The notes beneath the pieces are model-generated. The model worked only from the letters and a program-made list of their open reading frames with translations. It did not search any database and was not told where the DNA came from. The position numbers were made by a program, and so were the translations under genes. A DNA stretch of 64,000 bases from positions 39,743-103,742 of the IMG/VR virus record IMGVR_UViG_3300012943_000001; one strand, written 5' to 3'. The stretch comes from a virus (lineage: Duplodnaviria > Heunggongvirae > Uroviricota > Caudoviricetes). Each line of letters opens with the position of its first letter. Position 1 is the first letter of the stretch. Positions 1 to 64,000 of the stretch are shown here, piece after piece.

Positions 1-1
1 A

Positions 2-127
2 CAACGCGATATGAATAGTGTTAGCGGTCAGGCTTTTGCTCAGAAGGTCAAGTCCTTGTTCATGGAGCTTGTCGAACAAGAGAAGCGTCCGGGCGGCTCG
101 CTTTCTAAAGACAACTTAACGCTATAA
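2..127 (+). CDS. Tail tape measure protein, C-terminal fragment (truncated by window start)
   Basis: Frame 2 reads ...QKVKSLFMELVEQEKRPGGSLSKDNLTL*. The EKRPGG-L ending is typical of lambda-H-like tape measure proteins, and the gene directly precedes gpM/L/K/I/J. Confidence 0.7.
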   Translation, partial: QRDMNSVSGQAFAQKVKSLFMELVEQEKRPGGSLSKDNLTL

Positions 128-161
128 AAATCGCCCCAATCGCGTAGAATGATAGACAGCT

Positions 162-749
162 ATGGGCGACATCATTAGAAAATTCACAATTCCAACTTAT
201 TCAAGCGGAACCGTTTACTCAAAGTATGACGTGGTAAAGGTTACCAGTTCCAATAAGGAATACTACTTTGTGTCGATTCATGAAGGTGGTAACACCAATA
301 ACATCAACACTGGCAATCTTTTAAGTAATAGTTTTTGGAAGAGGTTTGACGATATCAATGTCGATATTAATGATATTTGGACTCCAAGCTATACATCTTC
401 TGTTAATGCGGAGCCTAGGACAAACACTTCTCAACTTGAAGATGGCACTACTCTTATGGGTAATGATGGTATCAATGGGAAAATTATTAGATTCCAGTTA
501 AACTTTGAAAATATTGGAGACAAAGAGGCGTTCAGCCTTCTATGTTTTGCAGACTTTGTAGGGCCAAAACGTGCGTTTAATTGGACAGCTCCATCTCCTT
601 ACGAAAAGCGTCTTAAATTCAATTTGGCGGCTATTAGACATACGTTCGAAAGCAAGAACAGAAACAACGTCAGTATAAGTATCGAAGCTGCCTTCACTAT
701 CTTTGGGGTGGGTGCGGGACAACAAAGTTTCGGTACGTTTGAGAGTTAA
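162..749 (+). CDS. Minor/distal tail protein, lambda gpM-like (copy 1), with N-terminal CBM5/12-like module
   Basis: C-terminal half has gpM-like FNWTAPSP and strand pattern; N-terminus YSKYDVV..YYFVS..FW; sits between tape measure and gpL. Confidence 0.7.
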   Translation: MGDIIRKFTIPTYSSGTVYSKYDVVKVTSSNKEYYFVSIHEGGNTNNINTGNLLSNSFWKRFDDINVDINDIWTPSYTSSVNAEPRTNTSQLEDGTTLMGNDGINGKIIRFQLNFENIGDKEAFSLLCFADFVGPKRAFNWTAPSPYEKRLKFNLAAIRHTFESKNRNNVSISIEAAFTIFGVGAGQQSFGTFES

Positions 750-755
750 GTGTAA
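750..755 (+). promoter_or_regulatory. GTGTAA candidate late-promoter motif (representative; also 7315, 12234, 19854, 33906, 44383, 57360 on +; 21076 and 23921 on -)
   Basis: Same hexamer recurs in short intergenic gaps shortly upstream of starts, mostly of virion-type genes. Confidence 0.55.
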
Positions 756-767
756 CCTATATTAGGT

Positions 768-1289
768 ATGGCAGGTTACATCCAAAATATCTTCATTTCT
801 GGCTACAGCCCAACTCATCCATTTCAAAAGTATGATGTGGTTTCTGGGTCTGGCTGCTATTTTGTGGCCACACAAGACACGTCTGGTCAGCTCGACACAT
901 CTACGTACACGTCGAACACGTATTGGAAGAGATTTGATGAAAGCGGGTTCAACTTCTCTGAGGTATGGACTCCTACGTACCAAACGTCTTTAGCTATCGA
1001 GGTAAAGCCAAGGGCAACCTTTTTTGGAGACGGATATTCTCAAAGGTCCGAAGCCAGCGTCTTTTTCAATCGTCTCAATTACGAAGTTCAATTCAAAGAT
1101 ATAAATAACAGGGAGCTTAAAGGACTTGTAGCATTATTTGAATACAAAGGCGGAGTAGAACCGTTCCAAGCAAATATTCTTCCGTTCTTTTCGGGCAGAA
1201 GGTTTTTAGCTCAGAATTGGACACACGATTACAAATACTTTGATTTGAACGACCTTACGGTGACGTTCCTTGAATACATCGGACAATAA
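768..1289 (+). CDS. Minor/distal tail protein, lambda gpM-like (copy 2)
   Basis: Paralog of 162..749 (KYDVV, YF, YWKRFD, WTPTY shared); FFGDGYSQR is typical of gpM (Phage_min_tail). Confidence 0.75.
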   Translation: MAGYIQNIFISGYSPTHPFQKYDVVSGSGCYFVATQDTSGQLDTSTYTSNTYWKRFDESGFNFSEVWTPTYQTSLAIEVKPRATFFGDGYSQRSEASVFFNRLNYEVQFKDINNRELKGLVALFEYKGGVEPFQANILPFFSGRRFLAQNWTHDYKYFDLNDLTVTFLEYIGQ

Positions 1290-1291
1290 CC

Positions 1292-2230
1292 ATGAAAGAA
1301 TCAATCAATAAAGAAATCCATAAGCTAACTCCTTCTACAATGATAGAGTTGTTTGAGCTTGACACTGGTTCTATCGACGGAAACAGATTACCAGAATCTC
1401 AGAAAATTATTCGTTTTCACAATTACGTTTCTGAGGCGTATCTTCCAATTTATTTTGGCGGAGTAAAGTACAGTCCTATACCTGTCCAGTTCAAGAATAA
1501 CGAGCTTAAAGGCGATGGTACATCTCTTCCAAGACCAAGAATGAACATTGGCAATGCGGATGGCCTTGTATCTTATTATATGGCTCAGGCTGACGGCCTG
1601 ATTGGTGCGAGTCTGCTTAGAAAGCGAACGTTTGCAAGATTTCTTAATGGTGATACGTGGGGCCTGTCTTCTAACCAAAATCCATTTGGAACTCCAGATT
1701 CAGAGGCCGTCCTTTCCGATGATATTTTCTTTATCGACAAGGTTATCATGGAAAACAAGCAGGTCGTTGAATTCGAACTCGCTTCCGCACTTGAGCTTAA
1801 TAAAGTCAAGATTCCAAGAAGACGCATGTTTGCAAACTCTTGTGGACATGAATATCGCAATTCTACGGGTTGTGATTATACAGGTTCTCCTGTGGCTGAT
1901 GTTGCAGACAAGAAGTTTGGTGACCCAGCCGGATACAATCTCACTCTTAATGACGCGGGTCAATGGAATTCTTCCTCTACGTATAACGCGGGAGATTACG
2001 TTTATATCGAGTCTAACTTCTTAAAGGAAGACGGCACCGGCAAGAAGCGTTTCTACTACGTCGCTTTAACTAACGGCATTACAGGTACGGGAGACCGCCC
2101 AGCAATTTCAGACAAGTGGAAATTAGACATGTGTTCTCGTAAAATCAACGGATGTCTATGCAGATTCACGCAAGACAACCTTCCTTTCGGAGCGTTTCCG
2201 GGACTAATCAGAGTTGAATTTGAAGGCTAA
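1292..2230 (+). CDS. Tail tip protein, lambda gpL-like (Fe-S cluster)
   Basis: MIELFELD start, LPRPRMNIGNADG, VEFELASALEL, Cys set NSC..YR..GCDY..DMC..INGC..RF, ends FGAFPG. Confidence 0.92.
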   Translation: MKESINKEIHKLTPSTMIELFELDTGSIDGNRLPESQKIIRFHNYVSEAYLPIYFGGVKYSPIPVQFKNNELKGDGTSLPRPRMNIGNADGLVSYYMAQADGLIGASLLRKRTFARFLNGDTWGLSSNQNPFGTPDSEAVLSDDIFFIDKVIMENKQVVEFELASALELNKVKIPRRRMFANSCGHEYRNSTGCDYTGSPVADVADKKFGDPAGYNLTLNDAGQWNSSSTYNAGDYVYIESNFLKEDGTGKKRFYYVALTNGITGTGDRPAISDKWKLDMCSRKINGCLCRFTQDNLPFGAFPGLIRVEFEG

Positions 2231-2958
2231 TGAATAAATACATCAAAGAACAAGTCAAGGCTCACGCCATGAGAGAGTACCCTAATGAGTGCTGCGGACT
2301 AATTGTAGTCAGCAATGCGGGTGTAGTCACGGTATTCCCATGCAAGAATGAAGCCAAAAACGCAAAAGGTCGCTTTTCAATCGACCCTAGACAAGAAGAC
2401 GAGGCGGAACAATTTGGAGAAATTGTTGCGTTTTATCATAGTCATATGGATGAGGTCGCTGACCCTGCCAGAAACAAGTTTTCTCGCGAAGATTTAGACA
2501 TTGCTTATGAATCTTGTAGGCCAGCTTTACTGTACGTTTACCCTCAAGATGAGTGGCACTATGTAATGCCTGACACTTACGAGCCTGCCCCGCTACATGG
2601 CAGACCGTTCGTTTGGGGAATTTGGGACTGCTATTGCTCTGTACGAGATTGGTTCTTGGTTAATCGCAAAGTCAAACTCCATGACTTTTTTGCCCCTGAA
2701 GAGGGAAATCTAAAAGCAGATTTCGGATACGAAAAGCATATAGCTGAATTAAAATATCTAGAAGAAGTTCCTTTAGAACAACTTGCAGAAGGAGACATCA
2801 TCATATTCAAAATCAATTCTCAGTTCTGCAATCACTCGGCAATTTATTTAGGTCACAACAAGTTCTTCCATCAACCAATTAACAAAATGTCTTCCGTCGC
2901 AACTTTAGACGAAAGGTATTTGAAATACATTGCTAAAACGTTAAGATATAAGGTATGA
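2230..2958 (+). CDS. Tail assembly protein, lambda gpK-like (JAB/MPN + NlpC/P60)
   Basis: YPNECCGL, FYHSH JAB motif, WDCY..VRDWF, NHSAIYLG. Confidence 0.92.
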   Translation: MNKYIKEQVKAHAMREYPNECCGLIVVSNAGVVTVFPCKNEAKNAKGRFSIDPRQEDEAEQFGEIVAFYHSHMDEVADPARNKFSREDLDIAYESCRPALLYVYPQDEWHYVMPDTYEPAPLHGRPFVWGIWDCYCSVRDWFLVNRKVKLHDFFAPEEGNLKADFGYEKHIAELKYLEEVPLEQLAEGDIIIFKINSQFCNHSAIYLGHNKFFHQPINKMSSVATLDERYLKYIAKTLRYKV

Positions 2959-3575
2959 ACCGCATCTTTCTAAAAGGCAGGCTAGGCCAAGAATTTGGCA
3001 AAGTCTGGGAGCTTGACATCAAGACTCCAAAAGAAGCCTTGGTCGCCATTAACGCGAACACGGACGGTAGATTTTTGCGTTATCTAGACGATACGTTCAG
3101 AAATAAAAATATCTCTTACGCTTTTCAGGTTGGAAATTTGACTATCAAAGATAAGGAAGACGTTGCTTTGATGACCGGCCCTTGTGGCAAAGAAGACATT
3201 ATTATCAGACCTGTCATCGGAGGTGCCGCAGGTACGACCGCAGTTATCATTCAAATCGTCGTCGCCGTTGTTTTGGCCGCCGTCTCCGTGGCTCTTGCTC
3301 CAAGCCCTCAAATTGATACGGGCTCCAATAACGATAACGTTAGAAAAGACTCCTACTTGTTCTCTGGTGGTCCTCAGCCAGCTCGTCAAGGTAAGCCTGT
3401 TCCGTTAGGTTACGGAACGATGATTATCTATCCGATTCCAATTTCCGTTCAGTTCGAATACAATACAGCGAACCTTGGTGCTCCTCCTGACGATGCAGAA
3501 GCGGCGTATAACGCTTGGCTTGGCTACATCACACAAAAGAGCTTCGACTCTGCAAGAAAATTGGGATGGAGATAA
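2955..3575 (+). CDS. Tail assembly protein, lambda gpI-like
   Basis: IFLKGRLGQEFG, hydrophobic central segment, SYLFSG..QGKPVPLGYG. Confidence 0.9.
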   Translation: MNRIFLKGRLGQEFGKVWELDIKTPKEALVAINANTDGRFLRYLDDTFRNKNISYAFQVGNLTIKDKEDVALMTGPCGKEDIIIRPVIGGAAGTTAVIIQIVVAVVLAAVSVALAPSPQIDTGSNNDNVRKDSYLFSGGPQPARQGKPVPLGYGTMIIYPIPISVQFEYNTANLGAPPDDAEAAYNAWLGYITQKSFDSARKLGWR

Positions 3576-3579
3576 TTAA

Positions 3580-6500
3580 ATGAAGAGAGCTAAATTACAG
3601 GGATTTAAGGGCGAGACGCCACCAAAACCAATTGAAATCAATGATACGATTCAATCTTCTGGTAAGGCGTATATTGTCGATTTACTTTGCGAAGGAGAAA
3701 TCGAGGATATGGTCGCAATGTATATTGACGAGGCGGAGTACAACACCACGGACTTTCCTACCGTTGACTTCGTTAAGGCTACCAACTTCAGGGCGGGCAA
3801 AAGAAGAACCGCTCAAACAATTCTTGGAAATCGTTTTGCAGGGGCGAAAGTTCCTCTACCAATCCCTCAGTCTAGCCAGTTGAAGAAAACTCGTCCTATA
3901 ACGGTTAACTTCAATTCAAACACCTATCCAGACGCAACGAGCGTACTTGTGAACATGAAGTTCCCTAGTATGCTTAGACAGGTCGCCCCGGGAAATCAAA
4001 GAGGACAATGGGAGGTAGAAGGTGACGTTCGCCAAACAAGAGTTCAGTATCAAATTATTCTTACTGAAAACGGCGTCGCTCGTCCTGCAATTACAGAAGT
4101 TATCGACCAAAAAAGTGGTGGCGGATTTATTTGGTCTACGAGAATTCAGTTGAATCCAGACCCAGCTAGGGCCGTTAATGAATGGAAGATTCGTATTGAA
4201 AGGCAGACGGCAGATTCTACATCTATCAAAATCAGTGATGACACTTTTCTAGATTCTGTCATTATAGAGACGAGCTATTCTTACAACTATCCAAATACGG
4301 CTATTAGCTCGCTCGCCTTGGACGCATTGAACTTCCCTTCTATCGCTCAAAGAGCTTATAAGCTAAAGCTTTTGAAGATTAAGGTTCCGAACGGTTACAC
4401 CCCTACACAATATGATAGCGAAGGAAATGTCACGGCGGCAGCTACATATCCGGGTGTATGGAACGGAACTTTTAGCAGCACTTTGGTGTGGACGGATAAT
4501 CCTGCGTGGATTTTCTATGACCTTCTTACAAATAGGAGGTACGGCCTCGGAGAATTTATCAACGCAGACGCACTTGATAAGTGGACATTGTATTCTATCG
4601 CCAAATATTGCGACGAGTTAGTTGACAAGGGTAATGGAGAGTCTGGGCTTGACGGTCTTGAGCCACGCTTTACCTGTAACTTATTTTTAACTACGACTGA
4701 AGAAGCCTACACGGTCGTCAATAACTTAGCGTCCGTATTTAGAGGTGTCACTTATTGGATGAGCGGAAAAATTTTCCCGGTACAAGACCGTCCGAAAGAA
4801 TCTACTCAACAATTTACGAATGCAAATGTTCTGAACGGTATTTTCAGCTATTCTACGACCGGCAAAGGGCAAAGAAGAACCGTTGCTCAAATTCGTTGGA
4901 ACGACCCGAAAGACTTCTATAGGCCAAAAATTGAATACGTCGAGGATACCGAAGGTGTGATTCGATTTGGCGTTAGAGAGATGGAGGTTGGTGCGTTTGC
5001 ATGTACGAGTCGAGGTCAAGCTTATCGTGTAGGTAAATGGTCTTTACTGTCTGAACGTCTCGAAGCAGAAGTTGTAAACTTCGAAACAGGTATGGACGGT
5101 ACTTACGCAAGGCCGGGCGACGTTATCGAAATCTACGACAATTTCAGAACGATGCAGAAGCAGGGTGGGCGTACGTTAGACATGAATACGAGTAGGACTC
5201 AGGTAGTCTTGGACCGTGCGATTGATTACGATTCCAATCTCGACTACGAGCTTTCTCTTTCTATTCCAAAGGCAAATCGTGACCCGGGCTATACAGGTTC
5301 CGATACATCTCAAACCGTCACTAGCTCTTCCCAGACCGGCGATATCAGAAAATCATTCATTGAAACAAAAGCGGTAACTTCTCTAAGCTTTTCCGGGGAC
5401 TATACTGTGTGCGACGTTGGCGACGCATATTCTGAGCGTTATATCGGAGGTACTTGGGTTGTCCAAGCTCTACATAGCGTCTCAGGCAAGATTCGCGGCT
5501 CTAAGCCATACAGAGTTCTTAATATTCGCGAGACGGAAGAAAAGAATCTCGCAATCAATGCTCTTGAATATAGCCCTGAAAAATTCAACGTCTCAGAGAC
5601 GGGCTTCACGGTAAGAATCTCTCCATCTACGGATTATGGCGAAAACCCAATCAATCCTCCGACATCTCTTTCCGCTTCTCAACAGTTCCAATATCAAAGC
5701 GAAACTTTCAACGGCTATATCCAAGCGTCTTGGACAGCTTCGACTGGTCCATACTTAAGTCACCACGTTGCGTCAGGTAGAAAACTTCCTAGCGGTCTAT
5801 TCACGGGTCTTCTAGTTTACGATAACGGCTCTAAAGCCACAATGACCCCTACCGAAAGTGGCACATATCAAATTCAAGTGGCCGCAGTACAAGTTGGTGG
5901 AGCAATCTCCGCAGCGATAACGGCAAACGTTACATACGGTGCTACAAACCCTCTTGGCTCAACAGTAATCCCTGTCAGCGGTATTGTCCTTGAGAATAGA
6001 AGGGCTGGTTCCCAGACCGAATATGATGAAAGGCAACCTCAGTTTTCATTTCTTTTGTCTCCGACTGGTACAGATGGAACAGACCAACGCAGAGCTTTCT
6101 TATTGGGCGTAGAAACAAGATTCAAGGACATCGCAGGAAATGTATTGTCTGATTGGACCCTTGTGGATGAAGACGCGGTTCTAACTATCCCTTACGACTA
6201 TACGGGTATTTCTGGATGGCCTATGAGGACGGGCACGCTTGAGGTTCGTGCAAGAGACTACTGGAATAACTATTCCGCAAGCAAAACTCTCACATTCGTA
6301 AACCCAGCTCCTCCACTTGCGTCTATGACTGTGGTCTCTAAGACGAAGGACCAGTTCTCCTATATGCTTGAACCTTTGGCTGGTATTCCTACGGATTTCA
6401 GCGGCGTGTATTTTTGGGCAAATACCACAAGTTCAATGCCTCCTACAAGCACGATTAAAAACTCTCTTGCTGGCGAGCTTGTTCATAATCTCAACTCAGA

Positions 6501-7275
6501 TGACGTTTACGCTTGGTGGTCTCTCGCGGACGATTTTCATCCGTCCGGCTTGAATATTAATGGTCCTTATTTGATTGCCGTAGGCTCTTTGGGTTCCGCC
6601 CCAAGCAACTTGACCCTATCTCTAAGCGGAAACTTAGACGAATGGAACAACGAACACTTCACTCTATATTCTACTTGGGACAGAATGGAGAGCGGTGACG
6701 TTCGAGATTACTACATTTATTTGACCGATAACTCTGGTGCGAGATACAATTATGTTGTTCCTCAATCCCCAAGCGGTACGAAACCTTACTTCCACTTCGA
6801 CAGCGTTGTTCCTGATAGAACCTATCAGGCTCAAGTTAGAGGTCGCAATGGAGAAGGAAGAACGACCGCATTATCTGCGTTGACTGCGGGTGTGACCGTA
6901 GGTAAACCAAAGATTCGATTCCTTCAGGTCGAAGGTAAGAGCTATTTCTTCGAGCCTACATATGTAAGAATGTCTAACCAGAACGTTTCCGCTAGTATGA
7001 ACGTTGACTATGGTCAAGGTAACATCATCCGCCTTAACATGACTCATGGTGGAACTGCGGTTCTCGGTGCTCAAAATATTCAATCGGGTTCTACGTACCT
7101 CGTCTATCTTTATAGGCAGGCAAACGCTGGTGGCGTCACCTTCTCTTCCAATTATAAATGGCCAGATGGAGAGCCGCCAGATATTTCTACGTCCGTGGGT
7201 GCCGTAGACGTAATCAGTGCTTTCGCTATAGATAGCAACAACTTATATTGCGTCACGTCTAATAACTTCAGCTAA
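3580..7275 (+). CDS. Central tail fibre / host specificity protein, lambda gpJ-like (1231 aa)
   Basis: LLCEGEIE, WTDNPAWIFYDLLTN.RYGLG, EPRFTCN, FACTSRGQAYRVGKW, FN3-like repeats, C-terminal KWPDGEPP domain. Confidence 0.93.
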   Translation: MKRAKLQGFKGETPPKPIEINDTIQSSGKAYIVDLLCEGEIEDMVAMYIDEAEYNTTDFPTVDFVKATNFRAGKRRTAQTILGNRFAGAKVPLPIPQSSQLKKTRPITVNFNSNTYPDATSVLVNMKFPSMLRQVAPGNQRGQWEVEGDVRQTRVQYQIILTENGVARPAITEVIDQKSGGGFIWSTRIQLNPDPARAVNEWKIRIERQTADSTSIKISDDTFLDSVIIETSYSYNYPNTAISSLALDALNFPSIAQRAYKLKLLKIKVPNGYTPTQYDSEGNVTAAATYPGVWNGTFSSTLVWTDNPAWIFYDLLTNRRYGLGEFINADALDKWTLYSIAKYCDELVDKGNGESGLDGLEPRFTCNLFLTTTEEAYTVVNNLASVFRGVTYWMSGKIFPVQDRPKESTQQFTNANVLNGIFSYSTTGKGQRRTVAQIRWNDPKDFYRPKIEYVEDTEGVIRFGVREMEVGAFACTSRGQAYRVGKWSLLSERLEAEVVNFETGMDGTYARPGDVIEIYDNFRTMQKQGGRTLDMNTSRTQVVLDRAIDYDSNLDYELSLSIPKANRDPGYTGSDTSQTVTSSSQTGDIRKSFIETKAVTSLSFSGDYTVCDVGDAYSERYIGGTWVVQALHSVSGKIRGSKPYRVLNIRETEEKNLAINALEYSPEKFNVSETGFTVRISPSTDYGENPINPPTSLSASQQFQYQSETFNGYIQASWTASTGPYLSHHVASGRKLPSGLFTGLLVYDNGSKATMTPTESGTYQIQVAAVQVGGAISAAITANVTYGATNPLGSTVIPVSGIVLENRRAGSQTEYDERQPQFSFLLSPTGTDGTDQRRAFLLGVETRFKDIAGNVLSDWTLVDEDAVLTIPYDYTGISGWPMRTGTLEVRARDYWNNYSASKTLTFVNPAPPLASMTVVSKTKDQFSYMLEPLAGIPTDFSGVYFWANTTSSMPPTSTIKNSLAGELVHNLNSDDVYAWWSLADDFHPSGLNINGPYLIAVGSLGSAPSNLTLSLSGNLDEWNNEHFTLYSTWDRMESGDVRDYYIYLTDNSGARYNYVVPQSPSGTKPYFHFDSVVPDRTYQAQVRGRNGEGRTTALSALTAGVTVGKPKIRFLQVEGKSYFFEPTYVRMSNQNVSASMNVDYGQGNIIRLNMTHGGTAVLGAQNIQSGSTYLVYLYRQANAGGVTFSSNYKWPDGEPPDISTSVGAVDVISAFAIDSNNLYCVTSNNFS

Positions 7276-7327
7276 ACTTAGTTGATGTAAGCGGTTGAAA
7301 TATACCGCTTAAACGTGTAAATTAGTC

Positions 7328-10177
7328 GTGATTACATATCCAACAATCTTCTTTGGAAACCTTGGAGGTTCCAAGATTAGGGAGGACTTCGACGATTATG
7401 CCGATGGTCGCCTTCCTGTGCATTCACAAATTTGGCAGTATCAAGAACATCAGTGGTTAAATGATACGAATCCAGCTAAGTTTAACGGCTTCACTTGGAA
7501 AGATTACGGCATCAGTGGAGCGTTCGACGAATTCGATAATTATAACGTTGGAAATCTCACGTTAAGCTTCGGTAATCTTCACGGTTCAGGTAACTTTGAT
7601 ACTAACCCTTGGACAGGTTTTAGTGCGGGCTTCTATCGCGATAGAAACGGATACTATACTAGTGCGGACCAACTTCGCGGCTACGGATTTATTTATTTTG
7701 ATTGGGGTGCAAATCCTCCGCTTCCCGGTTACAAGTCTGACTTTTGGGGAACGAAGTTTATTGGCAATTTCATCATTCCTACCTCTGGTGCGTATACTTT
7801 CTACGTAGAAAGGGATGAATGGGCTAGAATCTACGTTGGTAGAGAAGATGGCCCCAACAATCTTATTTTCGATAAGTGGGGTATTAGTCCTCCGCTTATC
7901 GGTGACGAAGCTACGTCTCCAATTACGTTCACACCGGGCATCACAACGATGCTCATCCATTTTTACGAAGACGTTGGAAATGCCAAACTAAAGTTGAGTT
8001 GGTCTGGGCCGGGATTTGGAAAGCGTCCAATGCTTCCTTCTGATTTCGGTAACTCTGGCTATGTTCGTGAGTACGTCGTAAACTACGGCGGACTCGATAT
8101 GGGTTGGGGCAGCATCAACTTTGAAGGTGCTTATCGCTTGGGTATTCCAGAGATTCCTTACGGAAATGACCGCACTCGCCAAGACATGGGATTCAGTGGT
8201 AACTATTCCCTTGGCGTCATCAACATGGGTACGTTTCGTGATAAGTCTCATCAGAATGTTGACCCGCGTGGATTCTACGATGTAGCTTACGTTCACGAGT
8301 TACTTGGAGACAAATCTCGTGTCAATCTATCCCCTCAAGGTCTTTACTATTACAAGTATCAACCCGTCGTTTATAATGAGAAGGTTAACTTGGACCTTAA
8401 CGGTGCAGGCCACTACGCGTTCAAGAACGAGTTCGTTTACCAAAACGAAAAAGTAAGAGAGCTTCTTAACTTTGCGGGTTTCCACATTACGGGAAGAGCA
8501 AATACTGATAGAATCACCGACCGAATCACCAACACGATTCAGAGTAATGGTTTCTATGCGTATCCAATTGTCGCCTCTGACTACAAAGATTTCTCTTACG
8601 ATAGATTGTCATTAGCTGGCAACTATTTCCCAATTTGGGTTTATGCCCCTTATTCTGAACAGAGCATTAACCTTGTTGATTTGGCGGGCTATCACTTTAC
8701 TGGATACATAAACAGTTTCAATGCCGATAAGAGCGTAAATAACATCAATCCTAACGGTCACTACGCCTACGGCATTGTGACTGGAGATATCAAGAACGAC
8801 AAAGCTTACGTTAATCTTCGTAATGAAGGTTTTTACGCGTATAGATACATGACCTGCTACACAAATGAGCAGGTGTCCGACGTTCTTGACCTTAATGGTT
8901 ACTACGCCCCTCGCTACTTGCACCTTCAATACAAAGACGCAGCTTCTACGAGCTTGAATACTGATGGTGCTTACTACAGCAGATTCTTAGACCAAAGATT
9001 TGGAGACAAGTCTCGTAACGAAATCAATCCTTATGGATACTACGCGAGCGGGGCCTTTCATCTACCGCTTAAAGACCATGCAAAAACGGAAATCAATCCT
9101 GTCGGTCACTACGCCACGGGTTATATCCCGTTTACATATTTTGAGAAGACAAAGAACTTGCTTGACCCTCAAGGCAACTATTTCTACGCTATCCTTTCCT
9201 ATCTATACAACGATAAAACCCAAAATGAAGTCGGACTTGAGGGTTACTACCGCTCTATCTATGCGTACTTCATGTACGAGGACCAAGCTCGTGAATTGAT
9301 TCGTATCGACGGTAACTACTACTACAGATACAGTCAGACGAGACAAAAAGACCAAGCCTCTAACGTGCTTGACCCACGTGGATTCTACGCTGACGCAACC
9401 GTTCGCCCATATGGATTAGACTCTGCTCAGAACTCTCTTGATACTGCGGGTAATTACTTCTTCCGCTACGTTTCTGGCGTGACTCAAGAAAAGGTAAGAG
9501 AGTTGATTAACATGGACGGTAACTATTTCTTTAGATACTATCCAGCTTATTCCGTGGATAAAACGTGGCACCTTCAAGGCATGGAAGGTACATATCTACC
9601 AAGGTATCCTATTGCCGAGGCTGCAAACAAAGACCTTTCTTACAACATACTTAATACGGCGGGCCGTTACGACGCAAGGTACTCCAACTTCCATCGTAAG
9701 GATGCCGCGTTCGACAAATTAGACTTGTTCGGCGAATACTACACAACTCGTTTGGGAATTCGTGCGGGAGATAAGGCATGTAACATTCTCACTCCATCTG
9801 GTGAATACTTCTATGGAAGAGTCCCGCTTAATCCTCTTGACCAAGGCTTCAATTATCTTGGCGTAGGTGAGGGTAGCTATTTCTCAAGATTCGTTTCTTT
9901 CTACGCAACTCCACGTACGCAGGCCGCAACCCTTCTTTCTTGTGCGGGCGACTACACCAGAGAGTCTTATGTCATCGTTGATTCTGGAGTCTTGTCCGTG
10001 GACTTCACTTCCGAGTTCGTGTCCTTCGTCGAGCATCAAGACTTGGGCAAGCTATCTGCCGAATTTACAGGTAATTATGTCGCCATGTCCTCCGCTTCCA
10101 CAATGGAGTATTGGTTAGAAATTTACAGACGTTCTGTTTATAATATGAGCAAGACCCAGCAATACTTTGGAATCTAA
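7328..10177 (+). CDS. Putative virion adhesin: PA14 domain followed by about 26 copies of a 23-aa repeat
   Basis: PA14-like GNFIIPTSGAYTFYVERDEWARIYV..IHFYEDVGNAKLKLSWSGP; repeats G-x-Y-x10-D/E-K-x4-L/I-x3; GTG start preceded by GTGTAA motif. Confidence 0.7.
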   Translation: MITYPTIFFGNLGGSKIREDFDDYADGRLPVHSQIWQYQEHQWLNDTNPAKFNGFTWKDYGISGAFDEFDNYNVGNLTLSFGNLHGSGNFDTNPWTGFSAGFYRDRNGYYTSADQLRGYGFIYFDWGANPPLPGYKSDFWGTKFIGNFIIPTSGAYTFYVERDEWARIYVGREDGPNNLIFDKWGISPPLIGDEATSPITFTPGITTMLIHFYEDVGNAKLKLSWSGPGFGKRPMLPSDFGNSGYVREYVVNYGGLDMGWGSINFEGAYRLGIPEIPYGNDRTRQDMGFSGNYSLGVINMGTFRDKSHQNVDPRGFYDVAYVHELLGDKSRVNLSPQGLYYYKYQPVVYNEKVNLDLNGAGHYAFKNEFVYQNEKVRELLNFAGFHITGRANTDRITDRITNTIQSNGFYAYPIVASDYKDFSYDRLSLAGNYFPIWVYAPYSEQSINLVDLAGYHFTGYINSFNADKSVNNINPNGHYAYGIVTGDIKNDKAYVNLRNEGFYAYRYMTCYTNEQVSDVLDLNGYYAPRYLHLQYKDAASTSLNTDGAYYSRFLDQRFGDKSRNEINPYGYYASGAFHLPLKDHAKTEINPVGHYATGYIPFTYFEKTKNLLDPQGNYFYAILSYLYNDKTQNEVGLEGYYRSIYAYFMYEDQARELIRIDGNYYYRYSQTRQKDQASNVLDPRGFYADATVRPYGLDSAQNSLDTAGNYFFRYVSGVTQEKVRELINMDGNYFFRYYPAYSVDKTWHLQGMEGTYLPRYPIAEAANKDLSYNILNTAGRYDARYSNFHRKDAAFDKLDLFGEYYTTRLGIRAGDKACNILTPSGEYFYGRVPLNPLDQGFNYLGVGEGSYFSRFVSFYATPRTQAATLLSCAGDYTRESYVIVDSGVLSVDFTSEFVSFVEHQDLGKLSAEFTGNYVAMSSASTMEYWLEIYRRSVYNMSKTQQYFGI

Positions 10178-11196
10178 TGTTTGATTTTTATGCACAAGGC
10201 TTCTTTTCATGGGCTGTCATCAATAGCGATGACAGAATAGTTCGCTATTCTCGTGGCAAGAAGAAGAACCTTATTTTGAATCAGGGTCTTGACGGTATCG
10301 CGGTGAGAAGTTGGGCGGAATCATTTAAGGTTTGTGCCGTAGGTACTGGTGCAAACGCTCCTGCAAGTTCGCAAACGGGATTATCAGAAGAAGTAAAAAG
10401 AACCCAGCTATACTTGGACATGGAGAACGCCTGCTCTGCGGAGTTGGTGGACAATAAGTTTCTTCTTAAAAGAACGTTTGTGTTTTCTCCTGAAGGAACA
10501 CCTATCATTTATCGCGAGGCAGGATTTTCTCATTCTACTTCTGTGGGTGGAAATCTTTTCTCAAAAATAGCTTTACCTCTCGTTTCCGTAGACGCTGGAG
10601 AAAGACTTATTATCCAGTACGAACTTCTTTTATCTTTAGAGCCCATTACATCCGTTGCTCTTACCAATCCAGTTTTGAATAGAACATCTAGCGGCCTATT
10701 TCAATTTCAGAACATTGGCCTAGCTGGAATAAACTCTGTAGGCGAAACTATTCATTTCGACGAAGCGTTGAGTTGTAATGAACCATCTGCTTCAGCTAAG
10801 GGCTTCTTATCTATTAACTCAAGTCCTCCCGCTGGCTTCCCAACTGCGGAAGATAGGACCGGAACAACCTTCGAAAAAGACCTAACCCTTTCATCTTATG
10901 TCGCGGGCACCTACACGCGTGAGAAAATACTGACGACAACCAAGTCAGAAGCAGCGGGTTCTTGGAGCAGTTGCGGAGTTGGTTCGAGTGCAGGCAATTC
11001 TTTCGCTAACACTGGGCTCGTATACGTCTTCAATGCCCCACTTGTAAAGGCGAGCGGTATACTTAGTCTCCATTTCAGATATCGCTGGTCAATCGTTACC
11101 AAAGAGAATTTCTCCACCCTTCTTTACTGGCTTGATGAAGAAAAGCCATTTTTGAAACAAAATCCAATCCTTCTTTATTTCAGACTAAGTGAATAA
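10177..11196 (+). CDS. Putative virion structural protein, paralog family A (1 of 3)
   Basis: KNLILNQGLD..CAVGTG..TFVF..YREAG..NLFSK..GERLIIQYEL..CNEPS shared with 11189 and 12975 ORFs. Confidence 0.6.
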   Translation: MFDFYAQGFFSWAVINSDDRIVRYSRGKKKNLILNQGLDGIAVRSWAESFKVCAVGTGANAPASSQTGLSEEVKRTQLYLDMENACSAELVDNKFLLKRTFVFSPEGTPIIYREAGFSHSTSVGGNLFSKIALPLVSVDAGERLIIQYELLLSLEPITSVALTNPVLNRTSSGLFQFQNIGLAGINSVGETIHFDEALSCNEPSASAKGFLSINSSPPAGFPTAEDRTGTTFEKDLTLSSYVAGTYTREKILTTTKSEAAGSWSSCGVGSSAGNSFANTGLVYVFNAPLVKASGILSLHFRYRWSIVTKENFSTLLYWLDEEKPFLKQNPILLYFRLSE

Positions 11197-12220
11197 GTAC
11201 ATACAACATAGCCTTCGTGGTATGGTTACTTGGTCCGTTGAGAAAGACGGTCAAGTAGTCAGGGGAGCGAACCCAAAACATAACTTAATCCTCAATCAAG
11301 GGTTAGACTTTATTGCGTCGTATTCATTTGCAGACTGTTTTAATTACTGTGCTGCGGGAGATTCGAATGTCATTCCTACGAAGACCGACGTAGCTTTAGG
11401 TAACGAGTTGTCACGTACAGGCACAAAATCCGCAACTGGCTCCGCCAACGGAGCAGAGCTAAGTAACAACGTATTTAAGCTGTTTAGGACTTTTGAGTTT
11501 GCTATAGAAGTTTCCGACGTAATTTATAGAGAAGTAGGCATGTCTCCTTTCGGCGTTCCGGGAAGTAACATATTTAGCAAGGCTCTTTTGCGAGACAACG
11601 CGGGAGACCCTATTGATGTACCCGTAGCTACGGGAGAAAAACTTGTTGTTAAGTACGAGCTTTACATAGAGATATTTGATGCGGAAACTCAAATTGGCAC
11701 GGCTATCAATGGGCGTGCAAATTCTTCTGGCATTTTGAGGATACAAAAAATTGGACTCAAAGGTATCTCTGCTCTTGGCGATACTGAGGACTACGATGTT
11801 GTTGGAAGCTGCAACGAACCTTCTACCCAAGCTTCGATGTTTATTTCTACGGACAACAGCCCTCCCGAGCCATTCGGTCAGTGCATTGATAGGTCTGCCG
11901 GGGCATACGAAGATGACGGCTCTATTTCAAATTATCAGGCTTCTACGTACAGAAGGAATAAAAGCTTGCTCATCAGACCTGCTGATTTGGCGAGTTCTTG
12001 GAGAAGCGTTGGAGTTGGTCCCGCCGCCAATAACGGAGCCGTCTTCGTGTTCGACCAAGACCAGAATAAAGAAAGTAACAAAGCTTATTTTATCAACTTT
12101 ACTTACTTCTGGACCAAGAGGAACTTATCAAACTTCTCACCTTGGTTGGACTTCGAAGATGCAGTATATTTGAGCAATAGGTACAACAAACAGAACTCCT
12201 TTGCTTATTTTGCACTCTAA
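11189..12220 (+). CDS. Putative virion structural protein, paralog family A (2 of 3)
   Basis: HNLILNQGLD..YCAAG..RTFEF..YREVG..NIFSK..GEKLVVKYEL..CNEPS. Confidence 0.6.
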   Translation: MNKYIQHSLRGMVTWSVEKDGQVVRGANPKHNLILNQGLDFIASYSFADCFNYCAAGDSNVIPTKTDVALGNELSRTGTKSATGSANGAELSNNVFKLFRTFEFAIEVSDVIYREVGMSPFGVPGSNIFSKALLRDNAGDPIDVPVATGEKLVVKYELYIEIFDAETQIGTAINGRANSSGILRIQKIGLKGISALGDTEDYDVVGSCNEPSTQASMFISTDNSPPEPFGQCIDRSAGAYEDDGSISNYQASTYRRNKSLLIRPADLASSWRSVGVGPAANNGAVFVFDQDQNKESNKAYFINFTYFWTKRNLSNFSPWLDFEDAVYLSNRYNKQNSFAYFAL

Positions 12221-12273
12221 ATTGAAAAATCTGGTGTAAAATTCTATAATAGTTCCCATAAAAGGTCTAAGGT

Positions 12274-12969
12274 ATGTCCGATACATCATTTACATCAAAA
12301 GCTCTTAACACTGCGTTGCCCATCATTTCTAGCGTCCCAGCTAACCTCGTGGGGGCTATCGCTACGGGCATCTCAGGAGTTTCGGGCATATGGAACTACG
12401 TCGTCACCCCATTTAATGGTGGAGAAGGTATGCCTTCTACGGCTTTGAACTATGTTCATTCATTTAACTCTGGTGTTAGAGTTTATTTTGATGCCGTAGC
12501 TAACGCCACGGACTACAGACTTTACAGAAGCGGGGCGGGATATACCGGATACGTTCTCGTCGATAATTCTACGTCTTCTCCTTTAATCGACACGTTTACG
12601 GCGTCCGGTGGGTATCTTACAAGCGTCAATACGACAAACTCCGAGTCTCGTGCGTTGTCTAGTTCTCCAACAAAGTTCTATCAAGTCGCCGCAGGTAGAA
12701 CCCTTCTTAAAGAAGCGTTGCTCGCGAATAGCTATACGGACACCTTGTACTTCAGCTTGTACGTTGTTCCAAGTGGTGATGCCCCATGTGCTGGTAACGT
12801 TTTGTTTAACGCCGTTTCTCTTGAAACGAACGAAACAAAGATTCTCTCCCTTAACACAGTCCTTGAACAAGGTGACTCTATTCAGGCGTACGCTACAGAA
12901 ATCGGTATGGTTCCGGGCTTCGGCTGCGTCAGCTTGAAAATTTCAGGCATCGAAATTTCTGACAGCTAA
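12274..12969 (+). CDS. Hypothetical virion-associated protein (Ig/FN3-like N-half, small beta-sandwich C-half)
   Basis: 231-aa Ser/Thr/Gly-rich ORF inside the tail cluster; C-terminal ETKILSLNTVLEQGDSIQAYA resembles small phage structural domains. Confidence 0.45.
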   Translation: MSDTSFTSKALNTALPIISSVPANLVGAIATGISGVSGIWNYVVTPFNGGEGMPSTALNYVHSFNSGVRVYFDAVANATDYRLYRSGAGYTGYVLVDNSTSSPLIDTFTASGGYLTSVNTTNSESRALSSSPTKFYQVAAGRTLLKEALLANSYTDTLYFSLYVVPSGDAPCAGNVLFNAVSLETNETKILSLNTVLEQGDSIQAYATEIGMVPGFGCVSLKISGIEISDS

Positions 12970-12974
12970 TCTCT

Positions 12975-14042
12975 ATGAATCTAAATATCATTTGGGGCGA
13001 ACAGCCTTATACTCCTCCTCCATCTGCTGCTCCACAAGAACGTGAAGTTAAAATGGGAGCACGCGGCAAGTTCGCGTACCAAGTCCTTAATCATAACAAG
13101 GAGCCGTTCTACTCTGAAGAGTTTAACCCGAACTTCATCTTTGATTGGGGTCTTGACCAAATCGCCAGCTTGACTTGGGCGAGAGCGTTCGAATACTGTC
13201 GTGTCGGTAATGTTGCCACAGGTTCTCTTCAAACGTCCTCTGGTAGAAATTCTCTTGGACAATATAGTTTGCAGTCTGAAGTGGCGGTCAGCAACCTTTA
13301 CTTTACGGGCACTCTTCCTGCTCCATTTAACTTTGCTGGTTGTGGCGTTTCTGGAGTAAGCGGCTCAGGTATTTTAATGAGACGTACGTTCGACTTCAAT
13401 CCTGAAGTTGGCAACCAAGTCTATACTGAAATCGGTTGGTCTCCGCAATCAAACGGCAACTTGTTCTCTAGAGTTATTGCTACGTCTGGTGGCCTTACTG
13501 GCGTCACGGTTCTTGAAGGTCAGTCTATTCGTGTTATTTACGAACTTGAAGTCTACCTTGGACCAAGCGGCCAAATAAACGGCAACCCAGTCACAGGATG
13601 GGCAAGTTCTGGTACGATGGGTGTCCAATTGTTTGGCATCTCCGCAGTCGGCCCAACTGGCAACTCTACCTTCTACGACGCAGGCTCCGGTGCAAACGAA
13701 CCTTCTGTAGGTGCAAGAGGTTTCATCAGTGATATTTCTACCGCATTGGCTCCGCTTGGTTCCGATGTCAACAGAAGCTCTGCAAACACTTACGAGTCAA
13801 ACACGACAATCTTCCCGTACGTCAACGGTACATATTCTAGAAGAAAAAGATTCTTCATTCCTGCAAGCTCTGGCGTTTTCGCTACATATCGCTCTGTAGG
13901 TATTGGTCAAAGCGGTGTTGGTGCAAACGCTGCGGACAACAATACGTTCGTTCACGTCTTCGACGCACCTGTCAACAAAGAGCTTGACTACATCTTGAAT
14001 CTAAACTTCTTCTACTCTTGGGGTAGATTGACAACGACATAA
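12975..14042 (+). CDS. Putative virion structural protein, paralog family A (3 of 3)
   Basis: PNFIFDWGLD..YCRVG..RTFDF..YTEIG..NLFSR..GQSIRVIYEL..ANEPS. Confidence 0.6.
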   Translation: MNLNIIWGEQPYTPPPSAAPQEREVKMGARGKFAYQVLNHNKEPFYSEEFNPNFIFDWGLDQIASLTWARAFEYCRVGNVATGSLQTSSGRNSLGQYSLQSEVAVSNLYFTGTLPAPFNFAGCGVSGVSGSGILMRRTFDFNPEVGNQVYTEIGWSPQSNGNLFSRVIATSGGLTGVTVLEGQSIRVIYELEVYLGPSGQINGNPVTGWASSGTMGVQLFGISAVGPTGNSTFYDAGSGANEPSVGARGFISDISTALAPLGSDVNRSSANTYESNTTIFPYVNGTYSRRKRFFIPASSGVFATYRSVGIGQSGVGANAADNNTFVHVFDAPVNKELDYILNLNFFYSWGRLTTT

Positions 14043-14050
14043 GATGTCTA

Positions 14051-15052
14051 ATGTCATCTATTTACATTCACTACACGGATAAGACTCTTGTATTAGATTC
14101 TGCGGAGAATTTAATGTACCCGCTGCTGGGTTCGTTGCTCAAATGGGACGAACTCAGAATAGCAATGTCTATCTCTTTGACTCAATCAACGAGTGACAAT
14201 AACGCAGGATTCACCACAAATGAGAGCCTTCCGATTATAGGAGGCACGCCAATCCTCAATAGAGTGTCGATTGGCTTGAAAAATAGAGGTACTGAGCTTC
14301 CGGGTGAGGCTGGGTGCTCATTTGCTGGCTTTTCGAACGCTAGCGACACGGACGGCTCTTCCTTGGGCTATTACGACAGCACATTAATGTTGTCAAGTAG
14401 GCGTGCGTTTGGGTTCAATCTAAACCTAGCTTGGACAGGCTCAAATCACGTCATCTCAGGTTCCCCAGTCACACTGAACCTATCTTCCGCCTTTAATGCG
14501 TCAGGAACGACTCAGGTTCTACCTGTAGGCCAACCTATCAGCTACAACGGAAACGTCGTATATCTTCAATCTCCAGTATCTAACGGGCAGACCTCTATTA
14601 CGGTATCTGCTCCAAGCCCTATCACTATTGGCATATCTGAATTGGCGGGCTCTACCGAATCTACCACGATGGTGAGACCAAATCTAAGTCTGGGCTGCTC
14701 TATCAACAGCACTTATCAATACTCTCAGACCGACTCTGCGTCTCAGACCATCAACTTTCCCGCATCTTTTGTTATGCAGGGTTCCACGAATTACTCTTCA
14801 GTTGTAATGATGAGTTTTAAGACGACCAATAGAGGAACTGCATCTCAAACCATGAGAGTAGGCTGTCAAGTGGTTCCGAATATTGGAGACACGTCCTCTA
14901 CGAATTTAGAGGCCATGCTATCCACGTACGTGCCCGCGTACGAGTCCTCCGTCTTTAACTTCAACACTTTGATGCCCACAACATTCTTTGTGCGGTGGCC
15001 GTTTTCCACCACGCGACTTCGAATGCATTCATTCGTCATCAAGAAATTCTAA
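14051..15052 (+). CDS. Putative virion protein, paralog family B (1 of 3)
   Basis: M..IY..LVL.S.E.L.YP, LPGEAGC.F.G and C-terminal WPF..RLRMHS shared with 45396 and 46166 ORFs. Confidence 0.55.
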   Translation: MSSIYIHYTDKTLVLDSAENLMYPLLGSLLKWDELRIAMSISLTQSTSDNNAGFTTNESLPIIGGTPILNRVSIGLKNRGTELPGEAGCSFAGFSNASDTDGSSLGYYDSTLMLSSRRAFGFNLNLAWTGSNHVISGSPVTLNLSSAFNASGTTQVLPVGQPISYNGNVVYLQSPVSNGQTSITVSAPSPITIGISELAGSTESTTMVRPNLSLGCSINSTYQYSQTDSASQTINFPASFVMQGSTNYSSVVMMSFKTTNRGTASQTMRVGCQVVPNIGDTSSTNLEAMLSTYVPAYESSVFNFNTLMPTTFFVRWPFSTTRLRMHSFVIKKF

Positions 15053-15054
15053 AG

Positions 15055-15087
15055 AAAAAGGCCGCTTATTACAGCGGCCTATTTTTA
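15055..15087. terminator. Bidirectional intrinsic terminator between convergent blocks
   Basis: GGCCGCT-tattac-AGCGGCC hairpin flanked by an A-run upstream and a T-run downstream. Confidence 0.85.
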
Positions 15088-15909
15088 TGTTCCTTGGGTC
15101 TTGTTTAGTTGACCAATCAACTTCAAACTGGTCTGAGGTGGAATATCTTTCCAATCCTGCCAGCTTTCGGCGTCTGGCGTATTCTTGGCGATAAGAGCCG
15201 CCTTAAAGTCCGCGAAGGTCTTGAAGCCTTCTGGATACTTCTTAGTGACCGCGTTCTTTGCCGCTACAGCCAAAGCCATCCAAACTTCGGCTTTACCCGT
15301 CTCTTCGCCGTCTGGCTTGTAAGTGACGGAGTTCATTTCGTCTTCGCCAACGATGTCGATACGAAGGGCGTTACGAACCGCACGAACGAACGCTCTGTTA
15401 GATGCGATGGTTTCCAAGAAGAGTTGGCTACTCTGGTTGGTATTTGCAAATGTTGCGTTTGCGACTTCGGAATAGTAGATAGGCATACCATTCTTTGTTT
15501 CGTAGTTCTCGGTAAGAATGACCGTACATTCGACAACGGCCCTCTCGTAGTTAGACTCTACAACGCGTTTCTTAACCTCAACGATGCCTCTGATAACCGC
15601 AAGCTCTTTGAAGCCCGGGAGAAGAATCATAAGCTGCTTGTCCGCCAGACCTTCAATAGAAGTTGGTACGTCGATGTTACGTTTTTCGAAGTAGTCTTTA
15701 TTTACTACGATATATTCCTTTGGAATCATCGCCTTCCAATTAACGGTTCCATCGTCTTCAAAAACGTATGTCTTGTTAATAAGAAGGCCATTCTCGTCTC
15801 GCTTGAACTTCTCGACCGCCAATTCTCTGCCAAATTTTGGCGTGACCTCTGGAGGTGTCGCTGAGGCTTCTACTGCGGTTTCGGGTGCTGCTGATTTTGC
15901 TTTTGCCAT
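15085..15909 (-). CDS. Conserved phage hypothetical; possible Rad52/Sak-like single-strand annealing protein
   Basis: AVVECTV..ETIASNRAFVRAVRNALRIDIVGEDEM resembles the Rad52-fold core motif (E-T-x-A-x-x-RA-x-x-RA). Confidence 0.4.
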   Translation of the reverse strand: MAKAKSAAPETAVEASATPPEVTPKFGRELAVEKFKRDENGLLINKTYVFEDDGTVNWKAMIPKEYIVVNKDYFEKRNIDVPTSIEGLADKQLMILLPGFKELAVIRGIVEVKKRVVESNYERAVVECTVILTENYETKNGMPIYYSEVANATFANTNQSSQLFLETIASNRAFVRAVRNALRIDIVGEDEMNSVTYKPDGEETGKAEVWMALAVAAKNAVTKKYPEGFKTFADFKAALIAKNTPDAESWQDWKDIPPQTSLKLIGQLNKTQGT

Positions 15910-15911
15910 AA

Positions 15912-17075
15912 TTATTGATTAAAGATATAGAAGTGGTCTGCCTCTTCCCAGAAGGATTCGGTGTCGGTAATCGTCTGAATATTATCATCGAATCCCTTGA
16001 TTGGCCTCTTGGCTTTCCAATCAGCTTTACTCAAGAAAATGCCGTCTTTCGACAAGATGAATTTATTCGTCTTGAAGTACGTATTATCGCCTAATTTGTC
16101 AGCCATGTCAAGCTCTTGTTTAGTACGTGAAGTTTCCTGTGTAATTTCGAAGTCGAAGAATTTGAGGCGAAGATTTGCCAGCTTCTCTGGGTCTTTCTCT
16201 TTCGTTTGGAGGTCAAGAGATACGCCCGCCTGCTTCGCAGCCTTAATATATTCAATGTCTCTGTCGTCCATAACATCGTAACTAATCTTATTGATGTTCT
16301 GTTTCAGACCACGTAAAATCTTCAAGTTAATAGGCTGACTCGCCAAGATGTTACATTTACGGGTATAGAGTGTTTGAGCAAGGATATCTTCATTGAACAA
16401 ATAGTCCATACGGATGTTGATAATGCCGTTGGCTAGTTTATCTGGAGCCATCACGAAATCTGGAATTTGCTCTACAATATGTACCGGATAAAACTCTCCA
16501 AAGTAAAGAGATTTTCTCTTCGTGCTTGCATCGAATCGTTTTAAGATTGCGTTTGCAATTGTTTCAGGGAAGATGAAGTCTACCGTCTTAGGAGACTCTT
16601 GATTAGAGTAGGATGGAAGCTTTCCTTTTCTATCGGACTCCAAAAATACAGAGTCCTCATGATAGACTAGTGGGCCGTGATTCTTAAACGTCGTGGCTCC
16701 ATAAATGCAAACTTGCGGGATTTTTGAATGACCCGCTACGTGAGCACTGAAGGTATCGTTGCTCATATGGAACAAGCTATTAGAAAGAATGTAGGCGGTT
16801 TGAGCCATAGAGACGACGCCAGTAAGGTGGAAGCATCCCTTGAGTCTTTCGTCTTCTTTGCCGCCAATTTGCACGATATGAATGTCCAGCTTATCTAAGA
16901 CTGGCTTGATAATTGTGACGACATCTTCCCAGAATGAGTAGCACTTTGCGTCTGTACTAGAGGACGCGTGAAGAGTTACGTACTTCTGGAATGGAAGCGG
17001 ATAGAAAGCCTTGTAAATAAAAGGCTCGTCAATCTTTAGACCAGTTGCGAGAGAGTATAGTTCAAGAAGTTTCAT
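15912..17075 (-). CDS. Glycosyltransferase, GT9 (heptosyltransferase-like) N-half plus unknown C-terminal domain
   Basis: YSFWEDVV..IVQIGGKED..LTG..QTAYILSNSLFHMSNDTFSAHVAG..IYG.T GT9 signature. Confidence 0.75.
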   Translation of the reverse strand: MKLLELYSLATGLKIDEPFIYKAFYPLPFQKYVTLHASSSTDAKCYSFWEDVVTIIKPVLDKLDIHIVQIGGKEDERLKGCFHLTGVVSMAQTAYILSNSLFHMSNDTFSAHVAGHSKIPQVCIYGATTFKNHGPLVYHEDSVFLESDRKGKLPSYSNQESPKTVDFIFPETIANAILKRFDASTKRKSLYFGEFYPVHIVEQIPDFVMAPDKLANGIINIRMDYLFNEDILAQTLYTRKCNILASQPINLKILRGLKQNINKISYDVMDDRDIEYIKAAKQAGVSLDLQTKEKDPEKLANLRLKFFDFEITQETSRTKQELDMADKLGDNTYFKTNKFILSKDGIFLSKADWKAKRPIKGFDDNIQTITDTESFWEEADHFYIFNQ

Positions 17076-19033
17076 GTAAGCGTCAGTGCGATTTTATCGT
17101 TAGATAGATAGTTCAATTGGCGTTGAGAACCAATGCCCGGATGGAAGTAAACGTCCACATACTTTGGATTCCCAACCTGACCAATCATGGCAAGCTCGTT
17201 TTCCATAATTGGGTGATACGGAAGAATTTTATGGATGTACGGATTACCCAAAAACATTTCAGCAAACTTTCTTTCACAAGCTACGTAAAGGTCGTGCTCT
17301 GGATATTGCTCCTTGAAAGACTTAAACAAAGAGGATACGAGATAACAATCACCAAAACTTTCTTTCATGACTAACAAAGCCCTCTTCTTGTCGTTCTTAT
17401 CGAAGACATCGGCAAAATCCATCTTGGCATTTTTTTGATTCTCTTGAAAAGCTACGTTTCTGAAATAGTTAAGAACTCCATCACGATTCTGACGTTTCTC
17501 ATCCATTTCTTTCATCCAATACGCAAGACCCTCGTCGTCATCCTTGACGTACATACGAAGAATGTTACGGTAAATATCTTTCAGCCATTCTTTGGTATCT
17601 TCAAGTGGAGGTGGAGCGTAATCTGGATTCTTTGGTGGTTCAGAAAAATCCCAATCCCACTCAACGAATGGTGCTCCGTCGATAATGTCTTCGACTTGTT
17701 TACCAATGGCAGAAATATCACAAACTTCAATCGTGAATTTGCGGGCGAGTACGCCAAGCTCTCTACGTTTTGCAGGCTTCATCTCCCAAACTTTCTTGAG
17801 GTTCTTGGCGATGCTACTTGCAAATGTGGACGCTTTAATGAACTCTGTGCCGGGCTCTCTGTACTCTTCCCAATCTAGCGGAAAGCCGCCACTCTCTGGC
17901 GTGCAGTATTCTTCTCCGCAAGAGTAGTTTGTTACGAGCGTGATAAGCTCCGTCAACTTGGCCTCTTGTACCGGAATTTCTTGACCGCCAGAAGTAAATG
18001 GGTGGCAGTAGACATCCATCAAGTTATAAACTTCATTCAACTGCTCTTCGGTCACGCCATCTGTTACGTTTGCGGTAACTAGGCCGTTCTTAGAGCCGCA
18101 ATGTTTACAAGGAATGTTTTGCCCAAGATTCACATTGATACGAGACTTCTTCCATTCCGCCGTAGGAAGCTGGTACGGTTTAACCTCGTATTGTTTGCAG
18201 TCCTTACATACGTATGTCGTAAGTACGCGTGCGGGGTCTAGACCGAACTCCTTGATTCTCTCTGGAATATTCCAACCTTCAGACCAGTGCGTATGCAAAA
18301 GAAGATACGCTTTGCTTTCTGGATTCTGGTCGCAAAAAGTCTTGAAGCCTTGAAGAAGTTTGACGACGCTCTTACGAAGTTGATTTCTAAATACGAAACC
18401 AATGATGAAGGCGTCAGGTTGAATGTTGTGCTGCTTTCTAAGTTCCGACCTCTTGGAGTCTGGCAACCTATAAAACTTGGAAGATTCGATTGCCCCATGA
18501 AGAGTCTTTACGTGATTGTGTCCGTGCTTCTTCATTGCCGTCTCAGCGAACTTCGCCCAGACGTAATAATTCTTTACCTTATCCGCTGCTGACAAAGCGT
18601 CAGGAAGGATTGGCAGACTATCCAAAGTGGTATGAATGACGGAGTGAACCTTGTTCCACCACTTCCTGTCGAAGTAGCCATTGAACGCCCAGATGTCTTC
18701 TATTCCAAAGTATACGTCAGGCTTTTCCTGCTTCATCAAGCGGTCGATATTGTACGCACCGTAAGACACGTCTCTTCCTTTGATGTGTTGGTCATGCTGG
18801 TTCAAACCCTGCATGATTTGCTGCCACTCTGCATTAGAGTCCGGCAACGCTCCATGAGTCTTCCACGGCATTTTCTTCAACGCCTCATTGTCCCAATTGA
18901 CACCTGTGCAGTATTCTACGAGGTCATACTTTCCTGTGTTATGCAGGTATGTAAGTAATGCTTTCGCATGTCGTCCAAAGCCAGACTTAGATTTAGAGTG
19001 ATTGCTGTGGATTACAACTTTCTTTTTACGCAT
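17072..19033 (-). CDS. Glycosyltransferase GT4 (GT-B) with zinc-ribbon insertion and C-terminal GT9-like domain
   Basis: SGFGRHAK, GFVFRNQLRK, QLNEVYNLMDVYCHPFTSGGQEIPVQEAK; CKDC..CKHC insertion; C-terminal SFGDCYLVSSL..FKEQYP..LYVAC. Confidence 0.8.
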   Translation of the reverse strand: MRKKKVVIHSNHSKSKSGFGRHAKALLTYLHNTGKYDLVEYCTGVNWDNEALKKMPWKTHGALPDSNAEWQQIMQGLNQHDQHIKGRDVSYGAYNIDRLMKQEKPDVYFGIEDIWAFNGYFDRKWWNKVHSVIHTTLDSLPILPDALSAADKVKNYYVWAKFAETAMKKHGHNHVKTLHGAIESSKFYRLPDSKRSELRKQHNIQPDAFIIGFVFRNQLRKSVVKLLQGFKTFCDQNPESKAYLLLHTHWSEGWNIPERIKEFGLDPARVLTTYVCKDCKQYEVKPYQLPTAEWKKSRINVNLGQNIPCKHCGSKNGLVTANVTDGVTEEQLNEVYNLMDVYCHPFTSGGQEIPVQEAKLTELITLVTNYSCGEEYCTPESGGFPLDWEEYREPGTEFIKASTFASSIAKNLKKVWEMKPAKRRELGVLARKFTIEVCDISAIGKQVEDIIDGAPFVEWDWDFSEPPKNPDYAPPPLEDTKEWLKDIYRNILRMYVKDDDEGLAYWMKEMDEKRQNRDGVLNYFRNVAFQENQKNAKMDFADVFDKNDKKRALLVMKESFGDCYLVSSLFKSFKEQYPEHDLYVACERKFAEMFLGNPYIHKILPYHPIMENELAMIGQVGNPKYVDVYFHPGIGSQRQLNYLSNDKIALTLT

Positions 19034-19067
19034 GAAAATGATGTCGGATTAATGAAGAAATTCAAGT

Positions 19068-19098
19068 AAAAAAGAAGGGAGACTTTCGTCTCCCCTCT
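19068..19098 (-). terminator. Intrinsic terminator (minus strand) after 19123..19779
   Basis: GGGAGAC-GAAA-GTCTCCC hairpin followed by a T-run on the minus strand. Confidence 0.85.
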
Positions 19099-19122
19099 TA
19101 ATAATCAACTCACCTAACTATA

Positions 19123-19779
19123 TTAGCGGAAAGGATTTTGGTCGCCCTCTTCCTCTTGTGGAGGAGCTTCCTCTTGGGTCTCGCCTTGTTCAAAAGGGTT
19201 CTCTTCTTGTGCTGGCTGGCTAGCTTGCTGTTGGCGAGTAGGAGCCGCTGGGGCCGCAGGAGCCTCAGTTTGCTGACCTTCTTGTCCGCCGAACTGAAGC
19301 CTAAATCTGTTTGAGTAAAGTGTCTTCAAACCAAAATCAAGATAGGTTGCAAGAGCTTCGCACTCTCCAAGGGAAATCGCAAGCGTAAACTTATCTGTGC
19401 TATTTCTCATGAGAGAGAAAAAGAAACCTTTGACGATTTCGTCTTGAACCGCAGGAGAGAAAGACAATTGAACTTTGTCTTTGCTGCCCGGATGGGAGTG
19501 AAATCCTTTCCACTCAGTAAGTCTACGGATGGAATTGATGATTGCTCCCGCCTCGAATTCATTCAACTTAACATTGATGGACTTCGCGGGGTTTTGGGAG
19601 TTTGCAGAGAAGGAGCCTGTTTTAGTCGTTGGGTTCCAAGAAGCTTGAGCAACAGAACTGACGTAAAGTGAAAGCTCACCTTTTAGACCCGTACCAGACT
19701 TGGAAGGACCGAAGTTGAAAGAGAAAAGAAATCCTGCGTTTCTTGCGTTTGGTTTGAAAAATGTGATACCTTTAGCCAT
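19123..19779 (-). CDS. Putative ssDNA-binding protein, Whirly/PC4-like fold with acidic C-terminal tail
   Basis: KLNEFEAGAII..GFHSHP..LSFSP..GFFFSL..AISLGECEALATYLDF aligns by eye to the plant Whirly core; tail QEEEGDQNPFR is SSB-like; own promoter and terminator. Confidence 0.55.
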   Translation of the reverse strand: MAKGITFFKPNARNAGFLFSFNFGPSKSGTGLKGELSLYVSSVAQASWNPTTKTGSFSANSQNPAKSINVKLNEFEAGAIINSIRRLTEWKGFHSHPGSKDKVQLSFSPAVQDEIVKGFFFSLMRNSTDKFTLAISLGECEALATYLDFGLKTLYSNRFRLQFGGQEGQQTEAPAAPAAPTRQQQASQPAQEENPFEQGETQEEAPPQEEEGDQNPFR

Positions 19780-19873
19780 ATAGTTAATTTGATTATTTCC
19801 GCTATGAAGCCAGTAGTATATCAGGTCTTTTCATTCCTGTCAATAGTTTTTACGTGTAAACTATTTTACCCCT

Positions 19874-20095
19874 ATGAGCGATTTCATGGAAAGCTCCTCA
19901 TTGATGCGTCTCTTCAAAGAAGAGCGTGAGGAAATCTTGCGTCACAAGTGGGTACTCAGCGAACGTGCTGGACGCGACGTAGGTTACAATACAGCCCTTT
20001 ATTCTTGGCTGCGTAATCATAGGCAGAAATGGCTAGAAAGTCAAATCAAAAGACTTACCACTTCGCATTCGGACAATGTGCCGCCTGCAATTTGA
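19874..20095 (+). CDS. Small DUF4032-like protein
   Basis: EREEILRHKWVLSERAGRDVG..ALYSW..HR..W motif; GTGTAA 14 nt upstream. Confidence 0.7.
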   Translation: MSDFMESSSLMRLFKEEREEILRHKWVLSERAGRDVGYNTALYSWLRNHRQKWLESQIKRLTTSHSDNVPPAI

Positions 20096-20309
20096 CCTTA
20101 GTCTCCATATGACAGCCGCATAGGCTGCAACGGTTATCTTCGGTAAGGAACTCGCACTCCAGACATACTGAAATGCGAGCTTTTGCGGTCGCGTCATTAG
20201 AAAATAACGTACCTTCCTTCAGCCATAGCTTGAAGGCGTCCTTTGCGGTCTTGGCTAAGTTCTTAGCCATCTCTGTATTACTTGGTAGATTGTTCTCCTG
20301 CATTTTCAA
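20055..20309 (-). CDS. Small Cys-rich protein, DUF6171-like
   Basis: RISVCLECE..RCSLCGC.M..KVK....HCP..KW. Confidence 0.65.
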   Translation of the reverse strand: MKMQENNLPSNTEMAKNLAKTAKDAFKLWLKEGTLFSNDATAKARISVCLECEFLTEDNRCSLCGCHMETKVKLQAAHCPNAKW

Positions 20310-21018
20310 TTTCTTCGACGATGAACTGTAGAAGCTTGCTTCTTACAATGTCCGTCTTATCGAATTCAAAGTAGTGAATACCTTTCTCCGCACTTCTTTC
20401 CGTGCCAAAGATTTTACAGAACGCTGGGAAGCCGCTACGGTCTCCAATGTCAGCCTGCCTTGTGTCGCCAATGATAACGAGCTTAGAAAACTCACCAAAT
20501 CTCGTAATCAAAGTTACGAGTTCTTGAAAGGAGAAGTTCTGGGCTTCGTCCGCAAGGATAAACTTTGCATTGAAGCTGGCTCCACGAAGATAGTTGACGG
20601 GCATTGCTTTTACTCTCTCATCTTTGACAAGTGCATCAACTTGAGCCTTTGGAAGTAGCTCGTCAAGTTTGTCTAGAAGAGGCATCATGAAAGGTCCGAA
20701 TTTATCGTCGATTTCACCCGGAAGAGAGCCAAGACTTTTGCCCGCACTTTCAATAATGGTTCTGATATAGAGAATATCGGAGACGCTTCTTTTGTTTAGT
20801 AGGTGGAGGCCGCAATAGACCGACAAGAATGTTTTGGATGTACCGGCTGGGCCGTTTACAAAGACGATTTTGGTCTGTTTATCCATAAGGAGTTCAATGA
20901 ACTCTCTTTGTTTGTCGGTGAGGTCTTCTCGCTGGAAGATGGTTAATTCATCTTTGATTTTGTCTCTCTGTGGAACTTTAAGCGAGCTATCTTTTTGTTT
21001 TGGTTTCTTGCGACTCAT
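20278..21018 (-). CDS. phoH: PhoH-family ATPase (start reassigned to MSRKK)
   Basis: GPAGTSKT P-loop, LGSLPG, YLRGASFN, ADEAQN, LITRFGE.SK.VIIGD.RQAD. Confidence 0.93.
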   Translation of the reverse strand: MSRKKPKQKDSSLKVPQRDKIKDELTIFQREDLTDKQREFIELLMDKQTKIVFVNGPAGTSKTFLSVYCGLHLLNKRSVSDILYIRTIIESAGKSLGSLPGEIDDKFGPFMMPLLDKLDELLPKAQVDALVKDERVKAMPVNYLRGASFNAKFILADEAQNFSFQELVTLITRFGEFSKLVIIGDTRQADIGDRSGFPAFCKIFGTERSAEKGIHYFEFDKTDIVRSKLLQFIVEEIENAGEQSTK

Positions 21019-21101
21019 ATTTGATTTGATGTTGGTCACTGAAAAGAACGCGGAGGTTTTCGGCTCCACACCATTTTACACGTCTTCCAAAGAAATGCAA
21101 T

Positions 21102-21131
21102 AAAAAAGGAGAGGAATATTTTCCTCTCCTT
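21102..21131 (-). terminator. Intrinsic terminator (minus strand) after the fibre-like gene
   Basis: AAGGAGAGGAA-tatt-TTCCTCTCCTT perfect 11-bp stem with T-run on minus strand. Confidence 0.85.
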
Positions 21132-21137
21132 GATTGA

Positions 21138-23309
21138 TTAAGATTGAACTGATAGTCGAAGGTATCCGCTCATTCGAACCTGCTCACTTCCTTCGGTGTC
21201 GTAGTCAACAAGAACGTTAAGAGAGGATGAAGCACTTCCCGTCATAACAATCAGGGATGGATTTCCAACCACTGTATAACAGCCAGAGGTGTTTGGAGGA
21301 ATGGTGAGATAATATTGATTTTCATATTCATTTGCGACCAAACGTTCTCCGCTGCCCTGCAAATAGAATCGAATGTTTCTTTGATAAGCGGACGGTAGTA
21401 CGTTCAAATCAAGTTTATAGTTTGCGGTATAATAACCTGAATTACTAATCGTCGCCAATGTTACAATACTTCTACCAGTGATTGCGTTTGTAAAACTAAG
21501 ACTGTTAACACCACTTATGAACCTCGTTCCTCCTAAATTGGTCATCGTTGTGTATCCAAAGTAACTTGGAACAGAAGTTGACCTTGGCATTCTAGTGTCG
21601 TCTCCGACGCCCCATATCTTAGTGTAAGTTACGCCATCCCCACCACGCGTATAAATTTCAAAAGGATTTACTTTATTTGCGGACAAGACCGTCGCGTAAC
21701 CCGTGTAAGGCATTCCAGTTCCGCCGCCAAGTTTAGACGCATATTCGAATCCGAGGACAGGAGAACGATTGTTAATCGTAGAGGAAATCGGCTGTCTACC
21801 AATATTTTTCAACCAAATACCTGAAGGGCTTATTACGCTGATTACAGAGGAAGAGGTGTCGATATCATACTCAATCTCCCTTGTTGCTGGATTAAGAATC
21901 ATTGGACCTATGCCTGACACATCGCCGCCACCGCCAGCCGAAGATACGATGTATGGGCTCAATGCCGTACCATCTCCTTCTACGGTAATGTTAGAACCTC
22001 CAGTTATGTAGGTCGCACCAGCAATACCTGAATCGGATGTCCAATTTCCCAAGATTTGCTTATTTCTCCAATCAAGAGTAATAAGAGGAATGTCAAAATC
22101 TTCATCCGCATCATACACTGTCGAAATAAGAGTTCTGTCATCCCAATCAATAGATTGGTTGCCGGATATGTCGAAGGTTAGACGAGTTCCCCAATTAAGA
22201 GAAGTCTCAATAAAGCCGCCTTCATTTAGACCGAAAAGTCTTCTTTGGTTGATGTTGGCAAGAGTTTTACTGTTGTTGTCTTCAAAGTACATGCCTTCAT
22301 CACTCATGAAGAAGTATCCGAAAAGGGGTCTCTCTCCCGTCTCTTCGTCTAGTAATCCATAAGCTGCAAGACCTCCACCGACAAAACCCCAAACATTATA
22401 AAGTAATCTACCGCTCCAATCTAGAGATGTTTCACTTTGCCAGTCTGGAAATTCTTCGCTACCAAGATTTGCGAATGAAGAAAGCTTTCTATTTTGCCAA
22501 TCTACGGAAGGATAAGCTACGAAAGGTGCTTCCGCTCCATCCTCTGGCTCATTTGAATCACGTATCGCGTAAAGAATTCCTTCGAACCAGTTAGCTACTG
22601 CGTGATTAGATGCGGCTCCAGAAGAGTTCGTTCCCGTAGACATCAAGACTCCACCTTCCCAATTAAGAGACGCGAAGCCGTTTGCCTCACCAATAAGAAG
22701 CTGTCTACTTGCCCACGCAAGAGTTTCTACAGGAATGATATTTACAAAGTCTTCTACGTATGTTCCGTAGAGGGCTTTATTATCCCAATTGACAACAACG
22801 TCTCCGTTATAGGCGTGTAATTGTCTAAGACCCCAGTTAATACAAACTCCGTCTTCTGCATGTAGTTCTCTTGATTGCCAATTTGCAGTTACGTCGCCAG
22901 CACTATTATACAATTCTCTAAACTCCCAATCAACAGAGATGTTGCCGTTTTCATACAGAACGTTAAAATCCCAATCAATGGAAGGGGAGCCTCCTCTATC
23001 ATAAAGAGCCCTGCCTTGCCAGTCCAAGCATAATTCAGGAATTCCAGTAAGCGGAACTCCTTCATCTGTATATCCAGTGATTGAAGACGATAATGTTCCG
23101 CTATTGGTATTGAAATTAAAACCAAAAATTCCATCTAGAAATCTTTTGATTCCACTTATAGATTCGCTTCCAGTCTTGTGAACAAAATACGTTTCATCAA
23201 TGAGTGCCCCGCTGCCACCTCCGCCTTGATTAATTTCCTGCTGAAGTTTACCGCTCGCCGCAAGAAGTTCTGCGTCTGTGGCGAATTTAGAGTAGATTTT
23301 GGATACCAT
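21138..23309 (-). CDS. Putative tail fibre/adhesin with DW-x-x-R-x-L repeats
   Basis: VHKTGSESISGIKRF fibre motif; about 14 repeats such as LDWQGRALY, VDWEFRELY, IDWDDRTLI; beta-rich C-terminal domain. Confidence 0.65.
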   Translation of the reverse strand: MVSKIYSKFATDAELLAASGKLQQEINQGGGGSGALIDETYFVHKTGSESISGIKRFLDGIFGFNFNTNSGTLSSSITGYTDEGVPLTGIPELCLDWQGRALYDRGGSPSIDWDFNVLYENGNISVDWEFRELYNSAGDVTANWQSRELHAEDGVCINWGLRQLHAYNGDVVVNWDNKALYGTYVEDFVNIIPVETLAWASRQLLIGEANGFASLNWEGGVLMSTGTNSSGAASNHAVANWFEGILYAIRDSNEPEDGAEAPFVAYPSVDWQNRKLSSFANLGSEEFPDWQSETSLDWSGRLLYNVWGFVGGGLAAYGLLDEETGERPLFGYFFMSDEGMYFEDNNSKTLANINQRRLFGLNEGGFIETSLNWGTRLTFDISGNQSIDWDDRTLISTVYDADEDFDIPLITLDWRNKQILGNWTSDSGIAGATYITGGSNITVEGDGTALSPYIVSSAGGGGDVSGIGPMILNPATREIEYDIDTSSSVISVISPSGIWLKNIGRQPISSTINNRSPVLGFEYASKLGGGTGMPYTGYATVLSANKVNPFEIYTRGGDGVTYTKIWGVGDDTRMPRSTSVPSYFGYTTMTNLGGTRFISGVNSLSFTNAITGRSIVTLATISNSGYYTANYKLDLNVLPSAYQRNIRFYLQGSGERLVANEYENQYYLTIPPNTSGCYTVVGNPSLIVMTGSASSSLNVLVDYDTEGSEQVRMSGYLRLSVQS

Positions 23310-23311
23310 GA

Positions 23312-23854
23312 TTACTTAAATGATGCAGTGATGAAAAGGTCGCTGCCACCGTTGGCTTGAGTAACTGGCGTAAGGCTGTTACGAATGAAGATACCGGAAT
23401 TCATGGTAATACCCTTATCTCCAAAGTCGATAGAAAAATTATCTCTTCCATCAATAGCTACAACACTAATAAGATTTGCGGATGCGTCTACATTATCAAA
23501 GATGTGAAGATACTGTACGCCCGTGTAGTTGTTGTATCCATTTACACTAAACAGTGTACCCGCAGAACCTTTTGCGAGCAAGCTTCCCGCAAATGCAGGA
23601 GTAAAAGACTTAGATGTCGGAGCTTCGTAAGTAGCGATTTGAGCCAAAGACGCGTTACCGCTACCGATGGCCGCGATTACTGGACCGTTGTCGATACTGA
23701 TTTCTGCACCGCTAATGCTGATGCTACCGAAGTCTGTGTTAGAAAGTGGCCTCCAGCCACCCGCTCCACCGTAAAGTGTCGCGTCGTGAACGTACTGAAA
23801 CGCGAGAGCTGATTTACCGATATCAAATGCTGCTGTGAATGTTTTGTCTGCCAT
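23312..23854 (-). CDS. Putative virion structural protein
   Basis: Ala/Gly/Ser-rich; C-terminal GTLFSVNGYN..YLHIFD..IDFGDKGI....GI pattern common in small phage structural proteins. Confidence 0.45.
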   Translation of the reverse strand: MADKTFTAAFDIGKSALAFQYVHDATLYGGAGGWRPLSNTDFGSISISGAEISIDNGPVIAAIGSGNASLAQIATYEAPTSKSFTPAFAGSLLAKGSAGTLFSVNGYNNYTGVQYLHIFDNVDASANLISVVAIDGRDNFSIDFGDKGITMNSGIFIRNSLTPVTQANGGSDLFITASFK

Positions 23855-23889
23855 AATCTTTTGTTGCTAATGCTAATGCTAATCTAACC

Positions 23890-23914
23890 AAAAAGGGAAG
23901 CTATGAAGCTTCCC
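23890..23914 (-). terminator. Intrinsic terminator (minus strand)
   Basis: GGGAAGCT-atga-AGCTTCCC stem with T-run on minus strand; a GTGTAA motif lies immediately upstream of it. Confidence 0.8.
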
Positions 23915-23949
23915 CTTAAGTTACACCCAAAAGATTACTTATGGAAACG

Positions 23950-24351
23950 TTAATCTAACGTCACAGATATGCCATTTTTTTCGATAACTTTTTTCTTCTT
24001 GGCGTCGGGATGGTCCAGACCATTACGCTTTTTCTTGTAGTCCGCAAAGAATTTCTTCTTAACTGGGTCTACGCCGTCGTCAGTTTGTTTGGCTCTAGCT
24101 TCGGAAAGCTCCCTGCTTTGGTCCCACAAATCACCCAAAGACCCTTTCTTTTGAGCGGTTTTATTAACAAAATCGTTCATATTGTTTGGGTCAAGCTTAG
24201 TATCGGAAGCTGCGGAAGGCAAAGAGAATATGCGTTTCCACTCTACTCCGGCCTCATCAATGTGAACCTGTCCAATTTTTGGATAGTTGGCTACGCTATA
24301 ATAGAAGACGGTTTTTTCACCAGCCTCATTCTCGAATTCATACATTGGCAT
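23950..24351 (-). CDS. FmdB-like small protein lacking the zinc-ribbon cysteines
   Basis: MPMYEF start and W.RIFS.P pattern of FmdB-type phage proteins, but no CxxC. Confidence 0.45.
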   Translation of the reverse strand: MPMYEFENEAGEKTVFYYSVANYPKIGQVHIDEAGVEWKRIFSLPSAASDTKLDPNNMNDFVNKTAQKKGSLGDLWDQSRELSEARAKQTDDGVDPVKKKFFADYKKKRNGLDHPDAKKKKVIEKNGISVTLD

Positions 24352-24372
24352 ACTAATAATAAGCCAATACTA

Positions 24373-24630
24373 TTACAATTCAACTTCTAGGTTCCAACTT
24401 AGATGCCGTTCTAAATGACAGCAAGCCTCATGGAACATTTCCATCATATGGACTCTCGGGTTAGGACCGACAAGTCTCATGGTTGGTGCGGAGCCGGTTG
24501 CCGTGGACTTATCTTCATTCTTCATCCAAATAAACCCATTCCTGTCAAGTAAGAGCTTCCAACCTTCATCAGAAGCCTTCTTTGCCACAACCTCACAGAA
24601 TTTGACGGCAGGATGCACGTTATGCTCCAT
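24373..24630 (-). CDS. Hypothetical protein
   Basis: 85-aa ORF fitting the minus-strand gene series. Confidence 0.5.
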   Translation of the reverse strand: MEHNVHPAVKFCEVVAKKASDEGWKLLLDRNGFIWMKNEDKSTATGSAPTMRLVGPNPRVHMMEMFHEACCHLERHLSWNLEVEL

Positions 24631-25702
24631 GCTTTACCATTTCATGAAGAATGGCGTCTAGGGTCTTACCCCACGTGAACTTCGTTCTCAACTCTTCGCC
24701 CTTTGTGTTCTTCGTCTTTGCAAGCTTTTCGGCCTTCTCGAATGCAGCCGCAACCTCATCTTCGTCCCAAGTGTAGATTGAGCCCTGATTGAAAGGCTGG
24801 CCTTGAGCAAAGAAGATGTTGTCGTATACAGGAATTTGTCCGTTTGGACTTACAAGAATGCAGTTATCTTTTGTTGCCCAATCCTTGTGGGCGGTGGCGT
24901 TCAAGACAATACTCCACTTACCAAGACCAGTTGAATTAAAAGATGGAAGATTCCATCCCTCTGCACCAGACAAGCCAGTAAGGTCAATGTCAATACTGTT
25001 CATGAAGTCGTTTACTTGGACATTTGTCTCAAGATGACCGATGAAGTTTAGGTTGAAGTATCTCCTACCGTTCACGGCCTGCATAATGACTTGATTCATC
25101 TGCTCTGGCTTGTAGAATGGATTATTGACTACGCAGCTCAATTGGAAGCGAGGATTGTCGCCATATTTCTTGAGCCAAAGTTTGATAATCTTTTCCGTAT
25201 GTTTACGATGCTCCCACTTGCCCATAAGGCCGAAGTGGATTACGTCCATAGGTTTCTTTTGAAGCGGCTCGAACTCCTCGTCAAAACCGAGGGGAATGTA
25301 AGAGACTTTCTCTGTTACGTTATTAAAGATGGTCTTGGAATAAGTGGAGCTGAAAAATGTATGGTCCTGAAGATTGACCAAGTTGATTTCTTCCTGCGTT
25401 GGAGCGTTCGTTTCGTAGAACGTATACAAGAACTGACGACTAGTATTCCTTGTTTCAGACCCGTTGATATGCCAAAGACGTAGGGTAGGCGTATCTTTTT
25501 TGATGGTCTTGAGCCTGTTGCCGACGCTCTGTGTAAACCAGTCTCCAAACTCTTTAGAAAGCTTGTACGCTTTGAAGTCTAGGTTCTGGCCTACTGGAAA
25601 GAACGAAACGTCCATGTTTTTCTTCTGCATCTCGCGAAGAAGGTTTACAGAGACGTTACCCAAAGAAAGGGAATTAATAGGAGCGTTGAATACTAATTTC
25701 AT
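24620..25702 (-). CDS. Glycosyltransferase GT4 (GT-B) (start reassigned to MKLVF)
   Basis: NSLSLGNVS, FYET, YIPLGFD, GKWEHRK, SGAEGWNLP, LNATAHKDW. Confidence 0.8.
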   Translation of the reverse strand: MKLVFNAPINSLSLGNVSVNLLREMQKKNMDVSFFPVGQNLDFKAYKLSKEFGDWFTQSVGNRLKTIKKDTPTLRLWHINGSETRNTSRQFLYTFYETNAPTQEEINLVNLQDHTFFSSTYSKTIFNNVTEKVSYIPLGFDEEFEPLQKKPMDVIHFGLMGKWEHRKHTEKIIKLWLKKYGDNPRFQLSCVVNNPFYKPEQMNQVIMQAVNGRRYFNLNFIGHLETNVQVNDFMNSIDIDLTGLSGAEGWNLPSFNSTGLGKWSIVLNATAHKDWATKDNCILVSPNGQIPVYDNIFFAQGQPFNQGSIYTWDEDEVAAAFEKAEKLAKTKNTKGEELRTKFTWGKTLDAILHEMVKHGA

Positions 25703-25731
25703 AGAAGATTCTAAATGGTTGGATTGATTTT

Positions 25732-25956
25732 TCAATCGAAAAGATTGTCTGGGACTTCGGTGGCGGGTTTATTATCGGTAGGCATTAGAAGAACGAGGTC
25801 AGGGTCACTCTTACTCCTCTTCTGTTCATTGGTCTTAATGAACGCGAGGACTCGTAGCTTTATGCCGAGTTCAGGAATTTGAATGTAGCCCGTTAGCATA
25901 TCGGGCCGTCTCGTTTTCTTGAACTCTCCGATGTTTACTAGAGAGCCTTTTGACAT
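25732..25956 (-). CDS. Small hypothetical protein, DUF736-like
   Basis: LTGYIQI..LRVLAF....K....PDLVL pattern. Confidence 0.4.
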   Translation of the reverse strand: MSKGSLVNIGEFKKTRRPDMLTGYIQIPELGIKLRVLAFIKTNEQKRSKSDPDLVLLMPTDNKPATEVPDNLFD

Positions 25957-26615
25957 TAGACGTTATCTTTTAAGTCTCTAACTTTCCTACGAATTTCTTT
26001 CAGTGCCTTGTTATGAAGATTAATGCAGCCTTGAATAGTTAGATGCCTTCCTTTTGATTTTGCATGAGGGATTCGTTTGTAAATCTTACTCCAAGGTGTA
26101 GCCCTCTTACCTTTAGAGTCTAGGTATCTGAGTTTGAAAATTTCATAGACTCGTTCATCTGGAATCTGTTTAATGATGTCCACGATTCTCGTAGAGATAT
26201 TCTTGTCAATTTTCTCGTGAATCTCGCTCTCTTCGGAGAAGATATTCTCAAACTCTTTCGGCTCGAACGGAACTAAAGTCTTTGACTTGTTGATTTGTCC
26301 TAGGCAAAAATAGCGAACTTGGTTTCCGATATGAGTGCTGAACTTTGCACCCCTATCCTTATCGTAAGACAAAGCAGAGTTGTAGATAACCAAATCTTTG
26401 CTGTTAAACACCAGCTCTCTGTCAATGTTGAATCTGGACGAGGCAGCTCTAGACTCAGGGAAGTATTTATTTACGATTGAGAAATAAATTCCGCTATGTC
26501 TAGCGATAAGCTCCTTCAGGGAGGCGTCCGTATCAGTGTTGTTCTGAATACTTTCAATAAGGTCTATATCGCTAACCTCAGCATCTCCACCTCCGCCGTA
26601 TCCTGTTACGCTCAT
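25956..26615 (-). CDS. Phage RNA polymerase sigma-70-like factor (start reassigned, ATGA overlap with kinase stop)
   Basis: Region 2-like LIARHSGIYFSIVNKY..SALSYDKDRGAKFSTH; region 4-like EIFKLRY..TPWSKI..LTIQGCINLHNKALKEIR. Confidence 0.8.
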   Translation of the reverse strand: MSVTGYGGGGDAEVSDIDLIESIQNNTDTDASLKELIARHSGIYFSIVNKYFPESRAASSRFNIDRELVFNSKDLVIYNSALSYDKDRGAKFSTHIGNQVRYFCLGQINKSKTLVPFEPKEFENIFSEESEIHEKIDKNISTRIVDIIKQIPDERVYEIFKLRYLDSKGKRATPWSKIYKRIPHAKSKGRHLTIQGCINLHNKALKEIRRKVRDLKDNV

Positions 26616-27283
26616 AGGTTGTTTATAAATTGTTCGACGTACGGAGTCATGGACTCCAAGGAAGTGTCTGAAAGCGTGGGCCATTCAATAATAGTGTGTG
26701 CAAGCTTTCTTAGATTTGGGTCATTGCGGGCCTCGTCTTCGTTTGGTGGTTGGACGAAAACTTTTTCTTGGTACTCCGTATTGTATCCGCCCTCTTCTTT
26801 GGAATAGATGACGCGAGGTTCAGATAGTTTATATCTACGGACGTAGACAAGTTTTCCACCAAGATTATTTAGCCATGTAACTTCGTCGCAGTCATATTCT
26901 GCGTAACGCACGTCCGTGATAACTGGAATAATTCCCTGAGCCATCGCAGCCTTTACGAGAGGGGTCACAACCCCTGTCCAGTGCGTACCCTTAGACATTC
27001 TTCTGCGAACGCCGCCATGAGCTACGAGCATTGGACGAATGAGCTTCTTTTCTTCCGGGTCTTTTGTCCAAGCCGAAATTCCATACTGCTCTTTCATGAA
27101 CGGGTCGATTTCATTTTTCAGACTATCCGCGAACGCGTATCTCTGAGCAACAATCCCGTGCGAAGCCAAATATTCTACAAGTGCCGCAAAGAACGTGTCC
27201 TTGCCCGCCGTTGCCACTCCACCAATTCCGATTACGAATGGGGTCTTAAACTTTTCTTGAACAAATTCCCTTGATAAAGCCAT
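26612..27283 (-). CDS. Deoxynucleoside monophosphate kinase-like P-loop protein
   Basis: IGIGGVATAGKDT, FADSLK, RPML..HG..RR, VITDVRY..E; start set by leaderless promoter. Confidence 0.8.
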   Translation of the reverse strand: MALSREFVQEKFKTPFVIGIGGVATAGKDTFFAALVEYLASHGIVAQRYAFADSLKNEIDPFMKEQYGISAWTKDPEEKKLIRPMLVAHGGVRRRMSKGTHWTGVVTPLVKAAMAQGIIPVITDVRYAEYDCDEVTWLNNLGGKLVYVRRYKLSEPRVIYSKEEGGYNTEYQEKVFVQPPNEDEARNDPNLRKLAHTIIEWPTLSDTSLESMTPYVEQFINNL

Positions 27284-27313
27284 GTCGAATTTTAACATGT
27301 CTTTTCATCAAAG

Positions 27314-27727
27314 TCAATTAGTATTTTGTTGTTCAATCTCATTTTCAAGCATCAATATAAGCTTCTGAATGTCACGCTCTTTGATGTTTGATGGGTCGCA
27401 AATCTCTTTTGTGTTTTTGATTTTCTTGCAGTAATTGTTTACCGTCTCAGCGATAGCCACAGCCGTAGAATAGTTAATCGAAACATTCTGCTCGTACATC
27501 TTCAAATGTTTATTGAGAATCCAGATGTTATTGCCCGCAACGACAACTTTCGTAAGCATGTTAATGCCCTCTAACTCCTCAAGAATCTTTTCGATGAGGG
27601 CGTACTTGAGACTTTCGTCTTCGCAGGTAAAATCAATCAAGCCAAGGTGGGCTTGGGCATTGAAAACGGATTCTTGCAAAAAGAATAGTAGGACTGCGTT
27701 CCTGACTTCGACTAACGTTTCTTTCAT
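27314..27727 (-). CDS. Hypothetical protein (start reassigned, ATGA overlap)
   Basis: Helical 137-aa ORF coupled to upstream stop. Confidence 0.55.
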   Translation of the reverse strand: MKETLVEVRNAVLLFFLQESVFNAQAHLGLIDFTCEDESLKYALIEKILEELEGINMLTKVVVAGNNIWILNKHLKMYEQNVSINYSTAVAIAETVNNYCKKIKNTKEICDPSNIKERDIQKLILMLENEIEQQNTN

Positions 27728-28017
27728 GGGCGTAATGCTTTGAATAGGCGGGAGACTTCGATAGAAAGTTTGTGATATCCTAGGTCTTGAAGTATTGCAG
27801 CGGGACAAAAGAACTCATAGTTCTTGGTACGAACTTCTTGTGCAACGATTGCAAATCCGATGTTGAAATTTACACCAAGATGCATATACTGTTCCCTTGT
27901 GCCTATGAGAACTGCGTCCGTTGCGGACTCCGCGACGACCTCAGTCTCCCAATCCGCACTGTAGACTTTGAAAATGGATAGCATTGAAAATAATAGCCAT
28001 ATGTTCAAAGATTTCAA
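27724..28017 (-). CDS. Hypothetical protein
   Basis: First gene of the minus block; start uncertain. Confidence 0.45.
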   Translation of the reverse strand: MKSLNIWLLFSMLSIFKVYSADWETEVVAESATDAVLIGTREQYMHLGVNFNIGFAIVAQEVRTKNYEFFCPAAILQDLGYHKLSIEVSRLFKALRP

Positions 28018-28041
28018 TAACCAAATAATTGAAAATTATGC

Positions 28042-28257
28042 TTGACAGAATTGACAAGGCCCATATAATACATACTTGTATGTTGAATGTAATTTAACGT
28101 CCAAGACCATAGAAGACTATGTTCTTTAACTTTCTTTAGACTGTGAATATAATTAACTACTATAGAATACATTAAAGAACATTAACTTTCTATAGATTAC
28201 GTTAATTAAGGCCATGAATGGCCTTGACTTTTTTGAAAGTTTTGATAGAATGGGTCT
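28042..28257. promoter_or_regulatory. AT-rich divergence region with two sigma70-like promoters and inverted/direct repeats (possible origin)
   Basis: TTGACA-16-TATAAT from 28042; TTGACT(28224)-16-TAGAAT(28246); ATGTTCTTTAA/TTAAAGAACAT inverted pair; AAGGCCAT-ga-ATGGCCTT palindrome. Confidence 0.6.
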
Positions 28258-29199
28258 ATGTCCGTAAAGAAAATTAACCTTAGACTCGAAGGTGGTCTTG
28301 GAGACCATCTCTTAGCAATACGTTTTATCCCAGCCATCAAGGAGAAATATCCTGATGCAAAGATTAAGATTTACTCTGATACCGCAGGTAAAACGTTTCA
28401 ACGTGACGCACTTGTTTCCTCTTACGGTCATCTCTTTGATGAGATTGAAGTCATCCCCGCAAAGAAGCATAAAGAGTTTTGGGTAGACTGTCAATTTGGA
28501 GTCGATAACTTTTATGGGGCGTTAGAGAACGTTCCAGACGATATCCGCAAGGACATGACCGAGAACTGTGACAAGTTCTATGACTTGCATATCGACGGTT
28601 TGAAATGGATGAATTATGATTTCGACTGGTTACGTTACTTCTATTTCTTTCCAAGACCGAACGTACACATCTCAGAAAAGAAGGATAGATACGCAGTTTT
28701 ACACCTTCACTCTGCAACGTCTAAAGGACACAATCTTGAACAGTTCTATATTGACGGTCTAGTGCAAAAAATTTCTGAACATACCCGCGTAGTTATTATC
28801 TCTACGAGGGAAGACAATCATTTGTTTACGCATTTAGCTGGAGATAACGTCACGATATTTAACGGTTCTGTTGAAGACGTGTTTTCAATTATTGCCAATG
28901 CAGATGTTATGGTTTCTACAGATTCGGGTTTCCGTTACATCGCTTATGGCTGTAGCGTCCCAACAATAACGTTCTCCAAGAACGCTCAAGCCCCTCATTC
29001 AGTCCCGCGTTCCCATCAGGCTCGTTGGCTCATGTACCCAGAGCAATGTTTTCCGCTGAACTACAGCTTCACGTACATCGCAGGCATCGTAAAGAAAATT
29101 CTTGAGAACAAGGGGCAGGCATTGTTTCCGGGCGTGCAAGACTTCGACAGGGAAATGGTTTTCCGTAAGTACACAATTAACACGGAGAAAACAAAGTGA
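28258..29199 (+). CDS. Glycosyltransferase, GT9-like
   Basis: EGGLGDHLLA.RF.PAIKEKYP, IIANADVMVSTDSGFRYIA. Confidence 0.75.
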   Translation: MSVKKINLRLEGGLGDHLLAIRFIPAIKEKYPDAKIKIYSDTAGKTFQRDALVSSYGHLFDEIEVIPAKKHKEFWVDCQFGVDNFYGALENVPDDIRKDMTENCDKFYDLHIDGLKWMNYDFDWLRYFYFFPRPNVHISEKKDRYAVLHLHSATSKGHNLEQFYIDGLVQKISEHTRVVIISTREDNHLFTHLAGDNVTIFNGSVEDVFSIIANADVMVSTDSGFRYIAYGCSVPTITFSKNAQAPHSVPRSHQARWLMYPEQCFPLNYSFTYIAGIVKKILENKGQALFPGVQDFDREMVFRKYTINTEKTK

Positions 29200-29903
29200 A
29201 GAAATTAGGTCTTTGGAACGACGGTCCCGGAATCGGGGACAAGCTTCAATTTGGAGCTGTGCCCGAAAACTATTTCCGCAACTTTGGAGAGAAGGTTGTG
29301 GACATGAGCAACTGTTGGGTTTTTGACCACAACCCATACGTGGTTCGTGGCGAACAAGCACAGCATCATTTGAACTTGTGGCTAGTTCAGTTTCCAGCGG
29401 AAGATTATCTTTCATACGGAGAGCGTCAGACGATTAAATTCGGCTGGCCTAAGTGCTATCTCCGTCACCCTCGCTTGTACAAGTACGAGGATGCCAAGAC
29501 GAATCTCGGTACTGTAGTTGTTCACACGAACGGCAAGTCTGAAGGCGGAGTTATGAGTGACGAAACAATCGCTCAAATTCAAAAGAACTACGACGGCTAC
29601 CGCATTATTCAGATTGGTGGCACGAATGACCGCAATACCCCATTTGAAAAGGCTCTTGGCCTTAGTATGTGGAACAGTGCGGAGCTTATCGCTACCAGCC
29701 AAGTATTCATCGGGGTCAATAGTTCAATGATGAATATCGCGAACTGCTACCCACGCGTACACAGGAAGGTCGTTATCAACAGAACAGATGTCGAGAAGTA
29801 TTATCCAATCAGCGTCATGAGTAGCTGGATTGACTACAACTGGACATACATCAATCAGTCCGAAGAAGATTTGGGCGTCACCTACTCATACAAAAAAATC
29901 TAA
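29196..29903 (+). CDS. Glycosyltransferase, GT9-like
   Basis: PGIGDKLQF, IIQIGG, LIATSQVFIGVNSSMMNIA. Confidence 0.65.
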   Translation: MKKLGLWNDGPGIGDKLQFGAVPENYFRNFGEKVVDMSNCWVFDHNPYVVRGEQAQHHLNLWLVQFPAEDYLSYGERQTIKFGWPKCYLRHPRLYKYEDAKTNLGTVVVHTNGKSEGGVMSDETIAQIQKNYDGYRIIQIGGTNDRNTPFEKALGLSMWNSAELIATSQVFIGVNSSMMNIANCYPRVHRKVVINRTDVEKYYPISVMSSWIDYNWTYINQSEEDLGVTYSYKKI

Positions 29904-30556
29904 TGGAAGACATCGTTACAAATTTCTACGTCAATCAGTCAGTAGCTCAATATGAAAAATCTCACGGCCCCCGTCTTAATTTTCTAGTAGAGGACTTGAA
30001 ATTAGGAGAGCTTCAGAATTCAGTTATAGGAGATTTTGGCTGTGGGTACGGTCCAATATTCGCAAGGATGGGGAGAGGTAAAGGAAACGAATACTTTGGA
30101 TTCGATGGAGCAGCGGTATCCGAAGAGGCGTCTAAAGTTTGTACGTATCGGCAAACAGACCTCAATCTTCCGTTCGCTGACAAATTTTTGCAGGAATGTT
30201 ATAAGCTAGATATAGGAATGACATTCGAAACGATAGAACATCTAACGAATCCGTACAACTGCCTTTCTGAAATGAAGAAGGTCGTCAAAGAAAACGGCAC
30301 GATTATCATCAGTATTCCTCATGAACAAATTACGCATAACACGATTTATCCGGGCCTGCTTTATCCAGAGAGCAATTTTCAGGAGTTTTTGAGGCAGATG
30401 GCGTTGCCAGTAATGCGTCACGCAATCCACGACAAGAGCTTTAAGCAAAACGTCTACGTTTGCCGCAACGCTCCGTGGGGAGAAAGTCAGATGCGTTGGC
30501 ATAAGAACGAGGATAAGTTCCGCAACATTCCACCCGTAGTCGCAGTGAATCTATGA
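29903..30556 (+). CDS. Class I SAM-dependent methyltransferase
   Basis: IGDFGCGYG motif I, YFGFD, DLN, FETIEHL.NPY..L..MKKVVK..G.IIISIP. Confidence 0.88.
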   Translation: MEDIVTNFYVNQSVAQYEKSHGPRLNFLVEDLKLGELQNSVIGDFGCGYGPIFARMGRGKGNEYFGFDGAAVSEEASKVCTYRQTDLNLPFADKFLQECYKLDIGMTFETIEHLTNPYNCLSEMKKVVKENGTIIISIPHEQITHNTIYPGLLYPESNFQEFLRQMALPVMRHAIHDKSFKQNVYVCRNAPWGESQMRWHKNEDKFRNIPPVVAVNL

Positions 30557-31350
30557 AGGCGGTAGGTTTCAATCAGGGCCAGTTTGGCGATGTTGTGATG
30601 GGGATGATTGCCGCGAAAGCATTCAAGCGAGATAATCCTTACGACGAGCTGTATCTTGGAATTAACAAGAAGTATGCGTCGATTGCACCATTGTTCGAGA
30701 ACAATCCACTGATTGACGGGATTCATATTTGGGACCAATACAACGACTGGCCCTCTATGGAAGATAGGATTGCCGCAAGCAAGTTCGATAAAGTTTTTAA
30801 CGCAATGCCCCAGCATACACGTGGGGATTGGTACAATCATATTCACCAGACAGAAGAACTCTGTTTGATGCATGATTTGCAGCCTCCATTTAATCTTCAG
30901 ATTGAGCTGGTGAAATATTTTCCAGTAAAGCAAATCAAGGGACGCATAGGGGTGTGTCTATTTGGAGAGACTAGAAGTAGAGACAAAAATCCTTCTGTAG
31001 AAAAAGCTATCAGGTTGACTTCAATGCTTCAAGATTTAGGATATGAAGTAATACAGATTGGTCTTAAAGACGACCCTCAAGTAGCACCGAAATATGAAGG
31101 AGATTTTTTTGGAGCGGTAAAAACAGCCTTGATGTGCGACGTAGTTATTTGCGTAGATACGGCCTTAGCATGGATACTTTCGGGATACAAACATCCTGTC
31201 GTTGGACTCTATGGATTCAACTACTACCCCGGAGCAAAAACCTCAAGAAACTGGCAACCCGTAAATCCAAACGCGATATATTTGGAAGCCCCAAGAGTTG
31301 AAGAAATCAACGAGGAGCATATAATTAAAGCAGTCAAACTACGAACATAA
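30553..31350 (+). CDS. Glycosyltransferase, GT9-like
   Basis: GQFGDVVMG, LFENNPLID, VIQIG, CDVVICVDTALAWI..GY.HP.VGLYG. Confidence 0.8.
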   Translation: MKAVGFNQGQFGDVVMGMIAAKAFKRDNPYDELYLGINKKYASIAPLFENNPLIDGIHIWDQYNDWPSMEDRIAASKFDKVFNAMPQHTRGDWYNHIHQTEELCLMHDLQPPFNLQIELVKYFPVKQIKGRIGVCLFGETRSRDKNPSVEKAIRLTSMLQDLGYEVIQIGLKDDPQVAPKYEGDFFGAVKTALMCDVVICVDTALAWILSGYKHPVVGLYGFNYYPGAKTSRNWQPVNPNAIYLEAPRVEEINEEHIIKAVKLRT

Positions 31351-31934
31351 TGGGACACATTTCATTCTACAATCTAAAAGAGCTTCAAGCCAAACACGAC
31401 CTTAAGTATTTTGTTGAGACCGGCGTAGGCAACGGAGACGCAATCATCGAGGCACAAAAATACCCGTTCGAAAGAATCCTGTCCATCGAAATCATGGAAG
31501 AACAGGTCAAGAGAATGAAAGAGAAGTTTAAGGACGACCCTCGCGTAGAAATCATCCTCGGCAACACGCTGGACGTTTTGCCAAAACTTCTTGACGAAAT
31601 CAAGGTGCCCACATTGTTTTGGTTAGACGCCCATTTCCCCGGTGCGGATATTGGTATGGGCAGGCACGACGATACATCTATTGATGACGAAACCCGTCTT
31701 CCATTAGAGCGAGAGCTTTTGATGATTAAGAACCAAAGGAATGGTAAAGACGTAGTGCTATTCGACGACCTCAAGATTTACAGAAATCAAGGTAGAGACG
31801 CTTGGAGACACGACATCAAGCCTCGTCACCAGTTCTCTTCAGATTTTTTCTTTGCGGAAATTCTAGACGCAACCCATAACTTTCAATCTTCAGAGGCGGA
31901 TACTGGATACGCCGCCCTTACTCCTAAAAAATGA
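31350..31934 (+). CDS. SAM-dependent methyltransferase-like protein
   Basis: FVETGVGNG, ILSIEI, ILGNT, FWLDAH, VVLFDD. Confidence 0.75.
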   Translation: MGHISFYNLKELQAKHDLKYFVETGVGNGDAIIEAQKYPFERILSIEIMEEQVKRMKEKFKDDPRVEIILGNTLDVLPKLLDEIKVPTLFWLDAHFPGADIGMGRHDDTSIDDETRLPLERELLMIKNQRNGKDVVLFDDLKIYRNQGRDAWRHDIKPRHQFSSDFFFAEILDATHNFQSSEADTGYAALTPKK

Positions 31935-32272
31935 TAAGACTTGAAGTAGATGAAGGCTTCGCCTTCGACGTTTTCAGCATCAATACAATCAAGTACGCCA
32001 AGAACGTTATTGACGTGAACCGCTTTAATCGCGTTCGAGACAATCTGATTATTGAGCTGGGCTTGGAGAAGTTTCAAGAAGTCGTTGACTCTAAAGAGTA
32101 CGCGGAACTTATGAAGGCGAACTTGGAGACATTCACCTTGGTAGACTTAGCTAAAGAAGATAAGGTCTTGGCATCAGAAGTACACGCAGGCAATGACAGA
32201 CGCTATATCAGCAAAACCAAAATCATGAAGAGATTCTTCGCGGACAAACAACAGCTAGAGCTTAAGAACTAA
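31931..32272 (+). CDS. Hypothetical protein
   Basis: 113-aa ORF translationally coupled within the island. Confidence 0.55.
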   Translation: MIRLEVDEGFAFDVFSINTIKYAKNVIDVNRFNRVRDNLIIELGLEKFQEVVDSKEYAELMKANLETFTLVDLAKEDKVLASEVHAGNDRRYISKTKIMKRFFADKQQLELKN

Positions 32273-32273
32273 C

Positions 32274-33077
32274 ATGAAAGTCGTAGATTGCTTCACATTT
32301 TTTAATGAGCTGGACCTCCTAGAGATTCGCCTCGAAATCCTCAATCCGGTCGTAGACTACTTCGTCATCGTCGAAGCCTCAAAGACTCAGACGCTTAAAG
32401 ACAAGCCGTTCTACTTCGAAGAGAACAAGGAACGCTACGCGAAGTTTGCGGACAAAATCATTCACGTCAAAGTCGAGAACTGTCCGTCAAACGAAGGAAA
32501 TCTTTGGACGATGGAGAATTTCCAACGTAACCAAATCAAGCGAGGATTGGAGAGGTTGAGTCTAGACCCTTCGGATTTTGTTATGATTTCTGATGCGGAC
32601 GAAATTCCAAACCCAGAAGCTATTACTCAGCTCAAGACACAGGCCGAAGAATTTCATACTATTGCTTTTGCAATGGAGTTCTACGCGTACTTTCTCAACC
32701 TCACCTCTCACGGTAAAGGTTGGATTGGCACGGTGCTAGCAAGGGCAGAAGTGCTTGAGCATATCGAACCTCAAGACCTCCGCAACATCAAAGACCAAGC
32801 TCCACGCATTGAGAAGGCTGGCTGGCATTTTAGCTGGTTAGGTGGAATGGATAAGGTTTACGAAAAGCTTCATTCATGTATTGAGCCGTTTGACAAATCT
32901 ACGGTTCCAACGAGAGAAGAGTTTACTAAGATTTGGAGAGATAGAGTCGTATCGAAAGGTCAATTTCACCTTATTAACAGAGACGATAATTCTATTCCTA
33001 TGGTCATCGACAACAGAGGACTTCCATTCTACGTTGATGAGTATGCAAGAGAGAAGTACCCACATTTGATTCTATGA
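32274..33077 (+). CDS. Glycosyltransferase family 17 (beta-1,4-GlcNAc transferase III-like)
   Basis: VDCFTFFNELDLLEIRL..L..VVDYFVIVEA, ENFQRN, ISDADEIP, GWHFSW. Confidence 0.9.
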   Translation: MKVVDCFTFFNELDLLEIRLEILNPVVDYFVIVEASKTQTLKDKPFYFEENKERYAKFADKIIHVKVENCPSNEGNLWTMENFQRNQIKRGLERLSLDPSDFVMISDADEIPNPEAITQLKTQAEEFHTIAFAMEFYAYFLNLTSHGKGWIGTVLARAEVLEHIEPQDLRNIKDQAPRIEKAGWHFSWLGGMDKVYEKLHSCIEPFDKSTVPTREEFTKIWRDRVVSKGQFHLINRDDNSIPMVIDNRGLPFYVDEYAREKYPHLIL

Positions 33078-33790
33078 GGTTAGAGATTAAGACGTACTCA
33101 CTTATGAGGAGCGGCCACCACGCCGTCCTTATTTGGCTGGCTAAGAACTTTGAGCAACAAGCCGAAGTTCTGCACGTTGCTGAACAGATGGGTGGAGTCA
33201 CGAAGACGATTGTCGAAGGCGACGGCCCAAAGATTACAGTCTACGAGAATCTTAGACTGAGAGATGAAGTCAATCCAAGTATCATAATCTTGAGAGACCC
33301 GTACAATAACTACGCGTCATATCTCAAGATGATTCAGAACCCAAATTACGGTCAGTTCTTCGCGTTCCCAATTCTCGAATACTGGAAAGAATATGCAGAG
33401 GAAGTTATTGGCAACACAAACTTTCTCAGGAACAAATATTTCATCAATTATAATCTCTGGGCTGAGAGTGAAGAGTATCGCAGAAATCTTGTGTGGGAGA
33501 TGTCTGTCATCTTCAAAACCAAGATGAATTTCGACGACAGCCTGAAAGACAAACTTTCTCTGCTTGGTGGAGGCTCAAGCTTTGACGGCTTGGAGTACGC
33601 CAAGACTGCAAGTAAGATGAAGGTCAACGAGCGTTACAAGAACTATGCGGACAACAGACTCTACCGCTCGAAAGTCGATACACCCGAATTCCGCAAATTG
33701 AGCGAAAGAATTTTTAAGTTTTATCCATTTCCAACAGTTGAAAAACCGCAAGAGCAAGATATGCATTCCATTATGGACAGGCTCTTTTGA
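33074..33790 (+). CDS. Sulfotransferase-fold-like protein
   Basis: MRSGHHAV..W (5'-PSB-like), IIILRDPYN..AS (3'-PB-like), FINYN.W. Confidence 0.55.
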   Translation: MRLEIKTYSLMRSGHHAVLIWLAKNFEQQAEVLHVAEQMGGVTKTIVEGDGPKITVYENLRLRDEVNPSIIILRDPYNNYASYLKMIQNPNYGQFFAFPILEYWKEYAEEVIGNTNFLRNKYFINYNLWAESEEYRRNLVWEMSVIFKTKMNFDDSLKDKLSLLGGGSSFDGLEYAKTASKMKVNERYKNYADNRLYRSKVDTPEFRKLSERIFKFYPFPTVEKPQEQDMHSIMDRLF

Positions 33791-33793
33791 ACC

Positions 33794-33822
33794 TTGACTT
33801 TTTGGAAACAATCGAGTAAGAT
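33794..33822 (+). promoter_or_regulatory. Sigma70-like promoter of the nrdBA operon
   Basis: TTGACT-17-TAAGAT. Confidence 0.65.
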
Positions 33823-33939
33823 AGATTTTTCGGCAAGAGTTTAGTTTCCACAAATTTTTCTTCAGAGCGAAGGCACGAAAGGGTGTTCCTCATAACAGAG
33901 AAAGGGTGTAAACTTCCTCACCTAAAAATTGATTTTACT

Positions 33940-34905
33940 ATGATTTTCGACGAACAGATTAGCAGAAAGCCAGACCACTACCCTTGGACCAAAAAATTCT
34001 CTAAAGCGATTCATGACGGATTCTGGACGAATGATGTGTTCAGCTTTTCCTCAGATATCCAAGACTTTAAGGTCAACCTTAACGACCAAGATAGAGCAAT
34101 CATAACCAAGTCGCTATCAGCGATTGGTCAAGTTGAAGTGGCGGTCAAGAAGTTCTGGGCAAAGCTTGGAGACAATTTGCCGCATCCGTCTATCACGGAC
34201 TTGGGTTATGTCATGGCGAATACCGAAGTCATTCACGGAGACGCCTACGAGCGTCTACTCAACGTGCTTGGAATGGAAGATATCTTTGAAGAGAATTTGA
34301 AGTTAGATATCGTAATGGGTCGCGTAAATTACCTACGCAAGTACAACCACAAGTTCTACAAAGACTCAAAGAAGCAGTATATCTATGCTTTGATTTTGTT
34401 CACGCTTTTCGTTGAGAACGTATCATTATTCAGTCAATTCTATGTCATCAACTGGTACTACAAGAACAAGAATGTTCTGAAGGATACAAATCAGCAGGTG
34501 AAGTATACGCGTCAGGAAGAGCAGATTCATGCGATGGTTGGCATGAAGCTTGTCAACGTTATCCGCGAAGAGTACCCGGAACTATTCGACGAAGAGCTTG
34601 AGCAACGTATTGCTCACGAAGCAGAGCAAGCGTTTATTGCGGAGAGCAAGATTATTGACTGGATTATTGGCGACTTTGACCAGCCCGGGCTCAGTGCGTC
34701 CGTATTGAAAGAATTTATTAAGAACCGCATCAATTCCTCTTTGAAGGAAATCGGTTTCAAGTCCGCATTCGAAATTGACGAGGGAGTTATGGCAGAAACC
34801 GCATGGTTCGACGAGACTCTATTGGGAAGCACGTCTACAGACTTCTTCCACGCTCGTCCTATCGAATACTCTAAGAACGGTCAAAGCTTTGACGACCTTG
34901 TTTAA
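33940..34905 (+). CDS. nrdB: Ribonucleotide reductase class Ia beta subunit (start reassigned to MIFDEQ)
   Basis: HYPW, IGQVEVAVK.FW, TEVIHGDAY, VENVSLFSQF, EEQIH, DFF..RP.EY. Confidence 0.95.
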   Translation: MIFDEQISRKPDHYPWTKKFSKAIHDGFWTNDVFSFSSDIQDFKVNLNDQDRAIITKSLSAIGQVEVAVKKFWAKLGDNLPHPSITDLGYVMANTEVIHGDAYERLLNVLGMEDIFEENLKLDIVMGRVNYLRKYNHKFYKDSKKQYIYALILFTLFVENVSLFSQFYVINWYYKNKNVLKDTNQQVKYTRQEEQIHAMVGMKLVNVIREEYPELFDEELEQRIAHEAEQAFIAESKIIDWIIGDFDQPGLSASVLKEFIKNRINSSLKEIGFKSAFEIDEGVMAETAWFDETLLGSTSTDFFHARPIEYSKNGQSFDDLV

Positions 34906-34910
34906 TTTTT

Positions 34911-36566
34911 ATGGATATCAAATCTGACTATTACTGGCTAAACGAAGACTCAAGAAAATTCCTCCAAAAAGACTATATCGAAAAGGGTAGCACCCCGGAA
35001 CAAAGGTTCCGTCAGATTGCTGAGAACGCAGAGCGTATCCTAGGCATTGACGGCTTTGCCGACAAATTCGAAGGCTATTTGAAGAAGGGATTTTTCTCTC
35101 TTTCCTCTCCCGTTATCTCTAATTTTGGTAACAGAAAAGGTCTTCCTGTATCTTGCTTTGGCAGCTATATTGCGGACGATATCGAATCTATTTTAGAGAA
35201 GAACTCTGAGGTGGGCAAAATGTCCAAGGTCGGAGGCGGCACATCCGCATACTTTGGCGAGCTTCGTCCACGCGGCACGAAGATTAGTGTAGGTGGTGAA
35301 GCAGACGGTCCAGTACGCTTCATGGAGCTGTTTGATAAGACCACAAGCGTAATTTCTCAGGGCAGTACGCGTAGGGGAGCCTTCGCGGCATATCTTCCCG
35401 TAGAGCATCCTGACGTTCTAGAGTTCCTTCAGATTCGTGCAGAGGGTAATCCGATTCAAGAAATGAATTTCGGAGTGACCATTTCTGACGCATGGATGAA
35501 AGACCTTCTTGAGGGCGATAAGGCCAAGAGTAAGATTTGGAGTCAGATTGTGAAGAAACGTTTCGAGACAGGATACCCATACATCTTCTTCTCTGACACA
35601 ATTAACAACAGTGCTCCAAAAGCATATCGCGACAAAGACTTGAGAGTCTGGGCTTCGAACCTTTGTTCTGAGATTTGTTTGTCCACGTCCCCAACTGAGA
35701 GTTTTGTTTGCGTTCTTTCTTCAATCAATCTTTTGCATTGGGAAGAAATCAAGGAGACAGACGCGGTTGAAACGCTCACGTATTTCTTGGACGCGGTTAC
35801 GGAAGAGTTTATTTTGAAGTCCAATGGAGTCAAGTTCCTTGAGGCTCCAAACCTATTTGCAAAGAAGCAGCGTGCGATTGGTCTTGGCGTTCTCGGCTGG
35901 CACTCCCTTCTTCAGTCCAAGATGATTGCTTTCGAATCTATGGAGGCGAAGTTCTTGAACACTCAAATCTTCAAAGAGCTTGATAAGCGAACATTGAAGG
36001 CTTCTCGCGAACTTGCAGAGAAGTATGGCGAGCCAGAGGTATTGAAGGGTTATGGAGAGCGTATGACTACGCGTATGGCTATCGCTCCAACCACGTCTAG
36101 CTCGTTCATCCTAGGTCAGGTCTCTTCTGGTATCGAACCACTTAACGGTAACTACTTCACGAAGGATTTGGCAAAGGGACTATTCCCTTACAAGAATCCG
36201 TTCTTGGAGAAGCTTCTTGAAGAGAAGGGCAAGAACACTCGTGAAGTATGGAAAGAGATTCTTGTTCGTGGCGGTTCTGTACAGAAGTTAGACTTTTTGA
36301 CGCAACACGAGAAGGACGTATTCAAAACGTTTGGCGAATTGAGCCAGAAGGAAATCGTTATTCAGGCAGCTACGCGTCAGAAGTATATCGACCAGTCTCA
36401 AAGCTTGAATCTAATGATTGCCCCTGACGTGTCTGCCAAGGACGTATCCGCCCTTCTTATCGAAGGTTGGAAGATGGGTATCAAGACATTCTACTATCAG
36501 AGAAGTGCGAACCCAGCTCAGGAGCTTGCGAGAAAGATTTTGACTTGTGCGAGCTGCGAATCCTAA
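34911..36566 (+). CDS. nrdA: Ribonucleotide reductase class Ia alpha subunit, short form without ATP cone
   Basis: LPVSCFG, GGGTS, QGSTRRGA.A.Y, ASNLCSEI, CVLSSINL, AIAPTTSSS, KTFYYQRS, C-terminal CASCES. Confidence 0.95.
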   Translation: MDIKSDYYWLNEDSRKFLQKDYIEKGSTPEQRFRQIAENAERILGIDGFADKFEGYLKKGFFSLSSPVISNFGNRKGLPVSCFGSYIADDIESILEKNSEVGKMSKVGGGTSAYFGELRPRGTKISVGGEADGPVRFMELFDKTTSVISQGSTRRGAFAAYLPVEHPDVLEFLQIRAEGNPIQEMNFGVTISDAWMKDLLEGDKAKSKIWSQIVKKRFETGYPYIFFSDTINNSAPKAYRDKDLRVWASNLCSEICLSTSPTESFVCVLSSINLLHWEEIKETDAVETLTYFLDAVTEEFILKSNGVKFLEAPNLFAKKQRAIGLGVLGWHSLLQSKMIAFESMEAKFLNTQIFKELDKRTLKASRELAEKYGEPEVLKGYGERMTTRMAIAPTTSSSFILGQVSSGIEPLNGNYFTKDLAKGLFPYKNPFLEKLLEEKGKNTREVWKEILVRGGSVQKLDFLTQHEKDVFKTFGELSQKEIVIQAATRQKYIDQSQSLNLMIAPDVSAKDVSALLIEGWKMGIKTFYYQRSANPAQELARKILTCASCES

Positions 36567-36849
36567 GAGATACGTTTACCACGCCGAAGCCTTATATTTA
36601 GACGGGGCGTTCGTCAAGGATGTCGAATCCATATCCATATCTTTTGGCAAGCTTGAGCTTGAAAAAATTGGAGGAACTTTTGCGGAGGTCATTCTTGAAT
36701 ACGTAGTCAAAGGAGAGAGTCTTAAGCGTATATTTGATAATATAGTCTCTTCTTCTGAGGGTGACTTATTCGACAAGCTAACCTTTTCCGAAGGAAATTA
36801 TCTACTCTTCAAAAAGAAAGCGTATAAACAGATTGATTCAGGTAGTTAA
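36547..36849 (+). CDS. Hypothetical protein
   Basis: 100-aa ORF in operon; start uncertain. Confidence 0.45.
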   Translation: MRAANPKRYVYHAEALYLDGAFVKDVESISISFGKLELEKIGGTFAEVILEYVVKGESLKRIFDNIVSSSEGDLFDKLTFSEGNYLLFKKKAYKQIDSGS

Positions 36850-37156
36850 CACAAAGCGTCATGAGCCAACCAGCTCAGACTTTTATATCGGTAGGGGTTC
36901 TCCTCTCGGGAACCCTTATCGCATTAATCATAGGAACACGAGAGAAGAGGTCGTGGCAGAATACGAAAAGTATCTCGCCGAAAAGATTAGAACGAAAGAT
37001 AGGCCCGTTTGTAACGAGCTAAACAAAATTTATAGGGCGGCAAAAGCAGGAGACGTAAAGCTCTTGTGCTTTTGTAGTCCGTACCTGTGTCATGGAGATA
37101 TCATCAAAAGAATTATAGATGAAGAGCTAGAGAAGCAAAATATGCGGAGAAGTTAA
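36833..37156 (+). CDS. DUF4326 family protein
   Basis: VVN....YIGRGSPLGNPY, L.CFC.P..CHGDII. Confidence 0.88.
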   Translation: MIQVVNTKRHEPTSSDFYIGRGSPLGNPYRINHRNTREEVVAEYEKYLAEKIRTKDRPVCNELNKIYRAAKAGDVKLLCFCSPYLCHGDIIKRIIDEELEKQNMRRS

Positions 37157-37158
37157 CC

Positions 37159-37218
37159 TTGACTTTTTCGACATTTTTCAGTAGGATATCTGTCTGCCTT
37201 ACTATTTGGCAGATGGAT
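37159..37218 (+). promoter_or_regulatory. Sigma70-like promoter plus 11-bp leader hairpin upstream of nrdJ
   Basis: TTGACT-17-TAGGAT followed by ATCTGTCTGCC-ttactattt-GGCAGATGGAT. Confidence 0.65.
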
Positions 37219-37225
37219 TTCTACC

Positions 37226-39553
37226 ATGAGTTTACAAGCCCTATCTGATTACACAACGCATTCACGCTACGCCCGCTATCTAAAAGATAAAAAGCGTAGA
37301 GAAACATGGGAGGAGATGACCAATCGGGTCTTCGACATGCACGCAAAGAAATTTGCAAAAGCGTTGGAGAATCTAGAGTTCAAAGAAGCCTTCGACTTTG
37401 CGAAGAAGATGGTTTTGAAGAAGAGGGTACTCGGCTCTCAGAGAGCCCTACAGTACGGAGGAGAACCGATTCTCGCCAAGAACGAACGCATGTTCAACTG
37501 TAGCTCTCTTTACATTGATAAGCCAAAAGCTTTTCAAGATGTGGCGTTTTTATTGTTGGCTGGTTGCGGAGTAGGCTTCAGCGTACAAACGCAACACGTC
37601 GCCAAAATCCCATCTATCAGTAAGAGAAGCGAAGATGAGATGGTGTATCAAATTCCTGACTCTGTAGAAGGATGGGCGGATTCTGTTGGTGTTTTATTGT
37701 CTTCGTATTTTGTAGAGGGCTCAACATTCCCCGAGTTCAAAGCGAAGAGGGTGAAGTTTGATTATAGCCTCATTCGTCCTAAAGGAGCGTTGATTGCGGG
37801 TCAATTCAAAGCCCCCGGTCCAGCCCCGCTTAAGAATGGATTGGAGAAAGTTCAGGGATTGATTGAGAAAGTTTTGTCAGAAGGTAAGACGAGATTATCT
37901 CCAATAAATGTCTATGACATTTTAATGCATTGTTCTGACTTTGTAATTAGTGGAGGCTTGCGTCGTTCGGCAACGATTTGTCTTTTCTCCAAAGACGACG
38001 AAGAGATGATTAAAGCAAAGACGGGGAATTGGTTTATCGAGAACCCTCAGCGTGGACGCTCTAACAATTCCGTCGTTCTCAAAAGAGACGAAGTTACCGA
38101 AGAGGAGTTCAATTCCATATTTCAATCTATCCGTCAGTGTGGAGAGCCGGGTTTTTATTTCGTAGATGATTACGACGTTCTTGCAAACCCATGTGTCGAA
38201 ATCGGGTTCTACAATAAACTAAAAGACGGCAGGACTGGAGTTGGTTTTTGTAACCTTACTGAAATCAATGGTAGATTCTGCGACTCAGAAGAGGACTTTA
38301 TGCTAGCCTGCAAAGCGAGTGCTATCATAGGCACCATGCAGTCAGCTTACGACAGCTTCCCATATCTAGGCTCCGTCACCGAAGAAATCGTTCGCCATGA
38401 GAGATTGCTTGGATGCTCTATCACAGGCTGGATGGACAACGCGGAAATCCTGTTCGATAAGCAGATTCTAACCAAAGGAGCAAAGTCGATTCTCAAAGAG
38501 AATGAGCGTATCGCCACCTTGATTGGAATCAATCCTTCTGCAAGAGTTACGTGCTCTAAGCCCGCAGGCTCTACAAGCTGCGTTTTGAGTACCGCCAGCG
38601 GCATTCACCCTCACCACGCACGTAGATATATCCGTAGAGTTCAGGCTAACAAACAGGAATTCTCTCTTCAATACTACAAGAAGATTAATCCTATCGCAGT
38701 AGAAGACTCAGTGTGGTCCGCAAACAAAACGGATGAGGTCATTGCTTTTACGTGCGAGGTTCCAAAAGGAGCTATTACGAAGAACGATATTAACGCCATC
38801 GAGCTTCTAGAAAAAGTCAAGACCGCACAGCAGTATTGGGTGCTCGCGGGTAACGCACCTGAACGTAGCCTCAACCCTGCCGCGACGCATAACATCTCAA
38901 ATACAATCTCTGTTTTTGAAGAAGAATGGGATTCAGTTCGTGAATACATTTTCAAGAATCGTAAATGGTTTGCGGGCATCTCTCTACTTTCCGCGTCTGG
39001 AGATTTAGACTACATGCAAGCTCCATTCGTCACCATCCTAGACGAAAAGGAACTTGTTCAGACGTATGGCCCCGCAACAATCTTTGCCTCTGGCCTAATT
39101 GTAGATGGGTTAGCAGCCTTCAATAACAATCTTTGGGCAGCGTGTGACTGTGCTCTAGGTATTGGAGAAATTCTTGGAGATAAAGAGGAGCCTTCGGAGC
39201 CTATCAAGCCCCGTAGAAAATCATTCAAGACCGAGCTTCAATATAGCGGAGCGTTAGCAGACTATGCTATCTACCTAAATCTATTCTTCCAAAGCAAGGG
39301 AGAGTTCAGAGCTTACGAACTCAAAAAAGATTGGGTCAGAAGGTTTAAGCAGTTCGCCGATAGATACTTTGAAGGCGATTTGAAGAAGACCTCTTATTGT
39401 CTAAAACATGTATCTAGTTGGAAGCTTTGGATTGACCTTAAGAGAGAGACTAAAGTAGTGCCTTGGGAAGATATCATTGAAGATTCGGAAACGTTCGAAG
39501 ACGCCGACAAACAAGCCGCAGTGGCTTGCTCGGGAGGTAAGTGCCAAATTTAA
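37226..39553 (+). CDS. nrdJ: Ribonucleotide reductase, class II monomeric NrdJ/RTPR-like
   Basis: RYAR..RRETW, RMFNCS, GCGVGFSV, SGGLRRSA, NPCVEI, FCNLTEIN, KPAGSTS, C-terminal CSGGKCQI. Confidence 0.85.
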   Translation: MSLQALSDYTTHSRYARYLKDKKRRETWEEMTNRVFDMHAKKFAKALENLEFKEAFDFAKKMVLKKRVLGSQRALQYGGEPILAKNERMFNCSSLYIDKPKAFQDVAFLLLAGCGVGFSVQTQHVAKIPSISKRSEDEMVYQIPDSVEGWADSVGVLLSSYFVEGSTFPEFKAKRVKFDYSLIRPKGALIAGQFKAPGPAPLKNGLEKVQGLIEKVLSEGKTRLSPINVYDILMHCSDFVISGGLRRSATICLFSKDDEEMIKAKTGNWFIENPQRGRSNNSVVLKRDEVTEEEFNSIFQSIRQCGEPGFYFVDDYDVLANPCVEIGFYNKLKDGRTGVGFCNLTEINGRFCDSEEDFMLACKASAIIGTMQSAYDSFPYLGSVTEEIVRHERLLGCSITGWMDNAEILFDKQILTKGAKSILKENERIATLIGINPSARVTCSKPAGSTSCVLSTASGIHPHHARRYIRRVQANKQEFSLQYYKKINPIAVEDSVWSANKTDEVIAFTCEVPKGAITKNDINAIELLEKVKTAQQYWVLAGNAPERSLNPAATHNISNTISVFEEEWDSVREYIFKNRKWFAGISLLSASGDLDYMQAPFVTILDEKELVQTYGPATIFASGLIVDGLAAFNNNLWAACDCALGIGEILGDKEEPSEPIKPRRKSFKTELQYSGALADYAIYLNLFFQSKGEFRAYELKKDWVRRFKQFADRYFEGDLKKTSYCLKHVSSWKLWIDLKRETKVVPWEDIIEDSETFEDADKQAAVACSGGKCQI

Positions 39554-39555
39554 TT

Positions 39556-40068
39556 ATGACAAAAGAACAAAGTAACGTAAAACAATTCATGCAAACGTTT
39601 GGTCAGGCCACGCCTGATAAACCCACAATCCCAGACGAGAAGACACGCGTGCTTCGCGTCAAGCTCCTACTTGAAGAGGTATTGGAGTTGGCAGAGGCAA
39701 GTGGCGTCAAAATCACAAGTGAGATTCCAAAGGGTGAACAAGTCACGGGCGGCAACCTTTACTTTAGCACGAACGATGACGAGGTAAATCTAGTTGGAGT
39801 GGCAGACGCTTTAGCTGATATCGACTACGTTAATCAGGGTGCTGCGGTCGCTTACGGTTTAGACCTAGAGCCGTTCTGTGAGGAAGTCCACTCTTCCAAT
39901 ATGACGAAGCTTTGGAGCCTAGCAGACCTCAACCTCATGCCCCCAGACCATACGTCCGTGGCAAAGGGCGATAAGTACCTAGTGCGTAGACCGGATGGGA
40001 AGGTCGTTAAAGCCCCGTCTTATCGTCCAGCGGACCTCGCGTCCGTCTTGGCAAAACAGACGGCTTAA
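39556..40068 (+). CDS. MazG-like / PRA-PH NTP pyrophosphohydrolase
   Basis: LRVKLLLEEVLEL, VADALADIDYV, EEVHSSNMTK, DGKVVK.P.Y. Confidence 0.88.
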   Translation: MTKEQSNVKQFMQTFGQATPDKPTIPDEKTRVLRVKLLLEEVLELAEASGVKITSEIPKGEQVTGGNLYFSTNDDEVNLVGVADALADIDYVNQGAAVAYGLDLEPFCEEVHSSNMTKLWSLADLNLMPPDHTSVAKGDKYLVRRPDGKVVKAPSYRPADLASVLAKQTA

Positions 40069-40101
40069 TTTGAATTCTGTGGCAGTTGCCGTATAATAGT
40101 C

Positions 40102-40338
40102 ATGCTATCCAATGTTTCCATCATTCACGAGAGTTCCGAAGAGCCCATTCTCACGTTCCTTGACTTTAAGGATAAGGACGACGGCACGATAGATACAGAT
40201 ATTCAAATCGAGGACGACTTCTTGATGGAAGCATGTCATGATTTGACGGCGGAAGAGATGTCAGAACTGGTCCAAGAACTCATTATAAAGGCAACGAACA
40301 AGGAAGATGGGCTTAGACTGTTGATTGAGAAAGCGTAA
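40102..40338 (+). CDS. Hypothetical acidic protein
   Basis: 78-aa ORF behind TTGAAT-16-TATAAT. Confidence 0.55.
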   Translation: MLSNVSIIHESSEEPILTFLDFKDKDDGTIDTDIQIEDDFLMEACHDLTAEEMSELVQELIIKATNKEDGLRLLIEKA

Positions 40339-40976
40339 TGAAGTCTTATATCCAGTCTACGAGTAGGGTTGAAGTAAAGAATTCTTTGAACGGTCATGAT
40401 ACCGTAGGGGTTCCGTTACTTCATTTGAACACGACAGAAATTATTTCTGCCGTAAATAAAGGCATCGCTTTGGTTTTCGCTTCTTCTGGCGATACCAATG
40501 GAGTCGTCTATTACATAGGTACAAACGGTCTACAAGTCGGATTCTCAAACCCGCATCCAGCGAAGATAACCAACTCCGCTTTAAGCGTCACTCAAGGCTC
40601 TGTTACCATTCTTACAGATAGACAAGAACAAGCCTTCTCTACAAGCTCATCTGGTGACAATTGGATTAAGATTGACTTGGGGCCAACACGTACACTTGCT
40701 GTCAATAAATACACACTAAGAAACAGAGGTGAAGGCGGCTGGCATATTCGCAATTGGAATCTCCAAGGCTCCAACGACAATACGACTTGGACAAATATTG
40801 ACGAGAGAACGAACGACTCAACGATTAGTTCGGGCGGAGCTTGGGGAGCGTTCGACACTCCTCTTTCTGGGGCCTTTCGATATCTCCGCGTAATCATGAC
40901 CGGAAATAACAGTTCAGGAAATCGCGAGCTAACTATCTGCGAATACGAGTTTTACGGAATTCTCTTCGAAAGTTAA
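40338..40976 (+). CDS. Discoidin/F5-8C-like domain protein, paralog family C (1 of 3)
   Basis: GDTNGVVYYIGT..NP..W.KIDLG..YTLR..RNWNLQGS.D...W..ID..FRYLR..L.ICEYEFYG. Confidence 0.7.
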   Translation: MKSYIQSTSRVEVKNSLNGHDTVGVPLLHLNTTEIISAVNKGIALVFASSGDTNGVVYYIGTNGLQVGFSNPHPAKITNSALSVTQGSVTILTDRQEQAFSTSSSGDNWIKIDLGPTRTLAVNKYTLRNRGEGGWHIRNWNLQGSNDNTTWTNIDERTNDSTISSGGAWGAFDTPLSGAFRYLRVIMTGNNSSGNRELTICEYEFYGILFES

Positions 40977-41032
40977 ATTTTTCTTTTGACAAAACCCAAA
41001 TTTCTGGGTAACTTATAGTAGTTCTTTTTAAT

Positions 41033-41372
41033 GGGCGTGTTCATGGATTCGCCTTCCGTTGTATTTGAAAGTGGCAAGCAGAAGAATGATTACCGTCTTC
41101 TTAAAAAACGTGGTCAAATTACAAACGACCTTTGTATGCTTAAAGCGTCCTAACCGACCTTTCGTCAACCCATAGAAGCCTGATAAGTGGAGTTTGACGT
41201 TAAACATTGGGCAAAACTATTTACGCTCAGGGTTGTTGGTACAACTAGAGAAAAACTGCCCAGAGTAGGTCGCTCGTTAGCGAAATGGGTTGTACTTAGA
41301 AACGAGACAAGCTTGTAGATGCTGTAGAAGAATACGGGAGATACAGGGGTTCGACTCCCCTCACGTCCACCA
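41033..41372 (+). ncRNA. ssrA: tmRNA (one-piece), predicted tag (A)TNDLCMLKAS*
   Basis: 5' GGGCGTG..GGATTCG pairs with 3' T-arm GGGGTTCGACTCCCC + CACGTCC-ACCA (G3.U70 pair); 340 nt; internal ORF 41121..41153 after CAAATT; upstream TTGACA-17-TAACTT. Confidence 0.92.
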
Positions 41373-41378
41373 ATTTAT

Positions 41379-41888
41379 ATGTTTCACAACAAAAAACACT
41401 ATCCTCAGTTGGCTGTTCTCGAAGACAACTTTGAGGTCATACGCAAAGAGTATGAGCAGATTAAAAAACTGAGAATGTACAAGTGGCCAGAAAAGGAAAA
41501 ATACAAGGGTAGCTGGTCAACTTTTGGACTCTATCATAACGGCAGGAAGTTAAAGACAAGTTCTAAGCAATGTCCGAAGACGGTAGAGTTGATTGAAAGT
41601 ATGGGTAAGGTCGCTATGGCAGGCTTTTCCATCATGGCCCCGGGCACACAGATTCATGCTCACGTAGATAAGGTTCCCACGTTTGTTTATAGGGTGCATC
41701 TTGGTATTGATATACCAAAGGGAGAGTGTAGTTTTTGGGTCAATGGTGCATGTAAAAAATGGGGCGACGGCGAGGCATTTTTATTTGACCCTTTACTGGT
41801 TCATAGTGCATGGAACAGGACCACGGAAAACAGAGTTATTTTACTCTTAGATTTTGAAAGCTTTAATCCGCCAGCCTCCAGACAGTAA
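41379..41888 (+). CDS. Aspartyl/asparaginyl beta-hydroxylase family 2OG-Fe(II) oxygenase
   Basis: CPKTVELI, GFSIMAPGTQIHAHVD (HxD), RVHLGI, W.DGEAFLFD...HSAWN....R.ILLLD. Confidence 0.9.
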   Translation: MFHNKKHYPQLAVLEDNFEVIRKEYEQIKKLRMYKWPEKEKYKGSWSTFGLYHNGRKLKTSSKQCPKTVELIESMGKVAMAGFSIMAPGTQIHAHVDKVPTFVYRVHLGIDIPKGECSFWVNGACKKWGDGEAFLFDPLLVHSAWNRTTENRVILLLDFESFNPPASRQ

Positions 41889-42069
41889 TTCTTCATCATA
41901 TGCAGCGGCCTATGACGCAGCGTATAGATTTAACTACAAATTGTCGTATGTACAAGTTAGGTTTTATATGAAGTACCTTGGCAAATTGCAGTGGACCAAC
42001 TATAAACAAGGCTACAAAGACGGGCACGCCAGAAGAAAAATCCGAAATAGGATGGGCCAAAACTCTTGA
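41854..42069 (+). CDS. Small hypothetical protein
   Basis: Tyr-rich 71-aa ORF, start uncertain. Confidence 0.3.
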   Translation: MKALIRQPPDSNSSSYAAAYDAAYRFNYKLSYVQVRFYMKYLGKLQWTNYKQGYKDGHARRKIRNRMGQNS

Positions 42070-42087
42070 TTACGGGTAAAGATAATC

Positions 42088-42348
42088 ATGAAGTTATGGC
42101 TTACAAAATGTCATGGTGGTCGCTATATGGTTACGTTATTCAAACCAATTATTGCGAGGATTAGAGGAACGGAGTATATGGATGCGTTTGAAAAGGTGGG
42201 AGAACCAATTGCGGTAAAACATCTTTGTGAGCCGGGTATAAAATCCTTGCTCGGCCTGACGCTTGAACCGCTCACTCCAACGAAAATCGAGATAACGGCA
42301 AACGTTCTCGTCACTCTTGAAAAAGAAGAAGATGAAGATTCTAGTTGA
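42088..42348 (+). CDS. Hypothetical protein
   Basis: 86-aa ORF. Confidence 0.55.
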   Translation: MKLWLTKCHGGRYMVTLFKPIIARIRGTEYMDAFEKVGEPIAVKHLCEPGIKSLLGLTLEPLTPTKIEITANVLVTLEKEEDEDSS

Positions 42349-42372
42349 CATTCTTGAAACTCTAAGTATTAT
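42345..42372 (+). promoter_or_regulatory. Sigma70-like promoter for the ncRNA cassette / Ro60 locus
   Basis: TTGACA-16-TATTAT with nested TTGAAA 9 bp downstream of the -35. Confidence 0.6.
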
Positions 42373-42402
42373 AGGTATAGTTCTTTTAAGTTAATTTCAA
42401 AC

Positions 42403-42545
42403 GTCCCATTCTCGGGACTACAAGGAAGCAAGGTAGAGGCGTTCATCGTCATTGCTATATGAAACGCCAACCCCACTGTCGCAAGACAAGGGAGCAGAGC
42501 CCGTAAGGGCGATGACCAGTAATGTTCATCAAACTGTCCTCTCCA
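42403..42545 (+). ncRNA. Candidate novel structured RNA (multi-hairpin, pseudoknot-capable)
   Basis: GTCCC/GGGAC hairpin; GGCGTTCAT/ATGAAACGCC stem; TGTC-GCAA-GACA and GCCC-GTAA-GGGC GNRA hairpins; loop GTCATTGC complementary to GCGATGAC. Confidence 0.6.
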
Positions 42546-42563
42546 ATTTTCTCCTTAAAATTT

Positions 42564-42610
42564 GCCCGACCTTTTGTGGTTCGGAGGTTTGAATCCTCCA
42601 TCGGGCACCA
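42564..42610 (+). ncRNA. tRNA-like minihelix (acceptor stem + T arm + ACCA; no D or anticodon arm)
   Basis: GCCCGA..TCGGGC-ACCA acceptor stem and GGAGG-TTTGAAT-CCTCC T arm, joined by only about 12 nt. Confidence 0.7.
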
Positions 42611-42659
42611 TTTTGGCTTCATCTCTGACGTTTTTCATTTTTCGTCGGCATGAAGCTAA

Positions 42660-42680
42660 GGCCGTAACTATAACGGTCCT
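42660..42680 (+). ncRNA. Exact copy of 23S rRNA helix 69 (GGCCGTAACTATAACGGTCCT)
   Basis: Identical, as I recall the sequence, to E. coli 23S nt 1906-1926; no other rRNA sequence flanks it. Confidence 0.8.
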
Positions 42681-42682
42681 TT

Positions 42683-42723
42683 AAGGCGATTTCGTTTCAT
42701 CACGAGTCGCCTTTTTTATTTTT
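42683..42723 (+). terminator. Intrinsic terminator ending the ncRNA cassette, upstream of the Ro60 gene
   Basis: AAGGCGAT-TTCGT..ACGA-GTCGCCTT stem followed by TTTTTTATTTTT. Confidence 0.75.
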
Positions 42724-42754
42724 AACACTAACACATCAAGGAATAAGGAAACAT

Positions 42755-44317
42755 ATGGCAAAGTTTAATACAAAGTCAAATAGGGTTAAGGCAGCAAAGC
42801 AAGTACGTGCATCCAAGGGTGCGACTAAGAGCAAGGTTGTAATCAATCGTGCGGGCGGCTTTGCGTACTCAATGAAGGATAAGACGGAACTCGTCACGCT
42901 TCTTCTAACCTCATTCGTAGCAGACAGTTTCTACGAAAAGGGTCAGGATACGGCAAAGCGTGTCCAAGAGCTTATCGCAAAAATTCCAGACAAGCAATTC
43001 GTCGCAAAGGCTGCGGTCTACGCACGTAAGACGTTTGGTATGCGTTCCATCTCCCATCTTGTTGCGGGCTTGCTTGCACAAGAGGCATCCATCAAGGGTC
43101 AGGAGTGGACAAAGACCTTCTTCGACAAGGTAGTCCACCGTGTTGACGACATGTTGGAAATCATTTCCTTCACACAGAAGGACGGTAAGAAGCCATTGCC
43201 AAATTCCTTGAAGAAGGGTTTCCGCTCTGCGTTCGACCGTTTCGATACGTACCAATTGAGCAAGTACCAAGCTGACAACGCAGGTTTGAAGCTTGTAGAT
43301 TTGGTGAACATCATTCACCCAATCCCAACCGAGCGTAACAAGGACGGCTTGAACGCACTTATCAATGGTAAGTTGAAGAACCTTACAACGTCTCAAACGG
43401 CGTTGACTAACATTGGTCAGGTCGCCAAGAACGACGAAGAGAAGGCGGAGCTACGTAAGGACTATTGGAAGACCGTTCTAACCAATCGTAAGCTTGGCTA
43501 CACGGACCTAGTTCGTTCCCTTACGAAGATTGCCAAGGACGCACCAGATGCGGTTGATTTGGCGGTCGCAACGCTTACAGACGAAACTCTAATCAAGAAG
43601 AGTCTTGTAATGCCATACCAGCTTTATATCGCCATGAAGATGGTCGAGAAGGAGCTTGGAGCCACCTCTGAGTGCCGTAAGCTTTCTGCGGGCCTAGCAA
43701 AGGCCGTAGACATCTCATGCAACAACGTTCCTACCTTCGGTGGTAAGACCGTAGTTGTCGTTGACCGTTCAGGTTCTATGGATAGCCCGCTTTCCAATGG
43801 AAAGACGGACGTTCTTAAGATGTCTGAGGTAGGCACACTTATGGCGTTGTTCCTTGCACGTAACAACGACACTGACTTCGTTATCTTCGGAGACGACGCT
43901 AAGTATGTTCCTTACAATGCAAACGATTCCATCTTGACATCCGTCAAGACACTCCTTGGTTACAATCAGGGCTATGGTCACGCGGGCAACTACAACGTTG
44001 GTCACGGAACGAACTTCCACGCAATCTTCAAAACATTGAACAAGAAGTACGACCGCGTTATCATCTTCTCTGACATGCAGGGTTGGGCGGGCGGTCACTA
44101 CAGCCTAAATGGCGACATTGACTGGTACGCAAAGAAGTATGGTGCAAGGCCATTCTTGTATAGCCATGACCTTCGTGGTCACGGTTCTCTTCAAATTCCA
44201 GAAGAGAAGACATTCGTATCTGCCGGATTCTCTGAAAAGATTTTCGACGTTATGAAGCTTCTTGAGCAAGACAAGGAAGCGTTGGTCAACTCAATCGAAA
44301 AAGAGGTAACTCTTTAA
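42755..44317 (+). CDS. rsr: Ro60/Rsr TROVE-domain RNA-binding protein with vWA domain
   Basis: INRAGGFAY, AVYARKTFGMRS, FDTYQLSKY, MPYQLYIA, VVVDRSGSM (MIDAS), VIIFSDMQ, AGFSEKIF; strong SD AAGGA. Confidence 0.93.
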   Translation: MAKFNTKSNRVKAAKQVRASKGATKSKVVINRAGGFAYSMKDKTELVTLLLTSFVADSFYEKGQDTAKRVQELIAKIPDKQFVAKAAVYARKTFGMRSISHLVAGLLAQEASIKGQEWTKTFFDKVVHRVDDMLEIISFTQKDGKKPLPNSLKKGFRSAFDRFDTYQLSKYQADNAGLKLVDLVNIIHPIPTERNKDGLNALINGKLKNLTTSQTALTNIGQVAKNDEEKAELRKDYWKTVLTNRKLGYTDLVRSLTKIAKDAPDAVDLAVATLTDETLIKKSLVMPYQLYIAMKMVEKELGATSECRKLSAGLAKAVDISCNNVPTFGGKTVVVVDRSGSMDSPLSNGKTDVLKMSEVGTLMALFLARNNDTDFVIFGDDAKYVPYNANDSILTSVKTLLGYNQGYGHAGNYNVGHGTNFHAIFKTLNKKYDRVIIFSDMQGWAGGHYSLNGDIDWYAKKYGARPFLYSHDLRGHGSLQIPEEKTFVSAGFSEKIFDVMKLLEQDKEALVNSIEKEVTL

Positions 44318-44341
44318 CGGTTAGTTAGTTCTAGTTTATAC

Positions 44342-44371
44342 GGGGCAATCCTTTGGGGTTGCCCCTTTTTT
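44342..44371 (+). terminator. Intrinsic terminator after the Ro60 gene
   Basis: GGGGCAATC-ctttgg-GGTTGCCCC + TTTTTT. Confidence 0.9.
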
Positions 44372-44408
44372 GTGTTTAATTAGTGTAAACTATGTATATC
44401 ATAATGAC

Positions 44409-45389
44409 ATGAGTTCGATTAAATCAACAAGAAAGTTTGGCGTTTCCGGCAAGTATAGGAGTCAGGTGCAGACCCTTGCCAAGCAATCTGCCACGTACTT
44501 GTTCGATTTGAAGTTCTTTACTTTAGATGTTAGAACGTGGAACGGGAATGGCAGCGAGAGGATTAGATTTAGCGTTCCTCCTTCTACACAATATGGAACG
44601 GTCTACGGGTTTCCTTCTGGTACTCAGCTCCAAGTTGAAATCGACACCGCGTCAAATCCCGCGTCTAGTTTTTTGTTTTGGCACGGAGGACAAGTTGGTC
44701 ATAAATACGCAACCGTTAACATTGACAGAAATAGAAGGTTGGACGCAGTATTTTCGGGAGCTTTATTTTCTGGAGATACTTCGTTTGAAGATTTCGAAGG
44801 ATTTCCAAGTGAAGGATACGTTATTGATTTGAACTACGGCAATAATAGCTTCTTCTTTCCTAAGCCAACAATTTTTAGAGCGGATTTCATTCAGTATTTT
44901 AACGACCTTGAAACATTTGGGTCTGGAGCGGTAGACATCTCTCGCTTATCTACAAGCAATTCTTACTCAAGAGATTATTACTATAACTATTCAGAGGACT
45001 TGATACCATTTCAAGTCGCAGATAGATTTTGTACTGATACGTTCGAAGAATACCCTTCTGGAGTTTTAGAAAAGCTTCCGAACACAACAGGATTAGGTTA
45101 CTACATGCCTACTGGTTATGTCATTAGTCAAGTCGTACCTAATTATTTCGATTCGTTTGATTACTCTACGGGACCAAGAGACAGGTTCGATAACAACTAC
45201 TACAATTTTACCACAACGTTTTCTACGGGAAGAGGGGCCATCTCTAGCTTTATCAAACCCGCAAACTATGGAGGCTATGACACTTTTGAGGCGTATCCTA
45301 CAGGCTCTATCACAAATCTAACAAACATGAATATAGATTTTGTCCCGTTGACAAATATAACTGGAAAAATCTTACCTTCTGGAGGATAA
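44409..45389 (+). CDS. Putative virion protein with InlB-B-like repeat and acidic D-x-F-E-x-Y-x-x-G repeats (start reassigned)
   Basis: FFTLDV..G.G..YG..SGTQ.QV.......FLFW.G..V.ID.NR.L.AVF; repeats DTFEEYPSG, DSFDYSTG, DTFEAYPTG; GTGTAA upstream. Confidence 0.5.
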   Translation: MSSIKSTRKFGVSGKYRSQVQTLAKQSATYLFDLKFFTLDVRTWNGNGSERIRFSVPPSTQYGTVYGFPSGTQLQVEIDTASNPASSFLFWHGGQVGHKYATVNIDRNRRLDAVFSGALFSGDTSFEDFEGFPSEGYVIDLNYGNNSFFFPKPTIFRADFIQYFNDLETFGSGAVDISRLSTSNSYSRDYYYNYSEDLIPFQVADRFCTDTFEEYPSGVLEKLPNTTGLGYYMPTGYVISQVVPNYFDSFDYSTGPRDRFDNNYYNFTTTFSTGRGAISSFIKPANYGGYDTFEAYPTGSITNLTNMNIDFVPLTNITGKILPSGG

Positions 45390-45395
45390 TTTATT

Positions 45396-46163
45396 ATGGC
45401 AAGAATTTACGCAAAACCAATAGCATCTGGCTTCGACAACACTTTAATCTTAGAGTCAAGAGAAGCGTTAGTCATACCATTTGATTTTAGCGGAGGGTAT
45501 ACGGTGGCAAGGCTTACGGCAATCGCCTCTATGACAAGTGGAACCCTTGATAACGCAGGTCTAAATAATAACGTAGATTATAATCTAAGCGTTAACGGAC
45601 TATCAAGAAATAGAGTTTATTTTGGATTCATGGATAGAGATGGGTTTCCGGGAGAAAGTGGCTGTGTATTTATCGGTACAGCGACAAGTTCAGGCACGCC
45701 AACGGCGAGTGTAAGAACGGGTTCGGTGGGTGGAGTTAGAACTAGATGGGGAGGAACGTCTTCATCGAATATGGGCTTAACTTTAATTAATCCTACAGGA
45801 GGATGTGAAGAAGCCACTAACCAGAAATGGAACTATGAAATGTCTATCGGCCAATATCATAGCGGCTCAGGAAATTATGCGTCCGTCATGGGAGTAGAAA
45901 TAGGGTTCACAAATATCGGCCTTTCAAATCAAACTTGTAACGGATACAGCTTTACAGCTCAAGACCTAGGCCCTGTGACAGGATACAATGATTTGTTTAC
46001 AGCGACTTTTGGAGGATTTGGAATTTCTTACGGCACCATTCAAACTATTGGTTACACTCATTCTGGAGTCCCGCTAACCATTCCAAAGTATGCAATCATC
46101 TATAATCCATTTACAGAATACAAGCTCAGAATTCATTCAGTAGGAGTTTTCAAAGTAGCCTAA
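45396..46163 (+). CDS. Putative virion protein, paralog family B (2 of 3)
   Basis: MARIYAK..LILESREAL..FPGESGCVFIG..NPF..YKLRIHS. Confidence 0.55.
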   Translation: MARIYAKPIASGFDNTLILESREALVIPFDFSGGYTVARLTAIASMTSGTLDNAGLNNNVDYNLSVNGLSRNRVYFGFMDRDGFPGESGCVFIGTATSSGTPTASVRTGSVGGVRTRWGGTSSSNMGLTLINPTGGCEEATNQKWNYEMSIGQYHSGSGNYASVMGVEIGFTNIGLSNQTCNGYSFTAQDLGPVTGYNDLFTATFGGFGISYGTIQTIGYTHSGVPLTIPKYAIIYNPFTEYKLRIHSVGVFKVA

Positions 46164-46165
46164 AT

Positions 46166-46888
46166 ATGCCAAAAATTTACGTAAAGAATACAACGCTCGG
46201 TAACGAGAAAAGCATCATTCTAGAAGGAAGAGAAGGACTTATTTATCCGCTTCAATTCAAGAATTGGAATAGGATAAAAGTAGCCATGTACTACTCTATC
46301 GTTCCTAACTCGGGCGATGACAATCAGAGTTGTGTAGGCGGAGCCACAGAAACTTTGCAGATTCATGACATAAGAGACAGATTCATGTTGGGGTTAAAAT
46401 CTAGTCAAAGCATTGCAATGCCCGGCGAAGACGGAGAATATTTTTGGGGAAATATTGGAGGAACCACAAGTAATGAAGTTGCCCCCGTAAACTCTCGCCT
46501 CAACAGTATTGGACCGGGCTCCATCTATCCGGGCTCTTCAAGACAAATGCAAGGCGTCGTCCAAAGCATAGTTCCGAACGCCAGCGTCACAAGTAGTTTT
46601 GGAGCTTATATGGGGGTTGAATTTAATTTTAGCACAACGACTACCGCAAATGAAATTTATAATCCGGGAGATATACCTTTAGAAATTTTATTCAGAGTAA
46701 ACGCGACATCAATAACAAATGTTTCTAAAGAAGCTTTGAGGTCAGAGACTCTAGCAAACAATTTCTCAGCGGTGGCAGAAAAAATGAAGGTTGATGGGAC
46801 GAGTAGACCACAAGCATTATTTTTATATTGGCCATTCTTTAATTACCGAATCAGAGTTCATTCTATAGGAGCGTTTCAAGTATCCTAA
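46166..46888 (+). CDS. Putative virion protein, paralog family B (3 of 3)
   Basis: MPKIYVK..IILEGREGLIYP..MPGEDG..WPFF.YRIRVHS. Confidence 0.55.
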   Translation: MPKIYVKNTTLGNEKSIILEGREGLIYPLQFKNWNRIKVAMYYSIVPNSGDDNQSCVGGATETLQIHDIRDRFMLGLKSSQSIAMPGEDGEYFWGNIGGTTSNEVAPVNSRLNSIGPGSIYPGSSRQMQGVVQSIVPNASVTSSFGAYMGVEFNFSTTTTANEIYNPGDIPLEILFRVNATSITNVSKEALRSETLANNFSAVAEKMKVDGTSRPQALFLYWPFFNYRIRVHSIGAFQVS

Positions 46889-47517
46889 TGTCCGTCATCG
46901 TTTCAACTAAGAACCAACTGTCTTGGGCGGGCTCATCCGCACCAACCTATGTACCTGAAGGCATTCCTTTGGTATACGCCGCTGACGGAGACACTAATGG
47001 AGCCTTCTACTATATTGCGACCAGTGGGGGAACTACAGGCTGGACGAATCCAGTCACGGCTCAACTCGTCTCAATTGTGGCCAGCACGACAACATCCAAC
47101 ACGGTTGACACGCTTGTCGATAGGGCACCAACCGCCTTTTACGTGCAAACAGCCGCAAATAACTTTCTTGGTATTGACCTCGGGGCAAAGAGAAGTCTCG
47201 GGGTGACGCAATATACAATTAGAGCTAGGTCCGAAAGCTCTCATAATATGAAAAATTGGAAACTCCAAGGTTCGGATTCTGTAGCGGGAAATACGGCGTC
47301 TGCATATCTTGGGGCAGTATGGGAAGATATTGACGAAAGAGTCAACGACACGTTTCTTATTAATGCAGATACGTTCCATACGTATACCTGTAATCTAGGA
47401 AATAAGAAGAAATATAGATGGTTAAGAATCCTACAAAATGGCCTCAATCATTCTTCAGATAATTATTTATGCTTGGGTGAATTTGAGTTTTACGGAAGCA
47501 TCAAAGTGTTGAAATAA
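46888..47517 (+). CDS. Discoidin/F5-8C-like domain protein, paralog family C (2 of 3)
   Basis: GDTNGAFYYI..GWTNP..GIDLG..YTIR..KNWKLQGS..YRWLRI..YLCLGEFEFYG. Confidence 0.7.
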   Translation: MSVIVSTKNQLSWAGSSAPTYVPEGIPLVYAADGDTNGAFYYIATSGGTTGWTNPVTAQLVSIVASTTTSNTVDTLVDRAPTAFYVQTAANNFLGIDLGAKRSLGVTQYTIRARSESSHNMKNWKLQGSDSVAGNTASAYLGAVWEDIDERVNDTFLINADTFHTYTCNLGNKKKYRWLRILQNGLNHSSDNYLCLGEFEFYGSIKVLK

Positions 47518-48146
47518 TGTCGCTCGTCCTTTCTACTAAAAATTATTTAGAGTTCTTAAGCTCTACGGTTCATACACAGAAATTAGATGGGCTTGAGCTA
47601 ACGTACGTAGCTAATGAAGATAGCAACGGATTGTTCTATTATCTTGGGACGAATAAAGGAGCTTCTGGTTGGACAAATCCAGTTACGGCAGGACAAATGT
47701 CCATTGTAGTAAGAACGCTACAATTTGGAAATCCCGCAGATTTAGTAGATAGGACAACAAATCAATGGTATACCTCGAACGTAGCAAATAGTTTTGTAGG
47801 GATAGATATTGGTCTAAATCGTTTATTAACGTTAAATAGCTACACCATAAGAAATAGAGTCGAAAGCGTCGAATATCTTCGCACGTGGAATCTCGAAGGG
47901 TCTAACAACGTAGCAGGAAATACCATAGCTGATTACGCGGCGGCAACGTGGGAAGCGATAGATGTACGAACTGGAGATAGCTCTTTATTGGCGGCAAATG
48001 CGTTTGGACATTTTGACGCAAATATGAACAATAAGAAAAGGTACAGATTTTTTCGACTCATTCAAACTGGACCAAACGGCAGCAGCAACGCCTATCTTTG
48101 TATTGCCGAGCTAGAGTTCTATGGCTTGTTTAAGGAAACGACTTGA
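47517..48146 (+). CDS. Discoidin/F5-8C-like domain protein, paralog family C (3 of 3)
   Basis: DSNGLFYYLGT..GWTNP..GIDIG..YTIR..RTWNLEGS..YRFFRL..YLCIAELEFYG. Confidence 0.7.
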   Translation: MSLVLSTKNYLEFLSSTVHTQKLDGLELTYVANEDSNGLFYYLGTNKGASGWTNPVTAGQMSIVVRTLQFGNPADLVDRTTNQWYTSNVANSFVGIDIGLNRLLTLNSYTIRNRVESVEYLRTWNLEGSNNVAGNTIADYAAATWEAIDVRTGDSSLLAANAFGHFDANMNNKKRYRFFRLIQTGPNGSSNAYLCIAELEFYGLFKETT

Positions 48147-48177
48147 CTTTCTTGACAAGTCTGAGTAAACTGTACGG
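48143..48177 (+). promoter_or_regulatory. Leaderless sigma70-like promoter of thyA
   Basis: TTGACT-17-TAAACT, 6 nt, then ATG. Confidence 0.75.
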
Positions 48178-49113
48178 ATGTCCGTAAACATCGACGTTCA
48201 GTACCTCAACTTAGTTCAAAAGATTCTCGACGAAGGCGTCCGCAAGGAAAATCGCACTGGAGTCGATACGCTCGCAATCGCTGGTGCGATGATTGAGCAC
48301 GATATGTCAGAAGGCTTCCCGCTCCTCACCTCCAAGAAGATGTACTTCAAGGGCGTGAAGGTAGAGTTGGAGGGCTTTATCAAAGGCATCCGCTCCAAAC
48401 AATGGTTTAAGGACCGTGGCTGTAACATTTGGAATGAATGGTGTAATCCAAGGAAGGTCGCGTATGGTAACGATGCGGAGTCAAAGGCGAAGATGGCGGC
48501 AGAGGATGACCTCGGCCTTATCTATGGGGTTCAATGGCGTGACTTCAAAGGGCCGGACATTCATATCAGAGGGTGTAACGATAGCCTAAAGGAAGGGATT
48601 ATCCAGCATGGTCCAAGTAACGGAGTAATCAATACGGAAGGAGTGGACCAGCTTAAGAAAATTGTTGCGACGCTCAAGAGTAATCCAAACGACCGCCGCA
48701 TGATTTGTTCAGCTTGGAACCCGCAGGTTCTTGACCAGATGGCACTCCCTCCATGTCACTTGCTTTGGCAGGTAACGGTAATCGACGGCAAATTGAATTT
48801 GGCGTGGTATCAGCGTTCGGTTGACGTACCACTCGGCCTGCCCTTTAATATCGCGTCCTACGGCCTTCTATTGCACCTTCTAGCTAAGGAGGCGGGGCTG
48901 AAGGAAGGTCGTCTTATCGGCTTCCTCATGGATACCCATATCTACGTCAATCAAATCGACGCCTTGAAGGAACAGATTGACAGGGCTCCAATGCCACTAG
49001 CCGCAGTCAAAACCAAAGACGAGAACTACTCAGTCTTCAACTGGGACCATAAGGATACGGAACTTGTTGGCTACGTCTCTCACCCTCCAGTCAAGTTTGA
49101 CATTGCTGTATGA
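48178..49113 (+). CDS. thyA: Thymidylate synthase
   Basis: NRTGVDT, FPLLTSKK, GLIYGVQWR, RRMICSAWNP, ALPPCH, YQRSVDVPLGLPFNIASY, HIYVN. Confidence 0.97.
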   Translation: MSVNIDVQYLNLVQKILDEGVRKENRTGVDTLAIAGAMIEHDMSEGFPLLTSKKMYFKGVKVELEGFIKGIRSKQWFKDRGCNIWNEWCNPRKVAYGNDAESKAKMAAEDDLGLIYGVQWRDFKGPDIHIRGCNDSLKEGIIQHGPSNGVINTEGVDQLKKIVATLKSNPNDRRMICSAWNPQVLDQMALPPCHLLWQVTVIDGKLNLAWYQRSVDVPLGLPFNIASYGLLLHLLAKEAGLKEGRLIGFLMDTHIYVNQIDALKEQIDRAPMPLAAVKTKDENYSVFNWDHKDTELVGYVSHPPVKFDIAV

Positions 49114-49673
49114 GCGAGAAAACATACGCAACTCACGTGGCCCCTTTGTTAAAAAAGGTGGATTTTCCTGTTGTGACTTTAAGTCAGGACAAGATATACA
49201 AGGTCAGCGAATTCATTGCTCGTCTTGCGGTTGAGAAGCAGAAGGAGTCCGTTCATCAAATAGATGGCAGGGCTCATACCAAAAGATTCTTTACGGGTTT
49301 TGCGTGCGAGGCGGCTTTAGAGCAATTGTTTGGAGTAGACTTCATGGATACGACCGTAGGTCAATCTGAGAAGTATCGCGGCTCAGACCTCAAGTCATTA
49401 GGCTTAGACATTGGAGTCAAGGGCGTCAAGTATGAGTACGATAAGTTCCATACAATCAATATCAACATTCGCACTCCTCAAGTTATCTGCTTTCTGTCAG
49501 CGGATAACAAACGCGTCATGGTGATGGGACTTGCCTCTGTCAAAGTGCTCAGAGAACATATGGACACGAATCTAGTTATGGACCGCAGTATGGCGGACCG
49601 CAAGACGGGCTTCTATGGTTACGACAAACTAGTTCAATTCAAAACGCTCGACGAGCTTAAGAAGTTAGCTTGA
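49110..49673 (+). CDS. Hypothetical protein, possible PD-(D/E)XK-like nuclease
   Basis: G..CEAAL..L....D L....DIGVKG pattern; weak. Confidence 0.35.
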   Translation: MSEKTYATHVAPLLKKVDFPVVTLSQDKIYKVSEFIARLAVEKQKESVHQIDGRAHTKRFFTGFACEAALEQLFGVDFMDTTVGQSEKYRGSDLKSLGLDIGVKGVKYEYDKFHTININIRTPQVICFLSADNKRVMVMGLASVKVLREHMDTNLVMDRSMADRKTGFYGYDKLVQFKTLDELKKLA

Positions 49674-49704
49674 CATTTTTGACAGGTTTGGGTAAGATGG
49701 TCGG
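49670..49704 (+). promoter_or_regulatory. Leaderless sigma70-like promoter of DNA ligase
   Basis: TTGACA-17-TAAGAT, 6 nt, then ATG. Confidence 0.75.
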
Positions 49705-50859
49705 ATGACACTTCCAATTTTATACTCCCGTACGAGCAAGGGTCAGGTTCAGACTTGGCAAATCTTTGTAGACGGAGCGACCTTCTTCACAAAGGAAGGT
49801 ATCAAGGGTGGGGCAATCTCTGAGTCCAAACCTACGATTTGTAAGGCGAAAAATGTAGGCCGTGCCAACGAGACGACGCCAGAACAGCAGGCCGAGTCTG
49901 AAGCTCAGGCCAAGTGGCAGAAGAAGATTGATGGCGGCTATTGGGAGAATGAGGCGGACATCGACAAGGTAACCACGTTCTGGCCTATGTTGGCGGAAAA
50001 GTGGAAGGATTATAAAGACCTTGTTCTAGAACGTATAGAAAGAACAGATAAGGTTTTTGTTCAAGCGAAGTTAGACGGTATGCGTTGCATCGTCAAGAAT
50101 GATGGAATGTGGTCTCGTGAGGGAAAACCTATCAAATCCGCACCTCATATTCGAGAGCTTCTGCAACCCATCTTTGATAAATATCCTCACGTGGTATTTG
50201 ACGGTGAGTTGTATAACCACGCGTTAAAACATAACTTCAACAAGTTGATTTCGTTAGCGAAGAAGCAGAAACCAACCCCTGAGCAGCTTGCTGAGAGTAG
50301 CGAAAAGTTGGAGTATTGGGTGTACGACATCGCAGGAGACGAAGAGATGGAGTCTTGCAGTTTTAATCTCAGAACTCAACGAGTAAGGCTGTTACTAAAT
50401 CATCGTATGGACAGAACGAACAAAATTCGATATGTTCACACTTACGAGGTAAGTTCAATCCCTGAAATCGAATCGTATTTTAGCAAGTTTATCGACGAAG
50501 GATTTGAAGGTTTGATGGTGCGTCTTAACGAACGCTATTTACGCAAGCGTACCAAGTTCCTTCTGAAGTACAAAGAATTTATCGACGAGGAATTCCCATT
50601 GGAAGACCTAGAGGAGGGTGACGGTAACCGTGCGGGACTTGCAACGATTGCATACTTTAGACACCCCAAAGGTAGCGAAATCAGAAACGGCCACACCTGC
50701 TTTAAGGCGGGCGTCATCGGTAATAACGAGTATACCGCACAGCTTCTAAAAGACAAAGATAAGGTTCGTGGAAAACCCGCGACCGTCGTTTATTTTAACT
50801 TAACGCCAGACGGCATTCCCCGCTTTGGTAAGATGAAAATTATCAGAGACTACGAATAA
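49705..50859 (+). CDS. lig: ATP-dependent DNA ligase with WGR-like N-terminus
   Basis: PMLA, QAKLDGMRC (KxDG), FDGELY, EGLMVR, LLKYKEF, TP.GIPRF. Confidence 0.95.
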   Translation: MTLPILYSRTSKGQVQTWQIFVDGATFFTKEGIKGGAISESKPTICKAKNVGRANETTPEQQAESEAQAKWQKKIDGGYWENEADIDKVTTFWPMLAEKWKDYKDLVLERIERTDKVFVQAKLDGMRCIVKNDGMWSREGKPIKSAPHIRELLQPIFDKYPHVVFDGELYNHALKHNFNKLISLAKKQKPTPEQLAESSEKLEYWVYDIAGDEEMESCSFNLRTQRVRLLLNHRMDRTNKIRYVHTYEVSSIPEIESYFSKFIDEGFEGLMVRLNERYLRKRTKFLLKYKEFIDEEFPLEDLEEGDGNRAGLATIAYFRHPKGSEIRNGHTCFKAGVIGNNEYTAQLLKDKDKVRGKPATVVYFNLTPDGIPRFGKMKIIRDYE

Positions 50860-51296
50860 TGCATAAACAAGAATACGTAAATGGATTCCTCTTCTTCAAA
50901 CGAGATGGATTCGACAAGGTTCTTCTCATTCTGAAGAACAGACCAAAGTGGCAGGCGGGTTGTTTTAACGGTATTGGTGGTAAAGTTGAACCGGGCGAGC
51001 TTCATATCGACGCGATGCGTCGCGAATTTTGGGAAGAGGCTGGTGTTGAAACAAATATTCTTTGGCGTGAGTTTGGCGTAGTGGAAGGTGTAGACTACAG
51101 AGTCTTCTATTACACCCGAGAACTAGACGCTCCTCCAGAGTGGGTGTCGAAAACAGATGAAGTTATCTTCGAATTTTTCGCGTCAGAAATTCCTGACAAC
51201 ATTACGTCTCCATCGAAGCAGATGCTTCAGTTAGCCCGAAGCTCAGAGTATTATACGAAAATTGTTGTAGACAAGACTGACCAAGCTAAACTATGA
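50859..51296 (+). CDS. NUDIX hydrolase
   Basis: GGKVEPGE....AMRREFWEEAG Nudix box. Confidence 0.92.
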   Translation: MHKQEYVNGFLFFKRDGFDKVLLILKNRPKWQAGCFNGIGGKVEPGELHIDAMRREFWEEAGVETNILWREFGVVEGVDYRVFYYTRELDAPPEWVSKTDEVIFEFFASEIPDNITSPSKQMLQLARSSEYYTKIVVDKTDQAKL

Positions 51297-51919
51297 AATA
51301 CATATCACTAGATATCGAGACAACGGGCCTCAACAAAGACCGTCATCAAATCATTCAAATCGCTGCGGTCGTAGACGACTTGAGCAGGTTCGCTCCGCTC
51401 GACAGTCTTCCTAAGTTCAGTGCGTTCGTCAAGTGGGACACTCTTCAATTTGACGAGTTCGCTCTGGGTATGCACGTGAAGTCTGGATTGTTGGGTAGAC
51501 TTTTTGCAGACACTTCCAAAAAAGGTATCGACGAAACTATTCTCAACCTTACGGCATTTCTTGAAATGTATTATCCGATTAAGGAAAAAGAGAAGTACAA
51601 TGTAGGTGGAAAGAACGTGGCGGGTTTCGATATTCCATTTATCAGGGCCGCAGGCAGACATCAATTCCCCGGTGCAGGTGCAACTCATATTAGACTTTTA
51701 GTAGATAGCTTTAGCCATAGGGTCATAGACCCAGCAGTTTACTTCACTGATTTTGTTACGGACAAAGCTGTCGCGAACCTTGAGCTTTGTAAGCAACGTG
51801 CGGGCATTGGAGGTACGGTATCCCACGATGCATTGGATGACGCTCTTGATGTAGTTAAGGTCGTTCGTCATATCGCTAAAGAAAATAGTTGCTACTGGAT
51901 TCCTACAAACAACGCATGA
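51293..51919 (+). CDS. DEDDh 3'-5' exonuclease (oligoribonuclease/DnaQ-like)
   Basis: LDIETTG, GKNVAGFDIPF, HDALDDA. Confidence 0.88.
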   Translation: MKYISLDIETTGLNKDRHQIIQIAAVVDDLSRFAPLDSLPKFSAFVKWDTLQFDEFALGMHVKSGLLGRLFADTSKKGIDETILNLTAFLEMYYPIKEKEKYNVGGKNVAGFDIPFIRAAGRHQFPGAGATHIRLLVDSFSHRVIDPAVYFTDFVTDKAVANLELCKQRAGIGGTVSHDALDDALDVVKVVRHIAKENSCYWIPTNNA

Positions 51920-52416
51920 AAGCAATAGCAGCAATGGCGAGTAACCGAGTTATCGGCAAGGATGGAAAGCTGCCTTGGCGTATTCCGGGCGACTTGAAGT
52001 TTTTCAAGAAGATGACGGACGGTTGTATTTGTGTGGTAGGTCGCAAGACTTATGATGAACTACCTTATTTACCTAATAGAAGGTTCATAGTTCAATCTAC
52101 TCAGGTGGGCAGATATGAATTGGGAGTAGACCCAAAAACCAAGAACCACATCAGCGGAGTAACGGCGACGGCGGAAGATAGGTATCTACCAATCTACTCT
52201 GGTCGAGATGATGCGTGGGTTATTGGAGGGGCGTCCATCTACAAGCATCTTCTTCCTTTTTGCACAGACCTTTACTTGACAAGAATCTTCGAACCGTACG
52301 AGGGAGATACGTTCTTCCCAACCTTCGAACATTTGTTTAGACAATACGACGTTGTAGAGCGTACAGATGACTATGCAATTGTCCACTATAAAAACATAGA
52401 CCCCAACGTCAAATGA
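51916..52416 (+). CDS. folA: Dihydrofolate reductase (start reassigned to MKAIAAM)
   Basis: NRVIGKDGKLPW.IP.DLKFFK, GRKTY, LPNR, VIGGASIY, YEGDTFFP. Confidence 0.95.
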   Translation: MKAIAAMASNRVIGKDGKLPWRIPGDLKFFKKMTDGCICVVGRKTYDELPYLPNRRFIVQSTQVGRYELGVDPKTKNHISGVTATAEDRYLPIYSGRDDAWVIGGASIYKHLLPFCTDLYLTRIFEPYEGDTFFPTFEHLFRQYDVVERTDDYAIVHYKNIDPNVK

Positions 52417-52994
52417 GAATCAATTTCTTCGGTGGCCCCGGTTCAGGCAAAAGCACAACGACAGCATGGATTTTCGCCATGCTTAAAGATAGGAAAGTTT
52501 CTGTAGAGCACGTAAGCGAATACGTGAAAGCTTGGGCCTATCAGAAGCGAAACATTCAGAAGCACGACCAATTGTATCTGTTCGCCAAACAGCAACAGTA
52601 CGAGTATCGTTACTTGAGTCAGGGAGTCTTGAACATCGTGACAGATTCTCCATGTTTCTTGTCCGTCATCTACTCAGCCAAGTATATCAGCGAAGAGTAC
52701 GCTGACGCAATCATGGCTCTATGCAGACTCTACGATAGGGACAACCCTAGTCTTAATATTTTCCTAAGCCGTGGAGAGAAGCCCTATATCACAGAAGGTC
52801 GTTACCAGACTTTGGAGCAAGCTAAGGAACTGGACGCGGCTATTTTAGCTGGCCTGCAAAAACATTATCCAGAAAATTTTCACGTAGTAGACTATAAAAA
52901 CAGAGAGAAAATCTTAGAATTAGTCTTGAGTCATGTGGAAGGAGACTACGAACGCCGTCCGTTCGAGCCCTTGAAGCATGAACAAACTAAATGA
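52413..52994 (+). CDS. P-loop NTPase, AAA_28/NadR-like nucleotide kinase
   Basis: FFGGPGSGKST, EYVK, IVTDSP, GRYQT.EQA..LD. Confidence 0.8.
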   Translation: MRINFFGGPGSGKSTTTAWIFAMLKDRKVSVEHVSEYVKAWAYQKRNIQKHDQLYLFAKQQQYEYRYLSQGVLNIVTDSPCFLSVIYSAKYISEEYADAIMALCRLYDRDNPSLNIFLSRGEKPYITEGRYQTLEQAKELDAAILAGLQKHYPENFHVVDYKNREKILELVLSHVEGDYERRPFEPLKHEQTK

Positions 52995-53027
52995 CTGGAA
53001 TAATTGGTCAGAGACGGTATAATATGG

Positions 53028-53471
53028 ATGCCACAAAGAGTCCATGTTGCCGACAAAGCTTGTCTCAAATGCGAGAAAGTCTTTAACCGAAAGGTCATGC
53101 CTTCGGGCAGATTAGAGTCATTGAAAGATTATGGAGAAAGAAAGTTCTGTAGTCATCAATGTTACGCTAATTGGCATCAAGGAGAAAATCATTCTCTTTT
53201 TAATCCAGAAGGGTCTCAGAGAGACGACGGATACATAAGAATCGCAGTCAATGGAAGGAGAACTTACCTGCATAGATATTTGATGGAGCAAAAGCTAGGA
53301 CGGAGATTAAACAAAGAAGAACACGTCCACCACTTAGATGGAGACAATGAAAATAACACTTTAGAAAACCTGTCTTTGACTAATAATCCTGAGCATAGAA
53401 AACTCCATTCAAAAATTCAAAAAAGAGATAGTCATGGCAAGTTCACAAAAGAAGAAGGTTGTAATTGTTAG
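53028..53471 (+). CDS. HNH homing endonuclease (HNH_3) with N-terminal Cys motifs
   Basis: CLKC..FCS..C; HRYLME..LGR.L...EHVHHLDGD..NN..ENL. Confidence 0.88.
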   Translation: MPQRVHVADKACLKCEKVFNRKVMPSGRLESLKDYGERKFCSHQCYANWHQGENHSLFNPEGSQRDDGYIRIAVNGRRTYLHRYLMEQKLGRRLNKEEHVHHLDGDNENNTLENLSLTNNPEHRKLHSKIQKRDSHGKFTKEEGCNC

Positions 53472-54606
53472 CGGCGTGTCTGGGCAGGACGGAAGTCATA
53501 TGGTTGACTACCTACTCGCCAATACAGACCACGATATTTATGGAGCGGTTCGTCGCCTAAGCGTAAAGAACCACGAGAATATCGCTCATATAAATAATCC
53601 AAGATTCAAGCTTATTGATATCGACTTGACCGATGCACACAGCATCACCAATGCGGTCATTAAGCTGAAGCCAGATTACTACATTAACTTGGCTGCACAG
53701 AGCTTTGTGGGCTCTTCATGGGATTTGCCACGTCAGACATTTCAGACGAACGCGACCGCAGTTCTTGACATTCTAGAGGCAATTCGCCACCACGCTCCAA
53801 ACTGCCGCTTCTATAACGCAGGCACTTCAGAAGAGTTTGGCGATGTTCAGTATTCTCCTCAAGACGAGAAGCATCCTATTCGCCCGCGTAGTCCGTACGG
53901 TGCCTCCAAGGCCGCTGCAAGGCATTTGGTGAAGGTCTATAGGGAGTCCTATGGTCTATACGCTATTCAAAGCTGGTTGTTCAACCACGAGGGTACGCGT
54001 AGGGGCGAGGAGTTTGTGACCCGTAAGATTACGAAAGGTGTAGCGAGAATCTTTGTCGATATGATGAATGGCAAAGAGATTCAGCCTATCGAGCTTGGTA
54101 ACATGTCCGCAAAGCGTGACTGGTCCGACGCCGAAGACTTTGTTGCGGGCATTTGGGCGATGCTTAATCAAGACGTATTGAACCCTGAGATTGCGGAAGG
54201 TATAGCGAAGATTGGCTTCGGTCATAATAAAGACTTCCTCCTTCCTGAAGCGGCCAAGCAAATCAAACAGCAAAATCTTTCCAAACAAATCAAAGAGTAC
54301 GTGCTCGCATCAGGTGAGACCTATACCATTGCACAGTTTGTAGAAAAGGCTTTCGAGCACGCAAACATCGACGCAGAATTGAAGTTTGAAAAAGATGGAG
54401 ACTGGTCTACAGCCAGCTTTGTAGTTAGAGGAACAAATCTTACGTTAGTGAAAACCAATCCGAAGTTCTTTAGGCCAGCAGAGGTCGAACTTCTATTGGG
54501 AGACCCAACACAGATATGTAAAGACTTGGGTTGGGTAAGAATCAATAACTTGGACGCCCTAGTAAAAAAGATGGTCATAAATGACATAGAAAAACTAAGA
54601 ACATGA
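53434..54606 (+). CDS. gmd: GDP-mannose 4,6-dehydratase
   Basis: GVSGQDG, NLAAQSFV, FYNAGTSEEFG, PRSPYGASK, FNHEG.RRG..FVTRKI, RDW, FRPAEV..LLGD. Confidence 0.95.
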   Translation: MASSQKKKVVIVSGVSGQDGSHMVDYLLANTDHDIYGAVRRLSVKNHENIAHINNPRFKLIDIDLTDAHSITNAVIKLKPDYYINLAAQSFVGSSWDLPRQTFQTNATAVLDILEAIRHHAPNCRFYNAGTSEEFGDVQYSPQDEKHPIRPRSPYGASKAAARHLVKVYRESYGLYAIQSWLFNHEGTRRGEEFVTRKITKGVARIFVDMMNGKEIQPIELGNMSAKRDWSDAEDFVAGIWAMLNQDVLNPEIAEGIAKIGFGHNKDFLLPEAAKQIKQQNLSKQIKEYVLASGETYTIAQFVEKAFEHANIDAELKFEKDGDWSTASFVVRGTNLTLVKTNPKFFRPAEVELLLGDPTQICKDLGWVRINNLDALVKKMVINDIEKLRT

Positions 54607-55181
54607 AACTAATATTCGACACAGAAACGACGGGGCTTATCAATTACAAAGCTCCAAGAATCCATCCTAGCCAGCCACGTTGCGTCCAATTAGGTGCAAT
54701 CCTTTCTGATGATAACGGTAGAGTCCTTGCGGAGCTGAATGTTATCATTAAGCCAGATGGTTGGACGGTCCCGAAGGAAGCTTCTGATGTCCACGGTATT
54801 ACCACTGAAATGTGTGAGAAGTATGGCGTGCCAATTGTTCATGCACTGAGCCTCTTTAATAGACTTGTAGGCATCGCCGATACTTTGGTTGCCCACAACT
54901 TCGATTACGATAACCAAGTCTTGGAAAATGAGTTTGCACGTATTGGCAAGCCAAACAACTTTGTAGGTAAACCATCCTTCTGCACCATGAAGGCGTCCAC
55001 AAATATTTGTGCAATCAAAGGTCCGCGTGGTAACAAATGGCCTAAACTGCAAGAGACCCACAAGTTCTTCTTCAATGAAGAGTTTGAAGGAGCCCACGAC
55101 GCTATGGCGGACGTGCGTGCGTGCAAACGTGTATTCTTCCATCTCGTACAGTTAGACATTGACTCCAAGAAAAATTCGTAG
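54603..55181 (+). CDS. DEDDh 3'-5' exonuclease (DNA Pol III epsilon-like)
   Basis: FDTETTG, VAHNFDYD, FCTM, KWPKL.E, AHDAMADV. Confidence 0.9.
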   Translation: MKLIFDTETTGLINYKAPRIHPSQPRCVQLGAILSDDNGRVLAELNVIIKPDGWTVPKEASDVHGITTEMCEKYGVPIVHALSLFNRLVGIADTLVAHNFDYDNQVLENEFARIGKPNNFVGKPSFCTMKASTNICAIKGPRGNKWPKLQETHKFFFNEEFEGAHDAMADVRACKRVFFHLVQLDIDSKKNS

Positions 55182-55195
55182 TAGAATGCGGGATT

Positions 55196-55684
55196 ATGGC
55201 AGAAAGAAAGATTCAGCTTCCCGAGCAAGAAATCATAGACACCTACAAGAAATCGGTTTGGTGGACCGTCAAGAAGCTCGCTAAGAAATACGAGACAACG
55301 GTATATCGAATCAACAAAATCCTTAAGGTTGCGGGCGTCTTAAGGCAGACCGCTCATATCGAGAAGCTTATCATCGAACGACTGCTTAAATACGAGCGTC
55401 GTTTCGACAAGAATTCCGTAGCTAGAGAGATGATGATTGCTCGAATGTTAGTTGAGCAATGCCCAGACGAAGAGTTCTGGAAACATCTAAAGATAGGATT
55501 TGAACTGAATAGTTTAGCATATCTACAAAGCGTTAAAGGTAAAGCACTTCTACGTCAAAAATATAGTGAATATAAATTTGAAATTGTGAAGGCTCCGACG
55601 CAGAATATAGGGACGGAGAAAGTGGGAGAAGACATTGTTCTTCCTAAGAAACCGCTGTCTCTAAATGACTTCTTAAAATCGTAA
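55196..55684 (+). CDS. Hypothetical protein, possible N-terminal HTH
   Basis: 162-aa ORF; TVKKLAKKYETTVYRI; preceded by TTGACT-17-TAGAAT. Confidence 0.5.
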   Translation: MAERKIQLPEQEIIDTYKKSVWWTVKKLAKKYETTVYRINKILKVAGVLRQTAHIEKLIIERLLKYERRFDKNSVAREMMIARMLVEQCPDEEFWKHLKIGFELNSLAYLQSVKGKALLRQKYSEYKFEIVKAPTQNIGTEKVGEDIVLPKKPLSLNDFLKS

Positions 55685-55687
55685 ATT

Positions 55688-56959
55688 ATGGCAAAAGAAA
55701 AAGCACCGACAGTAAAGATTAGCACGCAATATGGCGACCTCATGCAACAGAAAAGAACGTATGACCAGTTGGAGGTTAAGGTTCAGAATATCTCTACAGG
55801 AAGTTTGATATTTGACATCTTCACGGGCGGTGGGTACTCTCCCGGCATTTCCCGCTTCGTTGCCCCGCCTGAGCACGGTAAGACGCTTCAAGCTTTGACT
55901 TGGGCTAGGGAATGGTTGCTGCACTATGGCGATAAGGGCGAAGTCCATTACTTCGATTGCGAAGGTCGCTTGACACCAAAGAAACTAAACCTTAGTGGCA
56001 TCACGAAGATTAAGGGTTTTGAGGAAAGATTCACGGCCTATAAGTACAATGTCTACGATGATATTGCGGCGTTCCTGTACGACCTCACAATGAACAATCC
56101 AGAGGAGAAGCATTACTTCATTGTATTCGACTCCTTGGACATGCTTATTACAAAAGCGGACACTCAGAAGAACTTCGGTGAAGCTGAGAAGGTCGGTGCG
56201 GCACAGGTCATGTCCACTCTTCTTATGAAGAAAGTTGGCCCTTACATGGCGGATAAGGGTCACCACCTTTATATCGCATCTCAGATTCGTGCGAACATCA
56301 GCACGGGCGGCGGTAATCCAAACAGTCCTAAGACGAAGATGTCTGGTGCGAACGCACTAGCTCACGGCTCTGACCTTACTGGCGAGATTCAAAAGAACTA
56401 CGGCGGCAACGACGGTATGTTTATCTTTGAGAATCCGGGTGCAAAGACCGTCAAAGAAAAGGGTAACATCGTAGGTCACTATTGCACGATTAGATTCTTG
56501 AAGACCATGAATGAGAAGACGGGTCAGACGATTCGTATCCCAATCAAACGCGGTGCTGGCGTATGGCATGACCGTGAAGTCTGTGACCTTGCATTGGCTT
56601 ACGGACTCATCAGAAAGAAGTCTGCATGGTTTGAGCTTGATGAAGACATCGAGAAGAAGATTAACCAGTCTTTGACTGAAATCAAGAAGCTCCAATATGT
56701 TGAGCAGAAGGTTAAAGAAGAAACGGAAAAGGGTACGTCTAAAGCAGAAATCAAAAAGCTTAAAGAGCAGTTTGAAAAAGAAGCTGAGGCAGTAACCTAC
56801 ACAGTAGAGAAGAAATGGCAGGGTTACGAAAACTTATTCGCTTATCTTGAGCAGACTCCTGATGTAGTAGATTGGTTTGATAAACACTTTAGAGCGAATC
56901 TTCTTGCCAGCTCCGTCGCATTTGATTCTGACGAAGGTGGCGAAAGTGCATTCGAATGA
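55688..56959 (+). CDS. recA: RecA/UvsX-like recombinase
   Basis: ISTGSL..D...GGG, variant Walker A PPEHGKT, YFDCEG, IVFDSLD, SQIRANI, SGANAL.H, KKSAWF. Confidence 0.88.
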   Translation: MAKEKAPTVKISTQYGDLMQQKRTYDQLEVKVQNISTGSLIFDIFTGGGYSPGISRFVAPPEHGKTLQALTWAREWLLHYGDKGEVHYFDCEGRLTPKKLNLSGITKIKGFEERFTAYKYNVYDDIAAFLYDLTMNNPEEKHYFIVFDSLDMLITKADTQKNFGEAEKVGAAQVMSTLLMKKVGPYMADKGHHLYIASQIRANISTGGGNPNSPKTKMSGANALAHGSDLTGEIQKNYGGNDGMFIFENPGAKTVKEKGNIVGHYCTIRFLKTMNEKTGQTIRIPIKRGAGVWHDREVCDLALAYGLIRKKSAWFELDEDIEKKINQSLTEIKKLQYVEQKVKEETEKGTSKAEIKKLKEQFEKEAEAVTYTVEKKWQGYENLFAYLEQTPDVVDWFDKHFRANLLASSVAFDSDEGGESAFE

Positions 56960-57360
56960 GATTAAAAACTCCAAAGGGTATTCTTAGATTTAAGGATGTC
57001 TCCAAGAAGTTAGTGGACTGGGACGGTCCTAGCCGTTCCAAGTTCCAAAAAGCGGTGAAGTTTTATGTTCGACCGCTTTGGCATCATCATGTCGTCTACG
57101 AAGAGTTTCCAGTATATGGAACTTTGTTGTCCTTAGACCTCTTTAATGCGAACAAGAAAATCGCTATAGAGGTTCAGGGGCCGCATCATACAGAATTCAA
57201 CAAGGGATTTCACAAAAATCAATTCGACTATTTAGAACAATTGAAGAAAGATGAAATAAAGAGACGGTTCTGTGACATTAACGGAATTACCTTAGTAGAA
57301 ATCTTTTACGAAGAACATAAAGAATTGTCGGTTTCTTTTATGAAAGGTTTGGGATTGTAG
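56956..57360 (+). CDS. PD-(D/E)XK endonuclease (Vsr/DUF559-like)
   Basis: LDLF.....IAIEVQG.HH, D..K...C..NGI.LVEI. Confidence 0.8.
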   Translation: MRLKTPKGILRFKDVSKKLVDWDGPSRSKFQKAVKFYVRPLWHHHVVYEEFPVYGTLLSLDLFNANKKIAIEVQGPHHTEFNKGFHKNQFDYLEQLKKDEIKRRFCDINGITLVEIFYEEHKELSVSFMKGLGL

Positions 57361-57373
57361 TGTAAACTTAATT

Positions 57374-57619
57374 ATGCCAGACAAAGACAAAGAAGAAGAT
57401 TTCACGATTCCACCAAAATTCTTGAAAGAGCTTGCCGAATTTTCTAATGGCGGCTACTTTTTGCTTACATTTAGCGAGAAGGGAAGACCTGTAGTGCATT
57501 TTCATGCGGATACGGAGAAGGACCAAATCGCACTCGAAGGCTCTCTAGAACGCTACATGGACAAAATGACTCAGGAGCGTTACAAGGGCTCAAATCAAGA
57601 AGAGAACGACGAAGACTAA
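57374..57619 (+). CDS. Hypothetical protein
   Basis: 81-aa ORF preceded by GTGTAA. Confidence 0.55.
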   Translation: MPDKDKEEDFTIPPKFLKELAEFSNGGYFLLTFSEKGRPVVHFHADTEKDQIALEGSLERYMDKMTQERYKGSNQEENDED

Positions 57620-57621
57620 GG

Positions 57622-57656
57622 TTGACTTCGTTGACAAGTCTTGCTACAATAGTAGC
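57622..57656 (+). promoter_or_regulatory. Leaderless sigma70-like promoter of dnaB
   Basis: TTGACT-17-TACAAT, 6 nt, then ATG. Confidence 0.75.
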
Positions 57657-59144
57657 ATGGTATATTCTCAGGATTTAGAGAGACAGGTTCTAGGCGGACT
57701 AATCAAGTATCAGGAAGTTTATCCTGAAATCTCTTCCTTCTTAAGTGAGGAAGATTTCGCGTTTGATATCAATCGGGTCACGTTTTCAATCATAAAGAAC
57801 GCCCTTGATAACAAGCAGGTCATCGACCGTACCATTATTATTTCGCGTCTTAAGAACCTTGGCATCGCTTTCAAGGATAACATAGACCAAGCTGAGTATA
57901 TCAATGGTTTAGCTTCTCTGATTCAGGCCACGCCGAAATCTATCATCCAAGCAACTAAAGACCTCAAGACGATTACATGTCGCCGTAACTACGTAGAGGT
58001 TTGCGAGAAGATTAAAAAGAACCTTGTCAAGGGTGGCACAATGCAGTACGATGATATTGTCACGTACGTAGACAAAGAATTATACGCCAAGATGGATTCT
58101 TGGCACTCTGCGTCAGACTCAGTAGACCTGTTTGAAAATATGCAGGCTGTTGTAGAAGAGCGAGGCAACAATCCAATTGAAGATATGGGTATTCCTACGC
58201 CTTATGAATACTATAACAAACGCTACGGCGGTCTTCGTAACGGTAACGTATATGTGTTCTGTGCCCGCCCTAAACAGGGTAAGACAACATTCTTGGATTC
58301 GACTGCGTTTGCTATGGCGAACTTGAGCAAGAACAAAGTTCCTTGCCTCATTTTAGACACAGAAATGCAGACTGCGGAAATTCAAGAGCGTATGCTCTCT
58401 ATGGTTTCTGGCGTGCCTACATGGTTTATCAGTACGGGTAAATGGAGAATGGTGCCAGAATACGAGAAGAAAATTCGTCAGGCTTGGAAGTACATCAATG
58501 AAGGCGGATACAAGATGTATCACGAGTACGTCATTAACACTCCAATCGACCAGATTATCAGCAAGATTAAGAAGTGGTACTACACCAAAGTTGGTCGCGG
58601 CAATCAGTGTATTATTGTTTATGACTACATCAAGATTACTGGTGAGTCTATGTCCGAACACAATAAAGAGCACCAAGTCATCGGTGAGAAGGTTAATGCC
58701 CTAAAAGAGCTGGTAGGTAAGGAAGTGAAGGCTCCACTACTCACGGCCTGCCAAATCAATCGTAATGGCGTCAATGCGGCTCAGGACGACTCTTCTGTCA
58801 TCGCCTTGTCCGACCGCGTTCTTTGGTTCGCGTCTCAGGTCTCAATCTTCCGTAGAAAGACGGCTGAAGAGATTCAAGTCGAGACTCCTCAGTTCGGTAC
58901 ACACAAACTTATCAATATCGAGTCTCGTTGGCAGGGACAACAAGCGGCGGGCCACTTAGACTACGTTAAGAACCTTGACGGCAACCTAGTCAATAATTTC
59001 ACCAATTTCTCCATTGAGAACTTCAAAGTAACAGAGCACGCAGACGCAGAGAAAATGTATAGAGTGTTGAGCGGCGAAGTTCAATTAGAAGAAAGGCCAC
59101 CAGCAGACAATCCTTTTGAGGACGGTCCACAAGATGGAGCTTAA
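57657..59144 (+). CDS. dnaB: Replicative DNA helicase, DnaB family
   Basis: ERQVLGGL N-domain, ARPKQGKTT, LDTEM, IVYDYIK, CQINR, ALSDR. Confidence 0.93.
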   Translation: MVYSQDLERQVLGGLIKYQEVYPEISSFLSEEDFAFDINRVTFSIIKNALDNKQVIDRTIIISRLKNLGIAFKDNIDQAEYINGLASLIQATPKSIIQATKDLKTITCRRNYVEVCEKIKKNLVKGGTMQYDDIVTYVDKELYAKMDSWHSASDSVDLFENMQAVVEERGNNPIEDMGIPTPYEYYNKRYGGLRNGNVYVFCARPKQGKTTFLDSTAFAMANLSKNKVPCLILDTEMQTAEIQERMLSMVSGVPTWFISTGKWRMVPEYEKKIRQAWKYINEGGYKMYHEYVINTPIDQIISKIKKWYYTKVGRGNQCIIVYDYIKITGESMSEHNKEHQVIGEKVNALKELVGKEVKAPLLTACQINRNGVNAAQDDSSVIALSDRVLWFASQVSIFRRKTAEEIQVETPQFGTHKLINIESRWQGQQAAGHLDYVKNLDGNLVNNFTNFSIENFKVTEHADAEKMYRVLSGEVQLEERPPADNPFEDGPQDGA

Positions 59145-60243
59145 AGATTTACTTCATTCATTAGGCTACCACGAGCTTAGAGACGATGGTAGTTATTGGC
59201 GTACCCGAGCTATTTATAGAGACGGCGATAATAAAACATCGCTCCGAATCAATAAGGTTACGGGTAGGTTTGATGATTTTGTCGAAAGAATATCTGGAGA
59301 CATAGACGACTTGGTTATTCTAACCACAGGCGTATCCAGTGAAGACCTTGGAGATTTCTATCACCGCCTGAATATCAATCCTGAGACGCTGGTAACTAAA
59401 AGAGAAAAGCCTAAAATTGTTATGGAAAAAACTTGGAACATGTCTGAACTGGCAAACCTAATGCCACACTTTAAGTTCTATGAGAACAGGGGCATCTCCG
59501 CAGATACACTTAGGTTCTTCAAGAGCGGCTTCGCTCATTCAGGCTCTATGAACGAAAGGTTTGTTTTTCCAATCTTTAGGAAGGATGGGCTTATCCACGG
59601 TTGGAGTGGTAGAGATATGACGGGTAGGAAGGAAGCTAAGTGGAAACATATTGGGAGAAAGAGTAAGTGGCTCTATCCCGTCTACGTTCCTAAGACAGTC
59701 GTGAATACAGATGGCACGCCGCTTATCACATTTCCATGTCTTGAAGCAATTATGAGAACAGGGGAAGTCATCCTTGTTGAAAGTCATGGAGACATGCTTG
59801 CCCATTGGGAGCGTGGAGTCTATAACGTGATTGTCACGTTTGGTCTGACACTTTCTCCTGCACTTGGGGCATTCCTCATGAGTGCGGGTCTTAAGAGAAT
59901 TATCATTGCGTTAAACAATGACTTCTCTTCGAACAAGAACAGAGGTAAGATTGCGGCGATAGATATGTTTATCGACCTTCTATCTTACGTAGATTTCGAC
60001 AAAATCTTTGTCGTACTTCCAAAGACGAACGACTTTGGAGACATGAAAGACGAAGAATATGAGGAGTGGCAAGCCAGAAAGGCGAAGGTAAATGTTTTAC
60101 CTGTATACGCCGAAGTCTTGGACAAACTCCGATACCTTTACCAAATCAAAGAAATAACTAAAGACCAAGTAAAACTTGGCACCGCAATCAAGGAGCGTTA
60201 TGAAGAAATCAAAGCAAATCAGGCTGAGTCCGTCTCGAATTAA
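59134..60243 (+). CDS. dnaG: DNA primase (DnaG/Toprim)
   Basis: RGIS, RFVFPI, G..HGWSGR, KWKH, ILVESHGD, IALNND, LP...DFGDM. Confidence 0.85.
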   Translation: MELKDLLHSLGYHELRDDGSYWRTRAIYRDGDNKTSLRINKVTGRFDDFVERISGDIDDLVILTTGVSSEDLGDFYHRLNINPETLVTKREKPKIVMEKTWNMSELANLMPHFKFYENRGISADTLRFFKSGFAHSGSMNERFVFPIFRKDGLIHGWSGRDMTGRKEAKWKHIGRKSKWLYPVYVPKTVVNTDGTPLITFPCLEAIMRTGEVILVESHGDMLAHWERGVYNVIVTFGLTLSPALGAFLMSAGLKRIIIALNNDFSSNKNRGKIAAIDMFIDLLSYVDFDKIFVVLPKTNDFGDMKDEEYEEWQARKAKVNVLPVYAEVLDKLRYLYQIKEITKDQVKLGTAIKERYEEIKANQAESVSN

Positions 60244-61285
60244 CTCGTTAAGAGACTGTTCGTGGGCGTACTATGCGAACTATCACTTAAAGCTACCACA
60301 GACAGCCAACGATGGAAATCGAAGAGGAAATATCTGTCACGCAATTCTAGAGCTACTTGTCACCCCTAGGCATCGCCACTACGTAGAGAAAATCTTGAAT
60401 GTAGGCGACCCCTTCGCAATCCCAGCAATATCCAGATATTTGGAAGCTTATGCTAAGAAAGAAAATCTTCCATTGGACCAAATCGTCATCAACAAAGATA
60501 AGAACGGTTTGATGACGCATCGCGAAGAAATCACAAACATGCTTATCGTAGCTTTGGAGCAGAATTTCCTTGGGCAACCCAATGACGAAGTAATTGCCGA
60601 AAAGGAACATATCATCGAGGTTCACGACAAGAAGAAGGATTACTGTATCAAGGGTATCGTTGACAAGATTTTTGTTCGTAGAGATGAGAAGGGTGAGATT
60701 AACGAGGTTGAAATCGTAGACTACAAAACCTCTTCCAAGAAGTTTCCGGGCGATGAAATTGAAGGAAACATTCAGGGTCTAGTCTATCAGTTTTTTGCGA
60801 AGCGTCTATACCCTACCGCGAAGAAGATTACGTTCAGCTTCCTGTTTCTTAGATTCCCTCGCGACCCTATGCAGACAGTGCCGCAAGTACCAGATACAAC
60901 CATCGAAGGCTTAGAGCACTACCTTACGTATCTTTCCAAATACATGTCTGAGTTTACAGAAGCTCAGGCTAAAACAAATTTTGCCAAGAATGATATGGGG
61001 GCAAAGTTCTTATGTGGTCTTCACGGCAACAAGAGCTACAGGGACAAGAAGACGAAGGTAAAGATTCCTCATAATGAACCGCAGTTTATTTGTGGTCATA
61101 GAGACCCTTATGATTATTTTGCGGTGGTTGATGAAGATGGAAACAATATCCGCTCGTCTAGGACGCCAGAAGGATTGAAGCTTAAAGAAGGTGAGGTCAT
61201 GGTAAAGCGTCGTTACATGGGCTGTCCAGCTTGGCACGCCCAGACGACCAACCTTAAACGCGACTGGTCCGCTCTGCAAACTTGA
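60200..61285 (+). CDS. PD-(D/E)XK exonuclease (RecB/Cas4-like)
   Basis: LSPSRI...DC.W.YY, RGNICH..LE, KGIVDKI, IVDYKTS, Q...Y. Confidence 0.88.
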   Translation: MKKSKQIRLSPSRINSLRDCSWAYYANYHLKLPQTANDGNRRGNICHAILELLVTPRHRHYVEKILNVGDPFAIPAISRYLEAYAKKENLPLDQIVINKDKNGLMTHREEITNMLIVALEQNFLGQPNDEVIAEKEHIIEVHDKKKDYCIKGIVDKIFVRRDEKGEINEVEIVDYKTSSKKFPGDEIEGNIQGLVYQFFAKRLYPTAKKITFSFLFLRFPRDPMQTVPQVPDTTIEGLEHYLTYLSKYMSEFTEAQAKTNFAKNDMGAKFLCGLHGNKSYRDKKTKVKIPHNEPQFICGHRDPYDYFAVVDEDGNNIRSSRTPEGLKLKEGEVMVKRRYMGCPAWHAQTTNLKRDWSALQT

Positions 61286-61316
61286 CTTATTTGAAACGTC
61301 CTGTTAGAATCCTTGG
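61282..61316 (+). promoter_or_regulatory. Leaderless sigma70-like promoter
   Basis: TTGACT-17-TAGAAT, 6 nt, then ATG. Confidence 0.75.
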
Positions 61317-62090
61317 ATGAAAGTTCTTCCGTTATTTACCTCGGCTTACAGCTTCAGGTCCATCCTCACTTTGGATAAGGTTGAGAAACCGGACCCAGCG
61401 AAGCCAATAGAGCCCGGAGGTTCAGACTCCATTATCAAAATCTGCCAAGAAGAAAAGATAAAGAATCTCTACTTGGTAGAAGATAACATGGTGGGCCTCT
61501 TGGAGGCGAAGAAGAATCTAGCGAAAGATACTCAGCTATGTTTTGGGCTCAGACTGACGTTTTGCTTAGACATGACGGACAAGTCGCCTGAATCAGAAAA
61601 GACAGAGAGTAAATTTGTCATCTTCGCGAAGACGGCAGAAGGGTACTTTAGACTCACGAAGATATTTACTAAAGCAAACGTAGAAGGCTTCTTGGATAAA
61701 GCTAGAATCGACTTCAAAGCTTTGAAAGAGTTTTGGAGCGACGAAGACCTAATCTTAGCGGTTCCGTTCTACGATTCTTTCATCTTTAACAACACCTGCT
61801 TTCTCCGTAATTGCGTTCCTGATTTCAGCTATGTCAATCCCATCTTCTTTATAGAGGATAACGATATTTATTTCGACGAACTAATCAAGCAGAACATTGA
61901 GGCTTTTGATGTAGAGAACAAGTATGAGAAGGTACGTGTACAGAGTATCTACTACAGAGATAGGAAAGACTTCTTGGCGTGGCAGACCTACAAATGTATG
62001 CGTAACGAATCGACGCTTAGAGTCCCGAACCTGAATAATTGCATGAGCGATAATTTTTGTGTAGAAGCATGGAGGCAGGCAAATGAATGA
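61317..62090 (+). CDS. Stand-alone PHP domain of DNA polymerase III alpha
   Basis: FTSAYS..SIL, II......I....VEDNM.G, FGLRL, IFAK..EGY..L.KI. Confidence 0.75.
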   Translation: MKVLPLFTSAYSFRSILTLDKVEKPDPAKPIEPGGSDSIIKICQEEKIKNLYLVEDNMVGLLEAKKNLAKDTQLCFGLRLTFCLDMTDKSPESEKTESKFVIFAKTAEGYFRLTKIFTKANVEGFLDKARIDFKALKEFWSDEDLILAVPFYDSFIFNNTCFLRNCVPDFSYVNPIFFIEDNDIYFDELIKQNIEAFDVENKYEKVRVQSIYYRDRKDFLAWQTYKCMRNESTLRVPNLNNCMSDNFCVEAWRQANE

Positions 62091-62715
62091 GCATCTTTTA
62101 AGAATGAATCCTGACGCAAAGTATTGCGTCTTTGACTTTGAAACAGAAGACCTGAATCTGTACACGACGCAACCTTGGCAGTTTGCTTGTGTAGTAGGAA
62201 CGAAAGACGAGATATTGAGGGAGCACGACATTTACATGAAGTGGCCCAACTTCAACATCTCTAAGGAGGCCGAAGTCATCACCCGATTCGACCCAATGTA
62301 TTTGGAAGCCCACGGAAAGAACCCGCATGAAATCTTCCGTATTATTACTGAAGAGTTTGAAGACTGCGATTGGATTGTGGGGCACAACATCCTTGGCTTT
62401 GACATTCACGTCTACAGAAGACAGTGCAGAGTCTTGGGCATCAAACCGTATCCAATTCAAAACAAGCTGATTGATACGATGGCTTGCGGCAAAGGTATCA
62501 AGATGGAAATCCCGTACAAACCGGGCGAGAACTTCCTGAGCTACCAGATTCGACTGGCGAACGAAAGACCGCCAAAGAAAGGATTCGCAACTCTTAACGC
62601 ATTTTGTAAGCACTACGAAATCCCTGTTGACGAGACGAAACTCCACAACGCCTTGTACGACGTTCAGAAGAACTACCAAGTCTTACTTAAGATGCTCTGG
62701 AACATCGAGATATAA
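62083..62715 (+). CDS. DEDDh 3'-5' exonuclease (DnaQ-like)
   Basis: FDFETE, VGHNILGFDI, IDTM, LHNALYDV. Confidence 0.88.
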   Translation: MNEHLLRMNPDAKYCVFDFETEDLNLYTTQPWQFACVVGTKDEILREHDIYMKWPNFNISKEAEVITRFDPMYLEAHGKNPHEIFRIITEEFEDCDWIVGHNILGFDIHVYRRQCRVLGIKPYPIQNKLIDTMACGKGIKMEIPYKPGENFLSYQIRLANERPPKKGFATLNAFCKHYEIPVDETKLHNALYDVQKNYQVLLKMLWNIEI

Positions 62716-62718
62716 CGG

Positions 62719-62752
62719 TTGACTTTCCTGCAAAAACTTGTTATAATCGCCT
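62719..62752 (+). promoter_or_regulatory. Leaderless sigma70-like promoter
   Basis: TTGACT-17-TATAAT, 5 nt, then ATG. Confidence 0.75.
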
Positions 62753-63571
62753 ATGCAAATATTGGTATGGCCTGACGTTCACCATCGAGTAAGTCTCCTT
62801 CAAAAGGTATTGGAGAATCATGGAGACAAGTTTGAAAAGAGAATCTTTTTAGGCGACTGGTTTGACCAGTTTAACGACCGCACGGAAGACGCGGGGCGTA
62901 CGGCAGAGTTTTTGATTAAGTTGATGGAAGACCCCAGAAATATATTCCTTGAGGGTAATCACGACACTTCTTACAAATACGGTAACGCCGTATCCTACTG
63001 CTCAGGCTTCAGCTTTGAGAAGTTGAGGCTCATCAATTCCATTCTGGACAGAAGTCATTGGGACAAGTTCAAGCTGTTCCATATGGAAGGAAACATCATC
63101 CTCTCGCACGCGGGCGTACACCCGTATGTATTCCAGCATCCTGTTGTAGGCATCAATAAAGAGCAAATGGAAAAGGATTGCGAAGTTGCTATGCAGGCGG
63201 CAAGAAGCAACATGAAGCACCCTATTTATTCAGCAGGAATAAGCTCTGGTGGCACCGCACGATTTGGCGGCATCAACTGGCTTCGCTGGTGGGAGCTGGC
63301 CCCTATTGAAGGATTCGACCAGATTGTAGGTCACACTACAGTCGCAAAACCAGAGGTTATCTATCTTCGTAAGAAGAATAGAAAAAAGCCTGACGCTCCA
63401 GAAGAGCATTGGAGATTTAGGACCGTGAGAACGCAATGGGATAACTATGTAGAGCTTCCTCCTAAAAGAGGCGTCATCTCCATGAACTACAATATCGACA
63501 CGGACAACGCGTACTTCATCATAATCAAAGACGGAGTCGTTGACATCAAACTTACTTTAGATTACTTATGA
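62753..63571 (+). CDS. Calcineurin-like metallophosphoesterase
   Basis: PDVHH, FLGDWFD, EGNHD, SHAG, IVGHT. Confidence 0.92.
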   Translation: MQILVWPDVHHRVSLLQKVLENHGDKFEKRIFLGDWFDQFNDRTEDAGRTAEFLIKLMEDPRNIFLEGNHDTSYKYGNAVSYCSGFSFEKLRLINSILDRSHWDKFKLFHMEGNIILSHAGVHPYVFQHPVVGINKEQMEKDCEVAMQAARSNMKHPIYSAGISSGGTARFGGINWLRWWELAPIEGFDQIVGHTTVAKPEVIYLRKKNRKKPDAPEEHWRFRTVRTQWDNYVELPPKRGVISMNYNIDTDNAYFIIIKDGVVDIKLTLDYL

Positions 63572-64000
63572 GATGGACGAGAGAAGATTTGGATAAATTG
63601 AAAGAGCTAGATAGAAAAGGTTTGTCTATCAAGGGGATTGCGAAACAATTTAGAAGGCCGTGGAGAACCGTGCTCGCTAGACTTTACTACGCGAGAAAGA
63701 CAAATGGTAAAATAAAGAAAAGTAAATGCAGCGAACTAACATCATCAAATGCGGCGTATATCGCGGGAGTTATTGACGGAGAAGGATGTATAATGCTTCA
63801 GAAGAGAAAAGAAGGGACGAAATATAGTCCCATTCTTACAGTATCTAATACGTACTTTCCTCTTATAGAATTTCTCAAGAAAACAACTGGAGTGGGAGGA
63901 ACTTTACGTATATTGCTTAAAGAAGAAAATCGTAAACCTCAGTTACGTTGGACGATTACGGGTAGAGATACGATTGCCTTGCTAAAGCAAACAATAAGAT
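63568..64000 (+). mobile_element. LAGLIDADG homing endonuclease with N-terminal HTH/SANT-like domain (truncated by window end; absent from ORF track)
   Basis: My translation: MRWTREDLDKLKEL..SIKGIAKQF.R....V..RL..AAYIAGVIDGEGCI..LTVSNT..LRWTITG. Confidence 0.85.

What the first reader, a model, noticed from the sequence alone, without database searches (positions are those of the whole stretch)
42660..42680. Exact 21-nt copy of 23S rRNA helix 69 in a phage intergenic region
Seen: GGCCGTAACTATAACGGTCCT, folding as a 6-bp stem with AACTATA loop. Established (recalled sequence): this is E. coli 23S nt 1906-1926, the near-universal H69 that forms intersubunit bridge B2a, contacts A/P-site tRNAs, release factors and RRF, and is modified by RluD and RlmH. 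Rough chance estimate for any 21-mer of about 4.5 kb of rRNA matching either strand of 64 kb is about 1e-4. The match stops at the helix boundary, which favours a retained module over a random rRNA fragment. Inference: an RNA decoy for an H69-binding factor or nuclease, or a DNA-level remnant/decoy of a homing site, since it overlaps the left part of the I-CeuI target.
Basis: partly seen in the sequence, partly recalled or inferred. Interest (0 to 1): 0.88.

Follow-up and report, generated by a model that had tools for sequence, protein, structure and literature searches.

The report
Ribosome helix-69 copy in phage Ro60 RNA
A jumbo phage carries an exact copy of one of the ribosome's most conserved hairpins (23S rRNA helix 69) as a swappable module of a small non-coding RNA made next to its Ro60 RNA-binding ring protein, which suggests phage Ro60 particles use ribosome look-alike parts as well as the known tRNA look-alikes.

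Summary
Observation confirmed. Window 42660-42680 is identical to E. coli 23S nt 1906-1926 (H69 plus 2 nt). It is unique in the complete 205-kb phage genome, which has no 23S gene; chance expectation is about 6e-4. The region is not plain intergenic DNA. The hairpin is the last module of a ~340-nt promoter-to-terminator non-coding RNA (42380-42722) directly upstream of a Ro60/Rsr gene. That RNA has a covarying Y-RNA-like scaffold, a mini-tRNA ending in CCA, a U-loop hairpin, the H69 hairpin and a terminator. Two related phages keep the hairpin (6/6 pairs, one compensatory pair, flanks unalignable). Nine other relatives carry different hairpins in that slot, a second mini-tRNA, or in one case a 16-nt copy of 23S 241-256. 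Two unrelated Rsr loci carry sense-strand 23S pieces (28 nt of 1909-1936; 241-256) among Y RNAs and tRNAs. Best reading (0.6): an rRNA-mimic module of a Ro60-partner RNA, analogous to the tRNA mimicry of YrlA. The partner it engages is inferred, not shown. A homing-site remnant is unlikely here, although similar 23S segments elsewhere in phages are not Ro60-linked and one lies beside an HNH endonuclease gene. I found no publication of this. This scan has noted H69 copies in Ro60-linked RNAs before on other phage DNA.

The parts
42345..42372 (+). Sigma-70-type promoter TTGACA-16-TATTAT (11 of 12 matches) driving the non-coding RNA
   Evidence: The position is conserved in relatives, which have TAGAAT as the -10 box (alignment A1). 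No other + strand promoter lies between here and the rsr start.
42380..42722 (+). Whole non-coding transcript (approximate ends), from promoter to terminator
   Evidence: Fold z = -5.1. The block structure is conserved in 10 related loci. No Rfam family matches it.
42424..42552 (+). Y-RNA-like scaffold: a long bulged closing stem (42424-42440 with 42536-42552) around a multi-branched core that includes GNRA-capped hairpins
   Evidence: RNAalifold on 9 sequences: 37 pairs, 15 of them with compensatory changes. Coordinates.
42564..42610 (+). Mini-tRNA: acceptor stem GCCCGA/UCGGGC, T arm GGAGG-UUUGAAU-CCUCC, discriminator A and an encoded CCA
   Evidence: Sequence. The T-arm pairs covary (columns 222-226 with 234-238). 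ARAGORN and the Rfam tRNA model do not call it.
42614..42658 (+). Long hairpin with a pyrimidine-rich loop (UUUUUCAUUUUU); first cassette of the variable slot
   Evidence: Fold. The position is variable among relatives.
42660..42680 (+). Exact copy of 23S rRNA nt 1906-1926 (helix 69: 6-bp stem, AACUAUA loop, plus CU); second cassette of the variable slot
42683..42722 (+). Intrinsic terminator (AAGGCGA...UCGCCUU stem followed by U6AU4), conserved in all relatives
   Evidence: Fold and alignment A1. The pattern scanner missed it because the stem has a bulge.
42755..44317 (+). Ro60/Rsr (TROVE) protein gene, 520 aa, with Shine-Dalgarno AAGGA; probably expressed by read-through of the RNA's terminator
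   Evidence: Pfam TROVE E = 3.9e-10. Full-length match to Thermus phage Ro60 structures 9KOP/9L5Y (residues 33-513, E = 1.1e-16) and to Xenopus Ro60 1YVP. 1451 homologues found.

Best explanation
The 21-mer is a selectively maintained RNA copy of 23S rRNA helix 69. It is one interchangeable cassette in a ~340-nt non-coding transcript made from a single promoter just upstream of the phage's Ro60/Rsr gene. The transcript has a Y-RNA-like scaffold (a long bulged stem closing a multi-branched core), a CCA-ended mini-tRNA, a U-loop hairpin, the H69 hairpin and a terminator. The Ro60 gene has no promoter of its own and is probably expressed by terminator read-through, so RNA and protein would be made together with the RNA in excess. 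Shown: the anatomy, the conservation pattern, the pairing with Ro60, and the recurrence of 23S pieces at unrelated Ro60 loci. Inferred mechanism: bacterial YrlA Y RNAs pair a Ro60-binding stem with a tRNA-like domain, and I propose this RNA (whole or after processing at its A/U-rich spacers) likewise displays the universally conserved H69 surface as a bait or adaptor module. H69's natural partners are the 30S decoding centre (bridge B2a), A/P-site tRNA, release and recycling factors, and RluD/RlmH. The module would therefore either tether the Ro60 ring, and whichever nuclease it recruits (host PNPase in known cases), to one of these partners, or sequester that partner. Which partner is engaged is unknown.
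For: (1) Exact identity to 23S 1906-1926, unique in the genome and far above chance. (2) The hairpin lies on the transcribed strand between a near-consensus promoter and a conserved terminator, in a strongly structured RNA. (3) The downstream gene is a bona fide full-length Ro60, and Ro60 genes in bacteria and phages are known to sit beside their Y RNAs (PMC4201824; PMC12135203). (4) Scaffold and T arm show covariation: 15 of 37 pairs have compensatory changes across 9 phages. (5) The hairpin recurs in L011 and L012, whose Rsr proteins are 68% and 57% identical to the window's. All six pairs are kept, U-A is replaced by C-G in L012, 16 of 19 helix positions are invariant, and the flanks are unalignable; in L012 the hairpin sits at a different place in the slot. 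(6) The relatives' loop variant AACUACA was found in no 23S gene among representative genomes of 185,579 species, so these are not recent captures of host rRNA. (7) The same slot in L003 carries 16 nt identical to 23S 241-256, and L009/L010 carry a second mini-tRNA there, so the slot holds mimic cassettes. (8) Independent Rsr lineages carry sense-strand 23S pieces in their RNA arrays. L192 has 28 nt of 1909-1936 between tRNAs, upstream of a YrlA-like RNA and rsr. L304 has 241-256 as the first element after a promoter, ahead of three YrlA-like RNAs, next to a TROVE gene. (9) The phage invests heavily in translation RNAs: 52 tRNAs, a tmRNA and a CCA-adding enzyme.
Against: The scaffold is not recognised by the Rfam YrlA model or any other family, so calling it a Y RNA rests on position and architecture alone. 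Only 3 of 12 clade members with readable sequence carry the hairpin, so it is dispensable for the core function. The single compensatory pair is weak statistically: 120 of 500 shuffles do as well. The L304 RNA does not fold better than shuffles (z = 0.05), and the closing stem of the L003 module is not significant (p about 0.09). 23S 1910-1929 segments also occur in phage contigs with no TROVE or DUF2828 gene, so an H69-like sequence does not by itself imply a Ro60 link.
Confidence: 0.6

Rival explanations
1. Generic hairpin of rRNA origin. The sequence was once captured from a 23S gene and is kept only as a stable stem-loop, for example to protect the 3' end or as a processing or spacing element ahead of the terminator. 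On this view no factor reads its H69 identity.
For: The slot holds unrelated hairpins in 9 of 12 relatives, which suggests any stable hairpin may serve. The hairpin lies directly before the terminator in the window and in L011.
Against: A generic hairpin should drift in its loop and tolerate stem changes. Instead 6 of 7 loop positions and 5 of 6 pairs are identical across phages whose flanks are unalignable. Unrelated Rsr loci carry pieces of the same two 23S regions.
Confidence: 0.15
2. Ro60-independent decoy. After processing at the mini-tRNA or the A/U-rich spacers, the hairpin is released as a small RNA. It acts alone as a sponge for an H69-recognising host factor or an anti-phage ribonuclease, much as phage tRNAs are thought to replace or shield host tRNAs.
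For: The encoded CCA and tRNA-like fold suggest RNase P/Z-type processing upstream of the cassette. YrlA RNAs are RNase P substrates (PMC4201824). 23S-identical segments also occur in phages without Ro60.
Against: No toxin or defence nuclease specific for H69 is known to me, and none was found in the literature searches. The sense-strand cases I found cluster at Rsr loci (window clade, L192, L304). Several Ro60-less cases are on the strand opposite to the neighbouring tRNA genes.
Confidence: 0.12
3. DNA-level element: a remnant or decoy of a homing-endonuclease or recombination site derived from the 23S rDNA region targeted by I-CeuI-type enzymes.
For: The 21-mer covers the left 16 nt of the 26-bp I-CeuI site. 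L192's 28-mer spans the entire site. In L268 a 23S 1910-1929 segment lies 54 nt from an HNH endonuclease gene inside a tRNA array. Many phage copies lack the 5' strand of the helix.
Against: In the window the identity follows the RNA helix, not the enzyme site. The right half-site is displaced by 2 nt and then diverges. No endonuclease domain was found in the six flanking ORFs tested. L012 shows a compensatory change that preserves pairing rather than sequence. The element lies inside a transcribed structured RNA.
Confidence: 0.08
4. Chance match or assembly chimera with host rRNA.
For: None beyond the fact that the record is a metagenome assembly.
Against: About 6e-4 such matches are expected per genome. 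Only 21 nt are shared, with no further rRNA on either side. The hairpin sits in a frame conserved across independent assemblies, and variants of it occur in L011 and L012.
Confidence: 0.02

Closest known systems
YrlA-type bacterial and phage Y RNAs bound by Rsr/Ro60 (Rfam RF02553; Chen et al. 2014, PMC4201824; Thermus phage phiLo Yrl1/Yrl2, PMC12135203)
   Same: Both are encoded directly beside a Ro60/Rsr gene. Both have a long bulged stem closing a structured core and a modular design in which one module imitates a translation RNA (tRNA). Both occur in large phages. The literature proposes that the mimic module mediates contacts with ribosomes, translation factors or tRNA-binding proteins.
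   Different: The YrlA covariance model does not match. The tRNA-like part is a contiguous acceptor/T-arm minihelix placed 3' of the scaffold, not a D/T/acceptor domain inside the loop. The RNA also carries an rRNA (H69) copy, which I did not find described for any Y RNA.
23S rRNA helix 69 itself (E. coli nt 1906-1924; intersubunit bridge B2a)
   Same: Identical sequence over 21 nt, with the same 6-bp stem (including the G-U pair) and the same 7-nt loop.
   Different: It is an isolated 21-nt copy in a phage RNA, with no surrounding domain IV. The phage has no rRNA gene. Whether the loop uridines are pseudouridylated as in the ribosome is unknown.
rRNA-mimicking regulatory elements (ribosomal-protein leader mimics of rRNA binding sites; the '23S-methyl' motif upstream of rRNA methyltransferase genes). 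This comparison is from my own knowledge and was not tested here.
   Same: A short RNA element imitates a piece of rRNA so that an rRNA-binding protein recognises it.
   Different: Those are cis-regulatory mRNA leaders that resemble rRNA structurally, usually without long exact identity. This is a trans-acting non-coding RNA module with 21 of 21 identity, and it is not upstream of a gene for an H69-binding protein.
I-CeuI homing site in 23S rDNA (TAACTATAACGGTCCTAAGGTAGCGA; PMC7104398, PMC2790883)
   Same: The first 16 nt of the site are present in the window. L192 carries all 26.
   Different: The window lacks the right half-site, has no endonuclease gene nearby, and shows conservation that follows RNA pairing.

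Membership tests
Y RNA (Ro60 partner RNA; YrlA RF02553) | Encoded adjacent to a Ro60/Rsr gene | tested here: met
   The RNA ends 33 nt before the start codon of a full-length TROVE/Ro60 protein gene. The synteny is conserved in 10 or more relatives.
Y RNA (Ro60 partner RNA; YrlA RF02553) | Long bulged helix closing the RNA (the Ro60-binding module) | tested here: inconclusive
   A conserved bulged stem (42424-42440 with 42536-42552), with two covarying pairs, closes the core. It does not involve the transcript's true ends, and the conserved Ro60-binding 'CGAA'-type strand mentioned in PMC12135203 is not evident.
Y RNA (Ro60 partner RNA; YrlA RF02553) | Match to the Rfam YrlA covariance model | tested here: not met
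   No YrlA hit at E up to 10 on 42370-42730. The same model does hit L192 (46.6 bits) and L304 (52.4 bits).
Y RNA (Ro60 partner RNA; YrlA RF02553) | Physical binding to Ro60 | not testable with these tools
   No protein-RNA prediction tool or binding data were available.
Y RNA (Ro60 partner RNA; YrlA RF02553) | tRNA-like domain | tested here: inconclusive
   An acceptor/T-arm minihelix with an encoded CCA and a covarying T arm is present. It is not in the YrlA arrangement, and tRNA finders do not call it.
23S rRNA helix 69 | Sequence and secondary structure of H69 (6-bp stem with a G-U pair, loop AACUAUA) | tested here: met
   21 of 21 identity to E. coli 1906-1926 and the same fold.
23S rRNA helix 69 | Part of an LSU rRNA gene | tested here: not met
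   No LSU rRNA match anywhere in the phage genome, and identity ends at the hairpin.
I-CeuI-type homing site or its remnant | Complete recognition site of about 26 bp | tested here: not met
   Only TAACTATAACGGTCCT (16 nt) is shared. After it the window reads TTAAGGCGA where the site reads AAGGTAGCGA.
I-CeuI-type homing site or its remnant | Associated homing endonuclease gene or intron | tested here: not met
   The six flanking ORFs tested carry no endonuclease domain, and Rfam finds no intron.
Ro60/TROVE protein (the neighbouring gene) | TROVE domain and full-length similarity to solved Ro60 rings | tested here: met
   PF05731 at 39.9 bits, above the cut-off of 23. 9KOP/9L5Y match over residues 33-513, E = 1.1e-16, and 1YVP at E = 1.3e-5.

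The most novel reading that the evidence does not exclude
Phage Ro60 particles are programmable. A common scaffold RNA carries exchangeable cassettes copied from the most conserved parts of the translation machinery (H69, the 23S 241-256 loop, tRNA top halves). These cassettes dock the Ro60 ring, and the exonuclease it recruits, onto ribosomal subunits or onto factors that read those elements. This would let the phage inspect, dismantle or shield host ribosomes during infection. H69, whose natural partner is the 30S decoding centre, would make the particle a 30S-directed adaptor.
Probability: 0.25. Interest if true: 0.9.

Novelty: new variant of a known kind. Interest (0 to 1): 0.72.

Why it matters
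Ro60/Y-RNA particles are conserved from bacteria to humans, yet what the variable Y-RNA modules engage remains largely open. The tRNA-like module of bacterial YrlA was found in 2014 without an identified partner. An exact, selectively kept copy of H69 in a Ro60-partner RNA, together with pieces of the same two 23S regions at unrelated phage Ro60 loci, points to the ribosome or ribosome-binding factors as the target. It also gives a concrete, mutable handle for experiments: the binding partners of H69 are among the best-characterised in biology. Finally, it extends the repertoire of molecular mimicry used by jumbo phages that bring their own translation RNAs (here 52 tRNAs, a tmRNA and a CCA-adding enzyme).

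Tried and rejected
- Nucleotide search of 42340-44320 against 50,697 phage records found no match.
- A single-protein locus search in the viral collection found no relatives. The alignment-based searches did work.
- The conserved RNA 15-mer CAATTTTCTCCTTAA as a probe for family members was too unspecific: 118+ hits, none convincing.
- Scans for the L011 and L012 hairpin variants in the viral collection gave 0 hits each.
- Hypothesis that the C-variant loop tracks the hosts' own H69: rejected. The 19 genome hits match the chance expectation of about 17, most lie in coding sequence, and none is in a 23S gene.
- Hypothesis that every phage copy of the H69 region is Ro60-linked: rejected. Five such contigs lack TROVE and DUF2828; the DUF2828 search had no positive control.
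- "Loop closed by an unrelated stem" as a general rule for the viral 16-mer hits: it holds only for a subset, and many hits lie in long ORFs and are probably chance.
- The 14-mer equal to 23S 1927-1940 elsewhere in the genome lies inside a coding region on the opposite strand and is a coincidence.
- Lead from memory that the Ro60-binding strand of metazoan Y RNAs resembles 23S 1921-1933: no Y_RNA or YrlA model hit on the E. coli segment.
- RtcB is not encoded by the phage.
- No structure or complex predictions were run, because the question is protein-RNA.
- The 2020 Annual Review on bacterial Ro60 is not in the held library.

Full report
**1. The observation**

The sequence GGCCGTAACTATAACGGTCCT is present once, at window 42660-42680 on the + strand. 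No other site lies within three mismatches, and none appears in 100 shuffles. I fetched a genuine E. coli rRNA operon (L261); the 21-mer equals 23S nt 1906-1926 exactly. The Rfam bacterial LSU consensus for this segment is GgCCGUAACUAUAACGGuC, drawn as a 6-bp stem and 7-nt loop, and the window copy folds the same way.

The window belongs to a complete 205,462-bp virus record with direct terminal repeats and no LSU rRNA gene. Over that whole genome this is the only rRNA match above chance: about 6e-4 matches of 21 nt or more are expected, while the eight 14-15-mers found match the chance expectation of about nine. The identity begins exactly at the first helix base and runs 2 nt past the last.

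**2. What surrounds it**

The region is not empty intergenic DNA. The ORF that starts 75 nt downstream (42755-44317) is a Ro60/Rsr protein. It has a Pfam TROVE domain and matches the Thermus phage Ro60 structures 9KOP/9L5Y over residues 33-513 (E = 1.1e-16), as well as Xenopus Ro60.

The 400-nt gap before it starts with a near-consensus promoter, TTGACA-16-TATTAT, at 42345-42372. It ends with a bulged stem followed by U6AU4, and it folds far better than shuffles (z = -5.1; z = -8.5 for the 3' part). No other + strand promoter lies between this RNA and the rsr start. The protein gene is therefore probably expressed by terminator read-through; this is an inference. A tmRNA gene lies 1.3 kb upstream (87.9 bits).

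**3. Anatomy from comparison**

The Rsr protein has close relatives, 53-76% identical, on contigs of about 200 kb. I fetched 12 of their loci. All have the same layout: an Asp/Arg hydroxylase gene, a gap of about 400 nt, then rsr. Aligning the gaps (A1; A3) shows five blocks:
- a promoter;
- a conserved scaffold in which a long bulged stem (42424-42440 with 42536-42552) closes a multi-branched core;
- a minihelix with acceptor stem, T arm and encoded CCA (42564-42610);
- a region that cannot be aligned;
- a conserved terminator.

RNAalifold predicts 37 pairs, 15 with compensatory changes, in the closing stem, internal hairpins and T arm. Rfam recognises none of this. In position and architecture the RNA resembles a Y RNA, but it fails the YrlA model.

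**4. The hairpin is a cassette in the variable slot**

In the window the slot holds a long hairpin with a U-rich loop (42614-42658) and then the H69 copy. L011 has GGCCGUAACUACAACGGUC at the same place. L012 has GGCCGCAACUACAGCGGUC directly after the CCA.

Aligned with E. coli, all copies keep 6 of 6 pairs. One pair changes from U-A to C-G in L012. Sixteen of 19 helix positions are invariant, while the flanks share nothing. With four sequences the single compensatory event is not significant on its own (120 of 500 shuffles do as well). The contrast between the conserved helix and the unalignable flanks is the stronger argument.

The other nine relatives carry different content in the slot. L009 and L010 have a second mini-tRNA. 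L003 has 16 nt identical to 23S 241-256 (32.2 bits; 30 shuffle sets gave at most 30.2), and L005 and L002 share its core. Its closing stem is only suggestive.

The loop variant AACUACA was found in no 23S gene among one genome from each of 185,579 species. The 19 hits equal the chance expectation and are mostly coding. The relatives' copies are therefore not fresh captures from a host.

**5. Independent lineages**

I scanned 141 Rsr loci (579 kb) and 118 unrelated viral loci (969 kb) for exact rRNA matches. The Rsr set yielded a 28-nt match in L192 (23S 1909-1936), whose chance expectation is about 1e-7, and the 16-nt L003 match. The control set had nothing of 16 nt or longer.

L192 is a different lineage (Rsr about 45% identical). 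Its 23S piece lies on the same strand as the genes, between two tRNAs, inside a domain closed by a long bulged stem. It is upstream of a YrlA-like RNA (46.6 bits, E = 2e-8) and of rsr.

A scan of the viral collection for 23S 241-256 found L304, from a 268-kb phage. There the segment is the first element after a consensus promoter, just downstream of a TROVE gene, and is followed by three YrlA-like RNAs and several tRNAs on the same strand. The L304 RNA does not fold better than chance, so that case rests on position alone.

**6. Limits of the association**

The viral collection also holds many copies of 23S 1910-1929 (GTAACTATAACGGTCCYAAG) outside rRNA genes. These occur in at least 12 flank families and usually lack the 5' strand of the helix.

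Five such contigs, two of them at least 90% complete, encode no TROVE or DUF2828 protein (the DUF2828 search had no positive control). In one phage family the motif follows a spanin-like lipoprotein gene on the opposite strand. In L268 it lies 54 nt from an HNH endonuclease gene in a tRNA array. Near tRNA arrays these copies are on the strand opposite to the tRNAs.

These cases may be DNA-level or antisense elements. They keep the homing-site idea alive in general and show that an H69-like sequence is not always tied to Ro60.

For the window itself that idea fits poorly. Only 16 nt of the 26-bp I-CeuI site are present (site confirmed in PMC7104398 and PMC2790883). The right half is displaced and diverges. 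No endonuclease domain was found in the flanking ORFs tested. Conservation follows RNA pairing.

**7. Mechanism**

Established (PMC4201824; PMC12135203): Ro60/Rsr genes in bacteria and phages lie beside Y RNAs. Y RNAs gate the Ro60 ring and tether it to other proteins such as PNPase. YrlA RNAs carry a tRNA-like domain whose partner is unknown and which the authors suggest may contact ribosomes, translation factors or tRNA-binding proteins. A phage Ro60 assembles with phage Y-like RNAs and host PNPase.

Inference: the H69 cassette plays the same kind of role as the tRNA-like module. It would be a bait or adaptor that presents a universally conserved ribosomal surface.

From general knowledge, not tested here: H69 contacts the 30S decoding centre (bridge B2a), A/P-site tRNAs, and release and recycling factors, and it is modified by RluD and RlmH. 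Any of these could be the partner.

The phage's other investments in translation RNA (52 tRNAs, a CCA-adding enzyme, a tmRNA) fit a role at the ribosome. It has no RtcB, so the Salmonella-type repair operon is not reproduced. I put 0.6 on 'functional rRNA-mimic module of a Ro60-partner RNA' and much less on any specific partner.

**8. Comparison and novelty**

The closest known system is Rsr with YrlA-type Y RNAs. The kind of system (Ro60 plus a modular mimic RNA in a large phage) is known; the review of jumbo phages notes TROVE proteins with a tRNA-like partner (PMC7824862). What appears new is a scaffold that the YrlA model does not recognise and cargo copied from rRNA.

Five full-text searches and four papers read gave no description of an rRNA or H69 mimic in a Y RNA. 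Absence from this library is not proof.

Earlier AI notes of this scan (e1-5378725, e1-5378739) report H69 copies and rRNA/tRNA cargo in Ro60-linked RNA arrays of other phages, so the scan has found this before on other DNA. I treat those notes as leads. L192 and L304 are my own independent confirmations of the same pattern.

**9. What could not be done**

Protein-RNA binding and partner identification were also out of reach. The experiments and the collection-wide covariance-model survey that would decide between the readings are listed under next steps.

Noticed in passing
window 41033-41372 (+): Phage-encoded tmRNA (Rfam RF00023, 87.9 bits, full length) 1.3 kb upstream of the Ro60 RNA locus. 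ARAGORN did not call it.
   Followed up: partly
own genome outside the window: G000:C1:156400-179670 and 196825-197178: The phage carries 52 tRNA genes in one large + strand array and a CCA-adding enzyme (PolyA_pol family, 130.7 bits). It has no RtcB and no rRNA gene.
   Followed up: partly
window 41379-41888 (+): An Asp/Asn beta-hydroxylase-family (cupin) gene is conserved immediately upstream of the Ro60 RNA in most relatives, duplicated in L003. Any functional link to the RNA/Ro60 module is unknown.
   Followed up: no
L003:2880-2895; L005 and L002 at the aligned position: The same cassette slot in a close relative carries 16 nt identical to 23S 241-256 (AGTAGCGGCGAGCGAA), possibly as a loop closed by CUACU/GGUAG. 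L005 and L002 share the core AGCGGCGAG or CAGCGGCG.
   Followed up: partly
L295:14830-14845, L301:7968-7983, L303:6842-6858: 23S 241-256 appears in other phages as a loop closed by perfectly complementary stems of unrelated sequence (7, 6 and 10 bp). In L295 and L301 it is on the same strand as nearby tRNAs. No Ro60 gene was seen in these short loci.
   Followed up: partly
L270, L273, L279, L284 (for example L279:1543-1558): In one phage family the 23S 1910-1925 core is perfectly conserved 17-30 nt beyond the stop of a homologous ~140-aa lipoprotein gene (spanin-like, 53-62% identical), on the opposite strand. L279's and L273's records were searched and have no TROVE or DUF2828 gene.
   Followed up: partly
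L268:1882-1901 and 1409-1828: 23S 1910-1929 is flanked by the 6-bp stem ATTTCT/AGAAAT. It lies 54 nt from the start of an HNH endonuclease gene (Pfam E = 1.7e-5), inside a tRNA array and on the strand opposite to the tRNAs.
   Followed up: partly
L292:7044-7094: 23S 1909-1925 followed by CAAGGTA lies in a 30-nt loop closed by ATCGGGC/GCCCGAT, in a 105-kb complete phage that lacks TROVE and DUF2828.
   Followed up: no
L315:3891-3914, L325:2773-2797, L328:2049-2070: Three bacterial MAG contigs carry the L011-type variant hairpin GGCCGTAACTACAACGGTC in intergenic DNA. Each has 3-5 further bases of 23S identity and ordinary cellular neighbours (Na+/H+ exchanger, histidine phosphatase, YgjP-like). 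Their origin is unclear.
   Followed up: partly
window 42681-42700 and the aligned terminators of all relatives: The conserved 5' arm of the terminator (UUUAAGGCGAAUCG in relatives) loosely resembles 23S 1925-1940 (CCUAAGGUAGCGAAAUUC). This might be a remnant of a longer ancestral 23S capture. Not tested statistically.
   Followed up: no
L304:4650-5410 (minus strand): Each YrlA-like or tRNA-like unit of this array is preceded by the repeated motif GGCUGAAUGCCGA(A/U)(G/U)G.(G/A)ACUACAU, probably the shared Ro60-binding strand of that lineage. The window RNA has no counterpart.
   Followed up: no
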